This document shows positions 1 through 56,958 of a stretch of DNA of 56,958 bases, piece by piece. This DNA comes from Thermoplasmata archaeon (GTDB lineage: Archaea > Thermoplasmatota > Thermoplasmata > RBG-16-68-12 > JAFNFQ01). Numbering within the stretch: position 1 is the first letter of the stretch; each line of letters starts with the position of its first letter. Made by a program: the position numbers and the translations under genes. The notes beneath the pieces were generated by a model. It saw only the letters and a list, made by a program, of their open reading frames with translations, made no database searches and was not told the origin of the DNA. The stretch spans positions 1-56,958 of the forward strand of contig JBGPQV010000021.1 in NCBI GenBank assembly GCA_041489255.1. Direction: 5' to 3'.

Positions 1-523
1 GATTTCTACGGACTCCCGTGCGGCAAATCTTTAGAAGTCTCGGAGGCATCACTTTCTCCCCCTGGCCATAATGACCCCCTCCGGTCTGGAAATAAATGCC
101 GACGTCCCAGATATCCGAGCCGCGGGCCAAGACATGCACCTTTGGCCCCGGGCAAGTCCGGACGGAAACCACGGACTCGGTCGCTTGGTCCGAAGATTCC
201 GGAGATCCTTAAATCGCTCTCAGGAAGCTATGTCACGATCTCGGGGAGTGCCGGAGGATCCTCCCCGGGGCCGCCCCTCGTCCTCGGGCGTGTCCTGAGC
301 TCCGAGTGAGTCACCTGGAATCATTGAAGATCCTTCCGAGGCTCGGTTCCGATGTTGAATATCGAGGGACGGGGGGAAGCCAATAGGGAGAAGCGGAAAG
401 CTTGACCTAAGAGCGAGTATGCACATGAATGTCTTACCCGATGTTCTCAGAACCGCCGCTCCATTTCCCCCATTGCCGTAGCTCTCAATTTCAATGTTCC
501 ACGCGAATTGTGCATAATCTGTT

Positions 524-3508
524 CTAGCGTGAGTTGGCCAAGCCCTCCAATTTCTCACGAATGGCCTCATGCATTAGGCCAACTAGCGCTTCTGCATCCC
601 CTGTGTTCAGGCCTAGGACCTGGAGAAGTCCCACGTCTATTTGCTTCCTCGGGCCAAACTTATGGCTGAATTGATCAAGAAAACTCGGCCATTCGACGTC
701 CTGGAATCTTTCGAAGATCTGAAGCAACCTTTCGCGCTGAGATTTGGACAGCTTCCTGGGGTCGAGCATCGGCAGCTTGTTCAACACTTTCTTGTCAAGT
801 CGTCCCCATGAACCCTCAGTGACTGTCCGCTCAGCCAGCAGGTTGATGAGATAACACGAACTGTTGGCCCATAGAGCCAGAATCTTCTCCTCATCAACCT
901 TAGTTCCGCGAAAGCCATACAGATCGCCTGCCACAAATACTGGGTCAGAGGTTACACATGCCAGGAGGCACATGCCCGGAGTCACTATATTCCCCTTATA
1001 GGATACCATGAGTCTGGAATGATCGGATGCCGTTTTCTTCTCCCAATCGCGCTTCAGCAATTTTGACTTCTCATGAGCTGCTTCACCGTAGACATGATTG
1101 AGCAGGGGCTCAATGTGGCGGCTAAATCTGCGGACGGTCATATCCACAATCTCGTCGGCATTCAGCTTGTTGACGCCTGCAAACCGTCTCAAGTACGGGA
1201 TGGTTTCTCGGACGGGAAGATTAAAGGTTTGCCCATCGCTTATATCCTCTATCTGGATTATTCCATGCTTTCGACCTACTACAACCATGCGGTCGTGTTC
1301 CTTATGTGTCCTCTCTTTGGTCGATGAGAACAGGATGGCTGCTCCACCATATGCTTTGAGGCCATGACCAGTCTCTTCAGGGGAATCCTTGAACACTCGG
1401 AAAGCCTTTCCGATAAAGGCCCGCCATCCATTACGCTTAAAAACAAGCTCTGTAGATGCAATAAACGGAACATTGAGGACTTTCTCCAGTTTCTTCATGC
1501 TGACGGAAAAAGCGTGCGACAGGCCTACCACAAGCTTTGGCAGCGTACTATTCTTGAACAGCAATTCTGATTGCTCTTCTTCCCGAACGATGAAGAGATC
1601 ATTCGGTGGCGGGACATGCCCATCCCGTAGTTGACTCGCTAAGGCCTTCATTCGGATTAGATCTTCATTGCTCCAATGATGCGGTCCACGTTTCAGGCCA
1701 ATCAGCTTGAACTTATGATTTGGATTAGGGGTCCTCTTTTCCGCAACCAGCAAGATTTCCGTGATGTGCGTGTCGTCGGAGAATGCGCAGCCGTCGATGC
1801 CTGCGACGATGTACAGGATGGAGTAGTGCTGATTGAGGAAATTCACGATCGGCTCGAAATACTTTCCTGAGAAGGTGGTGAGAGGTAATACTGCTGCCAG
1901 CCGTCCGCCCGTTTCAAGAAACATATCTGCCAAAAGGATGAATGGAATTTGCAGGCTCCAGCGTCCCTCGAGACAACGCCTGTACTTGCCGTTATCGTTG
2001 AACGATAGCTCTATCGTTCGTCTATAGGGAAGTGCCATGTTGCTGCAACTTGTGAATGGAGGATTCGTGATGACGAGGTCTACCTTGTGAAGTTGAAATG
2101 GCTTTCTGTCCTTCTCTTCGCCAAGATTCACTGTGCCCGCAGTAGCATACGCTTGAGGGGCGAGTTCGACTCGGCCTTGTTCATTGAAACCCTCGAGTTT
2201 TCTTTGCTTGAAACCCTCGCGTATTATAGTCGTGGCCACATCAACCATGTCTCCAGGTTTCTTGGTCGTACTGTCTTCAACGCCGATTCGGACTTCATTC
2301 GTGAATATCAATGGCTCTTGAAGCGCCAAATGGACTGCCGCCAAGTGCGCCACAAATGCCATTACATCAATCCCTGTCAGATCTTCTTCTACAAACCTGC
2401 GATGGATTTCAGGAATTTCATCTTGATTCTCAAGTAGGTCCTTCTTTCTTCTATAGGCTGCAACAAGCAGCGTGCCACTGCCGCATGCAGGATCAAGAAC
2501 CTGCGCATCAGTCTTGTCAACCGCTAGGCGGGCCAGAAAATCCGCCGATGCAGGCATCGTGAAAAACGCTCCCAATGGCTTTCTGAAGCTGAGAGGAATT
2601 AGTTGATGAAACACATTCCCAATAATGTCCCTATTGCTTCCTAATCCTGGGATTAGTGCTTTGATGGCATTCACAACTTTGAGGGCACCATTCTGGCCAA
2701 CTTCCCCCTCAAGGCATGTGCAAACGTCGACCCCAAAAATCGGCCTGTAATTCCTGCCGAGGACGCGATCAAAGTACTTCGACTTGATAATGCTGGGATT
2801 CGATGCGTCCGCCAATTCGATCGGGTCATAGAGCTTTGCCTCCGCGAGGATTCCGTAGAAGAGAGTTTGATTAACGAGGAGATAGCCTGCAGCCCTGCGC
2901 AATGCTCCGCTGATTTCATCTTGGTCTAACTCGTAAGCCAAAACTGAATCAAAGAAATCCTTGCCTCCGAATACCGCCTTCAAACGGTTGTCACTTACTC
3001 CGACGAGTGCGCTCGAAATCTCATTGACAGCTTGAGACAGTACTCTAATTGCTGAGACATCGGCAGGCTCAATCTCCTTAAGTGCTTCCTCCCATTTGCC
3101 CATCACGATATCCTGAATCTTGTTCGCAATTGCTTCTAGAGACTCAAGGCTCCAGCTATGCGCCATGTGATGCCTGTTCGCTAAGGTCCAGAGTATATTG
3201 CGATCCTTTGCCGTCTTGGCGTATACGACGGCGAAGACTTCTCCGAGAATTGTTGTTTCCCCTATCAAGGTTTGATACTCTTGAGCACTCGCAACCGCCT
3301 CACCCTCCTTTTCCTTCCCTTGCTTTGCGCTAATCAGATGCGTCTTGCCCCCGTACGCGAATGCACCGTCTGGTTTCCGCGGTCTGCCCTTAAGAATAGG
3401 GAAATGCCGTTCGAAATCCGCTTTGGAGAACCCAACATTATCAAGATGACCCAGCAGTCTCACGGTGAGTGTATTCTCTTTCGGATTACCCCCAGTTTGA
3501 GATTTCAT
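524..3508 (-). CDS. Type IIG-like fused restriction-modification enzyme (N6-adenine DNA methyltransferase with N-terminal PD-(D/E)xK-like region and C-terminal target-recognition region)
   Basis: Motif I VLDPACGSGTLL, motif IV NPPF, LGAFFT motif X, N-terminal RKPDG..LISAK..AQEY. Start uncertain: ATG 3508 (MKSQ) preferred, ORF is open to 3661. Confidence 0.85.
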   Translation of the reverse strand: MKSQTGGNPKENTLTVRLLGHLDNVGFSKADFERHFPILKGRPRKPDGAFAYGGKTHLISAKQGKEKEGEAVASAQEYQTLIGETTILGEVFAVVYAKTAKDRNILWTLANRHHMAHSWSLESLEAIANKIQDIVMGKWEEALKEIEPADVSAIRVLSQAVNEISSALVGVSDNRLKAVFGGKDFFDSVLAYELDQDEISGALRRAAGYLLVNQTLFYGILAEAKLYDPIELADASNPSIIKSKYFDRVLGRNYRPIFGVDVCTCLEGEVGQNGALKVVNAIKALIPGLGSNRDIIGNVFHQLIPLSFRKPLGAFFTMPASADFLARLAVDKTDAQVLDPACGSGTLLVAAYRRKKDLLENQDEIPEIHRRFVEEDLTGIDVMAFVAHLAAVHLALQEPLIFTNEVRIGVEDSTTKKPGDMVDVATTIIREGFKQRKLEGFNEQGRVELAPQAYATAGTVNLGEEKDRKPFQLHKVDLVITNPPFTSCSNMALPYRRTIELSFNDNGKYRRCLEGRWSLQIPFILLADMFLETGGRLAAVLPLTTFSGKYFEPIVNFLNQHYSILYIVAGIDGCAFSDDTHITEILLVAEKRTPNPNHKFKLIGLKRGPHHWSNEDLIRMKALASQLRDGHVPPPNDLFIVREEEQSELLFKNSTLPKLVVGLSHAFSVSMKKLEKVLNVPFIASTELVFKRNGWRAFIGKAFRVFKDSPEETGHGLKAYGGAAILFSSTKERTHKEHDRMVVVGRKHGIIQIEDISDGQTFNLPVRETIPYLRRFAGVNKLNADEIVDMTVRRFSRHIEPLLNHVYGEAAHEKSKLLKRDWEKKTASDHSRLMVSYKGNIVTPGMCLLACVTSDPVFVAGDLYGFRGTKVDEEKILALWANSSCYLINLLAERTVTEGSWGRLDKKVLNKLPMLDPRKLSKSQRERLLQIFERFQDVEWPSFLDQFSHKFGPRKQIDVGLLQVLGLNTGDAEALVGLMHEAIREKLEGLANSR

Positions 3509-3856
3509 CCCTTCGGGGATAAGAGCGACGGGCTTATCGGCTTTTCGGAAAGGTGTACGCAATGAACTCCGGACTACGTTCTGGTCAGAATCAGCGTTTT
3601 CATCGATGATCAGGTTCTTTCTCATATCAAATATCAATTGAACTATGGGCAATCCGTCCATCAGAAGATGAAACCATTCATTTGAACTGCGATTGGATGT
3701 ATCAGGCAGCCTTGTTTATACACGGTGTGATAGGCCATGTTGCCAACCCACACGCAATAAATGCGGCACTTAACTCGACCCCGGCGTTCGCGTTTGAGTT
3801 TGTGCACAGGATTATTAAGCGGAGCCGATCCGCCGTGAGTTGCGATTGCTGGATTT

Positions 3857-3930
3857 TCCAGTCATCAATATCTATTAATCCCCTCCCCTCCTACACCTTC
3901 CCCGCATGCACCCCAGTCAGCGCATCTACT
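3857..3930 (+). repeat. 74-bp imperfect direct repeat, copy 1
   Basis: tccagtcatcaatatctattaatcccctcccctcctacaccttccccgcatgcaccccagtcagcgcatctact; 68/74 identical to 7106..7179, ungapped. Confidence 0.95.
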
Positions 3931-3974
3931 TCTTCAAAATTCCCAACCCCAAAATACATTGCCGAATTGACGGC

Positions 3975-3992
3975 ATGCTCTTATAACAGCAT
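3975..3992 (+). promoter_or_regulatory. TATA-like box (CTTATAAC) flanked by a short inverted repeat ATGCT/AGCAT; putative promoter/operator of the TM-SMC operon
   Basis: ATGCT-CTTATAAC-AGCAT, about 25 nt upstream of GTG 4009 (leaderless spacing). Confidence 0.4.
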
Positions 3993-4008
3993 ACCCTTAC
4001 ACGAGACC

Positions 4009-4674
4009 GTGGCTTCGGATGGTACCGGTTTGTCTGCTTTTGGCGGGGAAGTAATCGCGCCCGCATTCTTATTCACCATTTGTCTAACCATCATGATATT
4101 CTATCCGGCCGGACTGCAAATCCTTTCGGTCGAGGGATTCTCCATGATCGTCGTCACATTCATCTCTTGCCTGGTCATTGAACGAATCAACAGCAATAGA
4201 GAGATGAGTCGAAGAATCGGAGTGTTTCTCCTAGGGAGATTCTATAGAAAGGAGGACCGCCGTTTCAGGGAGAAATTAAAATCGCGACAGAATGCTGAGA
4301 GCTTTACGGATACAGAGAGACCTCTGGCCTACATCTATGAAAAAATCATGAACGACGGCGATAGACGTCAAGTAGATAAAATGGAATTGCGAGCTAGGCG
4401 TCACTTCAATTTCATCATTGCTACCCTGCTATTGTTAGTCCTTGATGTGGCATTTATAATTCTATATCTTGGGATTGGTGTCAATCTCGTAGTTGAACGC
4501 TTTCTCTGGAATGCACTAGGCTCGCTATTGGCACTTTTCGTGCTCATGACGTCTTATTATTCGTTTGGGGATACGCTTAAGGAGTTGACCGCCATTTATC
4601 TTCAATGCGTTATGAGGGGACAGAATGATTGCGAGGGAATCAGTCGAATCGATTGCGAAGGAACAAGGAATTGA
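4009..4674 (+). CDS. Hypothetical 4-TM membrane protein (candidate defence effector)
   Basis: Four hydrophobic stretches (VIAPAFLFTICLTIMIFY; FSMIVVTFISCLVI; FNFIIATLLLLVLDVAFIILYLGI; FLWNALGSLLALFVLM) around a charged loop. Start set at GTG 4009 because the longer ORF from 3682 runs through the repeat. Overlaps the next gene by 50 bp. Confidence 0.7.
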   Translation: MASDGTGLSAFGGEVIAPAFLFTICLTIMIFYPAGLQILSVEGFSMIVVTFISCLVIERINSNREMSRRIGVFLLGRFYRKEDRRFREKLKSRQNAESFTDTERPLAYIYEKIMNDGDRRQVDKMELRARRHFNFIIATLLLLVLDVAFIILYLGIGVNLVVERFLWNALGSLLALFVLMTSYYSFGDTLKELTAIYLQCVMRGQNDCEGISRIDCEGTRN

Positions 4675-6502
4675 AGGGAGCGAATGGTGGCGGGCGTTTT
4701 CTCCGAAGTTGCATGTGCTTCTGGACAAGGCCCCCTTTTCATCCAAACCTTTCAGGATTTCTGAGTTTCGATTTCATCGATTCTCAAGCCCAGAGTATTG
4801 TGGGGTCACGAAGGCGGTAGGAGGAGGGAGCTGCCTTATCTGGGGCGAACACAGAACCGGCAAGAGTACGACCTATGATGCATTTCTTTTCGCGCTTGCA
4901 GGGAAAAAGGGCCCACTGCGAGAGGAATTCGGAAAGTACTCCTTAGAACTCGATTTATCGAATGGATCAGATAAGATTAGCATCATGCGCGAGTACCAAA
5001 AGGGACTCACGGTGAAATGTGAGGGAAATGCATATCAAGGAGACGAAGCGACTTCGATTCTCGAACAAAGGCTGGGCATACACCCTGACGATTTCCTGAT
5101 ATTGAGGGCCATGACTCTACCTCAACGAAGTGAAACAGACTCTCTTTTCCTGCGTGCGAGTCAACCTAGAGAACTGCAGCAGATAGTGCTCTCAATAGGC
5201 GCAGATAGACGCCGATCGTCCATCTTGAAGCTTCTTGAGGAGGAATTCAGGGAAGTGGAAAACGAATTGACTCGGAATACGGCGCAAACGACTGATATGA
5301 TGGCACAAAGAGAAGAAACCAAAGACAGGATAGGCTTCACGGAATATCACATCAAGGAAATGAAGGATTTCTCGTCGAAGTATGAATCAGGTGAACTGCG
5401 CGAAATCGTCAACATTGTCAACAAGCAACCCGAAGTGGAGAAGGAATTGAGGGAATTGGAGAATGCTTTCGAAGAATTATGGAAAGAAGACGCCCAGTTG
5501 AGAAAGAGAATCGGTGTTGCAGGCCTAAGATATAAAGACAAGAAGCCAGAGGAGGTTGTCCAAGACGTTCTATCAAGAATAGTGTGTCCAATCTGCGAGC
5601 ATGGGATAGATCTCACGAAGATGGAGAATCGGCTTCAAGGCCTGACTAGATGTCCTATGTGCAATGAATCGTATAGCTGGGAACTCCTCAAGAAGGCAGA
5701 GGCGAAGATTGAAGAGGCAAAAAATATCGCCAATTGGAGAAAGCGACTCGGCGAGATAACGCTCGAGAAGACAAGGATTGAAAAGCGAAAGAAGGATTTG
5801 GGGATTAAGTGTTCCCACGAAACCGTGAGACGGATTGTCAGAAACGGATGTAAGGAATCGGATTTCAAGGAGATTATCGGACGGATTGAGCGAGCTGAAA
5901 GCCTATTGGCGTCGGATTCCGATTCGGTCAAGACGCAGAGCCGCAACATAAAAGAATTGAAAGATGAACGCCGGGATTTAGACAATCGGATGATTGTGAT
6001 ACAATCCCTGAAAGATCGAACTGTGAAACCGACTGAATTGGCCGAAGTTATACGAAGTCTAATGGACAACATGAACAAGCACTACACAGCTATTACGGCC
6101 AGTTCTACGAGATTGGAATATAAGGAAGGCGAGATTTACCTCGTTGAAGATTATGGTGGATTTATATCCTCCAGAAACGCGAATGACAGATACAATGTGA
6201 GCGTTGGCGAAAGACGCGCCCTTGATGCATCCTTCCTATTATCGGTACTAGCGCTGAATCAAGAGCGCCGTTATTCCAACATTGAATTCGCCATCCTGGA
6301 TGACCCAAGCGAGGGGATTCTCGGATCTTGGAAGGGGAATCTGATTGCGCTCTTGGGAGAAGCATCAAGGAGCTTCCAATTAATATGCACAACTTACGAT
6401 GATGCCCTCAATAAAGCTGGTTTTGAAAACAAGGCTGCATTGATGAAGCAGATCAAACTTCCTCAGTTCATCGAACCTTCTCCCTCAACAGCTTCTTCTT
6501 GA
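4625..6502 (+). CDS. Rad50/SbcC/SMC-like coiled-coil ABC ATPase
   Basis: Walker A GEHRTGKST, Q-loop LPQ, long coiled coils with CPIC and CPMC at the apex, signature VSVGERR, Walker B FAILDDP. Confidence 0.9.
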   Translation: MIARESVESIAKEQGIEGSEWWRAFSPKLHVLLDKAPFSSKPFRISEFRFHRFSSPEYCGVTKAVGGGSCLIWGEHRTGKSTTYDAFLFALAGKKGPLREEFGKYSLELDLSNGSDKISIMREYQKGLTVKCEGNAYQGDEATSILEQRLGIHPDDFLILRAMTLPQRSETDSLFLRASQPRELQQIVLSIGADRRRSSILKLLEEEFREVENELTRNTAQTTDMMAQREETKDRIGFTEYHIKEMKDFSSKYESGELREIVNIVNKQPEVEKELRELENAFEELWKEDAQLRKRIGVAGLRYKDKKPEEVVQDVLSRIVCPICEHGIDLTKMENRLQGLTRCPMCNESYSWELLKKAEAKIEEAKNIANWRKRLGEITLEKTRIEKRKKDLGIKCSHETVRRIVRNGCKESDFKEIIGRIERAESLLASDSDSVKTQSRNIKELKDERRDLDNRMIVIQSLKDRTVKPTELAEVIRSLMDNMNKHYTAITASSTRLEYKEGEIYLVEDYGGFISSRNANDRYNVSVGERRALDASFLLSVLALNQERRYSNIEFAILDDPSEGILGSWKGNLIALLGEASRSFQLICTTYDDALNKAGFENKAALMKQIKLPQFIEPSPSTASS

Positions 6503-6944
6503 CGTCAACTACGCGTTCATCCTTAAGAATTTGAGAGAGTGATGATCCTTTGTGGGATGCTAATTCGTCTTCGATTTCTGCGTTAACCTCCTCATACGAC
6601 GGTTCCAAGGAGAGGCGGGCTCTGACTCCTTGAATGAATCTCCTGCCGAAGGTCGTAATGCCAAATGACCTGTTCGTCTCATCCCCCGTATCTCGGTAGA
6701 TTCCGAGCATGAAGTTAGTTTCAAGGTCGTAGGAGGCACCAGGATCTCTTGGCCCGAAGTATCCGCGCTCAAAGTCCATGGATTGCAGGACGGCATGTTT
6801 GCCCTTCAACCTTCTACTGCAGAAGAATATCATTTTCTCCAATCTCGTTACACCATCTACGTCCCCCGACTCGTTAGCAGTTCCGTCCACAACTGAGTAT
6901 ATCCATAGTATATCTTGAAACGAAACCATCGATTGGTGATTCAT
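6468..6944 (-). CDS. YwgA / SocA-Panacea-like winged-helix protein
   Basis: GVTRLEKMIF...F..GYFGP...FGITTFG resembles the GxT(R/K)LQK..F / YGP / Y.LT..G pattern of this family. Confidence 0.6.
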   Translation of the reverse strand: MNHQSMVSFQDILWIYSVVDGTANESGDVDGVTRLEKMIFFCSRRLKGKHAVLQSMDFERGYFGPRDPGASYDLETNFMLGIYRDTGDETNRSFGITTFGRRFIQGVRARLSLEPSYEEVNAEIEDELASHKGSSLSQILKDERVVDVKKKLLREKVR

Positions 6945-7105
6945 GCAATGGGTCTAAATAGGTTACGGAGCAGAAAAAAATGGACAGCCACCTGTGCAAC
7001 ACACAATTCTGAGCAAATATCGGACACTTGGTTTCAACTATAAGTCTGAAATCTAACGGGATCTCACCCCGATTGGACTGGGCGGTTGGACGAGGACAAG
7101 GACGG

Positions 7106-7179
7106 TCCAATCATCAACATCTATCAATCCCCTCCCCTCCTACACCTCCCCCGCATGCACCCGAGTCAGCGCATCCACT
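7106..7179 (+). repeat. 74-bp imperfect direct repeat, copy 2
   Basis: tccaatcatcaacatctatcaatcccctcccctcctacacctcccccgcatgcacccgagtcagcgcatccact; 6 mismatches to 3857..3930. Confidence 0.95.
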
Positions 7180-7449
7180 GCACCAAGAGCGAGAAGCTGA
7201 AGGCTCAGAACTCGCCACTTCATCGCTGACCGACAGGATGCTGTCCGTTGCGGCCAAGGACGCCTGCCCGATGGCTCTGACGATCTGGTCATCGCATCGA
7301 CGCAGCTCATCCCCCTCCTTTCCGCGATGATCCTTCTTGCAGACAGCGGTGAGGTCGAATCAGCACCGCCATCTAGGCGCGCAAGCACAATCGTGCGAAC
7401 TCGCAGATACATCGAGGGAGCCTCTATCTGTTATGCGAAATGCCCTTCG

Positions 7450-7508
7450 GAAACGTATAAATACACACGGGTTTATCGGCGGGTTACTTCACTATCTCGG
7501 AGGAGGTA
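7450..7508 (+). promoter_or_regulatory. BRE/TATA promoter and Shine-Dalgarno of the surface protein gene
   Basis: gaaacgTATAAATA at about 7450-7463; GGAGGAGGT just upstream of TTG 7512. Confidence 0.55.
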
Positions 7509-7511
7509 GAC

Positions 7512-10436
7512 TTGAGACTAAGAACTGGAGTTTTCGTTAGCTTGATGACAGCGGCCATGCTAATGTCTCTGCTGGCGCCCCTGACTCGGGCATTCATACC
7601 CGAGCCGTACGAGCTTTATGGGGTCGCAAAGCTCGACACCGGCGTGGTTCTTGATGATGGCTCGCCAATAAGGTCCTTTGTCGACGGAGTCGACTACTCG
7701 AACAAGACGTCAGTGTTCAGCCGACCGGGCAACACCGACGGGTACTTCGACATCGACACCTACGGCAACTACAGAACGAACGCAACCGACCCGGGCACTC
7801 CCTGGATAAAAGAGGGCGCCGATGACAACGAACCGATCATGTACAGTTGGGGCGATTTCAGCAACAACACGCAGATCGGCGGCCCGTCACAGCCCTGGCT
7901 ACAGGCCAAAGTGTTCCAGGAAACGCACGACTGGCAGACCGGTCTGCCGCCGCAGGCGGGAGACCTGAACCTGGCGCCCGACGCCCAGCAGCCACCGCTG
8001 CTGAAGATCTACAGCGTGACGACGAACAGCACGTATGCGCCACTTACTGACTACGTCTGGCTCTGCAACCCGACCAACCAGAACGTCGACGCTTCGCAGT
8101 TCTACCTGCAGAAGGATGTCCTTGGGGATGTCAACGGACCGCAGGTGCAGGTGCCCGTCGGTACCATTGGACCCTACAAGAAGTACTTCGTCGACACGGC
8201 CAGTCTGGACTACTTCAACGAGGCAGGCGACAACCTGAAGCTCGTCTGGAAGAACACGGCCAGTCCGACCGCGGATTTTGGCGGCAATGACATCGTGCTG
8301 GACAGGGTCGAGTTCAACAAGTCCGCCGGTGGTGCGCTCAACTGGGAGCCGGGAAACACGATAATGAACAATGAGCCCGCGCCAGACAGAGGTTTCCAGA
8401 TCAACAGATCCTCGATCTGCCGCGACACGAACTCAGTGCAGCAAGATTTCTTCATCGAGGTCGAAACAAGGTTGAACTTCCGGCCGACAGCGCCGGACCC
8501 GGTGTGCATCGAGGGTCTGTGCAACTGGAATGTCGACAGCAGGCTGTTCCACCTCGTCAAGCTGACCAACTTCCGTATCAATTGGACGCATCATGACCCG
8601 GATGGCGATCCCCAAACTCAGGCCAACATCCGCATATCAACTGCACCTAACGGCGTTGGTGTGATGTGGAATGGCAATGTGGTCGGAGCGACTGCGTTCA
8701 TTGATTATACCGGCCTCCCATTGCTGAAGGGCAACAATTATTGCTTCTCTGTGCAGACCAAGGACGCCGCTCCCGTCTTCGGCCCATGGGGAGAACTGTG
8801 CTTCCGCACCAACGGTTTGCCGGCACCGATAAACAAGCTTTGGCCATCCAACGGCTGGCAGACTTCTCCCAAATCCGACCAACAAGTGTGGTGGACTCTG
8901 GCCACTGACCCGGACCCGGGCGATCTTCTCAACTACACCTGGAAAGTCAACACGACGGCATCCATGGTCGCTCCGCTCTACAGCGGCACGACCACCACCA
9001 ACACCTCGACCCCGTTCCTGACACTCCCGACATCGACCTACTTCTGGTGTGTAAACACCAGTGACGGGTGGGAGTGGTTGAATGGCTGCGGGTCGACTTG
9101 GCAGTTCACCACCTCGACGCCCCCGCCAGCTCCGACTGCGACGGACCTGGAGGTCGACGGCCATGCGTTTGCCGACGCATACCTGCAGCACGTCACGAAC
9201 CGCGTCCCCGTGTTCACATGGACGTTCAACCCGACGACTGGCAGGACGCAGACAGCCTTCCATATCCAGGTCTACCGGCAAACAGGTCCCCTCCTGATGT
9301 GGGAACTCAACAACACCGGAGCTGGCGGTGACCTGTCAACGGCCACCTACAACTCGGACAGCACCGGCACCGCCCTCGTGAACGGCACGTGCTACTACTT
9401 CCAGGTGAAGGTCCGGGACAGCCTCAGCCCGCAGCTATGGAGCGTCGACTGGGGCACGCCGCTGGACTTCTGCATCAATACGCCGCCACCGACGCCGACG
9501 CCTCTCGCCCCGGCGGATGACAGCGCCCGGCTTGTGGGTTCGACTATCCTCTACTGGAGCACCGAGATTGATGCGGACACGGGCGACGTCGTCACGTACG
9601 ATTACTGCATCGACACCGCCATTGATCCGCCATACCCGACCTGCAACATCGTCCACACCACGGCAACCGCCAACAACTCGGCCGCCTTCACGACTGTCGC
9701 GAACAACTACATCTGGGCCGTGAGGGCTTACGACAGCTACGAATATTCCGCCTGGAGCACGATTTGGAACTTCACGGCGTACACAGCGCCGACCAACACC
9801 GCACCGACGATCACCATCACCGCGCCCGCTGGTGGAGAACGCCTCCTGCAGGGGAGCACGTTCACAATAAGATGGACGATGCACGATGACCAAACCGCCG
9901 ATTCCGCCCTTGTCGTTGTCGTGACGTACAGCGTTGGCGGTGGGGCACCAATCACGATAGCCACGAACTGGGTCGGGGTAACATCCGGCTCGTGGACGGT
10001 GCCGTCCGATGTGGACTCGTCCAACGTGAGGATAACCGCCACGGTCACCGACACGGGTGGCCTGACTGGCACGAGCCAGTCGCCGCAGTTCACGATCTAC
10101 AAAGAGCCCGCGGGGGAATTCCCACTGATGTGGGTGCTCCTCATAATCATCATCGTGGTGGTTTTGGCGATCGTCCTCCTACTCTTGATGAAACGCAGGA
10201 AGCCGAAGGAGGAGGAAGAGGCGGCCGCGCCGCCAGCGGCAGAGGAGGCACCGCCAGCCGAGGAAGAGGAGATGGTCGTGGAGGAGGCACCAGCGCCCCC
10301 GCCAAAGGCCGCCCCGAAGCCGGCAGTGGTACCAGCCGCCACAAAGGCCCCGACGAAGACCAAGGAATGCGCGAGTTGCGGCACGATAGTGAGCGTGACG
10401 GACAAAGAATGCTTCATGTGCGGGGCCAAGCTGTAG
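7512..10436 (+). CDS. Large membrane-anchored cell-surface protein (signal peptide, lamin-tail-like and FN3/Ig-like modules, C-terminal TM, Pro/Ala/Glu linker, zinc ribbon)
   Basis: N-terminal hydrophobic signal, four W..D.D...Y.W/F.V modules, many N-x-S/T sequons, TM WVLLIIIIVVVLAIVLLLLM-KRRK, terminal CASCG..CFMCG. Confidence 0.85.
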   Translation: MRLRTGVFVSLMTAAMLMSLLAPLTRAFIPEPYELYGVAKLDTGVVLDDGSPIRSFVDGVDYSNKTSVFSRPGNTDGYFDIDTYGNYRTNATDPGTPWIKEGADDNEPIMYSWGDFSNNTQIGGPSQPWLQAKVFQETHDWQTGLPPQAGDLNLAPDAQQPPLLKIYSVTTNSTYAPLTDYVWLCNPTNQNVDASQFYLQKDVLGDVNGPQVQVPVGTIGPYKKYFVDTASLDYFNEAGDNLKLVWKNTASPTADFGGNDIVLDRVEFNKSAGGALNWEPGNTIMNNEPAPDRGFQINRSSICRDTNSVQQDFFIEVETRLNFRPTAPDPVCIEGLCNWNVDSRLFHLVKLTNFRINWTHHDPDGDPQTQANIRISTAPNGVGVMWNGNVVGATAFIDYTGLPLLKGNNYCFSVQTKDAAPVFGPWGELCFRTNGLPAPINKLWPSNGWQTSPKSDQQVWWTLATDPDPGDLLNYTWKVNTTASMVAPLYSGTTTTNTSTPFLTLPTSTYFWCVNTSDGWEWLNGCGSTWQFTTSTPPPAPTATDLEVDGHAFADAYLQHVTNRVPVFTWTFNPTTGRTQTAFHIQVYRQTGPLLMWELNNTGAGGDLSTATYNSDSTGTALVNGTCYYFQVKVRDSLSPQLWSVDWGTPLDFCINTPPPTPTPLAPADDSARLVGSTILYWSTEIDADTGDVVTYDYCIDTAIDPPYPTCNIVHTTATANNSAAFTTVANNYIWAVRAYDSYEYSAWSTIWNFTAYTAPTNTAPTITITAPAGGERLLQGSTFTIRWTMHDDQTADSALVVVVTYSVGGGAPITIATNWVGVTSGSWTVPSDVDSSNVRITATVTDTGGLTGTSQSPQFTIYKEPAGEFPLMWVLLIIIIVVVLAIVLLLLMKRRKPKEEEEAAAPPAAEEAPPAEEEEMVVEEAPAPPPKAAPKPAVVPAATKAPTKTKECASCGTIVSVTDKECFMCGAKL

Positions 10437-10447
10437 GCCCTGCACCC

Positions 10448-10472
10448 TTTCCATTTTTCTTTCTTTTCATTC
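10448..10472 (+). terminator. Oligo-T archaeal terminator
   Basis: tttccatttttctttcttttcatt just after the stop codon. Confidence 0.5.
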
Positions 10473-10529
10473 CCCCAGCGAGAGCCATCTGGAAAGTCTA
10501 TTAACCCCCGCCCCTCTTCGCCCCCCGAG

Positions 10530-12278
10530 ATGAAGAAGAGCGAGGACTTCGGCGAATGGTACATCGAGGTCATCGACAAGGCGAACCTCAGCGACAAGAG
10601 GTACCCAATCAAGGGGATGAACGTCTGGACGCCTTACGGCTGGGCTGTGATGAGGCGCATTGACGAGTTCATCCGCCAGGAGATGGCGGCAACTGGCCAC
10701 GACGAGGTCTGCTTCCCCCTGCTCATCCCCGAGACGGAGTTCAAGAAGGAGTCGAAGCACATCAAGGGGTTCGAGGAGGGCGTCTTCTGGGTCACCCACG
10801 CGGGGCTCAACCCCCTCGACGTCAAGCTGCTCCTGAGACCGACCAGCGAGACGGCGATGTATCCCATGTTCGCGCTCTGGATCCGGTCGCACGCGGACCT
10901 GCCGTTGAAGATCTACCAGATAGTGAACGTGTTCAGGTACGAGACGAAGGTGACCAGGGCGTTCATGCGCGTCAGGGAGATACACTTCTTCGAATCACAC
11001 ACATGCCACGCGACCTTCGAGGAGGCCGAGGCGCAAATCCGCGAGGACCTGGAGATAATGGACCGGGTGGCGCGGCGCCTTGCATTGCCGTACCTGTTGA
11101 TGAGGAGGCCCGAGTGGGACAAGTTTCCCGGGGCGTTCTACACGACGGCGGTGGACGTCTACGTCGCGGGGGCCGGCAGGACCCTGCAGGTCGGCGGCAT
11201 ACACCAGTACAAGGATAACTTCGCGCGCGCCTACGACGTGAAGTTCGAGAAGGATATCTCCCAAGCGGACTTCGCGGCCTACATCGCCAGACTCCTCGAG
11301 AGTATGGGCTACGACGACATCAGGTTCAGGGCGGTCTCACCCGACGCGGTCCTGGCCAGGCCTGACGTCGAGGCCAAGAAAGGCGGGAAGCGCGTGGCGG
11401 TGGAGGTGAAGCGCAGGATCAAGGATGATGCGGACGGGAAGGCCCTGGAAGCGATCTTCGACCAGATGAAGGATCCATCGATCCATCACATCCTGATAAC
11501 CCACGACGTGCCGAAGGAGATGGCGGAGCGACTGACGGCCAAAGGCGTCGAAATCTGGAACGAGACGAAGGTGGCCGAGATGGCCAAGGCGGCGGGGCAG
11601 GAGCCGCTCGTATTCCACCAGTACGTGCACCAGACCACCTACGGGATGAGCGAGAGGCTCATCGGGACGATAGTGGCGGTGCACGGCGATGATAAAGGGC
11701 TGGTCTTCCCGCCGGACGTCGCCCCGACGCAGATCGTGGTCGTCCCGATCCCCGAGAAGGGCAGGCAGGAGATCATCGCAGAGGAGTCGCGGAGGCTCAG
11801 GGACGAGCTTGCCGGCATCTTCCGCGTGCACCTCGACGACAGGGACATCCGCCCAGGCAGCAAGTACTACGAATGGGAGGCGAAGGGCGTCCCCCTCAGG
11901 ATCGAGCTGGGACCGAAGGACCTGCAGAAGGACGTCGTCACTGTCGTTCGGAGGGACACGTCGATAAGGTCGACGTTGCCGAGGAAAGACTTGGTCTCCA
12001 GCGTGGCCAAGCTCCTCGACGCGATACAGGGCGGCATGTGGAAGCGCGAGGAAAAGAGGCTGATAGACTCGATCGTGGACGTAAAGCACATGTCCGGGTT
12101 CAAAGAGGCGCTCAACCGCGCGTCCTGGTGCGGCTCAGAGGAATGCGGGCACGAAATCGAGAACAAGACCGGGATGAGCGTCCTCGGCACTCCCGCCAAA
12201 GAAGAGAAGCCGGAGGGGCCGTGCGTAGTCTGCGGCAAGCCGGCGAAGCTGGTCATCTATGTGGCCAAGACCTTCTAG
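10530..12278 (+). CDS. proS: Prolyl-tRNA synthetase (archaeal/eukaryotic type) with an in-frame ~120-aa nuclease-like insertion
   Basis: LRPTSET, motif 2 FRYETK..FMRVREI, motif 3 QTTYGMSERLIG, anticodon-binding domain, C-terminal WCGSEEC/CVVCG zinc domain; 582 aa versus the usual ~460-480. Confidence 0.97.
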   Translation: MKKSEDFGEWYIEVIDKANLSDKRYPIKGMNVWTPYGWAVMRRIDEFIRQEMAATGHDEVCFPLLIPETEFKKESKHIKGFEEGVFWVTHAGLNPLDVKLLLRPTSETAMYPMFALWIRSHADLPLKIYQIVNVFRYETKVTRAFMRVREIHFFESHTCHATFEEAEAQIREDLEIMDRVARRLALPYLLMRRPEWDKFPGAFYTTAVDVYVAGAGRTLQVGGIHQYKDNFARAYDVKFEKDISQADFAAYIARLLESMGYDDIRFRAVSPDAVLARPDVEAKKGGKRVAVEVKRRIKDDADGKALEAIFDQMKDPSIHHILITHDVPKEMAERLTAKGVEIWNETKVAEMAKAAGQEPLVFHQYVHQTTYGMSERLIGTIVAVHGDDKGLVFPPDVAPTQIVVVPIPEKGRQEIIAEESRRLRDELAGIFRVHLDDRDIRPGSKYYEWEAKGVPLRIELGPKDLQKDVVTVVRRDTSIRSTLPRKDLVSSVAKLLDAIQGGMWKREEKRLIDSIVDVKHMSGFKEALNRASWCGSEECGHEIENKTGMSVLGTPAKEEKPEGPCVVCGKPAKLVIYVAKTF

Positions 12279-12487
12279 GGCTTCCTGTAGAGAAGCATCC
12301 CCGTAAGGCCGAACCCCACGAGAACTACCGTCACCGCGTAGACGCCGATGTTCTCCGTCGTGAGCGGGTTCCAGGTCCCGTAGAAGATGCCCCACGAGAA
12401 GTAGAACAGTATGCCCAGGAAAAGGAGCAGGGTGTAGAAGGCGAATGCGAGCTTGCGTGTGAAGACCGACTCCTCTTCCTTAGGCAT
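12275..12487 (-). CDS. Small 2-TM membrane protein
   Basis: 70 aa with two hydrophobic helices and host-like codon use. Confidence 0.7.
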   Translation of the reverse strand: MPKEEESVFTRKLAFAFYTLLLFLGILFYFSWGIFYGTWNPLTTENIGVYAVTVVLVGFGLTGMLLYRKP

Positions 12488-12551
12488 GTGGCTGGAGCAA
12501 ATAGGGGGCGCATAAAAAGCTTTGCTGGAGAGTGTCGCGCGCCGGTAATCA

Positions 12552-13364
12552 TCAGGTCTTACGGCCCTTCCTCGGCCTGAACACCCTCACCAGCCGCCCC
12601 TTGAACCCGGCAAATGCCCTGGCGGTCCTGGGGAACTTCGAGGGGTTCTCCTCGGCGTAGTAGAGGAACGCGAGCAGGAGGAAGAAGATCGCGCCGGTCC
12701 CGAACAGATAGAACGGCCACTCAGGGATTATGTCCTTGACGCCGAACGCCGTGTCGGGCAGGATGCCGTCGATGCCGCCCAGGCGCGTGAGGTTCACCTG
12801 ACCCACGCATCCCGGCGATACGCACCCCGCGCCCTCCTGGGTCGCCCACATGAACTGCTCCTTCGACCAGTATCCTGGAGACGCCATCTTCGCCGGAACG
12901 CCGTCGAGCACGAATGTAAGCCAGAACCTCACCAGGTAGGAACCTTGAGAGAAGATCCTTCCATGGGGCATATCCGAGGAGGTGAGGACGGTGAGATTCA
13001 CCCTTGTGGACGAATTGCGGGCAAGCGGCGCCAGCGGAGTGATCTTCAACTCCCTTCCAGGGCTCGGGGCGCCCTCGAACTTGGGATATCCGTGCGTCCA
13101 GGTGGAATCGAGCATCATGGAGGTGTCTTGCTCGACGTATTGATAAATGCTGGCGTTCAGGACGACATTGGTCATCGAGTCATTGTACGGATTCGTCAGG
13201 TCGAAGGCGATCACTCCCTGCTGACCCGCGTCTAGGGCGGGCGTCTCGAAAGTGCCGTACATCAGTATCTTGTTCACCAGGCCGGGGTCGCGCACGTCCG
13301 CGACCGCGTTGGAAGAGATTGCGAGAATCGCGAGGAGAGCGATGCACAGGGCTGTAGCCCTCAT
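12552..13364 (-). CDS. Secreted, C-terminally membrane-anchored hypothetical protein
   Basis: Signal peptide MRATALCIALLAILAISSNAVA, Ig-like body, C-terminal TM followed by a basic tail. Confidence 0.75.
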   Translation of the reverse strand: MRATALCIALLAILAISSNAVADVRDPGLVNKILMYGTFETPALDAGQQGVIAFDLTNPYNDSMTNVVLNASIYQYVEQDTSMMLDSTWTHGYPKFEGAPSPGRELKITPLAPLARNSSTRVNLTVLTSSDMPHGRIFSQGSYLVRFWLTFVLDGVPAKMASPGYWSKEQFMWATQEGAGCVSPGCVGQVNLTRLGGIDGILPDTAFGVKDIIPEWPFYLFGTGAIFFLLLAFLYYAEENPSKFPRTARAFAGFKGRLVRVFRPRKGRKT

Positions 13365-13421
13365 TGCCGTTCGCTAAGGGCAGCGGCCTCATATATTTTG
13401 TGAGTAATACTGGCGGCTGAG

Positions 13422-14453
13422 ATGAGAGACCCGAGCTTGGTTGCTGTTGTGCCGAAGAAAAACGCGGAGAGGTTGCGGAAGCATCTCCGCCTGGCGCGCC
13501 TCCTTGACTCGGGTAGGAAGATCGTTGTGCGCGGGGCAACGGTGCTCATCCCGATCTCCCGCCATCCGGGGAATCTCACTGAGTTTGCCGCCGAGGTTGC
13601 GGAGGATACTGGACTCAGGGAAAGAGAGACGCGGTCCACACCGTTCCAACTCATCACGGACGCGGTTGCGGTGGAACCAAGGCTGAAGCGGTTCCTACCG
13701 GACAAGTGGGAGATGATCGGGGACGTTCTGGTGCTCAAGCTGCCGCGCGAGCTGGACGACTGCAAGGTGGCGGTCGCGGAGGGATACGCGCGAGTGCTCG
13801 GCGCGAAGGCGGTCCTTCAGGACGTTGCGGGAATCGAAGGGGATTGGCGGGTCCCGCAAGTCGAGAAGATATGGGGCGGGAGCACGGAGACGGTCCATCT
13901 GGCGGACGGTGTCAGGTTCAAGCTCGATGCCGCCAAGGTGATGTTCTCATCCGGCAACCTGCCTGAAAGGATGCGCATGGCCCGCATTTCGCGACCCGGG
14001 GAGACCGTGGTCGACATGTTTTCGGGAATAGGCTATTTCGCCATACCGATGGCCGTCCACTCCCGCCCGGAGAGGATCTATGCTTGTGAGGTCAACCCAG
14101 TCGCTTTCCACTACCTCGAAGAGAATGCGAGAATCAACCGTGTCGAGGACTTGACGCCGTTGTTGGGCGACTGCAGGGAAACAGCCCCGGAAGGCGTCGC
14201 CGATAGAATCATCATGGGCTACCTAAGAGCGCAAGGTTTCTTGGACAAGGCGATGATGATCGCCGGGCCAGAGGCAGTCCTGCACTATCACGAAGCCTGC
14301 CCCAACGAGCTCATCGGCACGCGCCCGTGGTCCACGGTGAGAGAGGCGGCGGAGAAAGCCGGAAGGAGCATCGAGCAGCTTCATCTCCAACGTCTCAAGT
14401 CTTACGCTCCCGGCGTGTCCCACATCGTCCTCGATGCAAGAGTCTCTCGATGA
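13422..14453 (+). CDS. taw2: Taw2/TYW2 (Trm5/Met-10+ family) SAM-dependent tRNA wyosine-modifying transferase
   Basis: MFSSGNLPERMRM, VVDMFSGIGYFAIP, EVNP, ADRIIMGY, LHYHE. Confidence 0.8.
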   Translation: MRDPSLVAVVPKKNAERLRKHLRLARLLDSGRKIVVRGATVLIPISRHPGNLTEFAAEVAEDTGLRERETRSTPFQLITDAVAVEPRLKRFLPDKWEMIGDVLVLKLPRELDDCKVAVAEGYARVLGAKAVLQDVAGIEGDWRVPQVEKIWGGSTETVHLADGVRFKLDAAKVMFSSGNLPERMRMARISRPGETVVDMFSGIGYFAIPMAVHSRPERIYACEVNPVAFHYLEENARINRVEDLTPLLGDCRETAPEGVADRIIMGYLRAQGFLDKAMMIAGPEAVLHYHEACPNELIGTRPWSTVREAAEKAGRSIEQLHLQRLKSYAPGVSHIVLDARVSR

Positions 14454-14503
14454 ACCGATTCCCGCCAAGGACTTATAGTCCTCATGCTGCTTGACCCGCC
14501 ACG

Positions 14504-15346
14504 ATGGAAGACATCCGCATGTTCCTGCAGGAGGACATGGGCTTCGGAGATGTCACATCCGATGCCTTGTTCACGGACGAGGAAGCCAAGGGCTGGATAT
14601 ACCCTAGGAAGAAGTGCATGCTCGCCGGGTTAGAGGAGGCGGACAAAGTGTTCAAGGTCCTCGGCCTCCGGACTCGCCGCATGGCGGTCGATGGGAAATG
14701 GGCGAGGGCGAACAAGCCGGTCCTCATGGTCCATGGCAAGGCCGCCGACATGTTGAAGGGCGAGAGGCTCGCGCTGAACTTCCTGATGAGGATGAGCGGC
14801 ATCGCGACCGAGACCGCCAGGATCGTGGAGAGGTGCGCGAGGAGGAGAAGGAAGGCGCTGATCGCAGGCACGCGGAAGACGGTGCCCGGGTTCAGGAAGT
14901 ACGACAAGAAAGCAATCAGGCTCGGCGGCGGGTGGCCGCATCGCATGACCCTTTACGACGCCGTGCTCATCAAGGACAATCACCTGAGGCTGGTCTCGAT
15001 CCGCGAAGCGGTGAGGCGGGCGAAGGGGACCGGCAAGGACATCGAGGTCGAGGTCACGGACTTCAGAGAAGCCAAGGAGGCCGCCGAAGCAGGCGCGGAC
15101 ATCGTGATGCTGGATAACATGGACATCGAACACGCCAGGAGCGTGACGAACAAGCTCCGCCTGAGCTTTCCAAGGATCAGAATAGAGGTCTCCGGAGGCA
15201 TCACCCCGAAGAACGCTTGCAGGTACGCGAGGTTTGCCGACATAGTCTCGCTGGGGAGCCTGACTCACTCGGCCAAGGCGGCGGATTTCACCATGGACAT
15301 CGAGCCGTTGCCGCCACACCAGAAGAGGAAATCAGGCAAGCGCTAG
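14504..15346 (+). CDS. nadC: Nicotinate-nucleotide pyrophosphorylase (quinolinate phosphoribosyltransferase)
   Basis: GDVTS, ERLALNFL, TRKT.PG, HR..LYDAVLIKDNH, IEVEV, MLDNM, EVSGGI. Confidence 0.97.
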   Translation: MEDIRMFLQEDMGFGDVTSDALFTDEEAKGWIYPRKKCMLAGLEEADKVFKVLGLRTRRMAVDGKWARANKPVLMVHGKAADMLKGERLALNFLMRMSGIATETARIVERCARRRRKALIAGTRKTVPGFRKYDKKAIRLGGGWPHRMTLYDAVLIKDNHLRLVSIREAVRRAKGTGKDIEVEVTDFREAKEAAEAGADIVMLDNMDIEHARSVTNKLRLSFPRIRIEVSGGITPKNACRYARFADIVSLGSLTHSAKAADFTMDIEPLPPHQKRKSGKR

Positions 15347-16306
15347 CATCCGGTCGATTGCGAGCTTGGCCCTCGATGCGACATCCTCGGGCACCCTGAT
15401 CTCGTGCACGTCCTCCTTCAGCGACCTGAGGACCTTCTCCAGGGTTGTCATCTTCATGTACTTGCAGACCGCGTCTTCGTCGGCGGGGATGAAGGTCTTG
15501 TCGGGGTGCTCCTTCCTCATCCTGTGAAGGATGCCCACCTCTGTGGCGATTACGAATTCCTTCGACTTGGACGAGGCTACGTGCCTCATCATGCCATCAG
15601 TCGAGAGGAACCTGATGCCCTCGCCTATCATCCCCTGTGACGACAGGTAAAGGCAGTTGGTCATGCAGCCGCACTCGGGATGGACCAGAATCTCCGCCCT
15701 CGGATGCTCCTCGCGGAGGCGGTTGATCCTCTCCATGGAGATCGGCGCGTGGACGTGGCACTCGCCCGGCCAGAGCTTCGCCTTCCTCCCGCTCATCGCG
15801 GTCGCATAGGCTCCGAGGAACATGTCAGGCAAGAACAGGATCTCCTTCCCTGGCGGTATCGCGTTAAGGACCTTCACTGCGTTAGCTGACGTGCAGCAGT
15901 AATCGCTTTCCGCCTTGACTTCGGCGGTTGTGTTGACATACGCGACGACCACAGCCCCGGGGTTCTCAGCCTTCCAGCGTCTCAGATCGTCGGCCGTGAT
16001 GCTCGAAGAGAGCGAGCAGCCCGCCTCGAGCTCGGGGAGCAGCACTTTTGCGTTGGGGCAGGCGATCGCGGCGGTCTCGGCCATGAACCGCACCCCGCAG
16101 AACACGATCCTCTTGATGCCGTTCAGATGGGAAGCCGCGAGCGAGAGGCCCAGCGAGTCGCCGACGATGTCGGCGATGTCCTGAACCTCGGGGAGCTGGT
16201 AGTTGTGAGCGAGTATGGTTGCCTTCTTCTCCGCTTTGAGGGCTTCGATTTCCTCAACGAGCATCCTTGTGGACCGCGGACCGCGCCCGCCATTCCGGCC
16301 TGCCAT
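15332..16306 (-). CDS. nadA: Quinolinate synthase
   Basis: LAHNYQ, GDSL, FCGVRFMAETA, AGCSL, YVNT, CTSAN, CHVH, HPEC, CKYMK. Confidence 0.97.
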   Translation of the reverse strand: MAGRNGGRGPRSTRMLVEEIEALKAEKKATILAHNYQLPEVQDIADIVGDSLGLSLAASHLNGIKRIVFCGVRFMAETAAIACPNAKVLLPELEAGCSLSSSITADDLRRWKAENPGAVVVAYVNTTAEVKAESDYCCTSANAVKVLNAIPPGKEILFLPDMFLGAYATAMSGRKAKLWPGECHVHAPISMERINRLREEHPRAEILVHPECGCMTNCLYLSSQGMIGEGIRFLSTDGMMRHVASSKSKEFVIATEVGILHRMRKEHPDKTFIPADEDAVCKYMKMTTLEKVLRSLKEDVHEIRVPEDVASRAKLAIDRMLALA

Positions 16307-16749
16307 CACGTGAGTTTGACAAAACAGACTAATATTAACTCATCGAAAGCGGGGGCGATAGGACGCCATCCTTCCTTCCTATGCATAGAAAAATATGGCC
16401 GTCCATAAGTATTAAGGACGGCCTTGTTGTGGAGGGATGCTTGGTTCCAGACACTGCACACCACTTCATATACCTTTTGTCTTTGAAGTTCTGCTGCAGC
16501 ATTGGACGGAATTGGCCTTTTTTGTTCCAATTCACAGCGTAGTCCTTCTCGGCCACTGTTTTCTACATTTGTCATCGACCAGCCGAGGACCGGGCCCAGA
16601 CGAGCAGCCGGCCGAAGGACGAGGCGGCACGTCCTATGTCTCTCGTTCATGCTACATCTCACGACGCGACCGGCTCTTGGCGTGTCCCCGCCGAAATCAG
16701 CGCCTCACCACCGAAAACTCAATAGCCACGCCGCCATAGTTACTGCCCG

Positions 16750-17100
16750 ATGAAGTGCGTCAAGTGCGGCAAGGAGTACGAGGCGGGCGCGCATTACTGC
16801 TCTCACTGCGGCGCCATGACCGCCGAAGGGGAGCTGTCCCTCGCTCTGACGGATTTCGCGAAGGCGGCGAAGCATCTGGTGAAGCAGACCGCGAAGATCG
16901 GGGACAAACACCTCAAGGAGATCAAGCCAGATATCAATAAGGCGATCAAGCAGGTGGTGGAGGCAGGGAATGAGATGAAGAACGCCTCGAAGCCCGCCGC
17001 CAAGACCGGCCTCGAAGCGGCGAGGACCGCCCTCCAGCTCGCGGCTCAGGCAGCGGAGAACATGGCAGCGCAGTTGCGAAAGGCGTCGGAGAAGAGATAA
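16750..17100 (+). CDS. Zinc-ribbon domain protein with amphipathic helical tail
   Basis: MKCVKCG...YCSHCG followed by an Ala/Lys-rich helix. Confidence 0.75.
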   Translation: MKCVKCGKEYEAGAHYCSHCGAMTAEGELSLALTDFAKAAKHLVKQTAKIGDKHLKEIKPDINKAIKQVVEAGNEMKNASKPAAKTGLEAARTALQLAAQAAENMAAQLRKASEKR

Positions 17101-17133
17101 GCATTTTATTGACCCGCTCCATGTGGCCCGCCG

Positions 17134-18180
17134 ATGACGACAGAGCAGAAGCTGGGTCTCATAACAAGGAACGCTCAAGAGGTCGTGACCGCTGAGGAGC
17201 TCAAGGCGCTCCTGGAGAAGGGCGGGACGCAGAGGGCCTACGTCGGAGTCGAGCCGAGCGGGCTGATGCACGTCGGGCAGGGAGTGATCCTGTCCGACAA
17301 GATGAAGGACTTCTCGGCCGCCGGATTCGACACGATCATCCTCCTGGCAGACTGGCACGCGTACATCAACGACAAGCTTGGCGGGAGCATGGAGAATATC
17401 CAGGTCTGCGGCGACTACTTCGTCGACTGCTTCAAGGCGCTCGGGGTCCCGGACTCCCTGCGATTCGTGAAGGCGGCTGACCTGGTCAGGTTCCCCGAGT
17501 ACTGGCAGGACGTCATCAATGTCTCGAAGTCGTCATCCGTCGCCCGCATCAAGAGGGCGATGAGCATAATGGGCAGGAAGGAGGACGAGGCCGAGCTGGA
17601 CGCCTCGAAGCTCATCTACCCCGCCATGCAGGTCACCGACATCAAGAGGCTGGAACTGACAGTCGCCTATGGAGGGATGGACCAGAGGCACGCGCACATG
17701 TTGTACCGCGACCTGGCTCCAAAGCTGGGATGGAAGATGGTCTCCGCGGTCCACACACCCCTGCTCACGGGCCTCCAGGGCGGCGGGAGGATGGACGCGA
17801 TCGACGCCAAGATGAGCAAGTCGAAGCCGGAGTCCTGCATCTTCCTCCACGACCCGCCGGAGGTCGTCGCGAAGAAAATCTCGCAGGCCTTCTGCCCGCC
17901 GAAGACGATCGAGGGCAATCCGGTGGCGGAACTGTCCCGCTTCGTGCTGTTCCCGCGCGGGGAGAAGCTGAAGGTCGAGAGGCCCGCCAAGTACGGCGGT
18001 GATGTCTCGTTCTCGACGTTCGACGAACTGCTCAACGCGTACTCGTCCGGCTCACTGCACCCCGAGGACCTGAAGAAAGCAACCGCCATAACACTCGCCG
18101 AGATGCTCAAGCCCGTGAGGTCGTACCTCGAGCGGTATGGAGACAATCTGATGCGGGTCGAGCGGATGATGAGGAAGTGA
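17134..18180 (+). CDS. tyrS: Tyrosyl-tRNA synthetase
   Basis: AYVGVEPSGLMHVGQ (HIGH-like), LADWHA, YPAMQVTD, GGMDQR, KMSKS. Confidence 0.97.
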   Translation: MTTEQKLGLITRNAQEVVTAEELKALLEKGGTQRAYVGVEPSGLMHVGQGVILSDKMKDFSAAGFDTIILLADWHAYINDKLGGSMENIQVCGDYFVDCFKALGVPDSLRFVKAADLVRFPEYWQDVINVSKSSSVARIKRAMSIMGRKEDEAELDASKLIYPAMQVTDIKRLELTVAYGGMDQRHAHMLYRDLAPKLGWKMVSAVHTPLLTGLQGGGRMDAIDAKMSKSKPESCIFLHDPPEVVAKKISQAFCPPKTIEGNPVAELSRFVLFPRGEKLKVERPAKYGGDVSFSTFDELLNAYSSGSLHPEDLKKATAITLAEMLKPVRSYLERYGDNLMRVERMMRK

Positions 18181-18184
18181 CCTC

Positions 18185-18613
18185 CTGGCGCCGAAACGGA
18201 AGCTCACCGGCAACCAGATAGCCGCCATCATCGGCGTCGTCGGCGGCGTGATGATGCTCCTGGTCGGGGCGTCCGGAGCGGCCGCCTGGGAGCAGGTGGT
18301 GGACTTCCTCCAGAACAGGCTCGGGACTGATGCGGTCGTCCACATCTTCGCCTACATCTTGATATTGATCGCGTCTCTGGGAGGCCTGGCGGTCATCATG
18401 GGTTCCGCCCTCTTCCTCACGAAGCATGTCAGGGCCGGGCGGCTGCTGATAGCGCTGGGCGCGGGATTCGGGTTGATCGGCCTCATCATGCTCGTGTTCG
18501 TCCGCCTGGAACACGAGGAGCTTTCCATCGCGGGCATCGGGCTGGGCACCGTCGGGCTTGTGCTCTCGATCATCGCCAGGCTGAAGTCCAAAATCCCTGA
18601 CAAGCGCGGGTGA
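18185..18613 (+). CDS. 4-TM membrane protein
   Basis: Four hydrophobic helices. The first helix extends upstream of GTG 18248, so CTG 18185 is proposed as start (uncertain). Confidence 0.65.
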   Translation: MAPKRKLTGNQIAAIIGVVGGVMMLLVGASGAAAWEQVVDFLQNRLGTDAVVHIFAYILILIASLGGLAVIMGSALFLTKHVRAGRLLIALGAGFGLIGLIMLVFVRLEHEELSIAGIGLGTVGLVLSIIARLKSKIPDKRG

Positions 18614-18622
18614 GCGCTGCCG

Positions 18623-19066
18623 TCAGGCGTCCTCTACCAGCTCTTTCCGGACGTAGATGACGTCCTCAGTGATTTCGTAGCCTGCTTTCGTGAATAGGGC
18701 GAAGGAGGCTTCGTTTCCCTTCTCGATGAGCCCCGAGATCAAATGGATGCCCCTTGAGACGATCTCCTCCTCTGCCTCCTTGATGAGCCTGAGCGCGATG
18801 CCCTTGTGGCGGTGAGACGGCTCGACAGCCAGCCTGTTGATCCAGCCCTTCCGGCCATCGGAGGTGGCGAGGACAAGGCCGATCAGCTCCTTCCCATCGA
18901 AGGCGCCGATGAAGTTTTGCGAGCCAGCCTTCATCTCGGCACGTAGCGCCTTCGGCGAATCCCTGCTCTTCTCGCGGATCGGCAGTCCGCTCTTCTTCCA
19001 CAGTCTTATCATCGCGGGGATGTCGCTCGTCTTCAGGCGTCTGTAGACGGTCATCGCGGCGGTCAT
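18623..19066 (-). CDS. GNAT N-acetyltransferase
   Basis: GRKGWINRLAVEPSHRHKGIA, N..S..LF.K.GY. Confidence 0.9.
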   Translation of the reverse strand: MTAAMTVYRRLKTSDIPAMIRLWKKSGLPIREKSRDSPKALRAEMKAGSQNFIGAFDGKELIGLVLATSDGRKGWINRLAVEPSHRHKGIALRLIKEAEEEIVSRGIHLISGLIEKGNEASFALFTKAGYEITEDVIYVRKELVEDA

Positions 19067-19121
19067 GCGCGTTGCGGGAAATAAGCATGCGTCTCGGTCG
19101 AGGTCGGGCAGCCACTCCGTC

Positions 19122-19619
19122 TCAGGCGGATTTCGCGACCTTCACGCCAAGTCTGCGCGCGAGGCGGTCGTGCTCCTTCTTCGAAATCCACTCCACCTCG
19201 AGATAGTCGTAGATCTTGTCGTCGCTCAGGCCGAGCCTGCGTCCCTCGTCGACGGCGAACTGGTACGCCTCTATCTCCGTCTGGCGGTCGATGTACTCGA
19301 TCTTTGTGGGGAACAGCTCCTTCCCCTCCTTGAACTGCCTGACGTGGACCAGTTCGTGCAGGATGTCCATGTACAGGTAGACCGCCTCGCCGTCCCTCAG
19401 GTAGTCCAGCCCGACATTGATGTGCCCGTCCGCATCGTCTGTCCACATGTAGGTGTCCTCGTTGGTCACCTCGATGTGCGTGCTCGCGAGGAACTCCTTC
19501 CTCTTCCTGTCATCAGGGAGGAACCGCCTCAGGCCGGGCGACTCGTCAAGGCCCTCGAAGACCTCCATCACCTCGTACCTGCCGGGGCCGAGGGTGCGGT
19601 TGATCGTGATTGGAATCAT
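19122..19619 (-). CDS. Hypothetical zincin-like metalloprotein
   Basis: ILHELVHVRQ (HExxH) with downstream EIEAY. Confidence 0.7.
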   Translation of the reverse strand: MIPITINRTLGPGRYEVMEVFEGLDESPGLRRFLPDDRKRKEFLASTHIEVTNEDTYMWTDDADGHINVGLDYLRDGEAVYLYMDILHELVHVRQFKEGKELFPTKIEYIDRQTEIEAYQFAVDEGRRLGLSDDKIYDYLEVEWISKKEHDRLARRLGVKVAKSA

Positions 19620-19661
19620 CGGACGGCGAGAGCAACGCGGCGTTGCTAAAGAACCTGAGTT

Positions 19662-22247
19662 TCATCGGGGCTGCTTCTTCCCCTTCTTCCCGCCAGCGAG
19701 GCCGTCGACCTTGCTCTCGAGCTTTGCCAGTTTCGCCTTGAGGTCGCGGTTCTCGTCCTTCAGCGATTCGATGTCCTTCTGCGCGTCGACCTTCTTTGCC
19801 TTCTCCGCGTGGCTCTCCTGGATCTTCTTCACGGCCTTCCTGGCCTCGCGCCTGACCATGCCAAGCGGGTCGTACCTGTCGACCGCCGCCAGCTTAGGTA
19901 TCGCCGCGGCGTCTCCGAGGGCGACAAGCCCATTGACCGCCCCGAGCTTGGTCCTGAAGTTGGTGTCGTTGAGCAATCGGACGAGGTGCTCCCGGATGTC
20001 GTCCTTCTTGTCCTCGAGGTAGTGGCCGAGCTTGCCCAGGGAGTTGGCGGCTGCCATGCGGACCATCTCCGGATTGCCGTACTTCGTGTGGTCCATGCAC
20101 ACCTGCACCGCCCTCGGCTCGCGCAGCTCCGAGAGGCCGTCGAGGGATGCACGGACGATGACATCAGCGTGAGAGGGCCTGTCCATATTCTTGGTGATGA
20201 CCTCGAAGGCCTTCGGATCCCTAAGCTTCCCGAGGGCTATGACGGCCCCCGAGACGACGTAATAGGCCTTGTCACTCCTGTAGATGGCGCAGAGCCTCTC
20301 GAAGACCTCCTCGTCCCCGCGGAAGTTGCCGAGAGAGTCGACAACCGCCCGCCTCACCCTCGAGTCCTGCTGCTTGATCCCCTCGGAGAGCAGGATCTCC
20401 TTCGCCTCCGCGGTCGCCATCTCGCCGAGCGCTTTCGCCGCGGCGGCGCGGACGCCCCAGAATTTGTCCGAGGTGAGGGACTTCTTCAGGGCCTCGAAGA
20501 CCGCCTTGTCATACGGGATCTTCGCCAGCCCTTCGCAAGCCTGGATCCTCGGTATGACGTTCTCCGCGTGCGCGATCTGGTGGAGGAGCTCGTCCTTCTG
20601 CTTCTCGAATGTCAGCTTCTTCAGGATCCAGTTGTCAGGGTCAAAAAGGACCATCTGGGGCCTGTCGGGCGACGGGATGAAGTAGGTTTGCTCCGCCTTC
20701 TCCACATCGAGGTTCTCCCGCCAAAGCCTCTTCTTCGTCGCGATCTCGATGGTGATTGGCATCTTGAACACAGGTGTGCCGTCCTTGGTGTCCTGCTTCT
20801 GCTTCACCGTGAGGACGATGAGCTTGCTCTTGTCGTCGTAGGACCAGCTGATGTCGAACTCCGGGTGTCCGCCCTTGTAGAGCCACTCGTTGAAGAACCA
20901 ATCGAGGGCCCTTCCTGTCGACTCCTCGATCGCCTCCTTGAAGTCAGTCGTCTCGACGATCCCCTGGCCCTTCTTGTGGACATAGTGCTTTATCGCCTTC
21001 CACCAGAGGTCGTCCCCGAGCACGTGCCTCATCATGTGCAGGACGCACGCGCCCTTCTGGTATGTGTGGCCGTCGAACATGTCGTCGGCCTCCTTGTACT
21101 TGTGAGTGACTATCGGGCGGCGGTAGTGCTCCGCGTCCTCCTGGAAATACCCCTTGGCGGTGTCGAGCATCCTCTGGTGGAACTCGTCCCGCCCGAACTT
21201 GTGCTCCCACCATAGCGGGTCGAAGTAGGATGCGAAGCCCTCGTTGAGCCAGGCATGCCCCCAGCTCTTCATCGTGATGTAGTCGCCGAACCACTGATGC
21301 GCGAGTTCGTGGGCCACTAGGCTGTCCGACATGTAGTTCGGCCTCGCCTTCTCATCGTGCAGGCAGTATTCGGTGAGCGTCGTGCAGGTGGTGTTCTCCA
21401 TGCCGCCAAACGTGAAGTCCTGGACGACGACCTGCGCATACTTCGCCCACGGGTATTTCAGGCCGGTCACGCCACCGAAGAACTCGATCATATCAGGCGT
21501 GTTCTGGAACGCCAGCGGAATGAACTTGGCCTTCCCCTTCGGCACATAATACTGGACAGGGACGCCGTCGACCTTCTCCTCCTGGAAGTCGAACTCCCCA
21601 ACGACCAGAGTCACGAGGTAGTTGACATGCGGGATGTCCTGCAGCCACCTGTAGGTCTTCATGCCCTTCTTCGCGTCGGTCTTGACCTCGGCGAGCCGCC
21701 CGTTCGAGACCGTGCTGTACTTGCTCTTGACCGTGACTATCAGCTCAGTCGTCATGCGGTCGTTCGGCGCCTCGTAGCACGGGAACCAGCGCTTGTTGTC
21801 CTCAGACTCGCCCTGCGTCCAGATCTGAAAGGGCTTGTTCGGGTACGACTTGTCGGGCGAGATGAAGAAGAGTCCCGCCTTGGGCTGGGCCTCGTATTCC
21901 ACAGCGAGCTGGAACTCCTGACCGGCCTTGTACGCCCTCAGCAGCCTCACGAGGATCTTGCCGTCCGCGACCTCGAAGTCGAGGTGCCTGCCGTCGCCGT
22001 CGGTGACCCTGGAGATCGCCATGTCGACCGCGTCCAGCTCCAAGGACTTCAGGCCGTCGTTTATAGGGATTAGGACCAGCGTGGACGTCCCCTTGACCGT
22101 CCTCGCCTCATCATCGAAAGAGACCTCGAGCTTCAGGTGCTTCACATGGAACGTCCTGTCCCTCGGACCCTTCTCGGTCGTCGATTCGTCCGTGAACGCC
22201 CTCTCACCGGCCCCGATGGCAAAGCTTCGGCAGTTTTCAATGGTCAT
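19662..22247 (-). CDS. M1 family aminopeptidase with C-terminal HEAT repeats and coiled coil
   Basis: GGMEN, HELAHQWFG..WLNEGFA, TYQKG; HEAT repeats (WGVRAAAAKALG). Start at ATG 22247 preferred. Confidence 0.93.
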   Translation of the reverse strand: MTIENCRSFAIGAGERAFTDESTTEKGPRDRTFHVKHLKLEVSFDDEARTVKGTSTLVLIPINDGLKSLELDAVDMAISRVTDGDGRHLDFEVADGKILVRLLRAYKAGQEFQLAVEYEAQPKAGLFFISPDKSYPNKPFQIWTQGESEDNKRWFPCYEAPNDRMTTELIVTVKSKYSTVSNGRLAEVKTDAKKGMKTYRWLQDIPHVNYLVTLVVGEFDFQEEKVDGVPVQYYVPKGKAKFIPLAFQNTPDMIEFFGGVTGLKYPWAKYAQVVVQDFTFGGMENTTCTTLTEYCLHDEKARPNYMSDSLVAHELAHQWFGDYITMKSWGHAWLNEGFASYFDPLWWEHKFGRDEFHQRMLDTAKGYFQEDAEHYRRPIVTHKYKEADDMFDGHTYQKGACVLHMMRHVLGDDLWWKAIKHYVHKKGQGIVETTDFKEAIEESTGRALDWFFNEWLYKGGHPEFDISWSYDDKSKLIVLTVKQKQDTKDGTPVFKMPITIEIATKKRLWRENLDVEKAEQTYFIPSPDRPQMVLFDPDNWILKKLTFEKQKDELLHQIAHAENVIPRIQACEGLAKIPYDKAVFEALKKSLTSDKFWGVRAAAAKALGEMATAEAKEILLSEGIKQQDSRVRRAVVDSLGNFRGDEEVFERLCAIYRSDKAYYVVSGAVIALGKLRDPKAFEVITKNMDRPSHADVIVRASLDGLSELREPRAVQVCMDHTKYGNPEMVRMAAANSLGKLGHYLEDKKDDIREHLVRLLNDTNFRTKLGAVNGLVALGDAAAIPKLAAVDRYDPLGMVRREARKAVKKIQESHAEKAKKVDAQKDIESLKDENRDLKAKLAKLESKVDGLAGGKKGKKQPR

Positions 22248-22412
22248 CGCAGACCTCTCCGAAAGCGGTCGAACCGCTGCGATAATTGACGGCGCACTGT
22301 AACCCCTTGCGCTATTTATGACTATGGCAGGTCTCTTCTGGAGACTCACATCGTTGGGAGACCTAAACTTTCTTAACTGCCGCGGGGATTAAGTGGCGAC
22401 AGGGGCAGGCCA

Positions 22413-22898
22413 GTGGAAATCAAGAGCATCGCCGTCGAGAATCCCGACAAGCTCAACTTCATCCTCGGCCAGACGCACTTCATCAAGACGGCTGAAGACC
22501 TTCACGAGGCGCTGGTCAACGCGGTCCCGGGCATCAAGTTCGGCCTCGCCTTCTGCGAGGCGTCCGGCCCCTGCCTCGTCAGGGTCGAGGGGAACGACGA
22601 GGCACTCAAGCAACTCGCGGCGAGGAACGCGATGGCCATCGGCGCCGGTCACACGTTCATCATCTTCATGAAGGATGCCTACCCTGTCAATCTGCTCAGG
22701 GCGATCCGCGATGTGCCCGAGGTAGTGAACATCTTCTGCGCCAGCGCGAACCCGGTCGAGGTCGTGATCGCGGAGGGCAAGGAAGGCAGGGGCATACTCG
22801 GCGTCATCGATGGCATCAGATCGAAGGGTGTCGAGACCGAGAAGGACAGGCGGGAACGAATCGAGTTCCTCCGCAAGATTGGATACAAGATTGGTTGA
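22413..22898 (+). CDS. DUF355 adenosine-specific kinase family protein
   Basis: ILGQTHFIKTAEDL, FGLAFCEASG, GAGH.F, YPVN, RGILGVIDG. Confidence 0.9.
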   Translation: MEIKSIAVENPDKLNFILGQTHFIKTAEDLHEALVNAVPGIKFGLAFCEASGPCLVRVEGNDEALKQLAARNAMAIGAGHTFIIFMKDAYPVNLLRAIRDVPEVVNIFCASANPVEVVIAEGKEGRGILGVIDGIRSKGVETEKDRRERIEFLRKIGYKIG

Positions 22899-22899
22899 C

Positions 22900-23646
22900 A
22901 TGTGCAGAATGCTGGGCGTTGTCTCAAAGAGGCCGATCGATCCGAAGCTGCTGGCCGAGTTCAGGCTGCTGGCGGACACGGGCAAGATCCCGAAGGATTT
23001 CGGCTGTGAGCAGATCAGCACGAGGGCGGGCCACCCGGAGGGTTGGGGAATCGCCTGTCTGGCGGGAAACGGGGAGGTCTACAGGCGCGGCCAAATCAAG
23101 GCGACCGCCGATCCGCTATACGAGGCGGCGGTGAAGGAGCTTGACCGTCTCGTGACCCCGCCGTTCGTCCTGGTGGCGCATCTCAGGCGGGCGACCAGGC
23201 TGGACACGGTCCAGGTCGATTTCAACCAGCCCTACATGCGCGAGCTTGCGGGAAGGATCGTCTTCTTCGCGCACAACGGCAGCATCGAGGGTTACGGCGT
23301 GAGAGACGGGAAGATCGACTCCCAGGCGTACTTCGAGAGACTGCTCATGCGGCTGGAGGACGGACCGCTGGCGGTGGATGAGTTCAAGAAGCGCCTGGAC
23401 GAGGTCAAGGGCGCGCTCTCCTCGGAATTCCCGAAGAAGGTCTCCAGCCTGACCTTTGTGATGTCGGACGGTGACGAGCTCGTGGGGCACAGGGACGCAA
23501 GAGAGTGCACGCCATACTACGCCCTGCACAAGGTCAAGACTGACGACTCATTCATCCTCTGTTCGGAGGTCCTGCACTCGATCGAGGGGAAGTGGCGGCT
23601 CCTCAGGAACAACGAGACGGTTTCATTCTCTGCCAGTGAATTGTGA
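22900..23646 (+). CDS. Class II (Ntn) glutamine amidotransferase-like protein (YafJ/EgtC-like)
   Basis: N-terminal MCRML, H.EGWG, AHLRRAT, FAHNG, IDS, SE. Confidence 0.85.
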   Translation: MCRMLGVVSKRPIDPKLLAEFRLLADTGKIPKDFGCEQISTRAGHPEGWGIACLAGNGEVYRRGQIKATADPLYEAAVKELDRLVTPPFVLVAHLRRATRLDTVQVDFNQPYMRELAGRIVFFAHNGSIEGYGVRDGKIDSQAYFERLLMRLEDGPLAVDEFKKRLDEVKGALSSEFPKKVSSLTFVMSDGDELVGHRDARECTPYYALHKVKTDDSFILCSEVLHSIEGKWRLLRNNETVSFSASEL

Positions 23647-23841
23647 CATCACGGCGCACGGTGCCAAGCTAGGGTTTATCTAGGAGGTCTGCCAGACTTT
23701 CCAGACCCCCCCTTCCCAGTGCTGGCACGAATCTCTCCCTAGTTGACTCTCATGGTGACACAGAGGATTTAAATAGGACCGGGAACGTGGGTAGGCGTCC
23801 AACTGATCTATTTACAGTTGATGGGCCGGGAGGAGGATAGA

Positions 23842-24756
23842 ATGCGCGAGATTGAGATAACAACGCAATGTCCGGAGTGCTCGAGCGAGCATCTTGTGAG
23901 GGATTACGAGAGGGCCGAGATAGTCTGCCAAGACTGCGGACTCGTGCTGGACGACTGCATCATAGACGAGGGTCCGGAGTGGCGCGCCTTCGACTCCGAG
24001 CAGAGGGAGAGCAGGGAGAGGGCGGGCCCGCCGAGCAGCATCCTGGCCCACGACAAGGGCCTTTCCACCTCGATCGGCTGGAGGAACAAGGACGCCTATG
24101 GGAGGCAGATACCTCACCGCAGCCGCGCGCAGATCTACCGCCTGAGGAAGTGGCAGCACCGCATCCGGACGAGCAAGAGTGGTGAGAGATCACTCGCGCA
24201 GGGCCTCACGGAGATCAACACGATGGCCTCGAAGATGTCCCTTCCACGCCATGTCCGTGAGTCGGCCGCTGTCCTCTACCGCAAGGCATCGGTGAAGAAC
24301 CTGGTGCGCGGGAGGAGCATCGACGAGGTCGTCGCCGCCACATTGTACGCGGCGTGCCGCCAGTGCGATGTCCCGAGGACTCTCGACGAGGTCGCCGCGA
24401 AGAGCAACGTCGACAGGAAGAGCATCGGCAGGACCTACCGCACTCTGGCTCGGGAACTCGGTATCAGGCTCTTGCCTCAATCACCGCGCGACTACATCGC
24501 GAGGTTCTGCAACCGCCTCAACCTGGACATGGACGTCCAGAGACGCGCGAAGGAAATACTCGACAAGGTCGAGAAGGCGGAGCTCGCGACTGGCGTCGCA
24601 CCTTCGGGCGTTGCGGCCGCGACTATCTACATCGCCGCGATGCTGGCTCAGAAGCCCGTTACGCAGAAGCAGGTCGCCGAGGTCGCGGGAGTCACCGAGG
24701 TCACGATCAGGAACAGGTACAAGAGAATCACCCAGGCGCTCGGCATTGACAGCTGA
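23842..24756 (+). CDS. tfb: Transcription initiation factor IIB
   Basis: CPEC..CQDCG ribbon, GPEWRAF, HDKGLST, two cyclin repeats, [10 protein letters not shown]; GGAGG before ATG 23842. Confidence 0.97.
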
Positions 24757-24847
24757 GCTGCTCACTGACTCAGGAATCTGAAATTGCCCGCTAATCAGTC
24801 TTCGAGCAAAGGTTAAAGGAGAACGAGGTTTTCCACGGACAGGCCCG

Positions 24848-25717
24848 GTGAATGCGTTGACCTCTGAGAACATCGAGAAAGGCGACATCGTATATCTTGA
24901 GATTGACTCCTGGATTCTGAACCCTGACGGGACGAAGAAGCTGCACGACACGACGCACCAGGAACTCGCGAAGCAGGAGAAGGTCTTCGACGAGAAGAAG
25001 CTCTACGCCGAGATGCCTGTGGTCGTTGGGTATGACAGGATAGCAAAAGGCCTGGAGGAGGAATTCCTCGGAAAAATCGTGGGGAGCGAGGGCGAGATCA
25101 CAGTGGCTCCCGAGAAAGGCGCGGGCCCGAGAGACCCGAAGCTCGTCGCGACGAAATCGATCAGGGAGTTCGTCAAGATGGAGATCGAACCCGAGATCGG
25201 CATGCCCGTCGTGATTGGCGGGAGGAGAGGCTACATCTCCGCGGTGACGGCGGGGCGGGTGCGCGTCGACTTCAACAGCCCGCTCGCGGGGAAGACGATC
25301 CAGTACAAGTACAAGATTTCCAAGAAGGCCGAGGGGACCGAGGACAAGGTCCGCGGCCTGATCGAGATGGATTACGGGCTTGGAGAGCAGTTCAAGGTGA
25401 AGGCGAGCGGGGACGAGGCCGAGGTCGTGATCCCTGACATCTGCAAGACCGACGAGAGCTGGCTGGTCGCCAAGTTCCGCATCGTCGCGGACATGAGGGA
25501 ACTCAACCTCCTGAAGAAGATCAGGTTCGTCGAGGAATACGAGAAGAAAGAGGAGAAGAAGGAGGAAGCGAAGCCCGAGGAAGCCCACGACCACGCACAT
25601 GAACATGAGGAGAAGCCGGAGGCGAAGCCCGCGAAGAAAGCAACCTCCACCAAGAGGAAGGAGAAGCCCCCCGAGGAGGAGCCTCCGAAAGAGGAGAAGT
25701 CGCCCGAGGAGCTCTAG
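24848..25717 (+). CDS. Long-type archaeal FKBP peptidyl-prolyl isomerase with His/Glu/Lys-rich tail
   Basis: DTT, KGLEE, PEKGAGPRD, RVRVDFNSPLAGK. Confidence 0.9.
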   Translation: MNALTSENIEKGDIVYLEIDSWILNPDGTKKLHDTTHQELAKQEKVFDEKKLYAEMPVVVGYDRIAKGLEEEFLGKIVGSEGEITVAPEKGAGPRDPKLVATKSIREFVKMEIEPEIGMPVVIGGRRGYISAVTAGRVRVDFNSPLAGKTIQYKYKISKKAEGTEDKVRGLIEMDYGLGEQFKVKASGDEAEVVIPDICKTDESWLVAKFRIVADMRELNLLKKIRFVEEYEKKEEKKEEAKPEEAHDHAHEHEEKPEAKPAKKATSTKRKEKPPEEEPPKEEKSPEEL

Positions 25718-25766
25718 CCTCAGTACTCTTAAGTAAGTGTTCCAGCATGGATTCGCATCCATCAAT

Positions 25767-25841
25767 GGACGGGTGGCCTAGACAGGATATGGCACCAGTT
25801 TCCTAAACTGGCGGTCCCGGGTTCGAATCCCGGCCCGTCCG
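25767..25841 (+). tRNA. tRNA-Arg(CCT), intronless, CCA not encoded
   Basis: Acceptor GGACGGG/CCCGTCC, anticodon arm CCAGT-TTCCTAA-ACTGG, T arm CCGGG-TTCGAAT-CCCGG, followed by TTTTT; TATA-like cttaag about 35 nt upstream. Confidence 0.95.
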
Positions 25842-26015
25842 CTTTTTCCTGAACCGATGTCAAATGCAAGTTTCTCAGTGCTTCGAGTCTTCCGACCGGA
25901 CCTTTCAGATTCTCTCCGCTAAGTTTAATATCTCCCTCTTCGGTGGCTGCACTCCTGTCTCAGTTCGGCAAGCGGGAGCACGTAGGATATATCTCCATGA
26001 AAGAAGTGGTCTTCG

Positions 26016-29000
26016 ATGGCAGCATCCTCAGGCGAATCGGCCAGAATCGAGTCTTGGGCACGTTGCCCGCTCGAAGAGCTCTACTCCGAGCTGAAGACCG
26101 GCCATAACGGTCTCTCGAACGATGAGGTCGATCGGCGCCTCGGTGAGTACGGCCCGAACATACTGCCCGAACCGAAGCACGTGGCGCTCTCGCGAAAAGC
26201 CATAGCCCAGTTCAAGAACCTCTTCAACGTACTGCTGTTCCTCGCTGCCCTCCTCTCCTTTATAATCGGATGGACGTCAAACGATGTAAGCTCCGTCCAA
26301 ATGGGGTTCGCGATCCTGGGCGTCGTCGTTCTCAGCGTTCTGTTCAGCCTGTTCCAGGAGCGTCGCGCCGAGAGGGCCGTGGAAGCCCTGCGTGAACTTG
26401 TCCCTGCGAACGCGCGGGTCATCCGAGATGGCCAGCTCGTCCAAGTCCCCGTCTCCAAGCTCGTTCCCGGCGATGTCCTCTCGTTGGAAGAAGGGGATAA
26501 GATTCCCGCCGACGCGCGCCTCGTGAGCAGCTACGACGTTACCGTCGACCTCTCTACATTGACCGGGGAATCTGCCCCGCTCGCACGTTCTGCCGACATC
26601 AGCCTTGCTGCGCAGAAGAGCCAGATCACCGAATATCCGAACCTGATCTTTGCGGGCACCACCGTCGCCTCCGGGGCGGGTTCCGCGATTGTCCTTGAGA
26701 CGGGCAGCCGCACGCAGTTCGGGCGCGTCGTGGAGATGACACGGAACGTCGAAGAACCTCTGAGCCCTCTTCAGAGGCAACTCAACCAGACCGCCAAGCT
26801 GAACTTCGTCGTCGCGTTCGGCATCGGCTTCCTGTTCCTGGGAATCGCGCTCTTGGTGCTTCGCCTGTCGCCCGCCGATGGCGTCCTCTTCATGATAGGG
26901 GTGATAATCTGCCTTGTCCCGGAGGGACTGCAGGTCACTGTCACGCTGTCCCTCGCCCTCAGCAGCCTCGCGATGTCGAAGAGGAACGTCGTCGTGAAGC
27001 GCCTGTCCTCGGTGGAGACTCTTGGCTCCACGTCGGTCATCTGCACGGACAAGACAGGCACGATCACGGAGGGACAGATGACCGTCCGCAAGGTCTGGAT
27101 GGGCGGGCGGGTTCTCGACGTCTCCGGGGACGGGTATGAGCCCCAGGGAGCCATCTTCCTTGATGGGAAGAAGGTCACGACCTCTGACCGAACTGATCTG
27201 CGACTGCTGTGCGAAGTCGCCGCTCTGGATGGCAGGGCAACGCTTGTGCCGCCCCTAGACCGCCGGAAGTCCCGCTGGACCGCAGTCGGCGATTCCACTG
27301 ACGCGGCACTCCTCGTTCTTGCGACCAAGGGCGGCATTCAGCCTAAGCAGACGATGGTCGAGCGGCCAAGGATAGGAATGATCCCCTTCGAATCAACCCG
27401 CAAGATGATGACGAGCGTGCACCGCGGCAACAATGGTGCCATTACCGCCTATGTGAAAGGTGCGGGACTCGAAATTACCTCCAGGTGCAAGACCGCAATC
27501 TGGAACGAGGATATCGTCCCCTTAACGGAGCAACTCGCGGCGGGAATCCGCGCGCAGATTGACGCCTTCGCACGTGAGGCTTATCGGGTCCTCGCGCTGG
27601 CGGTGCGTGACATCCCGACCGAGCCGGAGAAGTACGAATCGGAGCACATCGAGCGCGAACTCACCTTCGTCGGCCTCGTCGCGATCCTAGACCCGCCCCG
27701 CCCGGATGTAGCCAGAGCGGTCAAGCGCGCCAGAAACGCGGGCATGCGCGTCATCATGATGACTGGAGACCACGAGCTTACTGCCGAGGCGATCGCGCGG
27801 AAGGTGGGAATCATCTCGACTCCCGAACACGCTGTGGTGACCGGCTACCGCCTCGCCACGATGTCCGACGTCGAACTCACCAAGGTGCTCGGGACGCCCG
27901 AGGTTGTCTTCGCACGCATCAACCCCGACCAGAAGCTGCGAATTGTGCGCGCCCTCCATGCGATGGGGGAGACCGTCGCCGTGACGGGGGATGGCGTCAA
28001 TGACGCACCCGCACTGCTCGAAGCGGATATCGGGATTTCGATGGGGATTACCGGAACGGATGTCGCGAGGGAGTCCTCAGACATGGTCCTCCTCGACGAC
28101 AACTTCGCCTCGATAGTGAACGGCACGGAACTGGGGCGATCGGTCTTTGACAACCTGAAGAAGTTCATCGCCTACGTGTTCAGCCATAACTGGGCGGAAC
28201 TCGTCGCCTTCATCGCCTTCGTCCTGCTTCAGACGCCGCTTCCGCTCACCGTGATCATGGTGCTCGCAATCGACCTCGTCATGGAGATTCCGCCGTCCCT
28301 CGCGCTGACCCTCGAACCGCCAGAGCCAGGGATCATGGACCGTCCTCCCCGCCCCAAGAAAAGCCGCTTGTTCGACCTGGCGACTCTCGGTCGCTCCTTC
28401 TACCTCGGCACGATGATCGGGGTGATGGCGGTTTTCTGGTGCTTCTTCATCTGGGGCCAGGCAGGGTGGAGCATCGGCATGTCATCAGTTGGGGACCAGA
28501 CGGCCTACCTCAAGGGCACGACGATTGTGATGGCGGCAATAATAGCGGGACAGCTCGGCGCGCTCTTCGCCGTCAGAACGAACGTCGATTCTATCTTCAC
28601 CGTCAGTCCGCTCAGGAACAAATGGCTCTTGGCGGGAGCCCTCGCGGAGATCGGGATCCTGTTGATGATTGTCTATGTCCCGCCATTCCAGTGGATCGTC
28701 CGCGCGGCACCCTTGGATCCGATCAGCTGGGTGTTCCTCTACAGCTTCGTGCCTGTGATCATAGTGGTCGAAGAGATCCGCAAGTTCATCCTTCGTCGGG
28801 TCGTCCTACCGCGGAGGGCGGCGCCCTCCCTCGCCGTCCCGTTCCCGCCAACCGAGGAGTTCGCAACTACCATGGCGGCAGAAGTCGGGACGCATACTCC
28901 CTTCGTCGAGCGCGGTCCGCCGATCCTCTTGCCTCTCTTTATTCGATCTGGTGAGGAGAGCGCCGTGGCGATTGCGGCGAGCCTTGCGGAATATTCCGGG

Positions 29001-29768
29001 TCGCGGTTGATAGTCGTGCGGGTCTTCGACCCTGCATCCAGCGACGCCGTGCAGGATGTGCTCGAGCGGCGTCTGATGGAACTCGCGTTCGCGGCGAATA
29101 TACCATATGAGTTCGCAGATGTGAATCCACGTGGCGGGGCCTCCGGCGTACGAGCAATGGCGATTGCCTTGAAGGAAATCGCTGACCGCGCTGGCTCGGA
29201 GACTGTCGTCATTCCCGTCGGACGTGATGTGTTTGCGGGTGGACGGGCGACGAAAGCCGCATCGTGGATCCAAGAGCTTTCGAGCCGGAAGCTCGTTCTC
29301 GTTCGAGGCTCGAGGGAAGGTGAGGAAGCCGCTCGTCGCAGACCGCAACGCATCCTGATCCCCGTCCTCCATGACTTCCACCTCCAGCCATTCGAGCTGG
29401 CGGCTTCCATCAGCGCATCCTTAGTCGTTCCGGACATCGATGTCGTGGCGGCAAGGGTGATCAAGCTCCCGCCGATAGTTCCCATCTATTCGACATACCG
29501 CCCCGAGTCCCTCGTGGACTCTGAAAGGGAGCTCTCATCCCTGAGAAAGATTGTTGCCCTGCCTTTCTTCCAATCGATGAGACCGAAGCTCTTGGTGGTG
29601 CGAGATACTGCGCGAGACCTGGTCGATTTCGCGGCAGAGCGGCAGGTCGATGCGATTCTCATGCAGGGGGATTGGGCCGAGATGCGGCACGGCTTCCTCG
29701 CTCAGGACGAGCGCGAGATTGCGAGGAGAGCCAAGGCTGCTGTGATTGTCACCTTGCCTCCGATCTGA
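26016..29768 (+). CDS. Cation-transporting P-type ATPase (P2-type) with a C-terminal tandem USP-like extension
   Basis: TGES, PEGL, DKTGT, KGA, MMTGD, GDGVND, 10 TMs; about 300 extra aa with ILLPL / RILIPV...VDAILM USP-like strands. Confidence 0.92.
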   Translation: MAASSGESARIESWARCPLEELYSELKTGHNGLSNDEVDRRLGEYGPNILPEPKHVALSRKAIAQFKNLFNVLLFLAALLSFIIGWTSNDVSSVQMGFAILGVVVLSVLFSLFQERRAERAVEALRELVPANARVIRDGQLVQVPVSKLVPGDVLSLEEGDKIPADARLVSSYDVTVDLSTLTGESAPLARSADISLAAQKSQITEYPNLIFAGTTVASGAGSAIVLETGSRTQFGRVVEMTRNVEEPLSPLQRQLNQTAKLNFVVAFGIGFLFLGIALLVLRLSPADGVLFMIGVIICLVPEGLQVTVTLSLALSSLAMSKRNVVVKRLSSVETLGSTSVICTDKTGTITEGQMTVRKVWMGGRVLDVSGDGYEPQGAIFLDGKKVTTSDRTDLRLLCEVAALDGRATLVPPLDRRKSRWTAVGDSTDAALLVLATKGGIQPKQTMVERPRIGMIPFESTRKMMTSVHRGNNGAITAYVKGAGLEITSRCKTAIWNEDIVPLTEQLAAGIRAQIDAFAREAYRVLALAVRDIPTEPEKYESEHIERELTFVGLVAILDPPRPDVARAVKRARNAGMRVIMMTGDHELTAEAIARKVGIISTPEHAVVTGYRLATMSDVELTKVLGTPEVVFARINPDQKLRIVRALHAMGETVAVTGDGVNDAPALLEADIGISMGITGTDVARESSDMVLLDDNFASIVNGTELGRSVFDNLKKFIAYVFSHNWAELVAFIAFVLLQTPLPLTVIMVLAIDLVMEIPPSLALTLEPPEPGIMDRPPRPKKSRLFDLATLGRSFYLGTMIGVMAVFWCFFIWGQAGWSIGMSSVGDQTAYLKGTTIVMAAIIAGQLGALFAVRTNVDSIFTVSPLRNKWLLAGALAEIGILLMIVYVPPFQWIVRAAPLDPISWVFLYSFVPVIIVVEEIRKFILRRVVLPRRAAPSLAVPFPPTEEFATTMAAEVGTHTPFVERGPPILLPLFIRSGEESAVAIAASLAEYSGSRLIVVRVFDPASSDAVQDVLERRLMELAFAANIPYEFADVNPRGGASGVRAMAIALKEIADRAGSETVVIPVGRDVFAGGRATKAASWIQELSSRKLVLVRGSREGEEAARRRPQRILIPVLHDFHLQPFELAASISASLVVPDIDVVAARVIKLPPIVPIYSTYRPESLVDSERELSSLRKIVALPFFQSMRPKLLVVRDTARDLVDFAAERQVDAILMQGDWAEMRHGFLAQDEREIARRAKAAVIVTLPPI

Positions 29769-29991
29769 CCGGATCATGTGGGTCCCTCACCCTCGATATC
29801 TCCACGGCGGAACATTCATCTACCAGCAGGATAATCGACATAGTAGGTCCTGTGATCAGGAGGTTCCCGGCATGATGTCAAGAATTGTTTTCGGAGCGGC
29901 GCCGGGAGCCCTGTGATCCCGTTCGGCTCTCTGGCGCTTGCTGTGTGCCTGACATGCGAAAGCCATCTACGAAAATGAGAAGATCAAGGAA

Positions 29992-30732
29992 ATGCCGAAC
30001 GATGCATATCTGGACTCCAGTGTCCAGTGGCGAATCAAGGCGGGAACGCTCGACTTCCATGAGGCGGGCTACCGCTCGACCGTCGAGGCCATCCTGTCAG
30101 CCGGCCTCGCCACGGAAGTGGTCGGGCTGATCAGCGCAGGCAAGGAGGCTGATGTCTACCTTTGCCGCTACAAGGGCGCGGAACTCGCGATCAAGGCCTT
30201 CAGACTCTATCGAACGTCGCATCGCGGCGGAGGACCGATCAAGGCCGACTCGATAGGCCACCTCGCCGCGCACGAGTTCGAGATGACGTACAAGGCCTGG
30301 AAAGGGGGCGTGCCTGTGCCCACCCCTGCCCGCCGCGTAGAGAACATGTTCTCCATGCGGTACCTGGGGGACGCTGATGGGCCTGCCCCTCGACTCAAGG
30401 ATGTCGGACTGGACAACCCGAAGGAATTCCTCGAGCTCACATTGGCGGGAATTGAAGCGATGGCCAAGGCGGGCGTGGTCCATGGGGATCTCAGCGCCTT
30501 CAACATCCTCGTCCTGGAGGGCAGGCCGTGGTTCATCGACTTCTCCGAGGCGGTCCGAGTGGACCGCACGGGGATGGCCCCATGGATGCGGCTGACCAAG
30601 GCGGGTGACGCGCTCACCCACGGATTGGAGGCGCTGCAATCCTACTTCCGGAGGTACGACCTGACGGTCGATATCAAGCCTTTCGTCGAGCGCTTCGTCG
30701 CTTCGCTGGACAAGTTCGGAGTCATGAGCTAG
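29992..30732 (+). CDS. RIO1-family serine/threonine kinase
   Basis: ISAGKEADVY, AIKAFR, VHGDLSAFNIL, IDFSEAV. Confidence 0.88.
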   Translation: MPNDAYLDSSVQWRIKAGTLDFHEAGYRSTVEAILSAGLATEVVGLISAGKEADVYLCRYKGAELAIKAFRLYRTSHRGGGPIKADSIGHLAAHEFEMTYKAWKGGVPVPTPARRVENMFSMRYLGDADGPAPRLKDVGLDNPKEFLELTLAGIEAMAKAGVVHGDLSAFNILVLEGRPWFIDFSEAVRVDRTGMAPWMRLTKAGDALTHGLEALQSYFRRYDLTVDIKPFVERFVASLDKFGVMS

Positions 30733-30801
30733 AGCAGGCTTCGATGGCCAAAAAGCAAAGCCCTATACGGTACCGTTTCTTGCGCACCTGCAGGCGCGAG
30801 A

Positions 30802-31362
30802 ATGGAAGAGCCAGGGGATATACTGAAGGCGGACCACAGGGAAATCAGGAAGCTTCTCTCGGCATTTGACGGGATGGCGGCGTTCATCCTGCAGAAGGAC
30901 TCCCTGCCCGACGAGGACCTAGAGAAGGCCTTCGCCGTCGCGGTCGAGTTCGCAGACAAGTGCCACCACGGAAAAGAGGAGAAGGCGCTCTTCCCTCATA
31001 TCTCGAAAGCGTCACCAGACGTAGGGGCGGAATTGGCAAGGCGGCTCACAAGCGACCACGCCGCGTTCAGGAAACTCGTCGGGACGATGCTTGAGCTCGT
31101 CCCCAACGCGCCGGTCAAGAAGGAATCACGCGCGGTGCTTGCGAAGCAGCTCGGCACCTACACCCGCCTGCTCACGGAACACATGAAGGTGGAGGAGAAT
31201 ATGCTGATTCCCGAAGTGAAGAGGAGCATCAAGCCGGAACAGAGAGGCGAAATCTCCGAGCTCTTCGAGGTCATCGAAGAAGAAACCATGGGGCATGGCG
31301 CACACGAGAGATACGTCGCGATAATCGACCAGCTCGCCGGCCTGTATGGAAAGAAAGCCTAG
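30802..31362 (+). CDS. Hemerythrin/HHE domain protein
   Basis: DH, CHHGKEEKALFP, DH, EHMKVEE. Confidence 0.88.
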   Translation: MEEPGDILKADHREIRKLLSAFDGMAAFILQKDSLPDEDLEKAFAVAVEFADKCHHGKEEKALFPHISKASPDVGAELARRLTSDHAAFRKLVGTMLELVPNAPVKKESRAVLAKQLGTYTRLLTEHMKVEENMLIPEVKRSIKPEQRGEISELFEVIEEETMGHGAHERYVAIIDQLAGLYGKKA

Positions 31363-32291
31363 CCTGTCTTTCCGGACAGCAGACGTTTCGCCGCCGTGTG
31401 CGGATCGAGTTTTCTGGCGGCGACCTTGTCCAGCATGCTCTCGTAGAGCCTCTTCCCACCCTTCGAGTTCATCAGCTTCTCGAGCATCGTCTCGGACAGG
31501 GCGTCACGAAGCTCCACCTCGCTCCTGATCCTCTCCTTCTCGCCGAGCTTGCCGGATTTCTTCAGGTACGAGAAGTGCTCCTCAAGGCGGTCCGCGAGCT
31601 CGCGTACGCCTTTGCCCTCCGACGCCACCGTGGTCAGCACTGGCGGCGCCCATCCGTCCCTGTCTTCCGGCAGCACTGACTTCAAGTTCGTGACCATCGA
31701 ATCCGCGCCGCCCTCGTCTGCCTTGTTGACGGTGTATACATCTCCGATCTCGAGGATCCCTGCCTTCAGAATCTGGATCGAATCGCCTGAGCCGGGCATC
31801 TCCACGATGACCGTGGTGTGCGCGAGGTTCGCGACCTCGACCTCGGACTGCCCAGCCCCGACCGTCTCCACGAAGACCTTTTCCATTCCCATGGCCTCGA
31901 GAACCTTGACCGCGTCGTAGGTGGCGAGCGCCAGGCCGCCGACGTGCCCCCGCGTTGCCATGCTCCTGATGTAGACCCCGTCGTCCACCCCCACATCCGT
32001 CATCCTCACGCGGTCGCCGAGCAGTGCACCGCCGGTGAAGGGCGATGTCGGGTCGACCGCGATCACCCCGACCCTCTTGCCCCGTGACCTGAACTCCCTG
32101 ACAAGCGCGCTGATCAACGTGCTCTTCCCTGCCCCTGGCGGGCCGGTGAGCCCGATGATGTGAGCATTGCCCGTATGATGATGCAGGAGGCTCACAATCT
32201 TCTGCGCCTGCGCGTCCCTGTCCTCGATCATCGAGATGATCTTCGCGGCGGCCCTCTTGTCACCCTTGAGGAGCCTGTCGACGAGCTGCAT
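31359..32291 (-). CDS. meaB: Acyl-CoA mutase-associated GTPase MeaB
   Basis: GLTGPPGAGKST, VDPTSPFTGGALLGDRVRM, RSMATRG, ETVGAGQSE, NKAD. Confidence 0.95.
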   Translation of the reverse strand: MQLVDRLLKGDKRAAAKIISMIEDRDAQAQKIVSLLHHHTGNAHIIGLTGPPGAGKSTLISALVREFRSRGKRVGVIAVDPTSPFTGGALLGDRVRMTDVGVDDGVYIRSMATRGHVGGLALATYDAVKVLEAMGMEKVFVETVGAGQSEVEVANLAHTTVIVEMPGSGDSIQILKAGILEIGDVYTVNKADEGGADSMVTNLKSVLPEDRDGWAPPVLTTVASEGKGVRELADRLEEHFSYLKKSGKLGEKERIRSEVELRDALSETMLEKLMNSKGGKRLYESMLDKVAARKLDPHTAAKRLLSGKTG

Positions 32292-32295
32292 CACA

Positions 32296-32691
32296 CTACT
32301 TCCCGGCCGCATGCTCGAAGAACTTCACTACATCTTCAAGTCTCGTCCCAGGTCCGAACACCGCCTTTATCCCCGCCTTCTTCAGCTTGGGGATGTCCTC
32401 CTCGGGGATGATGCCGCCTCCCGCCACGACGATTTCATCTGCCCCCTTCTGCCTGAGCAGTTTCACGACCTCGGGGAACAGGGTCATGTGCGCGCCGCTG
32501 AGGCAGCTGAGGCCGATCGCGTCGACATCCTCTTGGATCGCCGCCTCGACTATGTCCCTCGGGGTCTGCCTCAGCCCGGTGTAGATGACCTCCATGCCCG
32601 CGTCCCTCAGAGCGCGGGCGATGACCTTCGCCCCCCTGTCGTGTCCATCCAATCCCGGCTTCGCGATCAGGACTCGTATCTTCTTGGCCAT
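32296..32691 (-). CDS. Acyl-CoA mutase cobalamin-binding small subunit
   Basis: [11 protein letters not shown] (DxHxxG), [14 protein letters not shown]. Confidence 0.95.
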
Positions 32692-32700
32692 GTCATCACC

Positions 32701-34374
32701 TCAGTACAGGAGCGGCTCCTTCCAGGTGCCGAACACCTCCCTAAGAACGCTGCAAATCTCGCCGAGGGTCGCGTGCGCGCGGACCGCGTCGAGGATTGCG
32801 GGCATGGTGTTCCCCTTGCCCGCCGCGATATCGTGGAGCTTCTCCAGCGACTTCTTGTGCTTCTGCTTGTCCCTCGATTTCCTCAGGCTCTGGAGCCTCT
32901 TGAGCTGATTCTCGAAAGAGGCCTTGCCGATCCTCAGAGGCTCGGGGACGTTGACGTCCTCCGTGACGTAGTCGTTGACTCCAACGATCGTCCTCTCCTT
33001 GTTCTCGATCTCGGTCTGGTACCTGTACGCGCTGTTCGCGATCTCCTGCTGGAAGAATCCCTTCTTGATGGCGGGGAGGCAGCCGCCGAACCTGTCAATT
33101 CTGTCAAAATACTTGTACGCCTCCTCCTCCATGAAATCCGTCAGGGACTCCACGAAGTAGGAGCCGCCGAGCGGGTCCACCGTGTTGACCACGCCCGTCT
33201 CGTGCGCCAGTATCTGCTGCGTCCTCAGTGCGATCCGCACGGCCTTCTCGTTGGGGACCTGGTAGGCCTCGTCGTAGCTGTTGGTGTGCAACGACTGCGT
33301 CCCGCCAAGCACGGCGGCCAGCCCCTGCAACGCCACGCGGACGATGTTCGCCTCCGGCTGCTGCGCGGTGAGCGAGACTCCCGCTGTCTGCGTGTGGAAC
33401 CTCAACCACCACGAGCGCGGGCTCTTCGCCTTGAACGTCTCCCGCATCTCCCTCGCCCAGATGCGCCTCGCCGCCCTGAACTTCGCGATCTCCTCGAAGA
33501 GGTCGTTGTGCGAGTTGAAGAAGAAGCTAAGCCGGGGCGCGAACTCGTCGACCTTCAGGCCGCGGTCCACCGCCCATTGGACGTATTCGATGCCGTTGCG
33601 CAGGGTGAACGCGAGCTCCTGCACCGCCGTCGCGCCGGCCTCGCGGATGTGATACCCGGAGATGCTGATGGTGTTCCATTGCGGGACCATCTTCGAACCG
33701 TACTCGAACGTGTCAATGACCAGTCTCATCGACGGTTCCGGCGGGTAGATCCACTCCTTCTGCGCCTGGTACTCCTTGAGTATGTCGTTCTGAATGGTGC
33801 CGCGAAGGCGGCTGAACGGGATGCCGCGCCTCTCCGCGTTCCCCAGGTACATCGCCCAGATCACCGAGGCGGGCGCGTTTATCGTCATGGAGGTGGAGAT
33901 CTCGCCTATGTCTATCCCATCGAACAGGACTTCCATGTCTTTCAGCGAGGAGACCGCGACACCGCAAGTGCCGAACTCGCCCTTCGCCTCGTCGTCATCG
34001 GTGTCATATCCGTACAGGGTCGGCATGTCGAACGCGACGCTGAGGCCCGTCTCCCCGTGCTTTATGAGGTACTTGAACCGGCGGTTCGTGTCCTCCGCGC
34101 TCCCGAGTCCGGAAAACATCCTCATCGTCCACGGTCGGCCACGGTACATGGTCGGGTGCACTCCCCGCGTGTAGGGGTACTCGCCCGGCAGCCCGACCTT
34201 CTGATCGAAATGCCCGGGCGGGATGTCAAGGGGTGTGTAGAGGCGCCTTATCGGCACGCTCGATGTCGTGTTGAACTCCTTCCGCGATTCCGGCCTCTCC
34301 TTCATGTATTCTGCTAGAACGGTCTCTTCCCACCGCTTGAGGCGACGCTGCAGTTCCCCGCGGTTTTCTCCCAT
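32701..34374 (-). CDS. B12-dependent acyl-CoA mutase large subunit with isobutyryl-CoA mutase-type specificity residues
   Basis: [54 protein letters not shown]. Confidence 0.93.
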
Positions 34375-34435
34375 GGATGCCCCGAACCGTTGAGAAAGTT
34401 GCCAGCTTAATTAAGTTTGCTACCTTGAGCGCATC

Positions 34436-34981
34436 CTACCGGGCGCGGATCATGTGGACGGCCAAGTCGCGAAACGCCTGCTCCACGTTCTCACCGGTCT
34501 TGGCGCTCGTCTTGCGCCACGGGCATGCGTACGTCGAGCAGACTCTCTCGATGTCCGAGTCGGAGAGCCCATCCTCAGGGCGTATGTCCTGTTTGTTCGC
34601 CAGGATGAATGTCGGGACTTCGCCGACGGACGACTTGATCCCGCCAATCCATTCCTTCAATGAGTCGAGGGTCTTGGGCCGGGTGATGTCGAATACCGCC
34701 AAAACCCCACGGACGTGCTTGAAGTACGCCTCCTTGAACAGGTCCATGAAGTCCTTGCGACCCATGATATCCCAGACGATCAGGCTAGCTTGGTGGCCTA
34801 TCTCCGGGAGTTCAATCTCGCGCTTGGAGACCATCGTGCCGACCGTCCTGATGTACGCCTCGTCGTAAATGCTGTAGACGTAGCGTCTGATGAGACTAGT
34901 CTTTCCGACGCCCTCGTCGCCGACCATGCAGAGCTTCAGCCTTGCGAGTCTGCCTGCTGATTCCTGAGGGAGAATCCCCAT
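34436..34981 (-). CDS. Rab/Ras-like small GTPase
   Basis: G1 GDEGVGKT, G2 YIRTVG, G3 WDIMG, G4 NKQD, G5 TSAKTG. Confidence 0.9.
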   Translation of the reverse strand: MGILPQESAGRLARLKLCMVGDEGVGKTSLIRRYVYSIYDEAYIRTVGTMVSKREIELPEIGHQASLIVWDIMGRKDFMDLFKEAYFKHVRGVLAVFDITRPKTLDSLKEWIGGIKSSVGEVPTFILANKQDIRPEDGLSDSDIERVCSTYACPWRKTSAKTGENVEQAFRDLAVHMIRAR

Positions 34982-35033
34982 CGCGGGGCGGCGCATTACC
35001 TGACGTTGGCTTAAACGTTTCGTTGAAATTCCA

Positions 35034-35510
35034 TCAATGTTCCGCCGGCTCGAACGCCTCGATGTCGGTGATCTCCCCCGTCCTGAGAGGCTGGGGCTTC
35101 AGTCTTGGCCGGACCTCGAGCCCTCGCTTCACCTTCTCCTCGGGAGCGGCGACAATGTGCACGAACCCACCGTGAATGCCGGGGAACTTTATGAATGCCC
35201 AGACCTGAGGCTCCGGGGCCTCGTGGCCTTCCTCGTCCAGCCTGGCGACTGTAAACGCTTCGACTTTACCCAAGGCAGGGACTTCCTTCCAGTCCCTGAG
35301 CTCCGCCAGGCACCTCTCGCAGTACATCCTTGGCGGGAGGTAGGTGAGGTCGCACCTCGGGCAGTGCGTCGCGAGAATCCTCCCGTTCTTCCTCAGCTCT
35401 GTGAAGAACCTCTCGCCCGCAAGCCCGCTCGTGTAAATGTAGTCGGCCTCGATGTTCCCTTCCCAACGCCTCAGCTTCCTGTGGTCGGTGGTCTTCTCCG
35501 CGAAAGTCAT
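35034..35510 (-). CDS. DUF35 zinc-ribbon/OB-fold protein
   Basis: CPRC..YLPPRMYCERC followed by an OB fold. Confidence 0.92.
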   Translation of the reverse strand: MTFAEKTTDHRKLRRWEGNIEADYIYTSGLAGERFFTELRKNGRILATHCPRCDLTYLPPRMYCERCLAELRDWKEVPALGKVEAFTVARLDEEGHEAPEPQVWAFIKFPGIHGGFVHIVAAPEEKVKRGLEVRPRLKPQPLRTGEITDIEAFEPAEH

Positions 35511-36028
35511 TGCTCTCCCTCCTTCAGTGGGCGGAAGTATTCGATGTCAAGGATGGATCCCGTCCTCTCGAGCGGCGGCTTCCACTTCGCCTTGACCTTC
35601 ATGCCGATGTGTATCGTGTCCTTCGTGACCTCCCCGAAGTAGTGCATGATGCCCATCTTCTCCGAGGCCCCGTCGATGCTCACGACGCCGACATAAATCG
35701 GATCGGTGATGCGCTTGGCGTCCTTGTCAAGGTAGGAGATGCTGTAGGTCTGTATGGTGCCCGTGTCCTTGATGTAGACCCACTTCGACGTCGGCTTGAA
35801 GCACTGCTCGCAGAACATCCGCGGCGGGAAAAGGATCTTGTTGCAATGCTTGCACTCGCGCGCAATCAACCGCCCCTCCTTCAACTCGTTCAGGAACCTG
35901 CTGATGGCCTCGCCTGCCGACCAAGAGAACTTCGCCCTCGGATGATACCGTGTCTGCGTGACCTTCTTGTTCATCAGGTCATCGTTCGACAGCTCGATTC
36001 CGGGCCATTTCTGCGGTGTCTGTCCCAT
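35507..36028 (-). CDS. DUF35 zinc-ribbon/OB-fold protein
   Basis: CKHC..LFPPRMFCEQC, GTIQTYS, IGMKVKAKW. Confidence 0.92.
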   Translation of the reverse strand: MGQTPQKWPGIELSNDDLMNKKVTQTRYHPRAKFSWSAGEAISRFLNELKEGRLIARECKHCNKILFPPRMFCEQCFKPTSKWVYIKDTGTIQTYSISYLDKDAKRITDPIYVGVVSIDGASEKMGIMHYFGEVTKDTIHIGMKVKAKWKPPLERTGSILDIEYFRPLKEGEQ

Positions 36029-36032
36029 ATCA

Positions 36033-37196
36033 TCACACCCCCATTACGACTACTGCCCCGTACTGCATCAGGTCGCCCCACGCGTTCGTCACGCCGGTCT
36101 TGATCTCGTGCGGGATCTGCCTCTTCCCGGCTTGGCCAGAAAGCTGCCAGTACAGCTCGCCGACCTTCACGCCCATGGTCGCAGCGATCGGGTTCCCGAC
36201 TCCCAGGAGTCCGCCGGAGGGGCATGTCGGCAGGTCGCCGTCCCTCTGCGTCACCCCTTCCCTGGTCAGGATCGGGGCTTCGCCCTTCTTGCACAGCAAG
36301 AGGCCTTCCATGTGATGCAGCTCCTTGTAGTCGAACGGGTCGTACGGCTCGGCGAAATCGATCTGCTTCCTCGGGTTGTCGATCTTCGCCATCTTGTACG
36401 CCATCTTTGCGGCGCTCGCGACGTACTCGGGGAAGTAGAGGTCCCTGTCCGTCCACATTGTGCTGTCGATGCACCACCCCACCCCTTTCATCCAGACGGG
36501 TGTCTCGACGTGCAGCCTCTTGACGGCGTCCTCCGACGCCATGACCAGCGCCGCGGCGCCGTCGCTCGGCGGGCTGATGTCCAGCCTCTGCACGGGCCAC
36601 GCCAGGACCTCGCTGTTCAGCACGTCGTCCACCGTGATGTTCGGGTCTGCGAGCTGGGCGCAGGGATGGTCGACCGCATTCCTCTTGTTCTTCACCGCCA
36701 CGAGCGCGATGTCCTCCTTCTTGATCTTGTGCACCGTCATGTAGCGGTTCATCTCCATCGCGAAGATCCAGACGAGGTTCGGCTTCAGCGGGCGGTCGAG
36801 TATCGGGTCCCAGATGTTCGCGAACACGGATTGCGGGTGCGGCTGGCACGACGACATCTTCTCCTCGTTGACGATCAGCGCGATGTCCGCCAGACCTGAC
36901 GCGATGTGGTACCAGCCAGATATCGCGGAGAACACTCCTGTGCCGCCGCCGACGAACACCCTCATGTACGGCTTCCCGTAAGCGCCACATCCGTCAGAGA
37001 AGTACTCTCCCTTCATGTGCACGCCGTCGAAGCCGTCAGGCGCGGAGCCGCTGATGACCGCGTCCACGTCCTTCAACTCGATCCCCGCGGAGTCCAGGGC
37101 CATTCGGGTCGCCTCGAAGCACAGCTCTTTCGGCGTCTCCATGAGCCGCCTGCGGAAAAGAGTCATCCCAGCGCCGATCACCGCCACCTTCCTCAT
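36033..37196 (-). CDS. Thiolase-fold (SCP2/Ltp3-like) protein lacking the catalytic Cys
   Basis: VAVIGAGMT, RVFVGGGTG, KNKRNA, SDGAAA, EPYDPF, PSGGLLGVGNP. Confidence 0.88.
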   Translation of the reverse strand: MRKVAVIGAGMTLFRRRLMETPKELCFEATRMALDSAGIELKDVDAVISGSAPDGFDGVHMKGEYFSDGCGAYGKPYMRVFVGGGTGVFSAISGWYHIASGLADIALIVNEEKMSSCQPHPQSVFANIWDPILDRPLKPNLVWIFAMEMNRYMTVHKIKKEDIALVAVKNKRNAVDHPCAQLADPNITVDDVLNSEVLAWPVQRLDISPPSDGAAALVMASEDAVKRLHVETPVWMKGVGWCIDSTMWTDRDLYFPEYVASAAKMAYKMAKIDNPRKQIDFAEPYDPFDYKELHHMEGLLLCKKGEAPILTREGVTQRDGDLPTCPSGGLLGVGNPIAATMGVKVGELYWQLSGQAGKRQIPHEIKTGVTNAWGDLMQYGAVVVMGV

Positions 37197-38344
37197 TGGT
37201 TCACCCCCATTATCGCGACAGCGCCGCTAGTCGTCGGGATCCCCCGCCACGACTGCGCGATGCCGACCTTGACTCCATCGAGCTGCCTCTTGCCGGCGTC
37301 GCCCCTCAGCTGAAGAGCCACCTCTGCCACGCGGTGCAGCCCGGAAGCCTCGACGACATCCCCGCAGCCAAGGGAACCGCCAGACGCGTTCACGGGGAAC
37401 TTGCCATCGAGTGCCGTGTCCCCATTGGCGGTCATCTTGCCCGCCTGCCCCTTCTTCGCCAGACCGAGCGACTCGAGGTGCTGCAGCTCCTTGTAGGAGA
37501 ACCTGTCGTCGACCTCGGCGAAGTCTATCTCCCTGGCGGGGTTCTTGACCTTCGCGATGCGGTAGGCCATCTGGGCCGCCAGCTCGGCGTACTTCGCCCT
37601 CTCCCACTCCCTCGTTTCCAACGACGGGCTGTCGTTCGCCCAGCCCACACCTTTGATCCAGACGGGCTTCCTCTTGAGCTTCTTGGCTGCCACATCCGAC
37701 GCAAGGACCAGCACGACCGCGCCGTCGGCAAGACCGCTGATCTCGAGCTTCTTGAGTGGGTCGAACGCTTTCTCCGAGGTGAGAATGTCGTTGAGATCCA
37801 CATTGGCCCCATAGGCCGCGATCCCGTTCCTCAGCGCGTTGTTCCTGTTCTTCTCCACCACGGCCGCGCAGTGCTTCTCCGTGTTGCCGCTCGCGCGGAG
37901 GAACGCGTTCATCTCAAGTCCCGCCACGTAGAAAGGATGGCCGCGCAGCGGCTTGTTCCATATCGGGTCAAGTGCGTGCTGGACCACTCCCTCGTACGTC
38001 AGCAGGTCGGAAATCTTGCTGTGGGCCTCCACCGCAACGACGTCGACGAGGCCTGTTTGTATCTGCATGAATGCCGTGGCGAGCCCGTGTATGCCGTCGC
38101 CGCAGACCGTGCAGACAGGCCTGAGGGCCCCGCCGATCTGGTCAGGGGTGAACTCATCGAATATCCCGAAGCCCTCCCAGTAGTCTTCGGCGCAGGTGAC
38201 GAAGGCCTTGACGTCCTTGCGCGGGTCCACGTCGGCGTCCTGATAGGCTTTTGCCGCCGCCTCGTAGGTGAGCTCCTTCCAGCTCAGCTCGGGGGTGGTC
38301 GTCCTGAATCCAGCAATGCCGATTCCGATGATTCCAACTTTCAA
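37193..38344 (-). CDS. Thiolase-fold (SCP2/Ltp4-like) protein
   Basis: TVCGDGIHG, KNRNNA, ADGAVV, EVDDRF, VNASGGSLG; TTG 38344 with upstream AGGAGG. Confidence 0.88.
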   Translation of the reverse strand: MKVGIIGIGIAGFRTTTPELSWKELTYEAAAKAYQDADVDPRKDVKAFVTCAEDYWEGFGIFDEFTPDQIGGALRPVCTVCGDGIHGLATAFMQIQTGLVDVVAVEAHSKISDLLTYEGVVQHALDPIWNKPLRGHPFYVAGLEMNAFLRASGNTEKHCAAVVEKNRNNALRNGIAAYGANVDLNDILTSEKAFDPLKKLEISGLADGAVVLVLASDVAAKKLKRKPVWIKGVGWANDSPSLETREWERAKYAELAAQMAYRIAKVKNPAREIDFAEVDDRFSYKELQHLESLGLAKKGQAGKMTANGDTALDGKFPVNASGGSLGCGDVVEASGLHRVAEVALQLRGDAGKRQLDGVKVGIAQSWRGIPTTSGAVAIMGVNQ

Positions 38345-38553
38345 AGTGAGGCCTCCTTTTCTTGCCGCCAAATCCTCGCGGCGGTGAACGAGGATACGGA
38401 TAAAAACGTTCGTCAGAACCATGCATGCCCTTGTCAAGCATGAAGCCCCTGTAACATTCTGTTATCAGCAGACCGCGGGATACATCGAGCCATAGAGTTG
38501 ATGACCACAGACGCTCTGACTGTCACTTGCCTGCGGCAAAGCTTAAGGTATTC

Positions 38554-38567
38554 TGTGCATATGTACA
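38554..38567 (+). promoter_or_regulatory. Putative vapBC autoregulatory operator
   Basis: TGTGCAT/ATGTACA near-palindrome between TATA-like cttaag (about 38542) and the antitoxin start. Confidence 0.45.
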
Positions 38568-38572
38568 CATAC

Positions 38573-38791
38573 ATGGCGACCAAGACGATATCAATCACTC
38601 GGGAAGCATACGACCGGCTCAAGATGAGGAAAGAACCCGGCGAAAGCTTCAGCGATGTCATCGTTCGGCTGACAGACCGAAAGACGCTTACCGAATTCGC
38701 CGGCATCCTCACTCCTTCGTCGGTGAAGGCGCTCAGCGAGGCGATTGCCGAGGCCCGCCGGGAAAGGAGAGCTGCGGACGTGCGAGCATGA
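38573..38791 (+). CDS. vapB: VapB-type antitoxin (DUF217-like)
   Basis: MATKTISITREAYDRLK..K..GESFSDVI.RL; ATGA overlap with the PIN gene. Confidence 0.9.
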   Translation: MATKTISITREAYDRLKMRKEPGESFSDVIVRLTDRKTLTEFAGILTPSSVKALSEAIAEARRERRAADVRA

Positions 38792-39183
38792 TCCTGGAGA
38801 CGAGTTTCATCCTGAACCTCTGGGCCGGAGAAAGCAAGGCTGTTGCGAAAGCTCGGGAGATCGATGACGAGGAAGAGCCAGTCTATGTTCCGACGCCCGT
38901 CCTCTTCGAGCTATGGGAGGGAGTCGCCCGCTCCCGCCGCCCGCGCGAGGAAATGGAGAGAATCAGGCACTTCATCGAGAGCCACGATGTCCTTCCCTTC
39001 AGCGACTCAGATGCGCGCGAGGCCGGGCTAATCTCAGGGAAGTTGGCGGGCGTCGGGAGGATGATGGGGACAGTCGATGTTCAGATTGCAGGGATGACCA
39101 AGGCACGCGGAGAGACCCTGCTGACGTCGGACCGTCGCTTCCGAGAATTATCCAAGGATATCGACATCGACCTTTGTGAGTGA
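38788..39183 (+). CDS. vapC: VapC PIN-domain toxin
   Basis: MILETS, FELWEG, VDVQIAG, LLTSDRRF; 131 aa. Confidence 0.88.
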   Translation: MILETSFILNLWAGESKAVAKAREIDDEEEPVYVPTPVLFELWEGVARSRRPREEMERIRHFIESHDVLPFSDSDAREAGLISGKLAGVGRMMGTVDVQIAGMTKARGETLLTSDRRFRELSKDIDIDLCE

Positions 39184-39302
39184 CAGATCGAAATCCCGAC
39201 TCACTCTCGCCAATCAAGCACAAGAAGCAGTCTCTCCACTTCTCGATTAGCTTTAAGATGCATCGTCATCTTGCTCGGTTGCACGGCCCAGAGAAGTGAT
39301 TG

Positions 39303-40625
39303 ATGCTGCACCTCGCCTTCGACGACACAGATTCCCTGAAAGGGATGTGCACCACATTCCTCGCCACGGAGATGATCAGGGAGTTCAGCGACCTCGACCT
39401 CATCGGCCATCCCCGATTGGTCAGGCTCAACCCGAATGTCCCTTGGAAGACCAGAGGGAACGGAGCGTTATGTCTGCGCTTTGGGCGGGGAGTTGGCGGG
39501 AAGTTCAAGGTCGGCGAGCTGGAAGGGCGGGACATCTTCGCCTGGCCCGGGAGCACAGACCACCCGCCACCGGAAGAGATCCTGCCGCGGGCGGCGGCGG
39601 TGCTGGAGGAGTGGGCGGAGATTGAAGACGTGCTCACGAATCCCGCCGTGGCGGTGTTTGACCGCAAACCGCCGCCATCAATGTACTGGAAGGCGGTGAG
39701 GGACATCGTGCCCATCGCCGAAGCCAGAGAAGCCGCCAAGATGGCGGGAGCTTTCAGGGCGTACAAGAACGGGCGGGGGATCGTCGGCTGCGTGGCGGCT
39801 GCGGCATGGCGGCCCCAGGACAGGACCTACGAGATCCTCACCTACCGCCAAAGGGCGCGATGGGGGACGGAGAGAGACATCGATTCTGAGTCCGTCATCG
39901 AAATGGACGGGAGGTTCCCCGATACCTTCAACAACTATGACTACCTCAACAGGAAGGTTACAATCGCGCCCCGTTCTCCCTGTCCGATCCTGTTCGGCAT
40001 CAGGGCGGAAAGACCGGATCGACTGGAGAAGGCGATGAGGACGATTCGGAGCGAGACACCGGACCGATGGTTCATCTTCGAGACGAATCAGGGCACCGAT
40101 GAACATCTGGTGAAGGCGGGGAAATCAGTGAAGCGCCACACCTCCGTCATTCTCCGAGGGCTGGTGGCGGGACCGCCAACGGTGCACCTGGGAGGCCACG
40201 TCATCTTTCCGCTGAACTGTGGCGGGAGGATCGACTGCGCCGCCTACGAGCCGTCGAAGCAGTTCAGGCGGGTCGCGCGAGCGCTCATGGTGGGAGATGA
40301 GGTCGTCGTGTGCGGTTCCGTGAGGGATGAGCCGAGGACGATCAATGTTGAGAAGCTCCGCGTCGTCAAACTCATCGAATCGAAAGTGAAGGTGTCCAAT
40401 CCTTCGTGCCCCTCTTGCGGGAAGCGCATGAAGTCGATCGGGCGGGGAGCGGGCTTCAGATGCCTCGCATGCAGGACTAAATCCCCCGCCACCGCAGGAG
40501 TCTGGAAGAAAGCGGAGAGGCAATTGAGAATCGGATGGTACGAGCCGCCAGTCTCTGCCCGCCGCCACATCTCGATGCCGTTGAAGCGACTCGGTTTGAA
40601 AGAAAACGCATACCCGCCTAAATAG
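39303..40625 (+). CDS. tiaS: tRNA(Ile2) 2-agmatinylcytidine synthetase
   Basis: DDTDSLKGMCTT, LVRLNPNVPWKTRGNG, TNQGTD, AYEP, CPSCG..CLAC, RRHISMP. Confidence 0.96.
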   Translation: MLHLAFDDTDSLKGMCTTFLATEMIREFSDLDLIGHPRLVRLNPNVPWKTRGNGALCLRFGRGVGGKFKVGELEGRDIFAWPGSTDHPPPEEILPRAAAVLEEWAEIEDVLTNPAVAVFDRKPPPSMYWKAVRDIVPIAEAREAAKMAGAFRAYKNGRGIVGCVAAAAWRPQDRTYEILTYRQRARWGTERDIDSESVIEMDGRFPDTFNNYDYLNRKVTIAPRSPCPILFGIRAERPDRLEKAMRTIRSETPDRWFIFETNQGTDEHLVKAGKSVKRHTSVILRGLVAGPPTVHLGGHVIFPLNCGGRIDCAAYEPSKQFRRVARALMVGDEVVVCGSVRDEPRTINVEKLRVVKLIESKVKVSNPSCPSCGKRMKSIGRGAGFRCLACRTKSPATAGVWKKAERQLRIGWYEPPVSARRHISMPLKRLGLKENAYPPK

Positions 40626-40629
40626 AAAG

Positions 40630-40708
40630 GCGGGGTAGGCGGCCGTCGCCCACGAACGTGCCTCCCCGATTGTCGCCTTGCGGAGCCAAGAACTCCGCCT
40701 ATCCCCGC
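40630..40708. other. GC-rich 79-nt structured element closed by a 13-bp stem (candidate ncRNA or bidirectional terminator)
   Basis: GCGGGGTAGGCGG pairs with CCGCCTA(T)CCCCGC; internal hairpins are also possible. Confidence 0.4.
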
Positions 40709-40775
40709 AAATCATACAACAACGCCGTTGTATAAGAGAAGATTTGAACGGTTTTCGTTACGTCGAACCTCACAG

Positions 40776-40898
40776 ATGCAGACGACGCGGATGGCGGCTG
40801 GAATCGGAACCGCCGTCGGCCTCGTTATCCTGCTCTTTGGTCTGGCGACGGCGGTTGTGTTCGTGCTGAGGAAACGGTCTACTTCGATGCCTTCTTGA
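40776..40898 (+). CDS. Putative 40-aa single-TM small protein
   Basis: MQTTRMAAGIGTAVGLVILLFGLATAVVFVLRKRSTSMPS; below the ORF-track cutoff; TATAAG upstream. Confidence 0.4.
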   Translation: MQTTRMAAGIGTAVGLVILLFGLATAVVFVLRKRSTSMPS

Positions 40899-42204
40899 TG
40901 CTCTGCTCCAGGACGTCCATTCCAGCATCCAGCATCTCCTTCGAGACGTTTATGGCGGGGATGTACCGGATGCTCGACTCGCCGCAAGGCAGCATGAGGA
41001 GGCCGTGCTCGTAGGCGTCCTTGACTATCGCGTCTCGCGCCTTCGCCGCCGGCTTCTTCGTCTTCCTGTCCTCGACGAACTCGGTCGCGCGCATCAGCCC
41101 GAGACCCCTGTTGTCGCCCATGATCTCGTACTTGCCCTTCATCTCGTCGAGCCGCTTGCGCATGTGCTCGCCCATCTTCACGCAGTTGGCCAGCGCCTTC
41201 TCCTCCTCTATCGCCTCGATCGTCGCGAGCGAGGCCGCGCAGGCCACGAGGTTCCCACCGTAGGTGTTGCTGTGAGCGCCCTTCGTGGGGAAGTCCAGCC
41301 TCTTGTCGAAGACGGTCGCGGCTATCGGCATGCCTGAGCCCATAGCCTTTGCCATCGTGATTATGTCGGGCACGACCTTGGTGTGCTGCACGGCGAACAT
41401 CTTGCCCGTGCGCCCGAAGCCCGCCTGAACCTCGTCGTCGACGAGGAGGATGCCGCTGTCCTTCGTGATCTTCGCGATGCGCTCGGTCCAGCCCTTCGGA
41501 GGAACGACGTAGCCGCCCTCTCCCTGCACCGGCTCCATGAATAAGGCCGCCACATCCCCCGGCGGTGCGATCGTCTTCATGTAGAGGTCCTTGATGATGT
41601 CCGCGCAGTAGAGGCCGCACTCCGGGTAGGTCTGCCTGTACACACACCTGTAGCAGTTCGCGTACGGCACATGGACGACACCGGGGACCAAGGGGTGGTA
41701 CTTCTCCCTGTGGACCGCCTTGCTGGCAGTCAATGACAGTGCACCCATCGTCCTCCCGTGGAACGCCTTCAGGAACGCGATGTACATCCCCCGCGGCCTG
41801 TAGTACTTCGAGATCTTCATCGCCGCCTCGACCGCCTCCGCCCCGCTGTTCGCGAAGAACGCCTTCTTGGGGAAGTTGCCCGGCGTGATCTCGCAGAGCT
41901 TCTGCGCGAGCCTGGCCTGCAGGTCGTAGTAGTAGTCCTGGCCAGCGAAGTGCATAAGCTCCCCTGCCTGTCGCTTGACCGCCTCCACCACACGCGGGTG
42001 GCTGAAGCCCATGTTTACGACCCCGATGCCGCAAGTGAAGTCGATGATGAGGTTGCCGTCGACATCCTCGACGACCGAGCCGAGCGCCCTCTTCGCGACG
42101 ATCGGAGACGTCTTCGTCGTGTTCGCGAGGTAGGTCTCGTCTCTCTTGATGATCTCTTTCGCCTTCGGGCCCGGAGGGGTCACTCTGATTGAGGGGACTT
42201 TCAT
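40879..42204 (-). CDS. Class III PLP aminotransferase (acetylornithine/GABA/ornithine type)
   Basis: NSGAEAVE, FHGRT, EPVQGEGG, DEVQAGFGRTG, TMAKAMGSG, HSNTYGGN. Confidence 0.93.
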   Translation of the reverse strand: MKVPSIRVTPPGPKAKEIIKRDETYLANTTKTSPIVAKRALGSVVEDVDGNLIIDFTCGIGVVNMGFSHPRVVEAVKRQAGELMHFAGQDYYYDLQARLAQKLCEITPGNFPKKAFFANSGAEAVEAAMKISKYYRPRGMYIAFLKAFHGRTMGALSLTASKAVHREKYHPLVPGVVHVPYANCYRCVYRQTYPECGLYCADIIKDLYMKTIAPPGDVAALFMEPVQGEGGYVVPPKGWTERIAKITKDSGILLVDDEVQAGFGRTGKMFAVQHTKVVPDIITMAKAMGSGMPIAATVFDKRLDFPTKGAHSNTYGGNLVACAASLATIEAIEEEKALANCVKMGEHMRKRLDEMKGKYEIMGDNRGLGLMRATEFVEDRKTKKPAAKARDAIVKDAYEHGLLMLPCGESSIRYIPAINVSKEMLDAGMDVLEQSIKKASK

Positions 42205-42346
42205 GGTCGCACCGCGCATCACATCGAGGCTTTCTCCTTAACGATATCGCAATTGCCGAATATATCAGCGGATGAGGAGAAACGAAGTGGCTTTCAGAGG
42301 GACTCTGCACAATGCGAGCTATGCACACGCCGGCATGATAGCCTGA

Positions 42347-42835
42347 TCAACACCCATGCGCATGGTACAGCGAAGCTGACACATCCCACTCGACCCACGC
42401 CAAGCTCGCCATGCAGCCAGTGTTCGGCGTGCTTATGCTCACTTCCCATGCATAGGTGTCCTGCGACACCGTCGGGCGTTCCCAGGGATAGCGCTGTGCC
42501 CCGACCTCTATCCCGCCCGAACAAGTCAGACCGAACACGTCGCCGTTCTGCTTGACGAAGACGGGTCCGATATCGATTGCCTTGCCCCATACATCCATCA
42601 GGCTGAGGCCGAGCGAGCTGGCGGCTGTCTCCACCGCCTCCTGAGGTTTCACCGAAGCGATCTCTGCACAGGCTTCCCAGTCCCCCCACCCATCCCAGTT
42701 CGTCGGCCAGCCAGAGTGGCTTGACGAGTTCGCTAGGAGCGCCGCAGCCACCGCCACGGGAACGATTGTGGCCACCGCCACGACGGCCACGATCTTGAGG
42801 ACCATTTTCGCTTCCTTGTCCATGTCTCTGCCCAT
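42347..42835 (-). CDS. Hypothetical N-terminally anchored secreted protein
   Basis: Hydrophobic N-terminal helix (VLKIVAVVAVATIVPVAVAAALLA), Trp/Cys-containing ectodomain; start uncertain. Confidence 0.55.
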   Translation of the reverse strand: MGRDMDKEAKMVLKIVAVVAVATIVPVAVAAALLANSSSHSGWPTNWDGWGDWEACAEIASVKPQEAVETAASSLGLSLMDVWGKAIDIGPVFVKQNGDVFGLTCSGGIEVGAQRYPWERPTVSQDTYAWEVSISTPNTGCMASLAWVEWDVSASLYHAHGC

Positions 42836-42930
42836 GTCGTCATAGCATCTTCCCCCGATATAACTGTATCCCGCTCGTGCGGGACTTAAGGAAACATTTA
42901 TATCGAAATCTTGGGTAGCGTCGCTTCCAC

Positions 42931-43125
42931 ATGGAATCCAAGGAATACACTCGTTTTGAAAAGGCGCGAATCCTGGGCGCGAGGGCGTTGCAGATTTCGA
43001 TGGGCGCCCCGCAACTGCTTCATGAGGGCGGCAAAGCAATCGACCCTCTGGACATCGCGACGATGGAGTTCGAAAACGGCCTCATACCGATCACCGCAAG
43101 AAGGACAATTGATGACTACAATTGA
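42931..43125 (+). CDS. rpoK: RNA polymerase subunit K (Rpo6)
   Basis: [22 protein letters not shown]. Confidence 0.96.
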
Positions 43126-44320
43126 TTCGTGTAACGCAAGACCGATCCTCGACAGCCGGGGAGACGTGACCATAGAGGTCATCCTCGCCTCCGGCAGGAC
43201 GAGAGGTTCCGCCTCCGCTCCCGGTGGCGCCAGTACGGGAATCCACGAGGTCCCCGCGTTCCCTCCGGACGGCGTCGACGCCGCATTGGAGATTTTCAAG
43301 CACAAGGTCGCCCCGCGCCTCAAGGGAATGGACGCGGAGGACCAAGCGCAGATCGACGCGACTCTCCATGAGATCGATGGCAGCGGAAACCTATCGAACA
43401 TCGGGGGCTCCTTGTCGATATCTACTTCGCTGGCCGCCGCCAAGCTCGCAGCCGCAGCGTTGGACCTACCCTTGTTCCGATACCTCAACCCCCGTCCTCC
43501 GGAGCACATGCCCCGGCCCCTCGGAAACGTCATTGGCGGCGGGAAACACGCCGTTGGCGGGACCGACATCCAGGAGTTCTTGTGCCTTGCCTCCGGCGAG
43601 GACTCGTGGAAGAACGTGCGGGCCAACGTGGCTGTTTACAAGGCGGTTGGCAAGAAGCTCAGCAACAAGTTCCCGGGGATGCCCCTCGGCAAGGGAGACG
43701 AGGGCGCCTGGGTCACCAGCTTAAGCAACACTGAAGCCCTTCAAACGCTCGCTTCGATCTGCAAGGAGATGACTGAACGCTTCGGGTTCCCGTGCAGGCC
43801 CTCGCTCGACATCGCCGCCTCAAGCCTCTTCAAGCGTAACATGTACCTGTACAAGGAAGGCAAGAAGACCCCTGAGGAGCAGATAGCGTTCGTCGAGGAG
43901 CTCGTCGACAAGTTCGGGCTCGCAATCGTCGAAGACCCGCTGCAGGAGGAGGACTTCTCTGGCTTCGCAGAACTCACCCGCAGGGTCGGCGGGAAGTGCC
44001 TCGTGGTCGGGGACGACCTCTACGTCACGAAGGTCGAACGACTCAAGAAGGGCATCGCCGAGAAAGCGAGCAACGCTATCCTTATTAAGCCAAATCAGGT
44101 AGGGACTCTGAGCGACACGAAGGCAGCTGTCGACCTCGCGCGGAAGGAAGGCATCACCACAGTGGTGTCGCACCGCAGCGGGGAGACGACAGACGCCACG
44201 ATAGCGCACCTCGCGGTCGCCTTCGGCTCTTACGCGATAAAGACGGGGATCGTCGGCGGCGAGAGGATCGCCAAGCTGAACGAGCTCGCTCGCATCCAAT
44301 CACAGATAAGGGGAGAATAG
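43112..44320 (+). CDS. eno: Enolase
   Basis: [44 protein letters not shown]. Confidence 0.95.
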
Positions 44321-44321
44321 G

Positions 44322-44978
44322 ATGGAAGGCCAGGAGAATGAACAGGTGGAGGAGCAGGTCGAAGAGAAGGAGAGCACGGGAATCGAGGGGCTCCTCGTGC
44401 CCGAGGACATCTACCACACGAGCGGCGTGCACATAGGCACCCAGCAGAAGAGCTCGAGCATGAAGAGGTTCATCTACAAAGTCAGGGCGGACGGCCTCTA
44501 CGTCCTCGACATAAAGAAGACAGACACGCGCATCCGCGAGGCCGCGAAGTTCCTCGCGAAGTACGAGGCGGACAAGATACTCATCGTCGCCGCGCGCCAG
44601 TACGGCCAGAAGCCCGCCAGGCTCTTCGGGAAGACCATAGGCGCTCAGGTCATGGCCGGCCGCTTCGTGCCTGGCACGCTCACCAACCCCGAACTCCGCC
44701 AGTTCGTCCAGCCCAAGGTGCTCTTCGTCACTGATCCCGCCGCGGACCAGCAGGCCCTGAGGGAGGCGCTGAACGTCGGCATGCCCGTCGTCGGCCTGTG
44801 CGACGCGAATAACGAGACGAGGGCCGTCGACCTGGTCGTGCCCACGAACAACAAGGGGAGGCGGGCGCTGGCGACCGTCTACTGGCTCTTGACGCGGGAA
44901 GTGCTCAAGGCTAGAGGGGAAGTCAAGGAAGACGGAGACTTCAAGCAAACGATAGACGATTACGAGGCGCCGTTATAG
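44322..44978 (+). CDS. rps2: 30S ribosomal protein S2
   Basis: [30 protein letters not shown]. Confidence 0.97.
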
Positions 44979-45803
44979 GTGATCTCGATGCGCCCCCCTG
45001 CGGTGGCGGGTCAGTTCTACGAGGGAGACAGGGAAACCCTGATCACGCAGATAGAGAACTGCTACCTGCACGAGGTGGGGCCCGGGAGGCTCCCGCAACT
45101 CCGCGATGGGAAGAGGACTCTCAGGGGCCTGGTCTGCCCCCATGCCGGATACATCTACTCCGGTCCCGTCGCGGCGCACTCCTACGCCGCCTTGGCTGAG
45201 GATGGATGGCCCGAGACGTTCATCGTCCTCGGTCCGAACCACTCGGGACTGGGCGCCTCGGTCGCGCTGGGCACCCAGGACTTCGAGACGCCGCTCGGGG
45301 TCGTTGAGGTGGATAGGGAACTCGCGAGGCGCCTGCTGAAAGACGTGCTCTACGAGGACATGGCCGCGCACCGCTTCGAGCACAGCATAGAGGTGCAGCT
45401 TCCTTTCTTGCAGCACCTCAGGGAAGACGTGAAGTTCGTGCCCATCTGCATGATGGACCAGGAGATCGCGACAGCGAAGAAGGTTGGACAGATCATTCGC
45501 GATGCGATCAAAGGGAAGGATGTTGTCGTCATCGCATCCACGGATTTCTCTCACTACGTTTCAAAGGAAACCGCGGCGAAGAAGGACAAGATGGCCATCG
45601 ACCAGATAGTCAAGATGGACAGCAGGGGCCTCTACCAGACGATCCAGAAGAACGACATCACGATGTGCGGCTATGGCCCGGTCATCGCCATGATGACCGC
45701 CACGGAGGGCGGGAAAGCACAGCTCCTCAAGTACGCCAGCTCGGGCGACGTCGCTCCGATGAGAGAGGTCGTCGGATACAGCAGCATCGCAATCCGCGCT
45801 TGA
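44979..45803 (+). CDS. MEMO1 family protein
   Basis: RPPAVAGQFY, PHAGYIYSG, GPNH, EHSIEVQLPF, STDFSHY, MCGYGP. Confidence 0.95.
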   Translation: MISMRPPAVAGQFYEGDRETLITQIENCYLHEVGPGRLPQLRDGKRTLRGLVCPHAGYIYSGPVAAHSYAALAEDGWPETFIVLGPNHSGLGASVALGTQDFETPLGVVEVDRELARRLLKDVLYEDMAAHRFEHSIEVQLPFLQHLREDVKFVPICMMDQEIATAKKVGQIIRDAIKGKDVVVIASTDFSHYVSKETAAKKDKMAIDQIVKMDSRGLYQTIQKNDITMCGYGPVIAMMTATEGGKAQLLKYASSGDVAPMREVVGYSSIAIRA

Positions 45804-45804
45804 T

Positions 45805-46149
45805 TCACTTCTTCGGCGGGCGGGTCTCTTTGTCAATCCATTTCAGGTACGCGGGGAACCCTTCGGTCATTCGATATGAAACGAGGCACGGCACTTCGTA
45901 GGATTGGGCTTTCGCTGCCTCCGCGATCGCTTTCTTCACCAGGGCCGTCCTGGTCTTCATGATCACGGCGAACTCGCCCTCGTCGAGGACCTTGTTTTTC
46001 CAACGGTAGATGGATCGTATCCTGAAGATGTTAGCGCACGCGATGAGCCTCTTATCCAAGAGGGACTTCGCAAGTGACACGGCCTCTCTCTCGCTCGCCG
46101 TTGTCGTGTACAGCATCGAGTGCATGCGGGCTGCATCCACTCCAGACAT
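45805..46149 (-). CDS. cutA: Divalent-cation tolerance protein CutA
   Basis: RLIACANI, SIYRW, MKT, SYEVPC, YLKWI. Confidence 0.9.
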   Translation of the reverse strand: MSGVDAARMHSMLYTTTASEREAVSLAKSLLDKRLIACANIFRIRSIYRWKNKVLDEGEFAVIMKTRTALVKKAIAEAAKAQSYEVPCLVSYRMTEGFPAYLKWIDKETRPPKK

Positions 46150-46237
46150 TTAGGCGTTTTCCACTACCAACCGCGGTTATCAGCGACGAAAACCGTGACG
46201 ACACTTCTTTATCCGCTCCCCGAGGTCAATCCAATGC

Positions 46238-46618
46238 ATGCCAGTGGTGACCCTTCCAGAGATGACCGCGGCATTGAGAGAGACGCTCGGCCGCAAGGGC
46301 TTGACGGAAGACCAGGTGACGACTCTGGCGGACTACGTAATGTCGTTCTTCGGGTTCGGCACGGAGGTCGTGGACAACCTGCTCAAGGTGGAGGACCGCG
46401 ATGTCTTCTACATGCTCGAGGAGCAAGGCATCCTGACGACGAAGCAGGAGGAGGTGCGCCTCAAGAAGGGCAGGCTCTGGCGGATACACTACTGGGTCTT
46501 GCGGGTCGACTACATCAAGGAACTCGCGAACACCAAGGCCGTCAAGAAGCGCGATGAGTTCGTGGCTGTCTACGAAGAGATGCCTGAAGAGGCGTGGGCC
46601 AGGCCAAGAATGCCTTAA
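46238..46618 (+). CDS. DUF6015-like winged-helix protein
   Basis: FFGF..EVVDN.L..EDRDVFYMLEEQGIL...WRIHYW pattern recalled from Thermoplasmata proteins. Confidence 0.7.
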   Translation: MPVVTLPEMTAALRETLGRKGLTEDQVTTLADYVMSFFGFGTEVVDNLLKVEDRDVFYMLEEQGILTTKQEEVRLKKGRLWRIHYWVLRVDYIKELANTKAVKKRDEFVAVYEEMPEEAWARPRMP

Positions 46619-46649
46619 ATAGCGCGCCCGCAATCGAAAAAGGGCTTCC

Positions 46650-47987
46650 ATGGACGATTTCCAGTGGCTGCTTGTCGCCCTCGCGATTATCGCCTTGTGG
46701 ACCGTGATGGTCTACATCCTCAACAAGAGGGGCATCCTCGCCAAGGCGAACATGTCCCCGGTCGGCCCCATATTAATGTGGAAGACCGTCAGAGGCAGGA
46801 AGTTCCTGGACAGGCTCGCGAGGCCTGCGAGGTTCTGGCGGGCATACGGTGACTTCTCCATCGTCCTCTGCCTGGTCGCCATGTTCGCGCTCATGGGTCT
46901 GCTCATCTGGGAAGCAACACTGGTCCCCAGCATCCCGAGGGAGAGCGCGCCGACTCCCGACCTGCTCCTCGGCGTTCCGGGGCTCAACAGGATCATACCC
47001 CTGGGCTACGGGATACTCGGCCTCGCAATCGCAATCGTCCTCCATGAGTTCCTGCACGGCATCCTCGCGAGGACTGCCAAGGTCCCTCTGAAGTCGCTCG
47101 GCATCCTGTTGTTCGTCTTCCCCATAGGGGCATTCGTCGAACCCGATGAAGAGGGACTCCAGAAGATGAAACGCCGGGACAGGGCACGGCTATTCGCGGC
47201 CGGTCCCGCCACGAATATGGTTCTCGCACTCGTCTTCGCGATCATCTTCTCCACAGTCATGATGGGCAGCGTCCGGGCGGCGCACGACGGCGTGGGCGTC
47301 ACCGGCTTCAGCATGGACGGCTCTCCCGCGGAGAACGCGGGCATGCATCCGGGCATGATCATCTTCAGGGTGGAGGGGACGAACGCCACGACCGCCAACG
47401 TCACATCCATCGCCGATCTGGCGACAGCGCTGGAGAATACGAGACCGGGAGACGCGATCAATGTCACCACATACTACAGGGGCGCGGTGGACACATACCG
47501 CTTGACGCTGGCAAACGTGAGTTCAACCGAGAAAGGGGTCATGGGCGTGCGCCTCATCACGGTGACCACCGCCTATTTCCACCCGCTTGGCGGCGGAGAG
47601 TTTTTCGGAAGCCCCGTGCGCTCGATCTTGAACTACGTCACCCTGCCCTTCCTTAATCTGCAGCCGCTGCAGGAGCCCTTCACCGATTTCTTCGTCGTCG
47701 AGGGTTTCTGGGGTTCGATGCCGGGATCTGTCTTCTGGACACTCGCCAACTGCGCATACTGGTTGTTCTGGCTGAACATCATGCTCGGTGCGACGAACGC
47801 GCTCCCCGCGATACCCCTCGATGGCGGCTACATCTTCAAAGACGGACTTGACGCATTCCTCGAGAGAGTGAAGAAAGGCATCAAGCCTGAGAGCAGGGAC
47901 AGGATCGTCAACGGGGTCTCGTTGACGCTCGCCCTGTTCATCCTCGCGCTCATCCTCTGGCAGTTCTTAGGCCCCTGGCTTCTATGA
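46650..47987 (+). CDS. Site-2 protease (M50) with PDZ domain
   Basis: LHEFLHG, GAFVEP, AAGPATN, SPAENAGM (PDZ), NALPAIPLDGG. Confidence 0.93.
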   Translation: MDDFQWLLVALAIIALWTVMVYILNKRGILAKANMSPVGPILMWKTVRGRKFLDRLARPARFWRAYGDFSIVLCLVAMFALMGLLIWEATLVPSIPRESAPTPDLLLGVPGLNRIIPLGYGILGLAIAIVLHEFLHGILARTAKVPLKSLGILLFVFPIGAFVEPDEEGLQKMKRRDRARLFAAGPATNMVLALVFAIIFSTVMMGSVRAAHDGVGVTGFSMDGSPAENAGMHPGMIIFRVEGTNATTANVTSIADLATALENTRPGDAINVTTYYRGAVDTYRLTLANVSSTEKGVMGVRLITVTTAYFHPLGGGEFFGSPVRSILNYVTLPFLNLQPLQEPFTDFFVVEGFWGSMPGSVFWTLANCAYWLFWLNIMLGATNALPAIPLDGGYIFKDGLDAFLERVKKGIKPESRDRIVNGVSLTLALFILALILWQFLGPWLL

Positions 47988-49121
47988 TCAGACCCGCCCT
48001 TTCGGAACCAGCATCCAGTACCCGAGATTGATGAGCTGCTTCCCGATCCAACCCCTCAGGCTCAACGGCGGCGGGACCGGCGGGTGCTCGTAGTCGAAGG
48101 TCATCGAGAAGCCCTTGTGGTACCCGGCGTCGCAGTAGCAGGTGACCCTGCCATCGTACTTCGCCGTGGCCTGTTCTCCGCGGATGTCCGCGACGACCGA
48201 GTCCGCCACGACCTTCGCCTCAAAATGCGCCGCGGCTCCGGATTTGGAGACGGGGATGTCGGTGCAGTCGCCTATCCCGAAGATGTCGGAGTTGGCCTTC
48301 GTCCTGAGGGTGTACTTGTCGGTCGGGAGCCACCCGCCGCGGTCCCCCAGACCCGAATCCTCCACGACCTTCGCACCGCGGTGCGGCGGTATCATCAACA
48401 GCATGTCGTAAGAAAATGTCTCCCCTTCGATCGAGCTGACGGCCTTCTTGGCGGGGTCGATTGACTCAACGTTGAAGAATATGGTCGACTTGATGTTGTG
48501 CTTGGCGAAGACCTTCTCCACGACCGGGTTCACGGGCTCCAGCGGGAAGACTCTCGATAGCGGCGAGAGGTAGTGTATCTCGACCTTGTCCCGGATGCCC
48601 TTCTTGGTGAAGTAGTAGTCCAGCTGGCAGGCCGCCTCGGAAGGAGCCGGCGGGCATTTGTACGGGACGCTCGCCACCGTGACGATGATCCTCCCGCCCT
48701 GGAAGCTCTCCAGCGCCTGTCGCAGCTTTTGCGCCCCTTCGATGCTGTAGAAGTGCTGTGCGGCCTCCTTGTACCCTGGGAGCTCGTCTGGCACAAGCCT
48801 CGCGCCAAGGGCGATGACCAGGCGGTCGTAGTCCAGAACCCCTCCCCTCGCGAGATGCACCTTGTGATTCTGGGTGTCGATCTTGACCGCCTCGTCGATG
48901 ACGAGCTTCACTCGCTTCCTGAGTAATCTGCGCTCATCCCTGACAAGCTTCTTCGGATTCGTCTTGCCGAAGGCGACATAGATGAAACCCGGCTGGTAGA
49001 CGTGCTTGCCCGAACTGTCCACCAAGGTGATCTCGGCCTCATCAGGCTGCAGGCGCTTCGCCAGCAGGTTGGCGACTATTGTCCCGCCTACGCCACCGCC
49101 AAGGACGACGACCTTCTTCAT
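47988..49121 (-). CDS. sqr: Sulfide:quinone oxidoreductase-like flavoprotein
   Basis: VVLGGGVGG, YQPG, YKCPPAP, IPPHRG, GIGDCT, SKSG, YDGRVTC. Confidence 0.82.
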   Translation of the reverse strand: MKKVVVLGGGVGGTIVANLLAKRLQPDEAEITLVDSSGKHVYQPGFIYVAFGKTNPKKLVRDERRLLRKRVKLVIDEAVKIDTQNHKVHLARGGVLDYDRLVIALGARLVPDELPGYKEAAQHFYSIEGAQKLRQALESFQGGRIIVTVASVPYKCPPAPSEAACQLDYYFTKKGIRDKVEIHYLSPLSRVFPLEPVNPVVEKVFAKHNIKSTIFFNVESIDPAKKAVSSIEGETFSYDMLLMIPPHRGAKVVEDSGLGDRGGWLPTDKYTLRTKANSDIFGIGDCTDIPVSKSGAAAHFEAKVVADSVVADIRGEQATAKYDGRVTCYCDAGYHKGFSMTFDYEHPPVPPPLSLRGWIGKQLINLGYWMLVPKGRV

Positions 49122-49135
49122 CTGGGCACCGTCAC

Positions 49136-49381
49136 CTACTTCACTTTCTTGACCATGAACCTTGTGTAGCCCGTCTCTTCGTAGACGCCGACCATCTGAT
49201 GTCCGGCCTTCTGGACCCAGAACGGGATGTCACTTCTCGACCCAGAGTCAGACGACCAGACCTCGACCAGCTCGCCGACCTTCGCTTGCCTGATGCCGCG
49301 GATGAGCTCCATCAGCGGTCCCGGGCAGAATGAGCCTCGGGCGTCAAGGACCATCTTCTGCGCCTCAGTCACATCGGTCAC
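49136..49381 (-). CDS. tusA: TusA family sulfur carrier
   Basis: LDARGSFCPGP, SDSGS..DIP.W. Confidence 0.9.
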   Translation of the reverse strand: MTDVTEAQKMVLDARGSFCPGPLMELIRGIRQAKVGELVEVWSSDSGSRSDIPFWVQKAGHQMVGVYEETGYTRFMVKKVK

Positions 49382-49385
49382 CGTC

Positions 49386-49814
49386 CTAGAGGAACAGCGT
49401 GATCTCGCCCTGCTTGGCGTTGTCCACGAATTCGGCCGCGCCGACCACGTCGTCGACTATCGGGTCGAGGTGTTCCTTCTTCATGCCCATTAGATCCAGG
49501 GTCATGGCACAGGCATGCACCTTGACGTTGCCCATCTCCTTGGCCTGCTTGAGCATGTCGTACCAGGAGGGCACGTTCTTCTCTTTCATCAGCTTCGCCA
49601 GCATGGGCGCGAGCTCGGCGTAGTTCACGTCCATCTTCTGGTTCCTCTGCGGCTCACCCTTGCGGAATGCGTCCAGGCCGTAGAACGTCAGGAAAAGCTC
49701 GACGTTCGTACCCATGGCGACCGCCCCGGAGGTCATGATCGCCACTGGGTAGAGCTTGTCCACCGTCCCGCTGAATACCACTATCGACATCTTGTTGGGC
49801 ATTTCTTGCACCAT
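49386..49814 (-). CDS. DsrE/DsrF/DrsH-like (DsrE2) sulfurtransferase
   Basis: SGTVDK, LFLTFYGL, VHACAMT, VGAAEF, ITLFL. Confidence 0.9.
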   Translation of the reverse strand: MVQEMPNKMSIVVFSGTVDKLYPVAIMTSGAVAMGTNVELFLTFYGLDAFRKGEPQRNQKMDVNYAELAPMLAKLMKEKNVPSWYDMLKQAKEMGNVKVHACAMTLDLMGMKKEHLDPIVDDVVGAAEFVDNAKQGEITLFL

Positions 49815-49877
49815 ACCTGCTCTTGCCATCCTATGATTAAGACATGCGGACACGATTAAACATACTGGCATATATCA

Positions 49878-49897
49878 ATATACGCAATCTCGTATAT
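49878..49897. promoter_or_regulatory. Palindromic operator between divergent arsR and dsrE-tusA-sqr
   Basis: ATATACG-caatct-CGTATAT perfect 7-6-7 inverted repeat in an AT-rich divergent promoter. Confidence 0.6.
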
Positions 49898-49923
49898 AGT
49901 TCGAAGCTCGTGTTCATCCTGCG

Positions 49924-50283
49924 ATGAAACCTTCCGATTCCTCCTTCTATGAAGTCAAGGCCAGGATGATCGCCGTCATGGCCAACCCGAAGCGCCTTCA
50001 GATCATCGACCTGTTGAGTGACGGAGAGAAGACAGTATCCGAGCTATCGGACGCACTCGACCTAGCACAGGCAACCACCTCGCAGCACCTGGCTGTGATG
50101 CGGAAGGCAGGCGTCGTGGAGACCACCAGGGATGGCAACTTCATCCACTACCGCCTCGCTGACCCGAAGATAGCCTCAGCCTGCCGCGTCATGAGCCAAG
50201 CCGTGCTCGACCTGCTAGTCAAGCAGCAGAAGAAACTGCAGCCCGTCCTCGCTCTGGCCAACCGGCAACGTCAAGGGGGCTGA
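49924..50283 (+). CDS. ArsR/SmtB family transcriptional regulator
   Basis: MANPKRLQII, TVSEL, SQHLAVMRKAGVV, RDGNFIHY. Confidence 0.93.
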   Translation: MKPSDSSFYEVKARMIAVMANPKRLQIIDLLSDGEKTVSELSDALDLAQATTSQHLAVMRKAGVVETTRDGNFIHYRLADPKIASACRVMSQAVLDLLVKQQKKLQPVLALANRQRQGG

Positions 50284-50299
50284 CGCCATTCAGCGAATT

Positions 50300-50644
50300 G
50301 TGAAGACAGCCGCCGATATGACCCCCGATAGAGATTCGGAGGCACTCAACGAGACCTATCGCGATATTGACCGCATAATCAGCGACCTCGTCGAATGCTA
50401 CGCGCTTCCTCACACCAAGATGTGCATGCGCTGGTCCAAGCCCACCATCGAGGAATACCGCGAGGAGGTCGTCGGCTGGCTCGAAGACTACTCAAAGTCC
50501 TTCCGCAGACTGCCAGAGAAGTCCATGCCGGGACGGGTTGACTTGCGGACTCATGCCCGGAAGCGCCTGGACGAGGAGGTCGCCCGCATAGTTGGCGGGA
50601 AGAGCGAGGCGGTGGAGAGCAGCTATAGACATCTTTTCGATTAG
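50300..50644 (+). CDS. Hypothetical protein
   Basis: 114-aa ORF with host-like codon use directly after arsR. Confidence 0.6.
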   Translation: MKTAADMTPDRDSEALNETYRDIDRIISDLVECYALPHTKMCMRWSKPTIEEYREEVVGWLEDYSKSFRRLPEKSMPGRVDLRTHARKRLDEEVARIVGGKSEAVESSYRHLFD

Positions 50645-50647
50645 AGC

Positions 50648-50986
50648 CTACTCCCGCACGAGCCAGAACTCGTTCCCGTCGGGATCTGCGAACATCGCGT
50701 AGGTTCCCCAGTCCTCCTTTTTCGTGGTCTGCGTGAACTTCACGCCCTTTGCCTCAAGGGCCTTCTGTTCCTTCGCGACATCTTTGCTGATGAAGCTGAA
50801 ACCCGTGTTTCCAGGCTCGAGCGGACAGAACCCCTCGCAGAGGTGTATGTCCACCGGCAATCCCTTCTGCGAGACGGTCACCCAGTGTCCGTCCTTCGAC
50901 CGAATCTCGAACCCCAACTTCTCCATGTACCACTTAGCAGATTTCTTGGCGTCCGACACTACCAGCGCTATCGAGCTTAATTTCAT
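50648..50986 (-). CDS. VOC/glyoxalase family protein
   Basis: VSD...WY.EKLGF, WGTYAMFADPDGNEF. Confidence 0.9.
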   Translation of the reverse strand: MKLSSIALVVSDAKKSAKWYMEKLGFEIRSKDGHWVTVSQKGLPVDIHLCEGFCPLEPGNTGFSFISKDVAKEQKALEAKGVKFTQTTKKEDWGTYAMFADPDGNEFWLVRE

Positions 50987-51067
50987 CGCTGTCAACCCTC
51001 GACTCGTGGAGAAGTCCTGAATTAAATAAAGGGAACGGTCGGTGCCGTGAACGCCGCAACAATCCTG

Positions 51068-51763
51068 CTAATGAGTCACTACCTCGAACCCAGACTCATC
51101 GAATATCAGCGGGAAATAGCCCCTGCGGTGCGCAGTCTTCCTCATCTTCGCCACGCCAAGGAACAAGTTGACATTGTTGTCCTCCCGCCTCAGGTCGAGG
51201 TGTATGATCCCGTCAGAGAGGAAGTCCTCGCCGTGCTCGCAGAACTTGTCCGAGCCCTGGTCCATCTCTGCGATGATGAGGGTCGTGATGTTCAGGTCCC
51301 TCAGCCACTCCATCAGCCGGAACAGGTCCTCCCTCGGCTCCATGAACTTCGACATGACCTCCAGCACCGGCAGAGAGTCGATGACCATGAGGTCCAGGTT
51401 CATCGTCTTGTGCATGTTGTCCACGTACATCTTGAAGACCTCGATCCAAGACTTGCTGCCGAGCTGCTTCAGCTTCTTCCGGATAAGCCCGAGATCTAAA
51501 ACGCACATGAGCTTCTCCACATTCTTGATGTCCATTCCGAGGCCCGCCATATTGGCGAGGAGGCTCTCCCTGTTCTGTTCTAGCGTGACGTACATGCCGC
51601 TGAGGCCTTCCTCGAGGGCGTTGCGGTAGAGGATGTTGTAAGCCAAGGACGATTTCATCGTGCCCGGCTTCCCGGTGATGAGAATGACGTGGCTGGCGGG
51701 GATTCCGCCCTGTATGTGGTCGTCGAGTCCTCTGATGTATGTCTTGATCCTCTCTTCCTTCAT
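51068..51763 (-). CDS. KaiC/RAD55-like RecA-superfamily ATPase
   Basis: GLD....GGIP, GKPGTMKS, YVTLEQ, VIDSL, DGIIHL, KMRKT. Confidence 0.88.
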   Translation of the reverse strand: MKEERIKTYIRGLDDHIQGGIPASHVILITGKPGTMKSSLAYNILYRNALEEGLSGMYVTLEQNRESLLANMAGLGMDIKNVEKLMCVLDLGLIRKKLKQLGSKSWIEVFKMYVDNMHKTMNLDLMVIDSLPVLEVMSKFMEPREDLFRLMEWLRDLNITTLIIAEMDQGSDKFCEHGEDFLSDGIIHLDLRREDNNVNLFLGVAKMRKTAHRRGYFPLIFDESGFEVVTH

Positions 51764-51822
51764 AGCGCCTGCCTTCAGCGGCTCATGGCGGCGCACTCAA
51801 GATAAAACTTGTCAGGCCATTA

Positions 51823-52134
51823 TCATGGTCTCTCTGCAGCGAGGGCCATGACACCGCTGGCGAACGCCAATATGCCCGGCACGAGCTCCTTTGTGATGAT
51901 GACCACGATCACGCCGACCACGATGGCCAGCACGCCTCCCTCCATGTACCGCCGTTCGTACGCAATCAGCCCCGCGACGATGAGGACGACGCCAAGGATG
52001 ATTGTGATGGCCACACTGGCTATCCAATTCAGCGTGAGTTCTCTCGGCAGGTGAAGGTTGTCGAATATCAGCAGCAGGCCGCCGACAAGCGCGAGCAGCA
52101 ATGCGAGTACCGCGAGCAAGCGTCTTTCTGACAT
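51823..52134 (-). CDS. Small 4-TM membrane protein
   Basis: 103 aa, almost entirely hydrophobic helices. Confidence 0.7.
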   Translation of the reverse strand: MSERRLLAVLALLLALVGGLLLIFDNLHLPRELTLNWIASVAITIILGVVLIVAGLIAYERRYMEGGVLAIVVGVIVVIITKELVPGILAFASGVMALAAERP

Positions 52135-52193
52135 GTCACCGAGCTCGAAACGTGCTCACTCATATCAGCCTTTTCCCGCGAATACGGCAGGAC

Positions 52194-53012
52194 TCAGCCT
52201 TTCTCCAGCCCGCCAAGTGCGATTGTGCCGGCAGGTCTCCCGCCATGCGCCCGCCTTCCACGGTACATCCTCAGCGTCCTGAAGCCTTTCCTGAGGCCTG
52301 CCCATCGGGCAATCGAAGCAGCCTGTTCGCAGGGCACGGGTGCCGTGAGCGCGACTCGGGTCTCGCCGACTCTTGCGGCAAGCGCCCGCCAAAGCTCCCG
52401 CGCGCATTCCTTGCTGCGGTGGTCCACAACCCACGGGGCTATCTCGCAGGACCCTTCCTCCGCCTGGCCCACGATGTAACCCTTTACATCGCCATCCCCT
52501 GTCGAGATGAAAGTACGCGGGAATTCCCTTCTCAACCGCCAAAGCAGTCTCTTGCGGCTGCATCCGAAATAACGCTCGTCGAAGGAGATCACATCCCCGA
52601 AGCGCGACGATGATGGCGGGGCCGTGTCCCCGATGGGCTTGATGACGCCATTGTACCGCACATTCTCGAACTCCCGTTTGAAACCAAGAGCCCCATAGAG
52701 AGAGGTCACATGGATGTAGGAGTTCAAGCGCACGGTCTCCGCACCGGTCCCCTCCAGATATTCGATCGCGCTCTCCACTAGCTGAACCCCGATGCCCTTG
52801 CCGCGATGCCTCGTATGGACTATGACGTTGCCGATCCACCCTACATCCCCATACGAGGTGGCGGTTGTCAACCCCATCATCTCGCCGTCCAAGACAGCCT
52901 TCAGGCAGCCCCCGGGGTCGAGGTACATCAATCTCCTGAAAATCCTCGGCGTGCACCCCCAGTCCTCGAGGTCGGTCAGCGCGATGGCGGTGGGTATGTC
53001 CGCCTGGCTCAT
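52194..53012 (-). CDS. Tandem-domain GNAT N-acetyltransferase
   Basis: GWIGNVIV..RHRGKGIG, LYGALGF; ATGA overlap with the upstream small gene (CTG 53036 is an alternative start). Confidence 0.85.
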   Translation of the reverse strand: MSQADIPTAIALTDLEDWGCTPRIFRRLMYLDPGGCLKAVLDGEMMGLTTATSYGDVGWIGNVIVHTRHRGKGIGVQLVESAIEYLEGTGAETVRLNSYIHVTSLYGALGFKREFENVRYNGVIKPIGDTAPPSSSRFGDVISFDERYFGCSRKRLLWRLRREFPRTFISTGDGDVKGYIVGQAEEGSCEIAPWVVDHRSKECARELWRALAARVGETRVALTAPVPCEQAASIARWAGLRKGFRTLRMYRGRRAHGGRPAGTIALGGLEKG

Positions 53013-53212
53013 TGTCTTGATCTGCGCTGCTCCCAGAGCCTGCGCCTCCTCTCCAGCTCCTCGGGCTCGTCGCACTCGTGGTACCCGTACGTGATGTACT
53101 TCTTGTCCTTCCTAAGGTGCTTGTACTGGCACGGGCCGTACTCGTCGTCCTCGGAGCCGTACCACCGGTCGCAGTCCTTGCAGTGGTGTGACGACGGGCC
53201 TACATTCCCCAA
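53009..53212 (-). CDS. Small Cys/His-rich (putative zinc-binding) protein, 67 aa
   Basis: TTG 53212 with AGGAGG 7 nt upstream; CKDC..W......YGPC...H...HEC; overlaps the infB stop and the GNAT start. Confidence 0.6.
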   Translation of the reverse strand: MGNVGPSSHHCKDCDRWYGSEDDEYGPCQYKHLRKDKKYITYGYHECDEPEELERRRRLWEQRRSRQ

Positions 53213-54951
53213 AACGGGTCCTCCTTTCTCTTGATCTCGCAGACCTTGTCGAGCGCTTCCTTCTCGTCCATTGTGAGTTCGAGCCTCGATAGTGCCCTCG
53301 CGTCGGCCTCGGGCACCTCCACGTAAAGCACATCGTCCCCTTTTACCTGCCGCCCGAAGGTGACCCCGTCCATGGCCACCGCCACCTCCGCGCCCATCTT
53401 CGCCTCCTTGAGGCTCGCCTTCTTGTCCTGGATGCTCTTCACGCGCCCGACGACCCTTCCGTCGTCCTTCAAGAGTGAGTCTCCTGACCTGAGCTTTCCC
53501 GCCAGGATCCTCACGCCGAATATCGCGGGCTTGCTGATGTTGAACACATACTCGCCGAGGACGAGTATCTTCCCGGGGAAGACCAACTGCTGCCTCTTCT
53601 CCTCCTCCAGTTGCCTGAGCCTTTCCTCCAGCCATTTCTTGTAGTCCTCGATGAGGCGGTAGATTACATCGTTCTCGAGGATCTTCACGTCGGGGTTCTT
53701 CAGCAATTCCTCCTTCGCATCAGGCAGCACTGGCACGTTGAACGTGAACATGACCTTGTGGAGCGGGTTCTGGACCGTCGCGGCGTCGACGACATCGCGC
53801 CTCGAGACAGGCCCGACGCGAGCGAATCTGATTGGGATGTCTGAGGACTTGCACTCGAAAGCGAGAGCCTCGAGGGAGCCTATCGCGTCGGCCTTGACGA
53901 GAATCCCCTCCTCCTGGGTCACCACCTGAATCGAACTCTCCGCCTCCACCTGCGCGACGATCTCGTCTAGGGTGTCCCGCGTCGCGACCCTGATCGGCGC
54001 CCCCGCCATCGCGCCCTCCAGCCCGCTCGCGGATATCTTGATTCCCGCCGCGGCGATGACCTTCTTGACCGAGTCGAAGCGGTCCTGGGGGTCCCTGATC
54101 TCGTCCAGCGGCTTCGGCTTCAGGAGCGCCTTCACCTTCGTGACTATCGGCCTCGGCATGCCGCCGAGGACGACCGTGTCGCCTTTGGAAATCACCCCAT
54201 CGAAGATGATCGCGTTTAGCGTGGGGCCGAGGCCTTTCTCCTCCTTCACCTCGAGTATCGTGCCCTCGCCCGGTCCTTCGCCAGTCTCGAGCTGCGACTC
54301 GAGGAACTTCTGCGCAAGGCCGACGAGCATCAGCAGCAGGTCTGGTATCCCCTCCCCGAACTTGGCGCTCACCGGGACCACCGCCAGAGTCGTCGTGAAG
54401 TCCGCGACCTTGTCGTACCTCTCCGCGGTGAAACCCTGCTCGAACAGCTTGCCGACCAACTCGTACAGGCGGCGGTCGAGCTCGTCTCGCGCGCCCTCGG
54501 TCTGCTCGGCGAACGATGCGCCGAACGCAGCCTTCGGATGCTTCCTCCACCCAGGGATCATGTCGATCTTATTTGCCGCCACGACGAATGGCGTCTTGTA
54601 CCTCTTGAGGATGCTCAGCGACTCTATCGTTTGAGGCCTGAAGCCCTCGTTGATGTCGATCACAAGGACCGCCAAATCTGCGAGAGCCCCGCCCCGTGCT
54701 CTGAGAGTCGTGAACGAGTGGTGCCCGGGAGTGTCGATGAACAGGAGCCCGGGGACCTTGAAGTGCTTCTTGCCCGCGATGTCCTTGCAGACATCCATTA
54801 TGACCTGCAACGGCACCTCCGTTGCCCCGATGTGCTGGGTGATGCCGCCCGATTCCCTGGCGGCAACCTTGGTACCCCTGACCGAATCAAGGAGCGTCGT
54901 CTTCCCGTGGTCGACGTGACCGAGGACGCTCACTATGGGTTGGCGGGCCAT
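53200..54951 (-). CDS. infB: Translation initiation factor aIF5B (IF-2)
   Basis: LGHVDHGKT, GGITQHIGA, DTPGH, NKID, SAK. Confidence 0.98.
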   Translation of the reverse strand: MARQPIVSVLGHVDHGKTTLLDSVRGTKVAARESGGITQHIGATEVPLQVIMDVCKDIAGKKHFKVPGLLFIDTPGHHSFTTLRARGGALADLAVLVIDINEGFRPQTIESLSILKRYKTPFVVAANKIDMIPGWRKHPKAAFGASFAEQTEGARDELDRRLYELVGKLFEQGFTAERYDKVADFTTTLAVVPVSAKFGEGIPDLLLMLVGLAQKFLESQLETGEGPGEGTILEVKEEKGLGPTLNAIIFDGVISKGDTVVLGGMPRPIVTKVKALLKPKPLDEIRDPQDRFDSVKKVIAAAGIKISASGLEGAMAGAPIRVATRDTLDEIVAQVEAESSIQVVTQEEGILVKADAIGSLEALAFECKSSDIPIRFARVGPVSRRDVVDAATVQNPLHKVMFTFNVPVLPDAKEELLKNPDVKILENDVIYRLIEDYKKWLEERLRQLEEEKRQQLVFPGKILVLGEYVFNISKPAIFGVRILAGKLRSGDSLLKDDGRVVGRVKSIQDKKASLKEAKMGAEVAVAMDGVTFGRQVKGDDVLYVEVPEADARALSRLELTMDEKEALDKVCEIKRKEDPFWGM

Positions 54952-55002
54952 GTCGGCTGGTCGAACCTTGGCTGCCTATTTCTATTTTCGCTAGATTGGC
55001 GG

Positions 55003-55458
55003 CTAGTCGTACAGCAGTCCTTCGTCCGCGCGAACGTAGTCGTGCAGCTCGTCCTTCCTGAAGAACAGGGCGATCTCCCGCTCTGCCGATACAGGAGAGT
55101 CGGAGCCGTGGATTACGTTCCTGCCAGTGAAGACGGCGTAGTCTCCGCGAATCGTGCCCAGATCCGCTTGCACGGGGTTAGTCACGCCCATCATCTTCCG
55201 GACGATCGGAACCACATCCTTCCCCTCTAAGATCATCGCCACGGAAGGTCCCGAGGTTATGTAGTTCATCAGGCCGTCGAAGAATGGCTTGCCGATGTGC
55301 TCGGAGTAGTACTGCTCCGCGAGCTCTCTGGTGATTCGGATGGTCTTGATTGCGACGATCTTCAGTCCTTTCCTCTCGAAACGGCCGATGATCTCTCCTA
55401 CCAGCCCGCGCTTCACGCCATCCGGCTTCACAAGGGCGAACGTCCTCTCGCCCGCCAT
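55003..55458 (-). CDS. ndk: Nucleoside diphosphate kinase
   Basis: [28 protein letters not shown]. Confidence 0.97.
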
Positions 55459-55460
55459 GC

Positions 55461-56036
55461 TCACCTGCCTCCCTTCTCCTTTTTCGCTTTCTCATCGAGC
55501 CAGTCCTTTAGGATCTTCTTGGCCTGGGCGGTATCGAGGAACGCGACATACTCTGTATTGGCGACCTCTGTGAGCTTCTTGCCCGGGTGCCTCTTCTTAT
55601 ACCACAAACCGAGGGCATGCCTCAGCGGTTCAGCCGCGGTGAACTCCGTGAAGTTCCTCTCAATCCCGCTCGCCGAGAGGTCTGGACCGAACCTGTGATC
55701 AATCAGATCGTTGATGGCGTGCGGTATGTCCTTGCCTTTGGGCGCGTGGAGGGTGAAATCCAGGGAGACCTCGCCTTCAGCCGGTTCCCCCGCCTCAGCT
55801 GGCGGGACGACTGCTGCCGCCTCTGCCTTCTCAACGGTCCCGATAGCGCCGTGCTTGGCCTTGGCGTAGACGTCCGTCCACCTCACCCATCTCGGCGTCC
55901 TGCCCATGTTGATCATGTTCTTCTGGCACTTGAGCTTGCAGAAGAAGAACACTGTGCCGTCCTTCCGCACGAACATCTTGCCGGTCCCCGGCTCGATGTC
56001 CCCGCCGCAGAAGGAGCAGACTCTCTTCTGAACCAT
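55461..56036 (-). CDS. rpl24e: 50S ribosomal protein L24e with long C-terminal extension
   Basis: [25 protein letters not shown]...PRWVRWT, then about 130 extra aa. Confidence 0.92.
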
Positions 56037-56042
56037 TATCGA

Positions 56043-56255
56043 TCACCGCACCGAGAGCTTTCTCGCTTCCCTTGCAGTCTCCCTCAACATGAGGACGTCG
56101 CCGACCTGGATGGAGCCCTTCACGTTGCGTGTGATGATGCGCCCCTTGTCCCTGCCGTCCAGAACCCGGACCTTGACCTGCGTCGCCTCGCCGGTCATGC
56201 CTGTCCGACCGACGACCTCGACTACCTCAGCCGGGATGTTCTCTTCCTCTGGCAT
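56043..56255 (-). CDS. rps28e: 30S ribosomal protein S28e
   Basis: [29 protein letters not shown]. Confidence 0.96.
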
Positions 56256-56260
56256 TGCCC

Positions 56261-56632
56261 TCACTTCTTGAGCGCGCGGATCTTACTGGCGAGGTCATCG
56301 AGGGCGGGCTTCCCCTTGCCGGGGTCCACGAGCGCGACCGAGGCGGTCGCCTTGCCCAGGCCCGAAGCGACTCCGAGCTCCTGCTTGCTGGGGACGTATG
56401 CATAGGGGATCCCCTTCTCCTCGCAGAGCATGGGCATGTGAGCCAGTATCTCCTCCGGCTGCACGTCCTCGGCCATTATCACCATGGCCACCTCCCCCCT
56501 CTCGACAAGCTTTGTGACCTCGTTCGTCCCCTTCCGGATCTTCCCGCTGTCCCTCGCTAGCTCGACGACCTCGTAAGTCTTGTCCACGAGCTCCTTGGGC
56601 ATCTCGAATCTCACGTACATCGGCTTTGCCAT
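56261..56632 (-). CDS. rpl7ae: 50S ribosomal protein L7Ae
   Basis: [35 protein letters not shown]. Confidence 0.97.
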
Positions 56633-56636
56633 GCTA

Positions 56637-56676
56637 AACCTCCTTCAGTTCTTGCGAACTTCATGATTCACAGGTT
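56637..56676 (-). promoter_or_regulatory. Tandem double kink-turn in the rpl7ae 5' UTR covering the Shine-Dalgarno
   Basis: AACC-UGU-GA-A-U-CAU-GA-A-GUUC-GCAA-GAAC-U-GA-A-G-GA-GGUU: two 3-nt bulges each followed by tandem G.A/A.G pairs, with a GNRA loop. Confidence 0.8.
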
Positions 56677-56768
56677 GCTCTGAAGAGTGCCGCGACAAGC
56701 CGGCCCTCCATATTTAAGGATTCCCTTTGCCGATCGTTCAACTCTCCGCCCGCGCGAACGACGAACCC

Positions 56769-56958
56769 ATGGCCGACCCGATGTACGACCAGCCCGAGGC
56801 GCACCACTACGTACCTGTCGAAGTGTACAACGTCGACCCGACGATACACAGCGCAGCCGCATACACCATGGTCGACCTCTGCATCCGCTTGTCCGGCAAC
56901 AAGGGCAACGACGCCACGTTGACGGTCATGGGATCGGACGGCAGCTACTACACGGTGA
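56769..56958 (+). CDS. Partial hypothetical protein (truncated by window end)
   Basis: ATG 56769 open to the window end (MADPMYDQPEAHHYVP...), divergent from rpl7ae, tatttaag TATA-like upstream. Confidence 0.55.
   Translation, partial: MADPMYDQPEAHHYVPVEVYNVDPTIHSAAAYTMVDLCIRLSGNKGNDATLTVMGSDGSYYTV

Follow-up and report, generated by a model that had tools for sequence, protein, structure and literature searches.

In Lamassu systems (LmuA-LmuC-LmuB; DdmABC; ABC-3C), LmuA consists of an enzymatic N-terminal domain followed by a C-terminal docking domain, LmuC is a small component, encoded between lmuA and lmuB, which some clades lack, and LmuB is an SMC/Rad50-like ABC ATPase of about 600-800 aa with a coiled coil. 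Both the ATPase and the effector are required for protection, which takes the form of abortive infection. Effector swapping is known in CBASS, Pycsar and retrons. The ABC-3C systems were reportedly treated by Krishnan et al. (NAR, 2020). According to the part of PMC12663957 available, LmuB ATPases carry Gx4GK[S/T], either hhhhDD (long type) or hhhhD[Q/S/T/E] (short type), and zero to two CxxC motifs, and Lamassu occurs in only seven complete archaeal genomes. The effectors named in the accessible parts of PMC12663957, PMC10586767 and 10.1101/2022.05.11.491447 are soluble enzymes only. Panacea proteins bear a 'GPV' signature, PanA binds its toxin directly, and membrane-spanning disruptors make up three of the nine validated Panacea-neutralised toxins; PanAT loci were defined by a toxin gene spaced <=100 nt away in an operon of two or three genes, and three-gene Panacea loci exist (PMC8832971, accessible part).

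Based on its sequence, a three-gene cassette in the window (the whole stretch of archaeal DNA analyzed, 56,958 nucleotides) resembles a known antiviral defence system, of which it would be a variant not described so far. The trio is not described in the accessible literature on membrane LmuA and ABC-3C; the supplementary tables of PMC12663957 and PMC8832971 might list such architectures.

Gene content of the cassette and its neighbours

The features of the locus are collected in Table 1. The genes for the membrane protein (P0002) and the ATPase (P0001) overlap by 50 nt and are probably translationally coupled, while the 3' end of the ATPase gene overlaps the convergent small gene (P0003) by 35 nt. 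The trio is placed between two direct repeats, where no further gene-like ORF of at least 50 aa was found. The overlapping pair with its convergent third gene, the absence of other genes between the repeats and the adjoining restriction-modification (RM) gene had all been proposed in an earlier note made from the sequence, and are borne out by the ORF list together with Pfam and PADLOC. The G+C content of the trio is 0.45-0.48 versus 0.588 for the contig.

The product of the adjoining RM gene matched N6_Mtase (E 5.7e-11), Eco57I (2.2e-6) and MmeI_Mtase (3.2e-6) in Pfam, and MTase_II (9.8e-19) and REase_MTase_IIG (7.2e-10) in PADLOC. At one of the outside loci described below (L009), the trio is directly preceded by a gene fragment coding for a type IIG C-terminus (E 3e-6), in agreement with the defence context suggested earlier; the RM gene is divergent in the window and on the same strand in L009. 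Neither an Mre11/SbcD nor a ScpA/B gene adjoins the ATPase gene, as judged from the window ORFs and Pfam. The neighbours being methylase/RM and Ig-domain surface protein genes, the locus is not an intact Rad50-Mre11 or Smc-ScpAB locus, as the note had stated.

Table 1. Features of the cassette and its surroundings in the window
Feature	Position	Strand	Basis or remark
Type IIG-like DNA methyltransferase/RM gene, 1045 aa	524..3661	-	Context, outside the trio; G+C 0.48-0.51
Left copy of repeat R	3857..3937	+	coaBC promoter and 5'-end sequence; leaves the family after about 3930
Four-helix membrane protein P0002, 221 aa, GTG start	4009..4674	+	Hydropathy; proposed effector
LmuB-like SMC/Rad50-family ABC ATPase P0001, 625 aa	4625..6502	+	PADLOC, motifs, AF2, Foldseek
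Walker A, G-x4-GKS, aa 74-81	4844..4867	+	Invariant G74, G79, K80, S81 (alignment A1, 16 sequences)
Two CPxC motifs, aa 321-324 and 343-346	5585..5662	+	Invariant C321, P322, C324, C343, P344, C346 (16 sequences)
Walker B, hhhhDD, aa 555-560	6287..6304	+	Invariant F555, L558, D559, D560 (16 sequences)
Apparent distant Panacea (DUF4065)-like winged-helix protein P0003, 158 aa	6468..6944	-	Family profiles
Right copy of repeat R	7106..7203	+	94% identical to coaBC copy over 98 nt
Ig-domain surface protein gene	7512-10436		Right-hand neighbour of cassette; Pfam

The three proteins and their relationship to known systems

Six PADLOC families were matched by P0001, the top one being LmuB PDLC03859 (E 2.5e-16, in one stretch over profile positions 28-590 of 611); a second LmuB model gave E 3.8e-11. 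Its length, Walker A, Walker B and two CxxC motifs lie within the LmuB ranges published in the available part of PMC12663957. The AF2 model (pLDDT 78.4) has a folded-back coiled coil with the CPxC pair at the apex, between two long helices, and from its sequence this four-cysteine apex is predicted to be a zinc-hook or zinc-ribbon-like tip. Among 1332 Foldseek matches to the model, the solved Salmonella LmuB chains 9hqu_A and 9hqx_B were found at ranks 2 (E 3e-11) and 3 (E 8e-11), with about 660 columns aligned. Rank 1 was Smc, and Smc and Rad50 score about level with LmuB. Searching PDB sequences with the ATPase family profile yielded Smc3 and Rad50 heads only (best E 6.3e-7); LmuB chains were absent even with the threshold set at E<=1, while PHROGs gave a match to an SbcC-like family (2.3e-8). 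Because of the PDB result, the level Foldseek scores and the SbcC-like match, P0001 could be a separate Rad50/SbcC offshoot and not an LmuB. The description in the earlier note, of a Rad50-like and possibly Lamassu-type ATPase, agrees with the PADLOC result and the Foldseek ranks.

Compared with Rad50-Mre11 and SbcCD, P0001 has a similar ABC head, antiparallel coiled coil and cysteine tip, in addition to Rad50-head matches in sequence and fold, but its coiled coil is short in the model, it carries two CPxC motifs per chain and it is rare and patchily distributed; furthermore, the trio has a membrane partner and no Mre11/SbcD gene nearby. In contrast to Smc-ScpAB, which has a hinge dimerisation domain and the partners ScpA (kleisin) and ScpB, the tip is a four-cysteine element of about 26 aa and not a hinge, and no ScpA-like gene is present.

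The reading frame of P0002 is open from 3682 to 4674, the part before 4009 overlapping the left repeat, and the GTG start at 4009 is supported by N-terminal alignment with the L009 homolog. Four hydrophobic segments (about aa 14-33, 42-58, 134-154 and 164-183) were located by a crude hydropathy scan, together with a basic central loop (aa 58-133; 21 K/R versus 13 D/E) and a C-terminal tail of 37 aa. The loop, of about 75 aa, is predicted to be cytoplasmic. P0002 shares 27-29% identity with the products of the genes upstream of the ATPase gene in L009 and L012. No PADLOC model, LmuA and LmuC included, matched P0002 or P0003 at E<=0.1. For P0002, moreover, there was no match of note in Pfam, NCBIfam or PHROGs and none below E 0.5 when its profile was compared with the PDB; the protein search returned its own entry alone, and the ESM Atlas unnamed clusters only.

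P0003 itself had no Pfam match at E<=0.1. Its family (A2) was aligned by hhalign with a set of three relatives (A5) at a probability of 90.6% (E 1.3e-6, 87 columns), and these relatives scored 26.1, 22.2 and 20.5 bits against the SocA_Panacea domain PF13274, two of them below the cut-off of 25.7. PF13274 is also assigned to 21% of the members of the ESM Atlas cluster at rank 20. The family profile (A4), in which G64 is nearly invariant and P65 invariant, matched the MarR-type winged helix-turn-helix (wHTH) protein TcaR (E 2.9e-4), and wHTH matches included MarR, PadR and HxlR-type regulators. AF2 modelled the protein poorly (pLDDT 60.7), and the Foldseek matches of this model (winged-helix proteins, DarG, ScpB), all with E>=0.14 and the sole ScpB match at E 1.2, serve as leads only. 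Through these intermediates P0003 appears to be a distant Panacea-like protein, with a winged helix, in line with the Panacea-like wHTH assignment made earlier.

The locus resembles Lamassu in its ATPase of about 600 aa, SMC/Rad50-like with a short coiled coil and CxxC at the tip, in the Gx4GK[ST] Walker A, and in its organization as a small multi-gene operon in a defence-island setting, with an upstream partner gene overlapping the ATPase gene. It differs in that P0002, compared by HMM only, is a 221-aa four-helix membrane protein without a match to an LmuA model, that no gene lies between the membrane protein and ATPase genes, and that the third gene is convergent, separately transcribed, Panacea-like and without an LmuC match. 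P0001 combines a long-type Walker B with a length typical of the short type. Of the Lamassu-like system suggested in the earlier note, the LmuB-like ATPase and the conserved trio stand; P0002 and P0003 matched neither LmuA, LmuC nor any other PADLOC family at E<=0.1, which leaves one of the three Lamassu components recognisable. The role of small middle component falls away for the third gene, which is convergent and not placed between partner and ATPase.

With PanAT the trio has in common an apparent distant PF13274 relative, with a conserved G-P pair, sharing a module with a membrane protein. Since the ATPase gene (1.9 kb) intervenes between the partners, beyond the PanAT spacing, and the small gene is convergent, the trio is not a PanAT-type bicistronic pair; P0003 also falls below Pfam detection.

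Distribution and proposed function

Outside the window the trio was recovered at four loci on short metagenome contigs (L009, L010, L011 and L012), in the same order and orientation at all four as far as each contig reaches. A membrane protein gene lies upstream of the ATPase gene in all three contigs reaching that far (L009 and L012, and in interrupted form L010), and a small convergent gene lies downstream in all three that extend to it (L009, L011 and L010, where it is cut by the contig end). This neighbourhood survey confirms the co-occurrence of the membrane protein, ATPase and wHTH genes on which the earlier proposal depended. The trio is kept across very distant hosts. Identity between the ATPases of the outside sub-clades is about 65%, and their identity to P0001 is 40%. 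Within the module, the ATPase is both the longest protein and the most strongly conserved one (mean column identity 72%, alignment A1).

The family is rare. Of 401 genomes sampled from the phylum, the ATPase profile detected it in one, the window's own, and a same-genus genome (G401) gave a 23-bit match at most; among 151 genomes from the phylum of the L009 genome it was again present in one. A scan of genome contigs with the profile gave one locus, and no match at E<=0.01 was obtained elsewhere in the window's own genome. In a search of 5.8 billion proteins the family comprised 16 protein clusters, the window's own counted, and relatives were not found in viral contigs. Judged from sequence comparisons, the cassette looks rare, patchy, accessory and horizontally moving.

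We tentatively read the trio, at somewhat less than even confidence, as a Lamassu-like module that acts by abortive infection, its effector being a membrane protein and its third part resembling an antitoxin. By analogy with Lamassu, the LmuB-like ATPase, with its two head halves, short antiparallel coiled coil and four-cysteine tip, would bind ATP and detect the ends of foreign DNA or intermediates of replication. The four-helix membrane protein would replace the soluble LmuA enzyme as effector and be held or gated by the ATPase; once activated it may damage or depolarise the membrane, thereby aborting the infection. P0003 would restrain the membrane protein in the manner of an antitoxin, repress the operon, or both. 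Prediction of a complex of the ATPase (aa 8-618), the membrane protein and P0003 gave a score of 0.10 against a mark of 0.32, which counts neither for nor against the reading.

A tripartite toxin-antitoxin or addiction module is an unlikely alternative. Here P0002 would be a membrane toxin, P0003 a direct Panacea-like antitoxin and the ATPase an accessory or regulator, with the module mainly stabilising the cassette or island and not sensing viruses. It would account for the apparent distant Panacea relationship of P0003 and the placement of the cassette among other toxin-antitoxin-like and defence cassettes such as AbiE, and precedents exist in the neutralization of membrane toxins by Panacea antitoxins and in three-gene loci (PMC8832971, accessible part). 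However, the putative antitoxin gene is convergent and separated by the whole ATPase gene from that of the toxin, compared with a PanAT spacing of at most 100 nt; it is the ATPase gene, not the small gene, which overlaps the membrane protein gene, and no other part of the module is as large or as well conserved as the ATPase.

Slightly less probable is an SMC-like DNA sensor or clamp anchored in the membrane, in which P0002 is a mere anchor or entry-site sensor, the ATPase acts on incoming DNA, perhaps with the type IIG enzyme, and the wHTH protein regulates transcription. While a type IIG gene adjoins in both lineages with known flanks, its orientation differs between them and it lies outside the repeat-bounded unit; the DNA-handling architecture of the ATPase and the regulator-type matches of P0003 are consistent with such a sensor, but no nuclease domain was found in the trio by Pfam or PADLOC. 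A housekeeping Rad50/SMC paralogue serving repair or chromosome handling, with unrelated small genes as chance neighbours, is highly improbable despite the Smc3, Rad50 and SbcC-like matches, given a family confined to one of the 401 genomes and absent from the congener, a trio of low G+C kept across very distant hosts, no adjoining Mre11 gene and no further match to the family profile in the genome at E<=0.01.

If the Lamassu-like reading is true, membrane effectors as well as soluble enzymes could be driven by Lamassu-type sensors, and the effector swapping of CBASS, Pycsar and retrons would extend to immunity based on SMC proteins. It would also link a Panacea-like protein to a sensor of the SMC type, and another archaeal Lamassu-type example would be added to the seven complete genomes given in the accessible part of PMC12663957. 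The rarity of the ATPase family limits the general weight of the finding.

The flanking repeat and coaBC

The direct repeats (3857-3937 and 7106-7186) are 89% identical over 81 nt, or 92% over 74 nt (E 2e-24). The cassette is repeat-bounded, as the earlier note had it, although its repeats are members of R, a family dispersed through the genome, with 11 places at E<=0.001 and 13 by more sensitive blastn. R copies the promoter and 5' end (first codons) of coaBC in the host. The left copy matches C7:8032-8105 at 92%. In the same-genus genome the right copy is conserved at the corresponding position, where contig G401:C62 breaks off within the orthologous R. Elsewhere, copies border cassettes with RM, AbiE or surface-protein genes and adjoin a type II REase and MTase pair, an N6_N4 MTase and AbiEi/AbiEii, and one genome carries an extra cassette relative to its congener. 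An Rfam scan of positions 1-12000 at E<=1 gave no match, so R is not a known RNA; the whole window holds a single tRNA (Rfam). Folding of the R consensus is negligible (-2.2 kcal/mol), and 10 copies show 0 covarying pairs.

The arrangement recalls integrons in its short cassettes separated by copies of one repeat beside a fixed core gene, and in the extra cassette of one genome. Integrons carry the tyrosine recombinase gene intI beside the array and attC sites that form imperfect hairpins. Unlike integron cassettes, the R array has no adjacent integrase, R shows neither a conserved hairpin nor covariation and consists of a promoter and the first coaBC codons, and the genes occur in both orientations. 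An integrase was rejected as the cassette mover, since the PF00589 genes (two on C18, C6:19888 and C14) are not near an R copy. A bolder proposal, possible but doubtful, is a new branch of SMC-based immunity merging the logic of Lamassu and PanAT, in which an LmuB-like sensor would gate a pore-forming four-helix effector checked by a Panacea-type antitoxin; the promoter-carrying cassette would recombine at the coaBC 5' repeats without an integrase, in an integron-like shuffling of defence and surface-protein genes within the genus. Apart from this, the repeat family offers a concrete and testable case of how islands with varying sets of defence and surface genes are assembled in an archaeal genus.

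Contigs carrying the cassette were present in four other sediment sequencing runs. None of their four listed joints skips the cassette, and because such contigs drop rare variants they say nothing on its excision. In the listed pieces 0 letters differ over the cassette, and the left junction is bridged by X2 record 2 (3301-3929) and X3 record 12 (3017-3929).

Organization of the trio and features of its ATPase

The three open reading frames claimed by the earlier note were confirmed by an ORF check in the window. The membrane and ATPase genes overlap by 50 nt, and the small gene overlaps the 3' end of the ATPase gene by 35 nt. The reading frame of the membrane gene is open since position 3682, its portion before 4009 crossing the left copy of R, the dispersed direct repeat which flanks the trio. 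Since the alignment with the homologue in L009, an outside locus, begins at the GTG codon at 4009, the 221-aa product is likely the real one. The left neighbour of the trio is a type IIG-like methylase/RM gene. The G+C content of the cassette (0.45-0.48) and of the adjoining methylase gene (0.48-0.51) compares with 0.588 for the whole contig. The SSU rRNA of the window's own genome scored 1487 bits with the archaeal model against 1076 bits with the bacterial one, indicating an archaeal genome.

Locations of genes, ATPase motifs and repeat copies (window coordinates unless a contig of the same genome or an outside locus is named; motifs by residue, called from an alignment of 16 sequences)
Feature	Location	Strand	Remarks
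Membrane gene	4009-4674	+	221 aa; GTG start
ATPase gene	4625-6502	+	625 aa
Small gene	6468-6944	-	158 aa; convergent to ATPase gene
Surface protein	7512-10436		974 aa; Ig-like domains (Rha78A-like, Big_7)
Walker A	G74..G79 K80 S81		invariant
Q-loop	L165 P166 Q167 R168 S169		invariant
Two CPxC motifs	aa 321-324, 343-346		invariant
Signature-like S-x-G-E	S526, G528, E529		G528 and E529 invariant, S526 nearly so
Walker B	F555..L558 D559 D560		invariant
L009 membrane gene	190-918		overlaps ATPase gene
L009 ATPase gene	878 or 905 to 2752
L009 small gene	2759-3238		convergent
R, window	3857-3937; 7106-7203
R, C7	2585-2714; 4408-4527; 8032-8167
R, C3	785-870; 8329-8448
R, C36	2320-2442; 3417-3478
R, C34, C6, C31	C34:856-943; C6:127195-127339; C31:1185-1244
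coaBC	C7:8081-9277		Flavoprotein and DFP domains
Short ORFs opened in R	3906-3986; 7155-7229		26 and 24 codons

In Pfam the ATPase matched AAA_23 alone, below threshold. Among the six PADLOC families matched, LmuB was the top one (PDLC03859, E 2.5e-16, with 28-590 of the model's 611 positions aligned in a single stretch); another LmuB model gave 3.8e-11, and AriA, mad8 and PbeC ranked lower. The protein search returned 15 full-length relatives with 39-42% identity. The position following the Walker B aspartate is D rather than E, and by eye no H-loop histidine was seen at the expected place (Q585 L586 .. T589 .. D592). In the AF2 model (pLDDT 78.4) long antiparallel helices connect the two head halves and carry the cysteines at their tip. 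In a Foldseek search of the PDB, a Pyrococcus Smc head ranked first (1e-11), followed by two LmuB chains of Salmonella Lamassu, 9hqu_A and 9hqx_B (3e-11 and 8e-11; about 660 columns; TM 0.37-0.42), a YydD-YydB model and many Rad50 chains, with LmuB 9ux7_A at rank 16. Against an LmuB assignment, the sequence profile of the ATPase family hit PDB entries for Smc3 and Rad50 heads alone (best E 6.3e-7), LmuB chains being absent at E<=1, and PHROGs gave an SbcC-like family (2.3e-8). We conclude that the ATPase is a member of the Rad50/SbcC/LmuB radiation; it resembles LmuB in its length, in the motifs at its tip and in its top HMM match, and it may belong to LmuB proper.

Conservation of the trio

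Scans of the sequence collections gave four outside loci with homologues of the ATPase. L009, a 3.7-kb contig binned as Thermotogota, holds the whole trio, and the 63 codons ahead of its membrane gene correspond to the very C-terminal end of a type IIG enzyme model (E 3e-6). All three genes are likewise found in L010, in which the membrane gene is interrupted and the small gene is truncated at the contig end, while L011 carries the ATPase and small genes, and L012 the membrane gene and the ATPase, reaching the contig end. The proposal that the three genes form one system was thus borne out as regards their conservation, each partner being present in 3/3 of the outside loci which extend to its position. 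These loci fall into two sub-clades, which share approximately 65% identity between them and 40% with the ATPase of the window; P0004 and P0005, two further ATPase homologues, represent a third deep lineage. For P0004, P0005 and another homologue, P0009, contigs of 580 kb and 99 kb have been recorded.

A single residue separates the small protein of L009 from P0023, a public protein labelled Methanosarcinales archaeon, which puts the host taxon of that clade in doubt; the near-identity suggests a binning error or else a very recent inter-domain transfer. The module is rare, being present in one of the 401 genomes sampled from the window's phylum, namely its own, and in one of 151 from the phylum of the L009 genome. 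A same-genus genome (G401) gave no more than a 23-bit match to the ATPase profile. Relatives of the ATPase were not found in viral contigs.

Membrane and small proteins and the proposed function

A simple hydropathy scan of the membrane protein revealed four hydrophobic segments and a basic central loop of 76 aa with 21 K/R; based on the positive-inside rule, the loop and both termini are predicted to be cytoplasmic. Searches of Pfam, NCBIfam, PADLOC, PHROGs and the PDB assigned the membrane protein to no family.

For the small protein, eight close relatives were found, and the family profile recovered 14 representatives among 1.84 billion proteins. With distant members included, the profile matched the winged-helix region of TcaR (MarR-type; E 2.9e-4) and other wHTH proteins, and in a whole-genome search it detected weak relatives in 31/401 genomes of the phylum sample, own genome counted. 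Three of these weak relatives scored 26.1 (cut-off 25.7), 22.2 and 20.5 bits against Pfam SocA_Panacea, and hhalign joined them to the close small-protein family over 87 N-terminal columns (probability 90.6%, E 1.3e-6). A G-P pair is conserved in the 18-sequence alignment (G64 nearly invariant, P65 invariant), and "GPV" is described as the Panacea domain signature in PMC8832971. The term "Panacea-like wHTH" used in the earlier note is a reasonable call, but one reached via intermediates, as no family matched the small protein directly.

Tentatively, and with somewhat less than even confidence, the trio is best read as a Lamassu-like sensor ATPase gating a membrane effector, with the Panacea-like small protein acting as restrainer or regulator. 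That the three genes instead make up a tripartite TA module is considered unlikely. Slightly less probable again is a DNA-handling sensor anchored in the membrane, for which the membrane protein would be an anchor only. A housekeeping paralogue is very improbable, and the ATPase profile gave no other match at E<=0.01 in the window's own genome. A share of the probability is assigned to none of these readings.

The LmuA effectors named in the text examined from PMC12663957, PMC10586767 and 10.1101/2022.05.11.491447 are soluble only, with "membrane" occurring 0 times in the first. Full-text literature searches on transmembrane Lamassu components listed no description of the trio, which may nevertheless have been catalogued before. 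Exchange for a membrane effector is an expected sort of modular change, and the family is very small; the finding gains value from the link to Panacea, from its archaeal host and from the cassette arrays with coaBC repeats.

Two side observations concern genes with Panacea matches. The closest distant relative of the small protein in the phylum-wide genome search (L033:3338-5586, G151:C27; 225 aa, E 6e-16 against the family profile, weak Panacea match) lies beside a 282-aa protein without Pfam match and a 214-aa HTH_3 protein, with no ATPase beside it. A set of four genes, conserved between C22 of the window's own genome (L038:3308-6016, - strand) and another genome of the phylum (L036:5657-9740), encodes a 197-aa Panacea-domain protein, a PIN-domain protein, an MmcB-like/PD-(D/E)XK-like protein of 131-141 aa and a 425-aa protein unmatched in both Pfam and PADLOC. 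This set is a candidate TA or defence module.

The coaBC-derived repeat and its cassettes

The direct repeat reported by the earlier note on both sides of the trio is real, matching at 89% over 81 nt. In the same genome R occurs at 11 places at E<=0.001, and at 13 by more sensitive blastn, all 13 being located no more than 8.5 kb from the end of a contig. It reproduces about 65 nt upstream of coaBC, including the promoter region, and at most 87 nt from the start of the coaBC coding region (up to 29 codons), in which the Flavoprotein domain starts at residue 18. The genes between or beside the copies include a type II REase and MTase (C36), an N6_N4 MTase (C7), AbiEi/AbiEii (C3), large PKD/fn3/CARDB surface proteins, a histidine kinase and unknown genes. 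Neither an integrase near the copies nor a conserved hairpin in R was identified.

In G401 the order is R, one cassette, R and coaBC; one gene of this cassette is 98.7% identical to a gene on C7 of the window's genome, which compared to G401 has an additional 3.5-kb cassette between R copies. The G401 contig orthologous to the right flank of the window stops within R, so the right copy is old at this locus. We infer that R is a recombination hot spot at which cassettes are exchanged, either site-specifically with a trans-acting factor or by homologous recombination.

Directly at R copies, a restriction enzyme of type II (PADLOC REase_II, E 4.5e-71) lies together with its methylase at C36:174-2236, and the AbiEi/AbiEii pair at C3:938-2349. 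In both window copies the coaBC start codon opens a short ORF which starts coaBC-like and then diverges, the left one stopping 22 nt ahead of the membrane-gene start codon; these are possible remnants or leader peptides. The surface protein to the right of the trio has a hydrophobic C-terminal stretch and a tail rich in acidic residues and proline, and ends with a zinc-ribbon; large surface proteins with PKD, fn3, CARDB or SBBP domains adjoin R copies on C7, C36, C34 and C31.

Follow-up and report, generated by a model that had tools for sequence, protein, structure and literature searches.

Archaeal defence genes cluster in variable islands, and to our knowledge it is mostly unknown how such islands are built. 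In streptococcal tandem accretion, with its cis-mobilizable elements (CIMEs), segments devoid of an integrase lie between direct copies of an att site and are stacked head to tail at a single place in the chromosome, and the integrase is presumed to be supplied in trans. Chromosomal integrons comprise IntI, attI and attC arrays in which small cassettes point one way, are separated by similar repeats of about 100 nt and carry no recombinase of their own, while a promoter sits at the array edge; the gene for IntI, a tyrosine recombinase, adjoins the array on its attI side, and attC sites are imperfect palindromes with R''/L'' and L'/R' boxes, folding in single-stranded form. According to the published account, dusA-associated islands insert at the start of a housekeeping gene, whose 5' end they replace with sequence of their own, leave imperfect direct repeats (consensus around 21 bp), occur in bacteria and carry their own DAI tyrosine integrase beside the site (Farrugia et al. 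2015, PMC4482086). For the Prochlorococcus tycheposons and tRNA-marked islands, the portion of the preprint used here describes repeated integration that pushes older elements inward, partial target copies that are scattered, and cargo of an adaptive or defensive nature; the targets are tRNA genes and many of the elements retain integrases (bioRxiv 10.1101/2020.12.28.424599). Archaeal integrated elements can also use the ends of protein genes as att sites, with tandem reuse of a site being possible, and in the section of the survey considered here all 14 thaumarchaeal protein-gene cases are 3'-distal and involve elements whose integration genes can be recognised (Krupovic et al. 2019, PMC6563490).

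The locus described here resides on contig JBGPQV010000021.1 of a Thermoplasmata archaeon (assembly GCA_041489255.1); the whole stretch of 56,958 nt is termed the window. Its central feature is a segment without an integrase between two direct, co-oriented, att-like repeat copies derived from the start of coaBC, and in this respect, as well as in the co-orientation per contig of the 17 related sites of the genome, it resembles a CIME. It differs in that no integrase-bearing element with this att was detected in the source genome, 19 metagenome flanks, viral contigs or 75 coaBC-bearing genomes, in that the att corresponds to a promoter and gene start rather than to a 3' end, and in that the att itself has spread to several loci. 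As far as the dusA-associated islands are described in the material cited, the likeness lies in the use of a 5'-end target, here that of coaBC, with a replacement 5' end and promoter, and in the truncated copies upstream of the intact coaBC on contig C7; by contrast, the site in the window is a transplanted copy that no longer precedes coaBC, the host is an archaeon, no DAI-family integrase was found, the cassettes of 0.8-7.5 kb stand in arrays, and the site is present at secondary loci. Repeated integration at one site, scattered partial target copies and adaptive or defensive cargo are features held in common with the tycheposons as portrayed in the cited portion of the preprint, whereas the target here is the start of a protein gene and none of the cassettes examined contains an integrase. 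With integrons the locus shares one-way cassette arrays with similar repeats, cassettes that lack a recombinase, and a promoter at the edge, but no IntI lies beside any array, the repeats derive from a gene and do not look like attC hairpins, and the cassettes are larger and often multigenic, with genes on either strand. The archaeal elements in protein genes, within the section of the survey referred to, are similar in using a protein-gene end as att and in reusing the site in tandem; the thaumarchaeal cases differ from the present one in that here a 5' end is used and the search for integration genes had a negative result.

The repeat search delimited the two copies in the window, both on the plus strand and in direct orientation, as 81-nt segments (3857-3937 and 7106-7186) with 89% identity and a start-to-start distance of 3249 nt (Table 1). 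An earlier note on this DNA, made from the letters of the window, had reported 68 identical positions out of 74 for 3857-3930 versus 7106-7179, and blastn returned the same value; a C-rich 21-mer occurs exactly twice in the window as compared to 0.00 times expected from 100 shuffles. The shared minus-strand peptide end and stop codon noted for both copies are present, and the 90-aa ORF that the second of them closes is listed among the window ORFs. The statement that the repeats are not tRNA fragments also holds: the sole tRNA in the window is a tRNA-Arg at 25767-25842 (ARAGORN), and the repeat aligns to coaBC, which rules out a tRNA origin. Nor was a recombinase, said to be missing between the copies, detected by family matches in the ORFs scanned between and beside them, be it in the three main ORFs (E ≤ 0.01) or in another 14 ORFs, 59-194 aa long, from the region 3272-7540 and its surroundings (E ≤ 0.1). 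The observation of a repeat pair is therewith confirmed, while the picture of just two copies needs extension: the pair is real, but it is part of a family with at least 17 sites in the genome.

Table 1. Positions of the repeat copies, cores, arms and genes discussed in the text. Plain coordinates refer to the window (contig C21); contig names (C) refer to the source genome unless preceded by G001, and locus names (L) are added in brackets.
Feature	Location	Strand	Remarks
Left chromosomal flank of the island	1..435		with C40 syntenic with G001:C81
1045-aa N6-adenine methyltransferase	524..3661	-	type IIG / MmeI-Eco57I kind; leftmost cargo of the island
Repeat copy 1	3857..3937	+	coaBC promoter-like part (3857-3904) and coaBC codons 1-8
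Cassette between copies	3931..7105	+	3249-bp unit with one repeat copy; no recombinase family match
194-aa ORF	4090..4674	+	hydrophobic/membrane; start codon uncertain, open frame from 3682; no family match
625-aa SMC/Rad50-like ATPase	4625..6502	+	best PADLOC match LmuB
158-aa ORF	6468..6944	-	no family match
Repeat copy 2	7106..7203	+	coaBC promoter-like part and codons 1-16
90-aa ORF	7140..7412	-	within conserved non-coding leader between copy 2 and 974-aa gene
974-aa Ig-domain surface protein gene	7512..10436	+	fixed right neighbour of the copy 2 site
Core sites per contig (core scan)	C7 (3), C21 (2), C34 (4), C36 (3)	+	
Core sites per contig (core scan)	C3 (2)	-	
Core sites per contig (core scan)	C31, C6, C2 (1 each)	mixed	
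R-3 arm copies	C34 (L012) 8399-8575, 11215-11399		directly after core
R-3 arm copies	C36 (L011) 7588-7764; C2 (L015) 253187-253363		directly after core
R-3 arm copy	C3 (L010) 2404-2578	-	directly after core

The origin of the repeat became apparent from a plus-strand alignment of all genomic copies, in which approximately 49 nt ending in an A/T-rich box are followed by an ATG and the codons MHPSQRIYCTKSEKLKGK. An intact gene for a CoaBC protein of 398 aa (Pfam DFP, 9e-39; Flavoprotein, 4e-28) is located at C7:8081-9277, and the repeat at C7:8032-8165 spans the 49 nt upstream of this gene plus its first 28 codons. The same contig has two truncated copies, at 2579 and 4402, ahead of the complete coaBC gene with its own copy beginning at 8032. 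In five genomes from other genera of the order, similarity to the repeat (75-78%) does not begin before the ATG, and the coding part is therefore native to coaBC. The upstream part of about 49 nt could represent a BRE/TATA-type promoter of a nearly leaderless mRNA. As judged from these alignments, the window repeats are shown to be spare copies of the promoter and the first codons of the essential gene coaBC. Counted from the ATG, copy 1 retains -49 to about +26, its likeness to coaBC stopping around 3930, and copy 2 retains -49 to +50, with likeness to coaBC and to the other copies extending to 7203. An apparently split coaBC in another genome (G027) turned out to be a scaffold gap of N.

The sites have in common a core of 22 nt that starts one base before the ATG (CATGCACCCSAGTCAGCGCRTC; 3905-3926 in copy 1 and 7154-7175 in copy 2) and includes the imperfect dyad ATGCAC-N8-GCGCAT. 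When the source genome (G000; 2.74 Mb in 41 contigs, 96% complete, with the window as contig C21) was scanned with up to three mismatches allowed, 17 core sites emerged versus a single match for the reversed control; the sole other genome of the genus (G001) yielded four versus none, along with six matches to the repeat. Orientation of the sites is uniform within each of the eight contigs concerned, and all 17 lie no more than 8.4 kb from a contig end, a placement that fits assembly breaking at repeats combined with strain-variable DNA. The promoter-type copies have 74-130 nt in common at 83-97% identity. In metagenomes the core scan retrieved 24 loci, several of which are overlapping pieces of one contig. 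The expansion of the sites appears to be specific to this genus, because in 12 out of 12 genomes from other genera no extra copies of their own coaBC start occur upstream of coaBC (3.6-15 kb upstream each); to judge by these genomes, it looks like a peculiarity of this genus. Further copies between other defence genes, for which a BLASTN search had been proposed as a way of recognizing a cassette array, do occur, with one orientation per contig. The concern that it might be a dispersed genome-wide element unrelated to cassette borders proved correct as to dispersal, yet incorrect as to the borders.

The cassettes, 0.8-7.5 kb in size and arranged in arrays, carry a broad range of defence-related genes. 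Sixteen of the 49 ORFs adjacent to sites match PADLOC models (E ≤ 1e-5), besides the methyltransferase and the LmuB-like gene of the window; three of the 49 stem from the end of contig C28, whose link to an array is putative. Type II methyltransferases and restriction enzymes, AbiEi/AbiEii, SoFic and a ThsB-like TIR protein are among the matches, and so are a DUF488 candidate, PDC-M11B, a CapP-like protein and SIR2. Cargo unrelated to defence is present as well and includes large surface proteins of the PKD/DUF7948 kind, along with a histidine kinase and its accompanying response regulators. In the window, the cassette has a G+C content of 45-48% versus 57-63% to its right. Its ATPase matches LmuB over model positions 28-590 of 611 (PADLOC, E 2.5e-16), and with Pfam only weakly AAA_23. 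Neither an LmuA effector nor an LmuC partner was recognized, the 194-aa and 158-aa ORFs matching no PADLOC, Pfam or NCBIfam model. As both neighbours of the ATPase match nothing, the cassette is named LmuB-like and not Lamassu. The methyltransferase gene is bounded on its right by copy 1, and at the left border of the island (near 435) there is neither a repeat copy nor a core site. The 974-aa gene on the other side has its own conserved TATAAATA at 7456-7463, which may serve as its promoter.

Comparison with relatives provided information on the history of the locus. The stretch 7161-14000 of the window is 91% identical to contig C62 of G001, which ends inside the repeat, and G001:C81 starts with the other half of it. 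On the left, window positions 1-208 match G001:C81:10282-10075 at 93%, and synteny, which continues with contig C40, ends near window position 435. Overlaps of up to 141 nt exist between contig ends, and it is C40 that joins the left end of the window. Between these common flanks, G000 has 6.7 kb of low G+C DNA encompassing the methyltransferase, copy 1, the hydrophobic ORF, the LmuB-like ATPase and the 158-aa ORF, and in G001 the place is taken by some 10 kb of unrelated genes, among them those for a Peptidase_M78/CapP-like protein, an adenylosuccinate-synthetase-like ATPase and DUF7002. The position of the copy 2 site is kept in G001 and in the metagenome loci L048, L049, L061 and L063, and the flanks of the slot are 79-93% identical among related sequences that differ in cargo.

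The metagenome locus L048, from a contig of 37.9 kb, is particularly instructive. On its reverse complement, 1-2022 corresponds to C34:6396-8420 (90%) and 2001-3496 to window 7154-8614 (84%), with nothing but the 22-nt core covered by both alignments. Here the C34 gene for a solute-binding/PKD protein adjoins the 974-aa gene with a single core in between, where G000 has an island consisting of C34 from 8399 onward and window 1-7153, with a sequence gap in between. These matches show L048 to carry an empty site with one core; a single repeat copy had been anticipated for relatives that lack the genes. In L049, L061 and L063 the window-type right arm is preceded by three other small cassettes. 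One of these sequences, L061 255-937, matches C7:2698-3380 (94%), but in L061 the window-type arm follows, while in G000 the segment is situated within the coaBC-proximal array; the alignment thus places one cassette at two loci in different strains. As a separate observation, C7 (L009) 3362-4522 and G001 C9 (L039) 9266-10426, both comprising a gene for a membrane protein of 255 aa and the following repeat, are 98.7% identical, as compared to 89.5% for the neighbouring coaBC of the two genomes, which suggests a recent exchange between species.

Further insight came from the sequences that border the core, which we term arms and grouped by likeness for 45 distinct sites; these come from G000, from portions of G001 and from the loci found in metagenomes. 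Left arms are mostly of the promoter type, and six or more mutually unrelated ones have their junction no further than 12 nt from a point just before the ATG. Right arms depart from coaBC at +22 (the R-3 arm), +26 (window copy 1), +29, +30, +44, +50 (the type of window copy 2), +56, +77, +86 to +102, +122 and +130, and some continue into the full coaBC gene. The R-3 arm of about 175 nt is preceded by four different left arms, i.e. L0 (twice), L5, L6 and that of the copy on C3, and the window-type right arm by L1, L5, L9 and L13. L5 is found before R-3 (C34:8399) and also before the window-type arm (L048), and arms of the L0 type before R-3 and before the coaBC arm (L065). What different arm types have in common is the core only, with merely 22-25 nt shared at the junctions of L5, L6 and L0 with R-3 and of L5 with the window-type arm; in a fourth combination, the promoter arm with R-3 at C34:12450, the likeness is weak and amounts to about 45 nt. 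Such a reassortment of arms around the core is what att sites would be expected to show when a site-specific recombinase exchanges them. Since numerous breakpoints fall beyond the core (-30, and from +26 to +130), other processes must also have acted; aberrant excision, deletion or homologous exchange may have shaped these copies.

R-3 itself is present in five copies plus one weak look-alike and contains a perfect stem of 9 bp, as well as part of the core in inverted form. The arm folds mildly better than shuffled sequences on both strands (z about -1.9), and no Rfam family was detected for the repeat or the R-3 arm on the array-bearing loci L009, L011 and L012. The idea of a bridge RNA of the IS110 kind was dismissed, as G000, at 96% completeness, has no Transposase_20 match.

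We favour the interpretation, at slightly better than even odds (roughly 0.55), that the window and its counterparts constitute an integrase-less cassette array that recombines at the core by means of a trans-acting enzyme encoded elsewhere. Copies of the coaBC start would serve as attachment sites, the 22-nt core being their working part, and window 3931-7105 would be a cassette without integrase between two such sites, with the copy 2 site, ahead of the 974-aa gene, acting as a secondary docking site that stays in place. Cassettes would enter, leave and shift among docking sites through recombination at the core, and the promoter-bearing arm would maintain the expression of coaBC whenever a cassette lands at the native site. 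Only tentatively do we go further and propose that the 22-bp site of the coaBC start has been copied to at least six other places in the chromosome, that each of these seeded a one-way array of mostly defence cassettes, and that all are served by a host recombinase in trans, perhaps of the Resolvase+Recombinase kind present in 72 of 79 genomes; this would make the system a multi-locus archaeal counterpart of an integron, built from unrelated parts.

Of the two interpretations put forward in the earlier note, the one of recombination sites in a cassette array mobilised in trans has gained support from the recurrence of the repeat at defence genes, the single copy in L048 and the strain-variable cargo, and the other, an integration scar in a gene 3' end, did not stand. 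In that other reading, the copies would be attL and attR of one element integrated in the 3' end of the minus-strand 90-aa gene, and it is true that on the minus strand each copy closes an open frame, the terminal peptide and the stop codon being identical. However, the repeat corresponds to the promoter and 5' end of coaBC on the opposite, plus strand, and it occurs in at least 17 copies rather than two. The 90-aa ORF has no family match in a profile search, just its last 22 or so codons recur elsewhere, where they overlap the coaBC fragment, and a 2-nt indel breaks its frame in two of four related sequences (L048 and L061). On these grounds the ORF is probably not a gene and we discarded the gene-end reading, the attL/attR pair being highly improbable. 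That all copies are inert relics of past rearrangements, maybe retained as spare promoters for downstream genes, is also unlikely, although the depth is even and variant joints are absent in four sequencing runs, copy 1 faces both plus-strand genes of the cassette and could drive them, and the site ahead of the 974-aa gene keeps its place in G000, G001 and four metagenome contigs. Relics of this kind are difficult to reconcile with slot cargo that differs among relatives with flanks 79-93% identical and with a cassette that is 94% identical at two loci; moreover, a co-oriented gene follows only four to five of the eight promoter-type copies in G000.

A possible, if less probable, alternative to recombination at the core by a trans-acting enzyme is homology alone: repeats of 75-130 nt would anchor general recombination, and circles would loop out and re-enter by single crossover, or islands would be replaced after DNA uptake, with neither a dedicated enzyme nor a core being involved. 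The extent and identity of the sequence common to promoter-type copies (74-130 nt, 83-97%) are in keeping with this, the contrast between C7:3362-4522 and coaBC in their identity to G001 (98.7% versus 89.5%) resembles block replacement, and breakpoints are scattered from -30 to +130. The absence of a recombinase at any site likewise speaks for homology and counts against the enzyme-based interpretation, as do, for the latter, the lack of an excision product or empty site in four public runs, the many breakpoints outside the core and the left border of the window island, where no site is present. Against homology stand the several junctions with just 22-25 nt in common (L5, L6 and L0 with R-3, L5 with the window-type arm) and the at least six unrelated left arms that end within 12 nt of the same point, which would not be expected from independent homology-driven events. 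These features lead us to infer that the exchange is site-specific rather than homology-driven.

If a trans-acting enzyme is indeed at work, the locus would exemplify an archaeal form of integron-like gene capture that uses a defined, roughly 22-bp site and might serve as a tool. If homology alone is responsible, a duplicated promoter fragment can multiply the island hotspots within one genome. Under either explanation, the joints of an island are visible at base resolution, with a short core from the start of an essential gene, reassorting arms, an empty site and a slot refilled in close relatives; the cargo ranges from restriction-modification and AbiE to Fic, TIR and LmuB-like genes, and the coaBC-start sites copied to other loci now appear to act as hotspots of their own.

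Which enzyme might act, and whether it is still active, was approached by profile searches and by inspection of public assemblies. A tyrosine recombinase close to the repeats, as envisaged in the earlier note, is not encoded in the window island; the four Phage_integrase (PF00589) matches in G000 are all located on different contigs or at distances above 100 kb, one being next to a tRNA-Leu gene, and no core-like sequence occurs within about 5 kb of these genes. In flanks of about 2 kb around 19 metagenome loci, 45 ORFs were compared with recombinase families and gave no match. In viral contigs, two patterns for the repeat gave zero and three matches, the three being unrelated AT-rich sequences, and the R-3 pattern gave none; with no true match to the repeat or R-3 there, we abandoned the idea of a viral or plasmid attP origin. 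Of 79 genomes of the order, 75 have coaBC, and in none of these is there an integrase or resolvase match on the coaBC contig in the vicinity of the gene: the one integrase match on this contig in G012 is 18 kb off on the 3' side, and in G077 integrase and resolvase matches are each more than 200 kb away from the gene. G000 possesses ten genes with a Resolvase domain, including two paralogous trios of Resolvase+Recombinase (serine recombinase) genes, and a single gene of this type, encoding about 300 aa, occurs in 72 of the 79 genomes. No copies of the repeat were found near the two trios, and their genes are only candidates for the trans-acting enzyme; further candidates are the conserved genes of about 300 aa at C4:77487 and C18:33425 and the tyrosine recombinase genes on C6 and C18. 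The trios are located at C28:14922-17953 (L099) and C25:26748-29662 (L100), are 70% identical to each other over 2.1 kb and have an orthologous trio in G001.

Present-day activity of the putative system was addressed with Logan contigs from four public sediment runs (X1, X2, X4 and X5). The contigs break at both repeat copies, none of them joins 3930 to 7180, and the loose contig ends are other copies of the repeat; depth in X1 is even on either side (13.2, 11.4 and 12.7). The contigs of these four runs speak neither for nor against present-day excision. Of the empty site and the circular junction that the earlier note had suggested looking for, neither appeared in these runs, and the single-core empty site came from the metagenome contig L048.

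Some additional observations concern the surroundings of the island and other mobile DNA in the genome. C18 (L092) has a tRNA-Leu(CAA) at 4297-4381 directly before a tyrosine recombinase gene, and the tRNA-sized stretch recurs five times in G001, which looks like an ordinary tRNA-targeting integrative element. On C40 (L090; 3.1 kb), an IS630-type transposase with DDE_3 and HTH domains is encoded at the contig end (2039-3115), and the 141-nt end of this contig overlaps both C2 and C28, rendering the path beyond ambiguous. In the left flank of the island, one X1 contig (depth 14.5) skips 129 nt of window 208-338 and has four other letters instead, and G001 is without the same stretch; this difference is a small indel polymorphism. 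To the right of the 974-aa gene, window 10530-12278 (plus strand) encodes an archaeal-type prolyl-tRNA synthetase with a Pfam Mrr_cat match (restriction-endonuclease fold; residues 242-351, E 1.2e-5) that has the class II core on one side and the anticodon-binding domain on the other.

What the first reader, a model, noticed from the sequence alone, without database searches (positions are those of the whole stretch)
11253..11615. Mrr-like PD-(D/E)xK nuclease domain inserted in frame inside prolyl-tRNA synthetase
Seen: between ...ARAYDVKFEK and HQYVHQTTYGMSER (motif 3), where archaeal ProRS has only a short hairpin, there are about 120 extra residues: ISQADFAAYIARLLESMGYDDI...RPDVEAKKGGKRVAVEVKR...HILIT...GVEIWNETKVAEM. 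This follows the Mrr_cat pattern (F...A.LL..MGY, PD/D, V(E/Q).K, ILIT, IELID) with PD and ExK intact, although the helix-1 Glu appears replaced (DFAA). It lacks intein ends (no N-terminal C/S, no HN), its codon style matches the host, and all ProRS motifs are intact. Known: archaeal-type ProRS lacks the bacterial INS editing domain that lies between motifs 2 and 3, and some PD-(D/E)xK domains cut tRNA. Inference: a synthetase-nuclease chimera I do not recognise as described. It could be a tRNA quality-control/binding module, an infection-triggered nuclease guarded by an essential enzyme, or a domesticated selfish endonuclease.
Basis: partly seen in the sequence, partly recalled or inferred. 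Interest (0 to 1): 0.9.

Follow-up and report, generated by a model that had tools for sequence, protein, structure and literature searches.

The report
Nuclease-fold domain inserted in prolyl-tRNA synthetase
The only prolyl-tRNA synthetase of this uncultured sediment archaeon carries a real, inherited, roughly 120-residue restriction-endonuclease-fold domain spliced into a surface hairpin, an apparently undescribed architecture whose nuclease residues look partly eroded.

Summary
Window 10530-12278 (+) encodes a 582-aa archaeal-type ProRS (TIGR00408, 511 bits). Residues 242-362 (11253-11615) are an in-frame insert. It matches Pfam Mrr_cat above the curated cut-off and folds (AF2, pLDDT 82.7) as a restriction-endonuclease fold (Foldseek: NucS, AF1548, EndoMS, Hjc).

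The insert replaces a 5-residue hairpin tip just before motif 3. It was absent from the ProRS of the 37 other order genomes that had a match, and from 78 of 79 species loci. Independent contigs span it without gaps, so it is not a chimera. It is the genome's only ProRS.

The four insert-bearing sequences form one clade (100/99). Insert dN/dS is 0.086, against 0.075 and 0.112 for the two flanks.

The helix-1 Glu, nearly invariant in the closest stand-alone relatives, is Ala in all 13 insert-bearing sequences read. A diverged relative (56% identity in the insert) has VIR in place of ExK.

There is no sign of an intein, an intron or recent mobility.

Best reading: a domesticated nuclease-fold module, probably no longer catalytic, serving as a binding or structural appendage. 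An active nuclease is not excluded. This is a new variant of a known kind, of moderate interest.

The parts
10530..12278 (+). proS: archaeal/eukaryote-type prolyl-tRNA synthetase, 582 aa plus stop codon. It is the only ProRS found in the genome.
   Evidence: ORF. TIGR00408, 511 bits against a 437 cut-off. PF00587, PF03129, PF09180; the full-length AF2 model matches 1nj2, 1nj1, 1nj8 and 1h4s; no second ProRS above cut-off in G000 (96.5% complete).
10530..11252 (+). ProRS residues 1-241: class II catalytic core up to the strand before the hairpin tip.
   Evidence: PF00587 covers residues 96-242; orthologues align to query 1-242 at 63-73% identity; invariant ProRS columns are retained.
11253..11615 (+). 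In-frame insert, residues 242-362: Mrr_cat / PD-(D/E)xK restriction-endonuclease-fold domain. It replaces the 5-residue hairpin tip of the orthologues.
   Evidence: Mrr_cat 29.9 bits, cut-off 21. AF2 pLDDT 82.7, order a1-b1-b2-b3-a2-b4-a3-b5-a4. Foldseek hits 2vld, 1y88, 5gke, Hjc, Can2; orthologue hairpin; dN/dS 0.086.
11274..11276 (+). Ala249 (insert position 8), at the place of the helix-1 Glu of the stand-alone relatives.
   Evidence: E8 is nearly invariant in the alignment, and the three ProRS-insert rows have Ala; this position aligns with the Glu of Hjc ST1444. Ala in 12 of 12 sequences with the insert from the two protein clusters; L105 also has Ala.
11364..11366 (+). Asp279 (insert position 38), the PD aspartate at the start of strand b2.
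   Evidence: invariant column D38; b2 spans positions 39-43. Asp in all sequences read.
11403..11411 (+). Glu292-Val293-Lys294 (insert positions 51-53), the (D/E)xK motif on strand b3. It reads VIR in the diverged relative P0004.
11616..12275 (+). ProRS residues 363-582: motif-3 strand and helix (HQYVHQTTYGMSER), anticodon-binding domain and C-terminal zinc-binding domain.
   Evidence: PF03129 covers 401-494 and PF09180 covers 525-581; orthologues align to query 363-582.

Best explanation
SHOWN. The gene is the organism's single, functional archaeal-type proline-tRNA ligase. In the common ancestor of a narrow Methanomassiliicoccales-order lineage (the window's genus plus one more diverged metagenomic lineage), a small Mrr-type restriction-endonuclease-fold domain was inserted in frame. 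It sits at the tip of the beta-hairpin made by the motif-3 strand and the strand before it, replacing about 5 residues with 121. It has since been inherited vertically, adapted to host codon use, and kept under purifying selection as strong as on the synthetase body.

INFERRED. The domain is translated as part of ProRS and projects from the catalytic domain as an autonomous fold, with its N- and C-termini tethered to the two hairpin strands. It most likely no longer works as a nuclease. The helix-1 acidic residue of its family is lost in every copy, and the ExK motif is lost in one lineage, while the fold, the KGGKR b2-b3 turn and the RRRI(K/R)D segment are kept. I therefore read it as a domesticated, non-catalytic nuclease-fold module. 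It would add a binding surface to ProRS, for tRNA or other nucleic acid or for a partner protein. Aminoacylation itself proceeds through the unchanged class II active site.
For: Anatomy.

Fold: AF2 of the insert with a 40-row alignment gives pLDDT 82.7 and canonical a-b-b-b-a-b order. Foldseek against the PDB gives 4 hits at E<=0.001, all PD-(D/E)xK proteins (NucS 2vld chains A and B, AF1548 1y88, EndoMS 5gke), followed by BspD6I, Card1, Hjc and Can2. In the full-length model the insert blocks have pLDDT 59-89, and the body matches ProRS structures.

Real DNA: a 13,318-nt contig in run X10 and a 2,914-nt contig in run X5 span 10900-12000 with no gaps. The 90% cluster has 12 members from separate assemblies.

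Essential context: there is no other ProRS in G000.

Rarity and single origin: the insert is in 2 of the 39 order genomes that have a ProRS match, 1 of 79 species loci and 2 of 401 class genomes. It is in 2 protein clusters among 5.8 billion. The body-only tree puts the 4 insert-bearing rows in one clade, 100/99.

Selection: window against L105 gives dN/dS of 0.086 for the insert (Nd 14.0, Sd 34.0), against 0.075 and 0.112 for the flanks.

Catalytic erosion: position 8 is Ala in all insert-bearing sequences, but is a nearly invariant Glu in the 37 stand-alone relatives aligned. It aligns with the helix-1 Glu of Hjc ST1444. P0004 has VIR for EVK.

Literature: Steczkiewicz et al. 2012 (PMC3424549, passages read) state that the helix-1 Glu often contributes to the active site. 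[quoted passage not shown]
Against: In the window's own lineage the core D...ExK triad is intact in 11 of 11 full-length members of the 90% cluster, and also in L105. Many PD-(D/E)xK enzymes work without a helix-1 Glu, so activity is not excluded.

The insert is net acidic (K+R 19, D+E 22, pI 5.6), which is not what a general nucleic-acid binder usually looks like.

At the deeper divergence the insert is the fastest-evolving part: P0001 against P0004 gives 67/119 identical, against 210/241 and 156/220 for the flanks. That fits a less constrained passenger.

The position of the domain relative to the tRNA, the active site and the dimer axis could not be determined, because no model coordinates were available. 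No expression data exist.
Confidence: 0.5

Rival explanations
1. Tolerated passenger. An accidental in-frame insertion of a small Mrr-like gene fragment landed in a permissive surface hairpin. It has no function of its own. It persists because a precise deletion is improbable, and because mutations that unfold it would damage the only ProRS.
For: The site is a hairpin tip where orthologues have a variable 5-residue turn. Catalytic residues erode. The insert is the least conserved segment at deeper divergence, 56% against 87% and 71%. P0004 tolerates a 2-residue deletion before b4. Distribution is narrow.
Against: Within the genus-level comparison, dN/dS of the insert (0.086) is as low as in the synthetase body (0.075 and 0.112). 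That is tighter than a folding-only constraint would usually give. The insert has survived a divergence of 21% in the ProRS body without decay or loss in any of the insert-bearing sequences found.
Confidence: 0.25
2. Active nuclease fused to ProRS. The domain still cuts DNA or RNA (for example tRNA), so the synthetase doubles as a nuclease with a role in quality control, stress response or defence.
For: D279 and E292-x-K294 are intact on b2/b3 in 11 of 11 full-length members of the window's 90% cluster, and in L105. The insert is under strong purifying selection. The nearest stand-alone relatives are canonical Mrr_cat proteins that also match Mrr-like nuclease models of defence systems (ZorD, PDC-S02).
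Against: The helix-1 Glu is lost in all copies. ExK is replaced by VIR in P0004, while the rest of the domain is kept there, so catalysis is not what is conserved across the clade. The insert itself has no PADLOC match. It scores only 26-30 bits on Mrr_cat, against about 89 bits for the stand-alone relatives.
Confidence: 0.17
3. Selfish element: an intein-less homing endonuclease, an intein, or an RNA intron carrying an endonuclease ORF, which still moves or is removed from the mature product.
For: Essential genes and conserved sites next to catalytic motifs are typical homes of inteins and homing endonucleases (established knowledge). PD-(D/E)xK homing endonucleases exist (recalled).
Against: Intein ends are absent: the insert starts with Asp-Ile-Ser and ends with Val-Phe followed by His. 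There is no Hint or intein Pfam match at E<=1, and the fold is that of a restriction endonuclease. The RNA of 11225-11645 folds no better than shuffles (z 0.10), and Rfam gives no match. The insert replaces host residues rather than interrupting them cleanly. The divergence of the insert tracks that of the host gene, and one gain explains the tree. There is no second copy in the genome. The 9-nt repeat CACCAGTAC at 11202 and 11616 encodes HQY in two segments of the ProRS body, so I do not read it as a target-site duplication.
Confidence: 0.05
4. Artefact: an assembly or binning chimera, or a pseudogene.
For: The window is from a metagenome-assembled genome.
Against: Independent assemblies carry the same junctions. 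These are G001 (99% identity), four JGI metagenome contigs, 12 cluster members, and Logan contigs of two other studies that span the stretch without gaps. The frame is open. Selection is purifying. It is the sole ProRS.
Confidence: 0.01

Closest known systems
Bacterial-type ProRS with the INS (YbaK-like) editing domain inserted between motifs 2 and 3
   Same: An autonomous domain of 100-200 residues is inserted in frame into the class II catalytic domain of ProRS between motifs 2 and 3, and the aminoacylation site stays intact.
   Different: INS has a YbaK/tRNA_edit fold, whereas this insert has a restriction-endonuclease fold. P0001 does not match PF04073 at E<=1. By recalled sequence comparison (not tested here), INS enters the chain before the strand equivalent to LQVGGIHQY, whereas this insert sits two strands later, at the hairpin tip before motif 3. 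INS is ancient and widespread; this insert is confined to one small archaeal lineage.
Stand-alone ~172-aa Mrr_cat proteins with a C-terminal Cys-rich tail (P0005-P0047)
   Same: These are the closest sequence relatives of the insert (22-32% identity in alignment A3; the only representative hit was P0005 at E 1.5e-5). They share the Mrr_cat core and align end to end over the domain.
   Different: They are free-standing. They keep the helix-1 Glu, the Asp and QVK, and they carry a CxxC...C...H tail that the insert lacks. They score about 89 bits on Mrr_cat, against 26-30 bits for the insert.
Inactivated PD-(D/E)xK domains used as structural or binding modules (e.g. RecC; Pfam NA-iREase1, PF22722)
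   Same: A restriction-endonuclease fold is retained while catalytic residues are lost. Steczkiewicz et al. [quoted passage not shown]
   Different: The insert does not match PF22722 at E<=1. In the window's lineage only one of the four usual acidic or basic positions is lost. No such module has been reported inside an aminoacyl-tRNA synthetase in the texts searched.
Inteins with homing endonucleases in essential genes
   Same: A nuclease-related domain sits in frame inside a conserved essential gene, next to a catalytic motif.
   Different: There is no Hint fold, no Cys/Ser/Thr at the N-terminus and no His-Asn plus nucleophile at the C-terminus. Nothing indicates splicing or mobility.

Membership tests
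Archaeal/eukaryote-type prolyl-tRNA synthetase (TIGR00408 proS_fam_I) | Equivalog HMM score above the curated cut-off | tested here: met
   511 bits against a 437 cut-off, in two stretches that flank the insert.
Archaeal/eukaryote-type prolyl-tRNA synthetase (TIGR00408 proS_fam_I) | Class II core, HGTP anticodon-binding domain and ProRS C-terminal zinc domain, with the family's invariant residues | tested here: met
   PF00587, PF03129 and PF09180 are all above cut-off. P0001 carries every column that is invariant across the 40 aligned ProRS. The AF2 model matches 1nj2, 1nj8 and 1h4s with TMt about 0.8.
Archaeal/eukaryote-type prolyl-tRNA synthetase (TIGR00408 proS_fam_I) | Prolylation of tRNA-Pro | not testable with these tools
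   Inferred from its being the only ProRS in a 96.5%-complete genome.
Mrr_cat / PD-(D/E)xK restriction-endonuclease-like superfamily | Pfam PF04471 above the gathering score | tested here: met
   25.8 bits (whole protein) and 29.9 bits (insert alone) against a cut-off of 21, covering profile positions 3-114 of 115. P0004 scores 21.1 bits.
Mrr_cat / PD-(D/E)xK restriction-endonuclease-like superfamily | alpha-beta-beta-beta-alpha-beta core fold | tested here: met
   The AF2 secondary-structure order is H4-17, E21-25, E39-43, E46-55, H59-71, E77-85. The top Foldseek hits are all PD-(D/E)xK proteins.
Mrr_cat / PD-(D/E)xK restriction-endonuclease-like superfamily | Asp at the start of b2 and (D/E)xK on b3 | tested here: inconclusive
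   Present in the window, in 11 of 11 full-length members of its cluster, and in L105. In P0004 the Asp is kept but ExK reads VIR.
Mrr_cat / PD-(D/E)xK restriction-endonuclease-like superfamily | Helix-1 acidic residue, conserved in this branch of the family | tested here: not met
   Ala in all 13 insert-bearing sequences read. Glu is nearly invariant in the 37 stand-alone relatives, and the position aligns with the helix-1 Glu of Hjc ST1444.
Mrr_cat / PD-(D/E)xK restriction-endonuclease-like superfamily | Metal-dependent phosphodiesterase activity | not testable with these tools
   Needs biochemistry.
Intein | Hint fold, N-terminal Cys/Ser/Thr (or Ala), and C-terminal His-Asn followed by Cys/Ser/Thr | tested here: not met
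   The insert begins with Asp-Ile-Ser and ends with Val-Phe, and the next residue is His. No Hint or intein Pfam family matched at E<=1. The fold is that of a restriction endonuclease.
RNA intron (archaeal bulge-helix-bulge, group I or group II) | Structured RNA at or between the junctions, or a match to an intron family | tested here: not met
   The MFE of 11225-11645 is no better than shuffles (z 0.10; 53 of 100 shuffles fold at least as well). There are 0 Rfam matches at E<=1 in 10400-12400. The insert is in frame and under protein-level selection. A dedicated bulge-helix-bulge search was not run.
ProRS INS / YbaK editing domain (PF04073) | tRNA_edit fold or HMM match | tested here: not met
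   PF04073 is not among the matches of P0001 or P0002 at E<=1.
NA-iREase1 (PF22722) | HMM match above the cut-off | tested here: not met
   No match for P0001 or P0002 at E<=1. The stand-alone relatives P0005 and P0006 match at about 35 bits, as a second hit under Mrr_cat.

The most novel reading that the evidence does not exclude
The window-lineage insert, with D279 and E292-x-K294 intact, is a working nuclease physically coupled to the cell's only ProRS. It would cleave tRNA or DNA in response to the enzyme's substrate or charging state, which would make it a synthetase-gated nuclease for stress, quality control or abortive infection. No such coupling has been described for any aminoacyl-tRNA synthetase in the texts I searched.
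Probability: 0.12. Interest if true: 0.85.

Novelty: new variant of a known kind. Interest (0 to 1): 0.5.

Why it matters
Aminoacyl-tRNA synthetases are known to gain idiosyncratic insertion and appended domains that add editing, tRNA-binding or moonlighting functions. I found no report of a restriction-endonuclease-fold domain inside the catalytic core of a class II synthetase. In addition, the 2012 survey of the PD-(D/E)xK superfamily has 0 occurrences of 'synthetase' in its main text.

The case is recent, phylogenetically datable and maintained by selection. It captures a nuclease-fold domain being domesticated inside an essential enzyme, with catalytic residues at different stages of loss in sister lineages. 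It also marks the hairpin before motif 3 as a permissive site for domain insertion in ProRS, which is useful for engineering. If the domain were still active, it would be a new type of synthetase-coupled nuclease.

Tried and rejected
Position of the insert relative to tRNA, the active site and the dimer axis. Model coordinates are not exposed (one search shows no model files), so no geometry could be measured. One literature search for a description of this hairpin gave nothing usable.

Insert homodimer. Complex prediction with 2 copies of the insert and alignment A3 returned no answer (scores 0.23 and 0.26; the mark is 0.42). This is evidence neither for nor against binding.

Combined alignment of ProRS with stand-alone Mrr_cat sequences (A4). 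MAFFT spread the stand-alone proteins across the ProRS body, so A4 was discarded. The fold jobs used A3 (insert) and A5 (ProRS only).

Sequence search of the insert against PDB chains. Only chance-level hits (E 0.68 and 0.85). The profile search gave weak hits only (best E 0.035, AF1548) and was used solely to read motif correspondence.

The search for homologous proteins with the insert alone at near lengths. None of 31 candidates scored.

ESM Atlas. Scores of 0.75 and 0.81, which are leads only. No ProRS+Mrr_cat cluster was among those listed.

Expression. No RNA holder was listed by the look-up of sequencing runs, so splicing or expression could not be examined.

Joints. These skip 366 or 383 bases with 15 or 32 other letters in between, and rest on short contigs with sides of 21-35 letters. 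I read them as insert-less ProRS genes of other community members, not as an insert-less allele of this organism. This was not proven.

YbaK/ProX (PF04073) presence. Found in 4 of 41 order genomes, all in genus g7, and in neither g1 genome. It is uninformative for the insert.

Weak Mrr_cat-like hits elsewhere are ordinary terminal nuclease-like domains and unrelated to this finding. They are G000:C6 (17 bits, in a protein of at least 641 aa with no Pfam match) and G235:C20 (N-terminus of a TPR protein).

Supplementary files of papers were not consulted. The supplements of Steczkiewicz et al. 2012 list domain architectures and could mention such a fusion.

No donor for the insert could be identified. 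The best stand-alone relative is only 35% identical.
Full report
WHAT IS THERE. The window carries one long ORF at 10530..12278 on the + strand, giving a 582-aa protein. It is an archaeal/eukaryote-type prolyl-tRNA synthetase. NCBIfam TIGR00408 scores 511 bits against a cut-off of 437, in two stretches that break at about residue 249. Pfam finds the class II core (PF00587, residues 96-242), the anticodon-binding domain (PF03129, 401-494) and the ProRS C-terminal zinc domain (PF09180, 525-581).

Between the core and motif 3, residues 242-362 (window 11253-11615) match Pfam Mrr_cat (PF04471) over profile positions 3-114 of 115. The score is 25.8 bits in the whole protein and 29.9 bits for the segment alone, against a cut-off of 21.

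WHAT IT REPLACES. In the insert-less orthologues the chain reads ...AYDIKYEDEKGEHQYVHQTTFG.... Here it reads ...AYDVKFEK[DISQADF...EPLVF]HQYVHQTTYG.... Between the invariant Glu240 and His367 (invariant columns of the 40-row ProRS alignment) there are 126 residues here and 9 in the orthologues, a net gain of about 117. The insertion sits at the tip of the hairpin made by the motif-3 strand and the strand before it. From recalled sequence comparison, this is not the site of the bacterial INS editing domain, which enters the chain two strands earlier.

IS IT REAL DNA? The same junctions occur in the following places:
- a second species of the genus (G001, 99% identity over 1-582);
- four JGI metagenome contigs (100, 98, 98 and 91% identity over the insert);
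- 12 members of the 90% protein cluster, from separate assemblies with contigs up to 209 kb, three of them named only 'prolyl-tRNA synthetase';
- Logan contigs of other studies: a 13,318-nt contig (run X10, 32 differences, no gaps) and a 2,914-nt contig (run X5, 8 differences, no gaps), each spanning 10900-12000 in one piece.

GC (0.62) and GC3 (0.85) of the insert match the rest of the gene (0.61 and 0.63; 0.91 and 0.88) (profile). An assembly chimera is excluded for practical purposes.

IS IT THE WORKING ProRS? In G000 (96.5% complete) the only match above cut-off for TIGR00408 is this gene, and nothing reaches the cut-off for the bacterial type TIGR00409. The protein query finds only this locus plus a 30%-identical anticodon-binding domain of another synthetase. 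Every column that is invariant across the 40 aligned ProRS is kept. The full-length AF2 model (pLDDT 83.3) superposes on M. thermautotrophicus, M. jannaschii and T. thermophilus ProRS with TMt about 0.8. The enzyme must therefore function with the insert in place.

FOLD OF THE INSERT. I modelled the insert with a 40-row alignment. The rows were the three distinct insert variants plus 37 stand-alone relatives. AF2 gives pLDDT 82.7 and pTM 0.77, with the order a1(4-17)-b1(21-25)-b2(39-43)-b3(46-55)-a2(59-71)-b4(77-85)-a3-b5-a4. Foldseek against the PDB returns 4 hits at E<=0.001: NucS 2vld chains A and B, AF1548 1y88 and EndoMS 5gke. These are followed by R.BspD6I, Card1, Hjc and Can2, all restriction-endonuclease-fold proteins. 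Asp38 (Asp279) lies at the start of b2 and Glu51-x-Lys53 (292-294) lies on b3, as in the canonical active site described by Steczkiewicz et al. 2012 (PMC3424549, passages read).

DISTRIBUTION AND ORIGIN.
- Of 41 genomes of the order, 39 have a ProRS match. Only G000 and G001 (one genus, the only genus of its family in the set) have the insert. The others align to query 1-242 and 363-582 with about 10 nt between.
- Of 79 species loci from genome contigs, 1 (the G001 record) has the long form. The titles place these genomes in Thermoplasmata / Methanomassiliicoccales-like MAGs.
- Searching 401 genomes of the class with the insert alone gives strong matches in 2. The other six hits are weak (E 3e-4 to 8e-3) and lie in unrelated frames.
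- Among 5.8 billion protein clusters, two hold the insert inside a ProRS-length protein: the window's own cluster and P0004 (580 aa).
- Among 1.84 billion 50%-identity representatives, a single protein passes E<=0.001: P0005, a 175-aa stand-alone Mrr_cat protein at 35% identity.
- A profile search then recovers 44 proteins. Most are about 172 aa, with an Mrr_cat core plus a Cys-rich C-terminal tail.

A maximum-likelihood tree of the ProRS body alone, with the insert columns removed, has 40 rows: the 4 insert-bearing sequences and 36 insert-less ones picked by me from the 79 loci. It puts the four insert-bearing sequences in one clade with 100/99 support, so one gain suffices. Divergence of the insert tracks that of the body: 98%, 89% and 56% identity for the insert against 98%, 92% and 79% for the body. 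This is vertical inheritance. The genome holds no second copy of the insert. No donor could be named.

SELECTION. Nei-Gojobori estimates between the window and the 91%-identical metagenome variant L105 are as follows:
- insert: dN/dS 0.086 (Nd 14.0 over 280.8 sites; Sd 34.0 over 82.2 sites);
- N-terminal part: 0.075;
- C-terminal part: 0.112.

The closer pairs have too few changes to be informative. The insert is thus translated and constrained as protein. At the deeper divergence (P0001 against P0004) it is the fastest-changing part: 67/119 identical, against 210/241 and 156/220.

STATE OF THE ACTIVE SITE. This bears most on function. In the 37 stand-alone relatives the helix-1 Glu (FE), the Asp and QVK are nearly invariant. 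In a profile alignment they correspond to the Glu, PD and ExK of the Holliday-junction resolvase Hjc ST1444. That these four Hjc residues are catalytic is recalled, not tested here.

In all 13 insert-bearing sequences read, the helix-1 position is Ala. These are the 11 full-length members of the 90% cluster, P0004 and L105. Asp is kept in all of them. ExK is EVK in the window's cluster and in L105, but VIR in P0004. Yet P0004 keeps the rest of the domain, including the N-terminal DISQADFAA, LARPDV, the KGGKR turn between b2 and b3, RRRI(K/R)D after b3, AERL, KGVE-W and AKAAG-EPL.

What is conserved across the clade is therefore the fold and some surface segments, not the catalytic set. The insert scores only 26-30 bits on Mrr_cat, against about 89 bits for its stand-alone relatives. 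It matches no PADLOC model, whereas P0005 matches Mrr-like nuclease modules of ZorD and PDC-S02.

WHAT IT IS NOT.
- Not an intein. It starts with Asp-Ile-Ser and ends with Val-Phe before His. It has no Hint match and has a restriction-endonuclease fold.
- No evidence for an RNA intron. The RNA of 11225-11645 folds no better than shuffles (z 0.10), and there is no Rfam match at E<=1. The segment is in frame and under protein-level selection. A dedicated bulge-helix-bulge search was not run.
- Not flanked by a convincing target-site duplication. The 9-nt repeat CACCAGTAC at 11202 and 11616 encodes HQY in two segments of the ProRS body.
- Not linked to YbaK-type editing. PF04073 is found in 4 of 41 genomes of the order, all in another genus.

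MOST LIKELY MECHANISM. Shown: a single ancestral in-frame capture of a small Mrr-type domain at a permissive hairpin tip of the only ProRS, followed by vertical inheritance under purifying selection.

Inferred: the domain projects from the catalytic domain as an autonomous fold and has lost, or is losing, nuclease chemistry. It is kept as a non-catalytic module that offers an extra binding surface for tRNA, another nucleic acid or a partner protein. This is the fate described for other inactivated members of the superfamily. I give this reading about 0.5.

The rivals are:
- a functionless passenger constrained only by folding (about 0.25). It is favoured by the fast deep divergence and the acidic net charge (pI 5.6), and disfavoured by the low dN/dS;
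- a still-active nuclease in the window's lineage (about 0.17);
- a mobile or spliced element (about 0.05);
- an artefact (about 0.01).

LIMITS. No coordinates were available, so I could not say where the domain sits relative to the tRNA or the dimer axis. No RNA runs hold the stretch. The homodimer prediction gave no answer. Supplements of papers were not read.

NOVELTY. Idiosyncratic domain insertions in aminoacyl-tRNA synthetases are a known kind. I found no description of a restriction-endonuclease-fold insert in a synthetase. The three full-text searches that combined synthetase and nuclease terms found 10, 0 and 5 papers. Judged from their titles and abstract starts, none was relevant. 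A fourth search found none, probably because of phrase matching. The superfamily survey PMC3424549 has 0 occurrences of 'synthetase' in its main text. I rate this a new variant of a known kind. Interest is about 0.5: it is real, rare and evolutionarily neat, but it is narrow in distribution and its catalytic set is eroding.

Noticed in passing
P0005-P0047 (proteins; alignment A3): The closest stand-alone relatives form a tight family of ~172-aa proteins. They have a canonical Mrr_cat core (FE...D...QVK) followed by a conserved Cys-rich tail (CxxC ... WC ... H ... YC..HQ) that looks like a zinc ribbon. Most are unnamed or called 'hypothetical' or 'restriction endonuclease' by their sources. They also match Pfam NA-iREase1 as a second hit.
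   Followed up: partly
window 10900-12000, runs X5 and X8 (tables 5 and 5c): Short contigs in the same sediment metagenomes join position 11249 to 11616 with 15 other letters in between, that is a 5-codon turn instead of the insert. I read them as insert-less ProRS genes of related community members. An insert-less allele of the same species was not excluded.
   Followed up: no
window 13422-14453 (+): Trm5/Taw2-type tRNA methyltransferase (PF02475 185 bits, TYW2_N_2, Trm5_N) lies about 1.1 kb downstream of proS. It looks ordinary.
   Followed up: partly
window 7512-10436 (+): A 974-aa predicted surface protein with Ig-like domains (Ig_Rha78A_N, Big_7), a hydrophobic stretch near the C-terminus, a Glu/Ala/Pro-rich tail and a terminal CxxC...CxxC motif.
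   Followed up: partly
G000:C6:27027-27230 (L014): A weak Mrr_cat-like match (17 bits, below cut-off) at the C-terminus of a large protein (at least 641 aa) with no Pfam family at E<=0.001. It is possibly a degenerate nuclease-fold tail on an uncharacterised protein.
   Followed up: partly
window 11202-11210 and 11616-11624: An exact 9-nt direct repeat, CACCAGTAC, lies 414 nt apart and brackets the insert region. Both copies encode His-Gln-Tyr in ProRS body segments, so I do not read it as a target-site duplication.
   Followed up: yes
G011:C3:88923-89315: A relative's genome has a second, partial ProRS-like match (query 3-133, 66% identity) with one in-frame TAG, about 1 kb from its full ProRS. 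It may be a fragment or a duplicated pseudogene.
   Followed up: no
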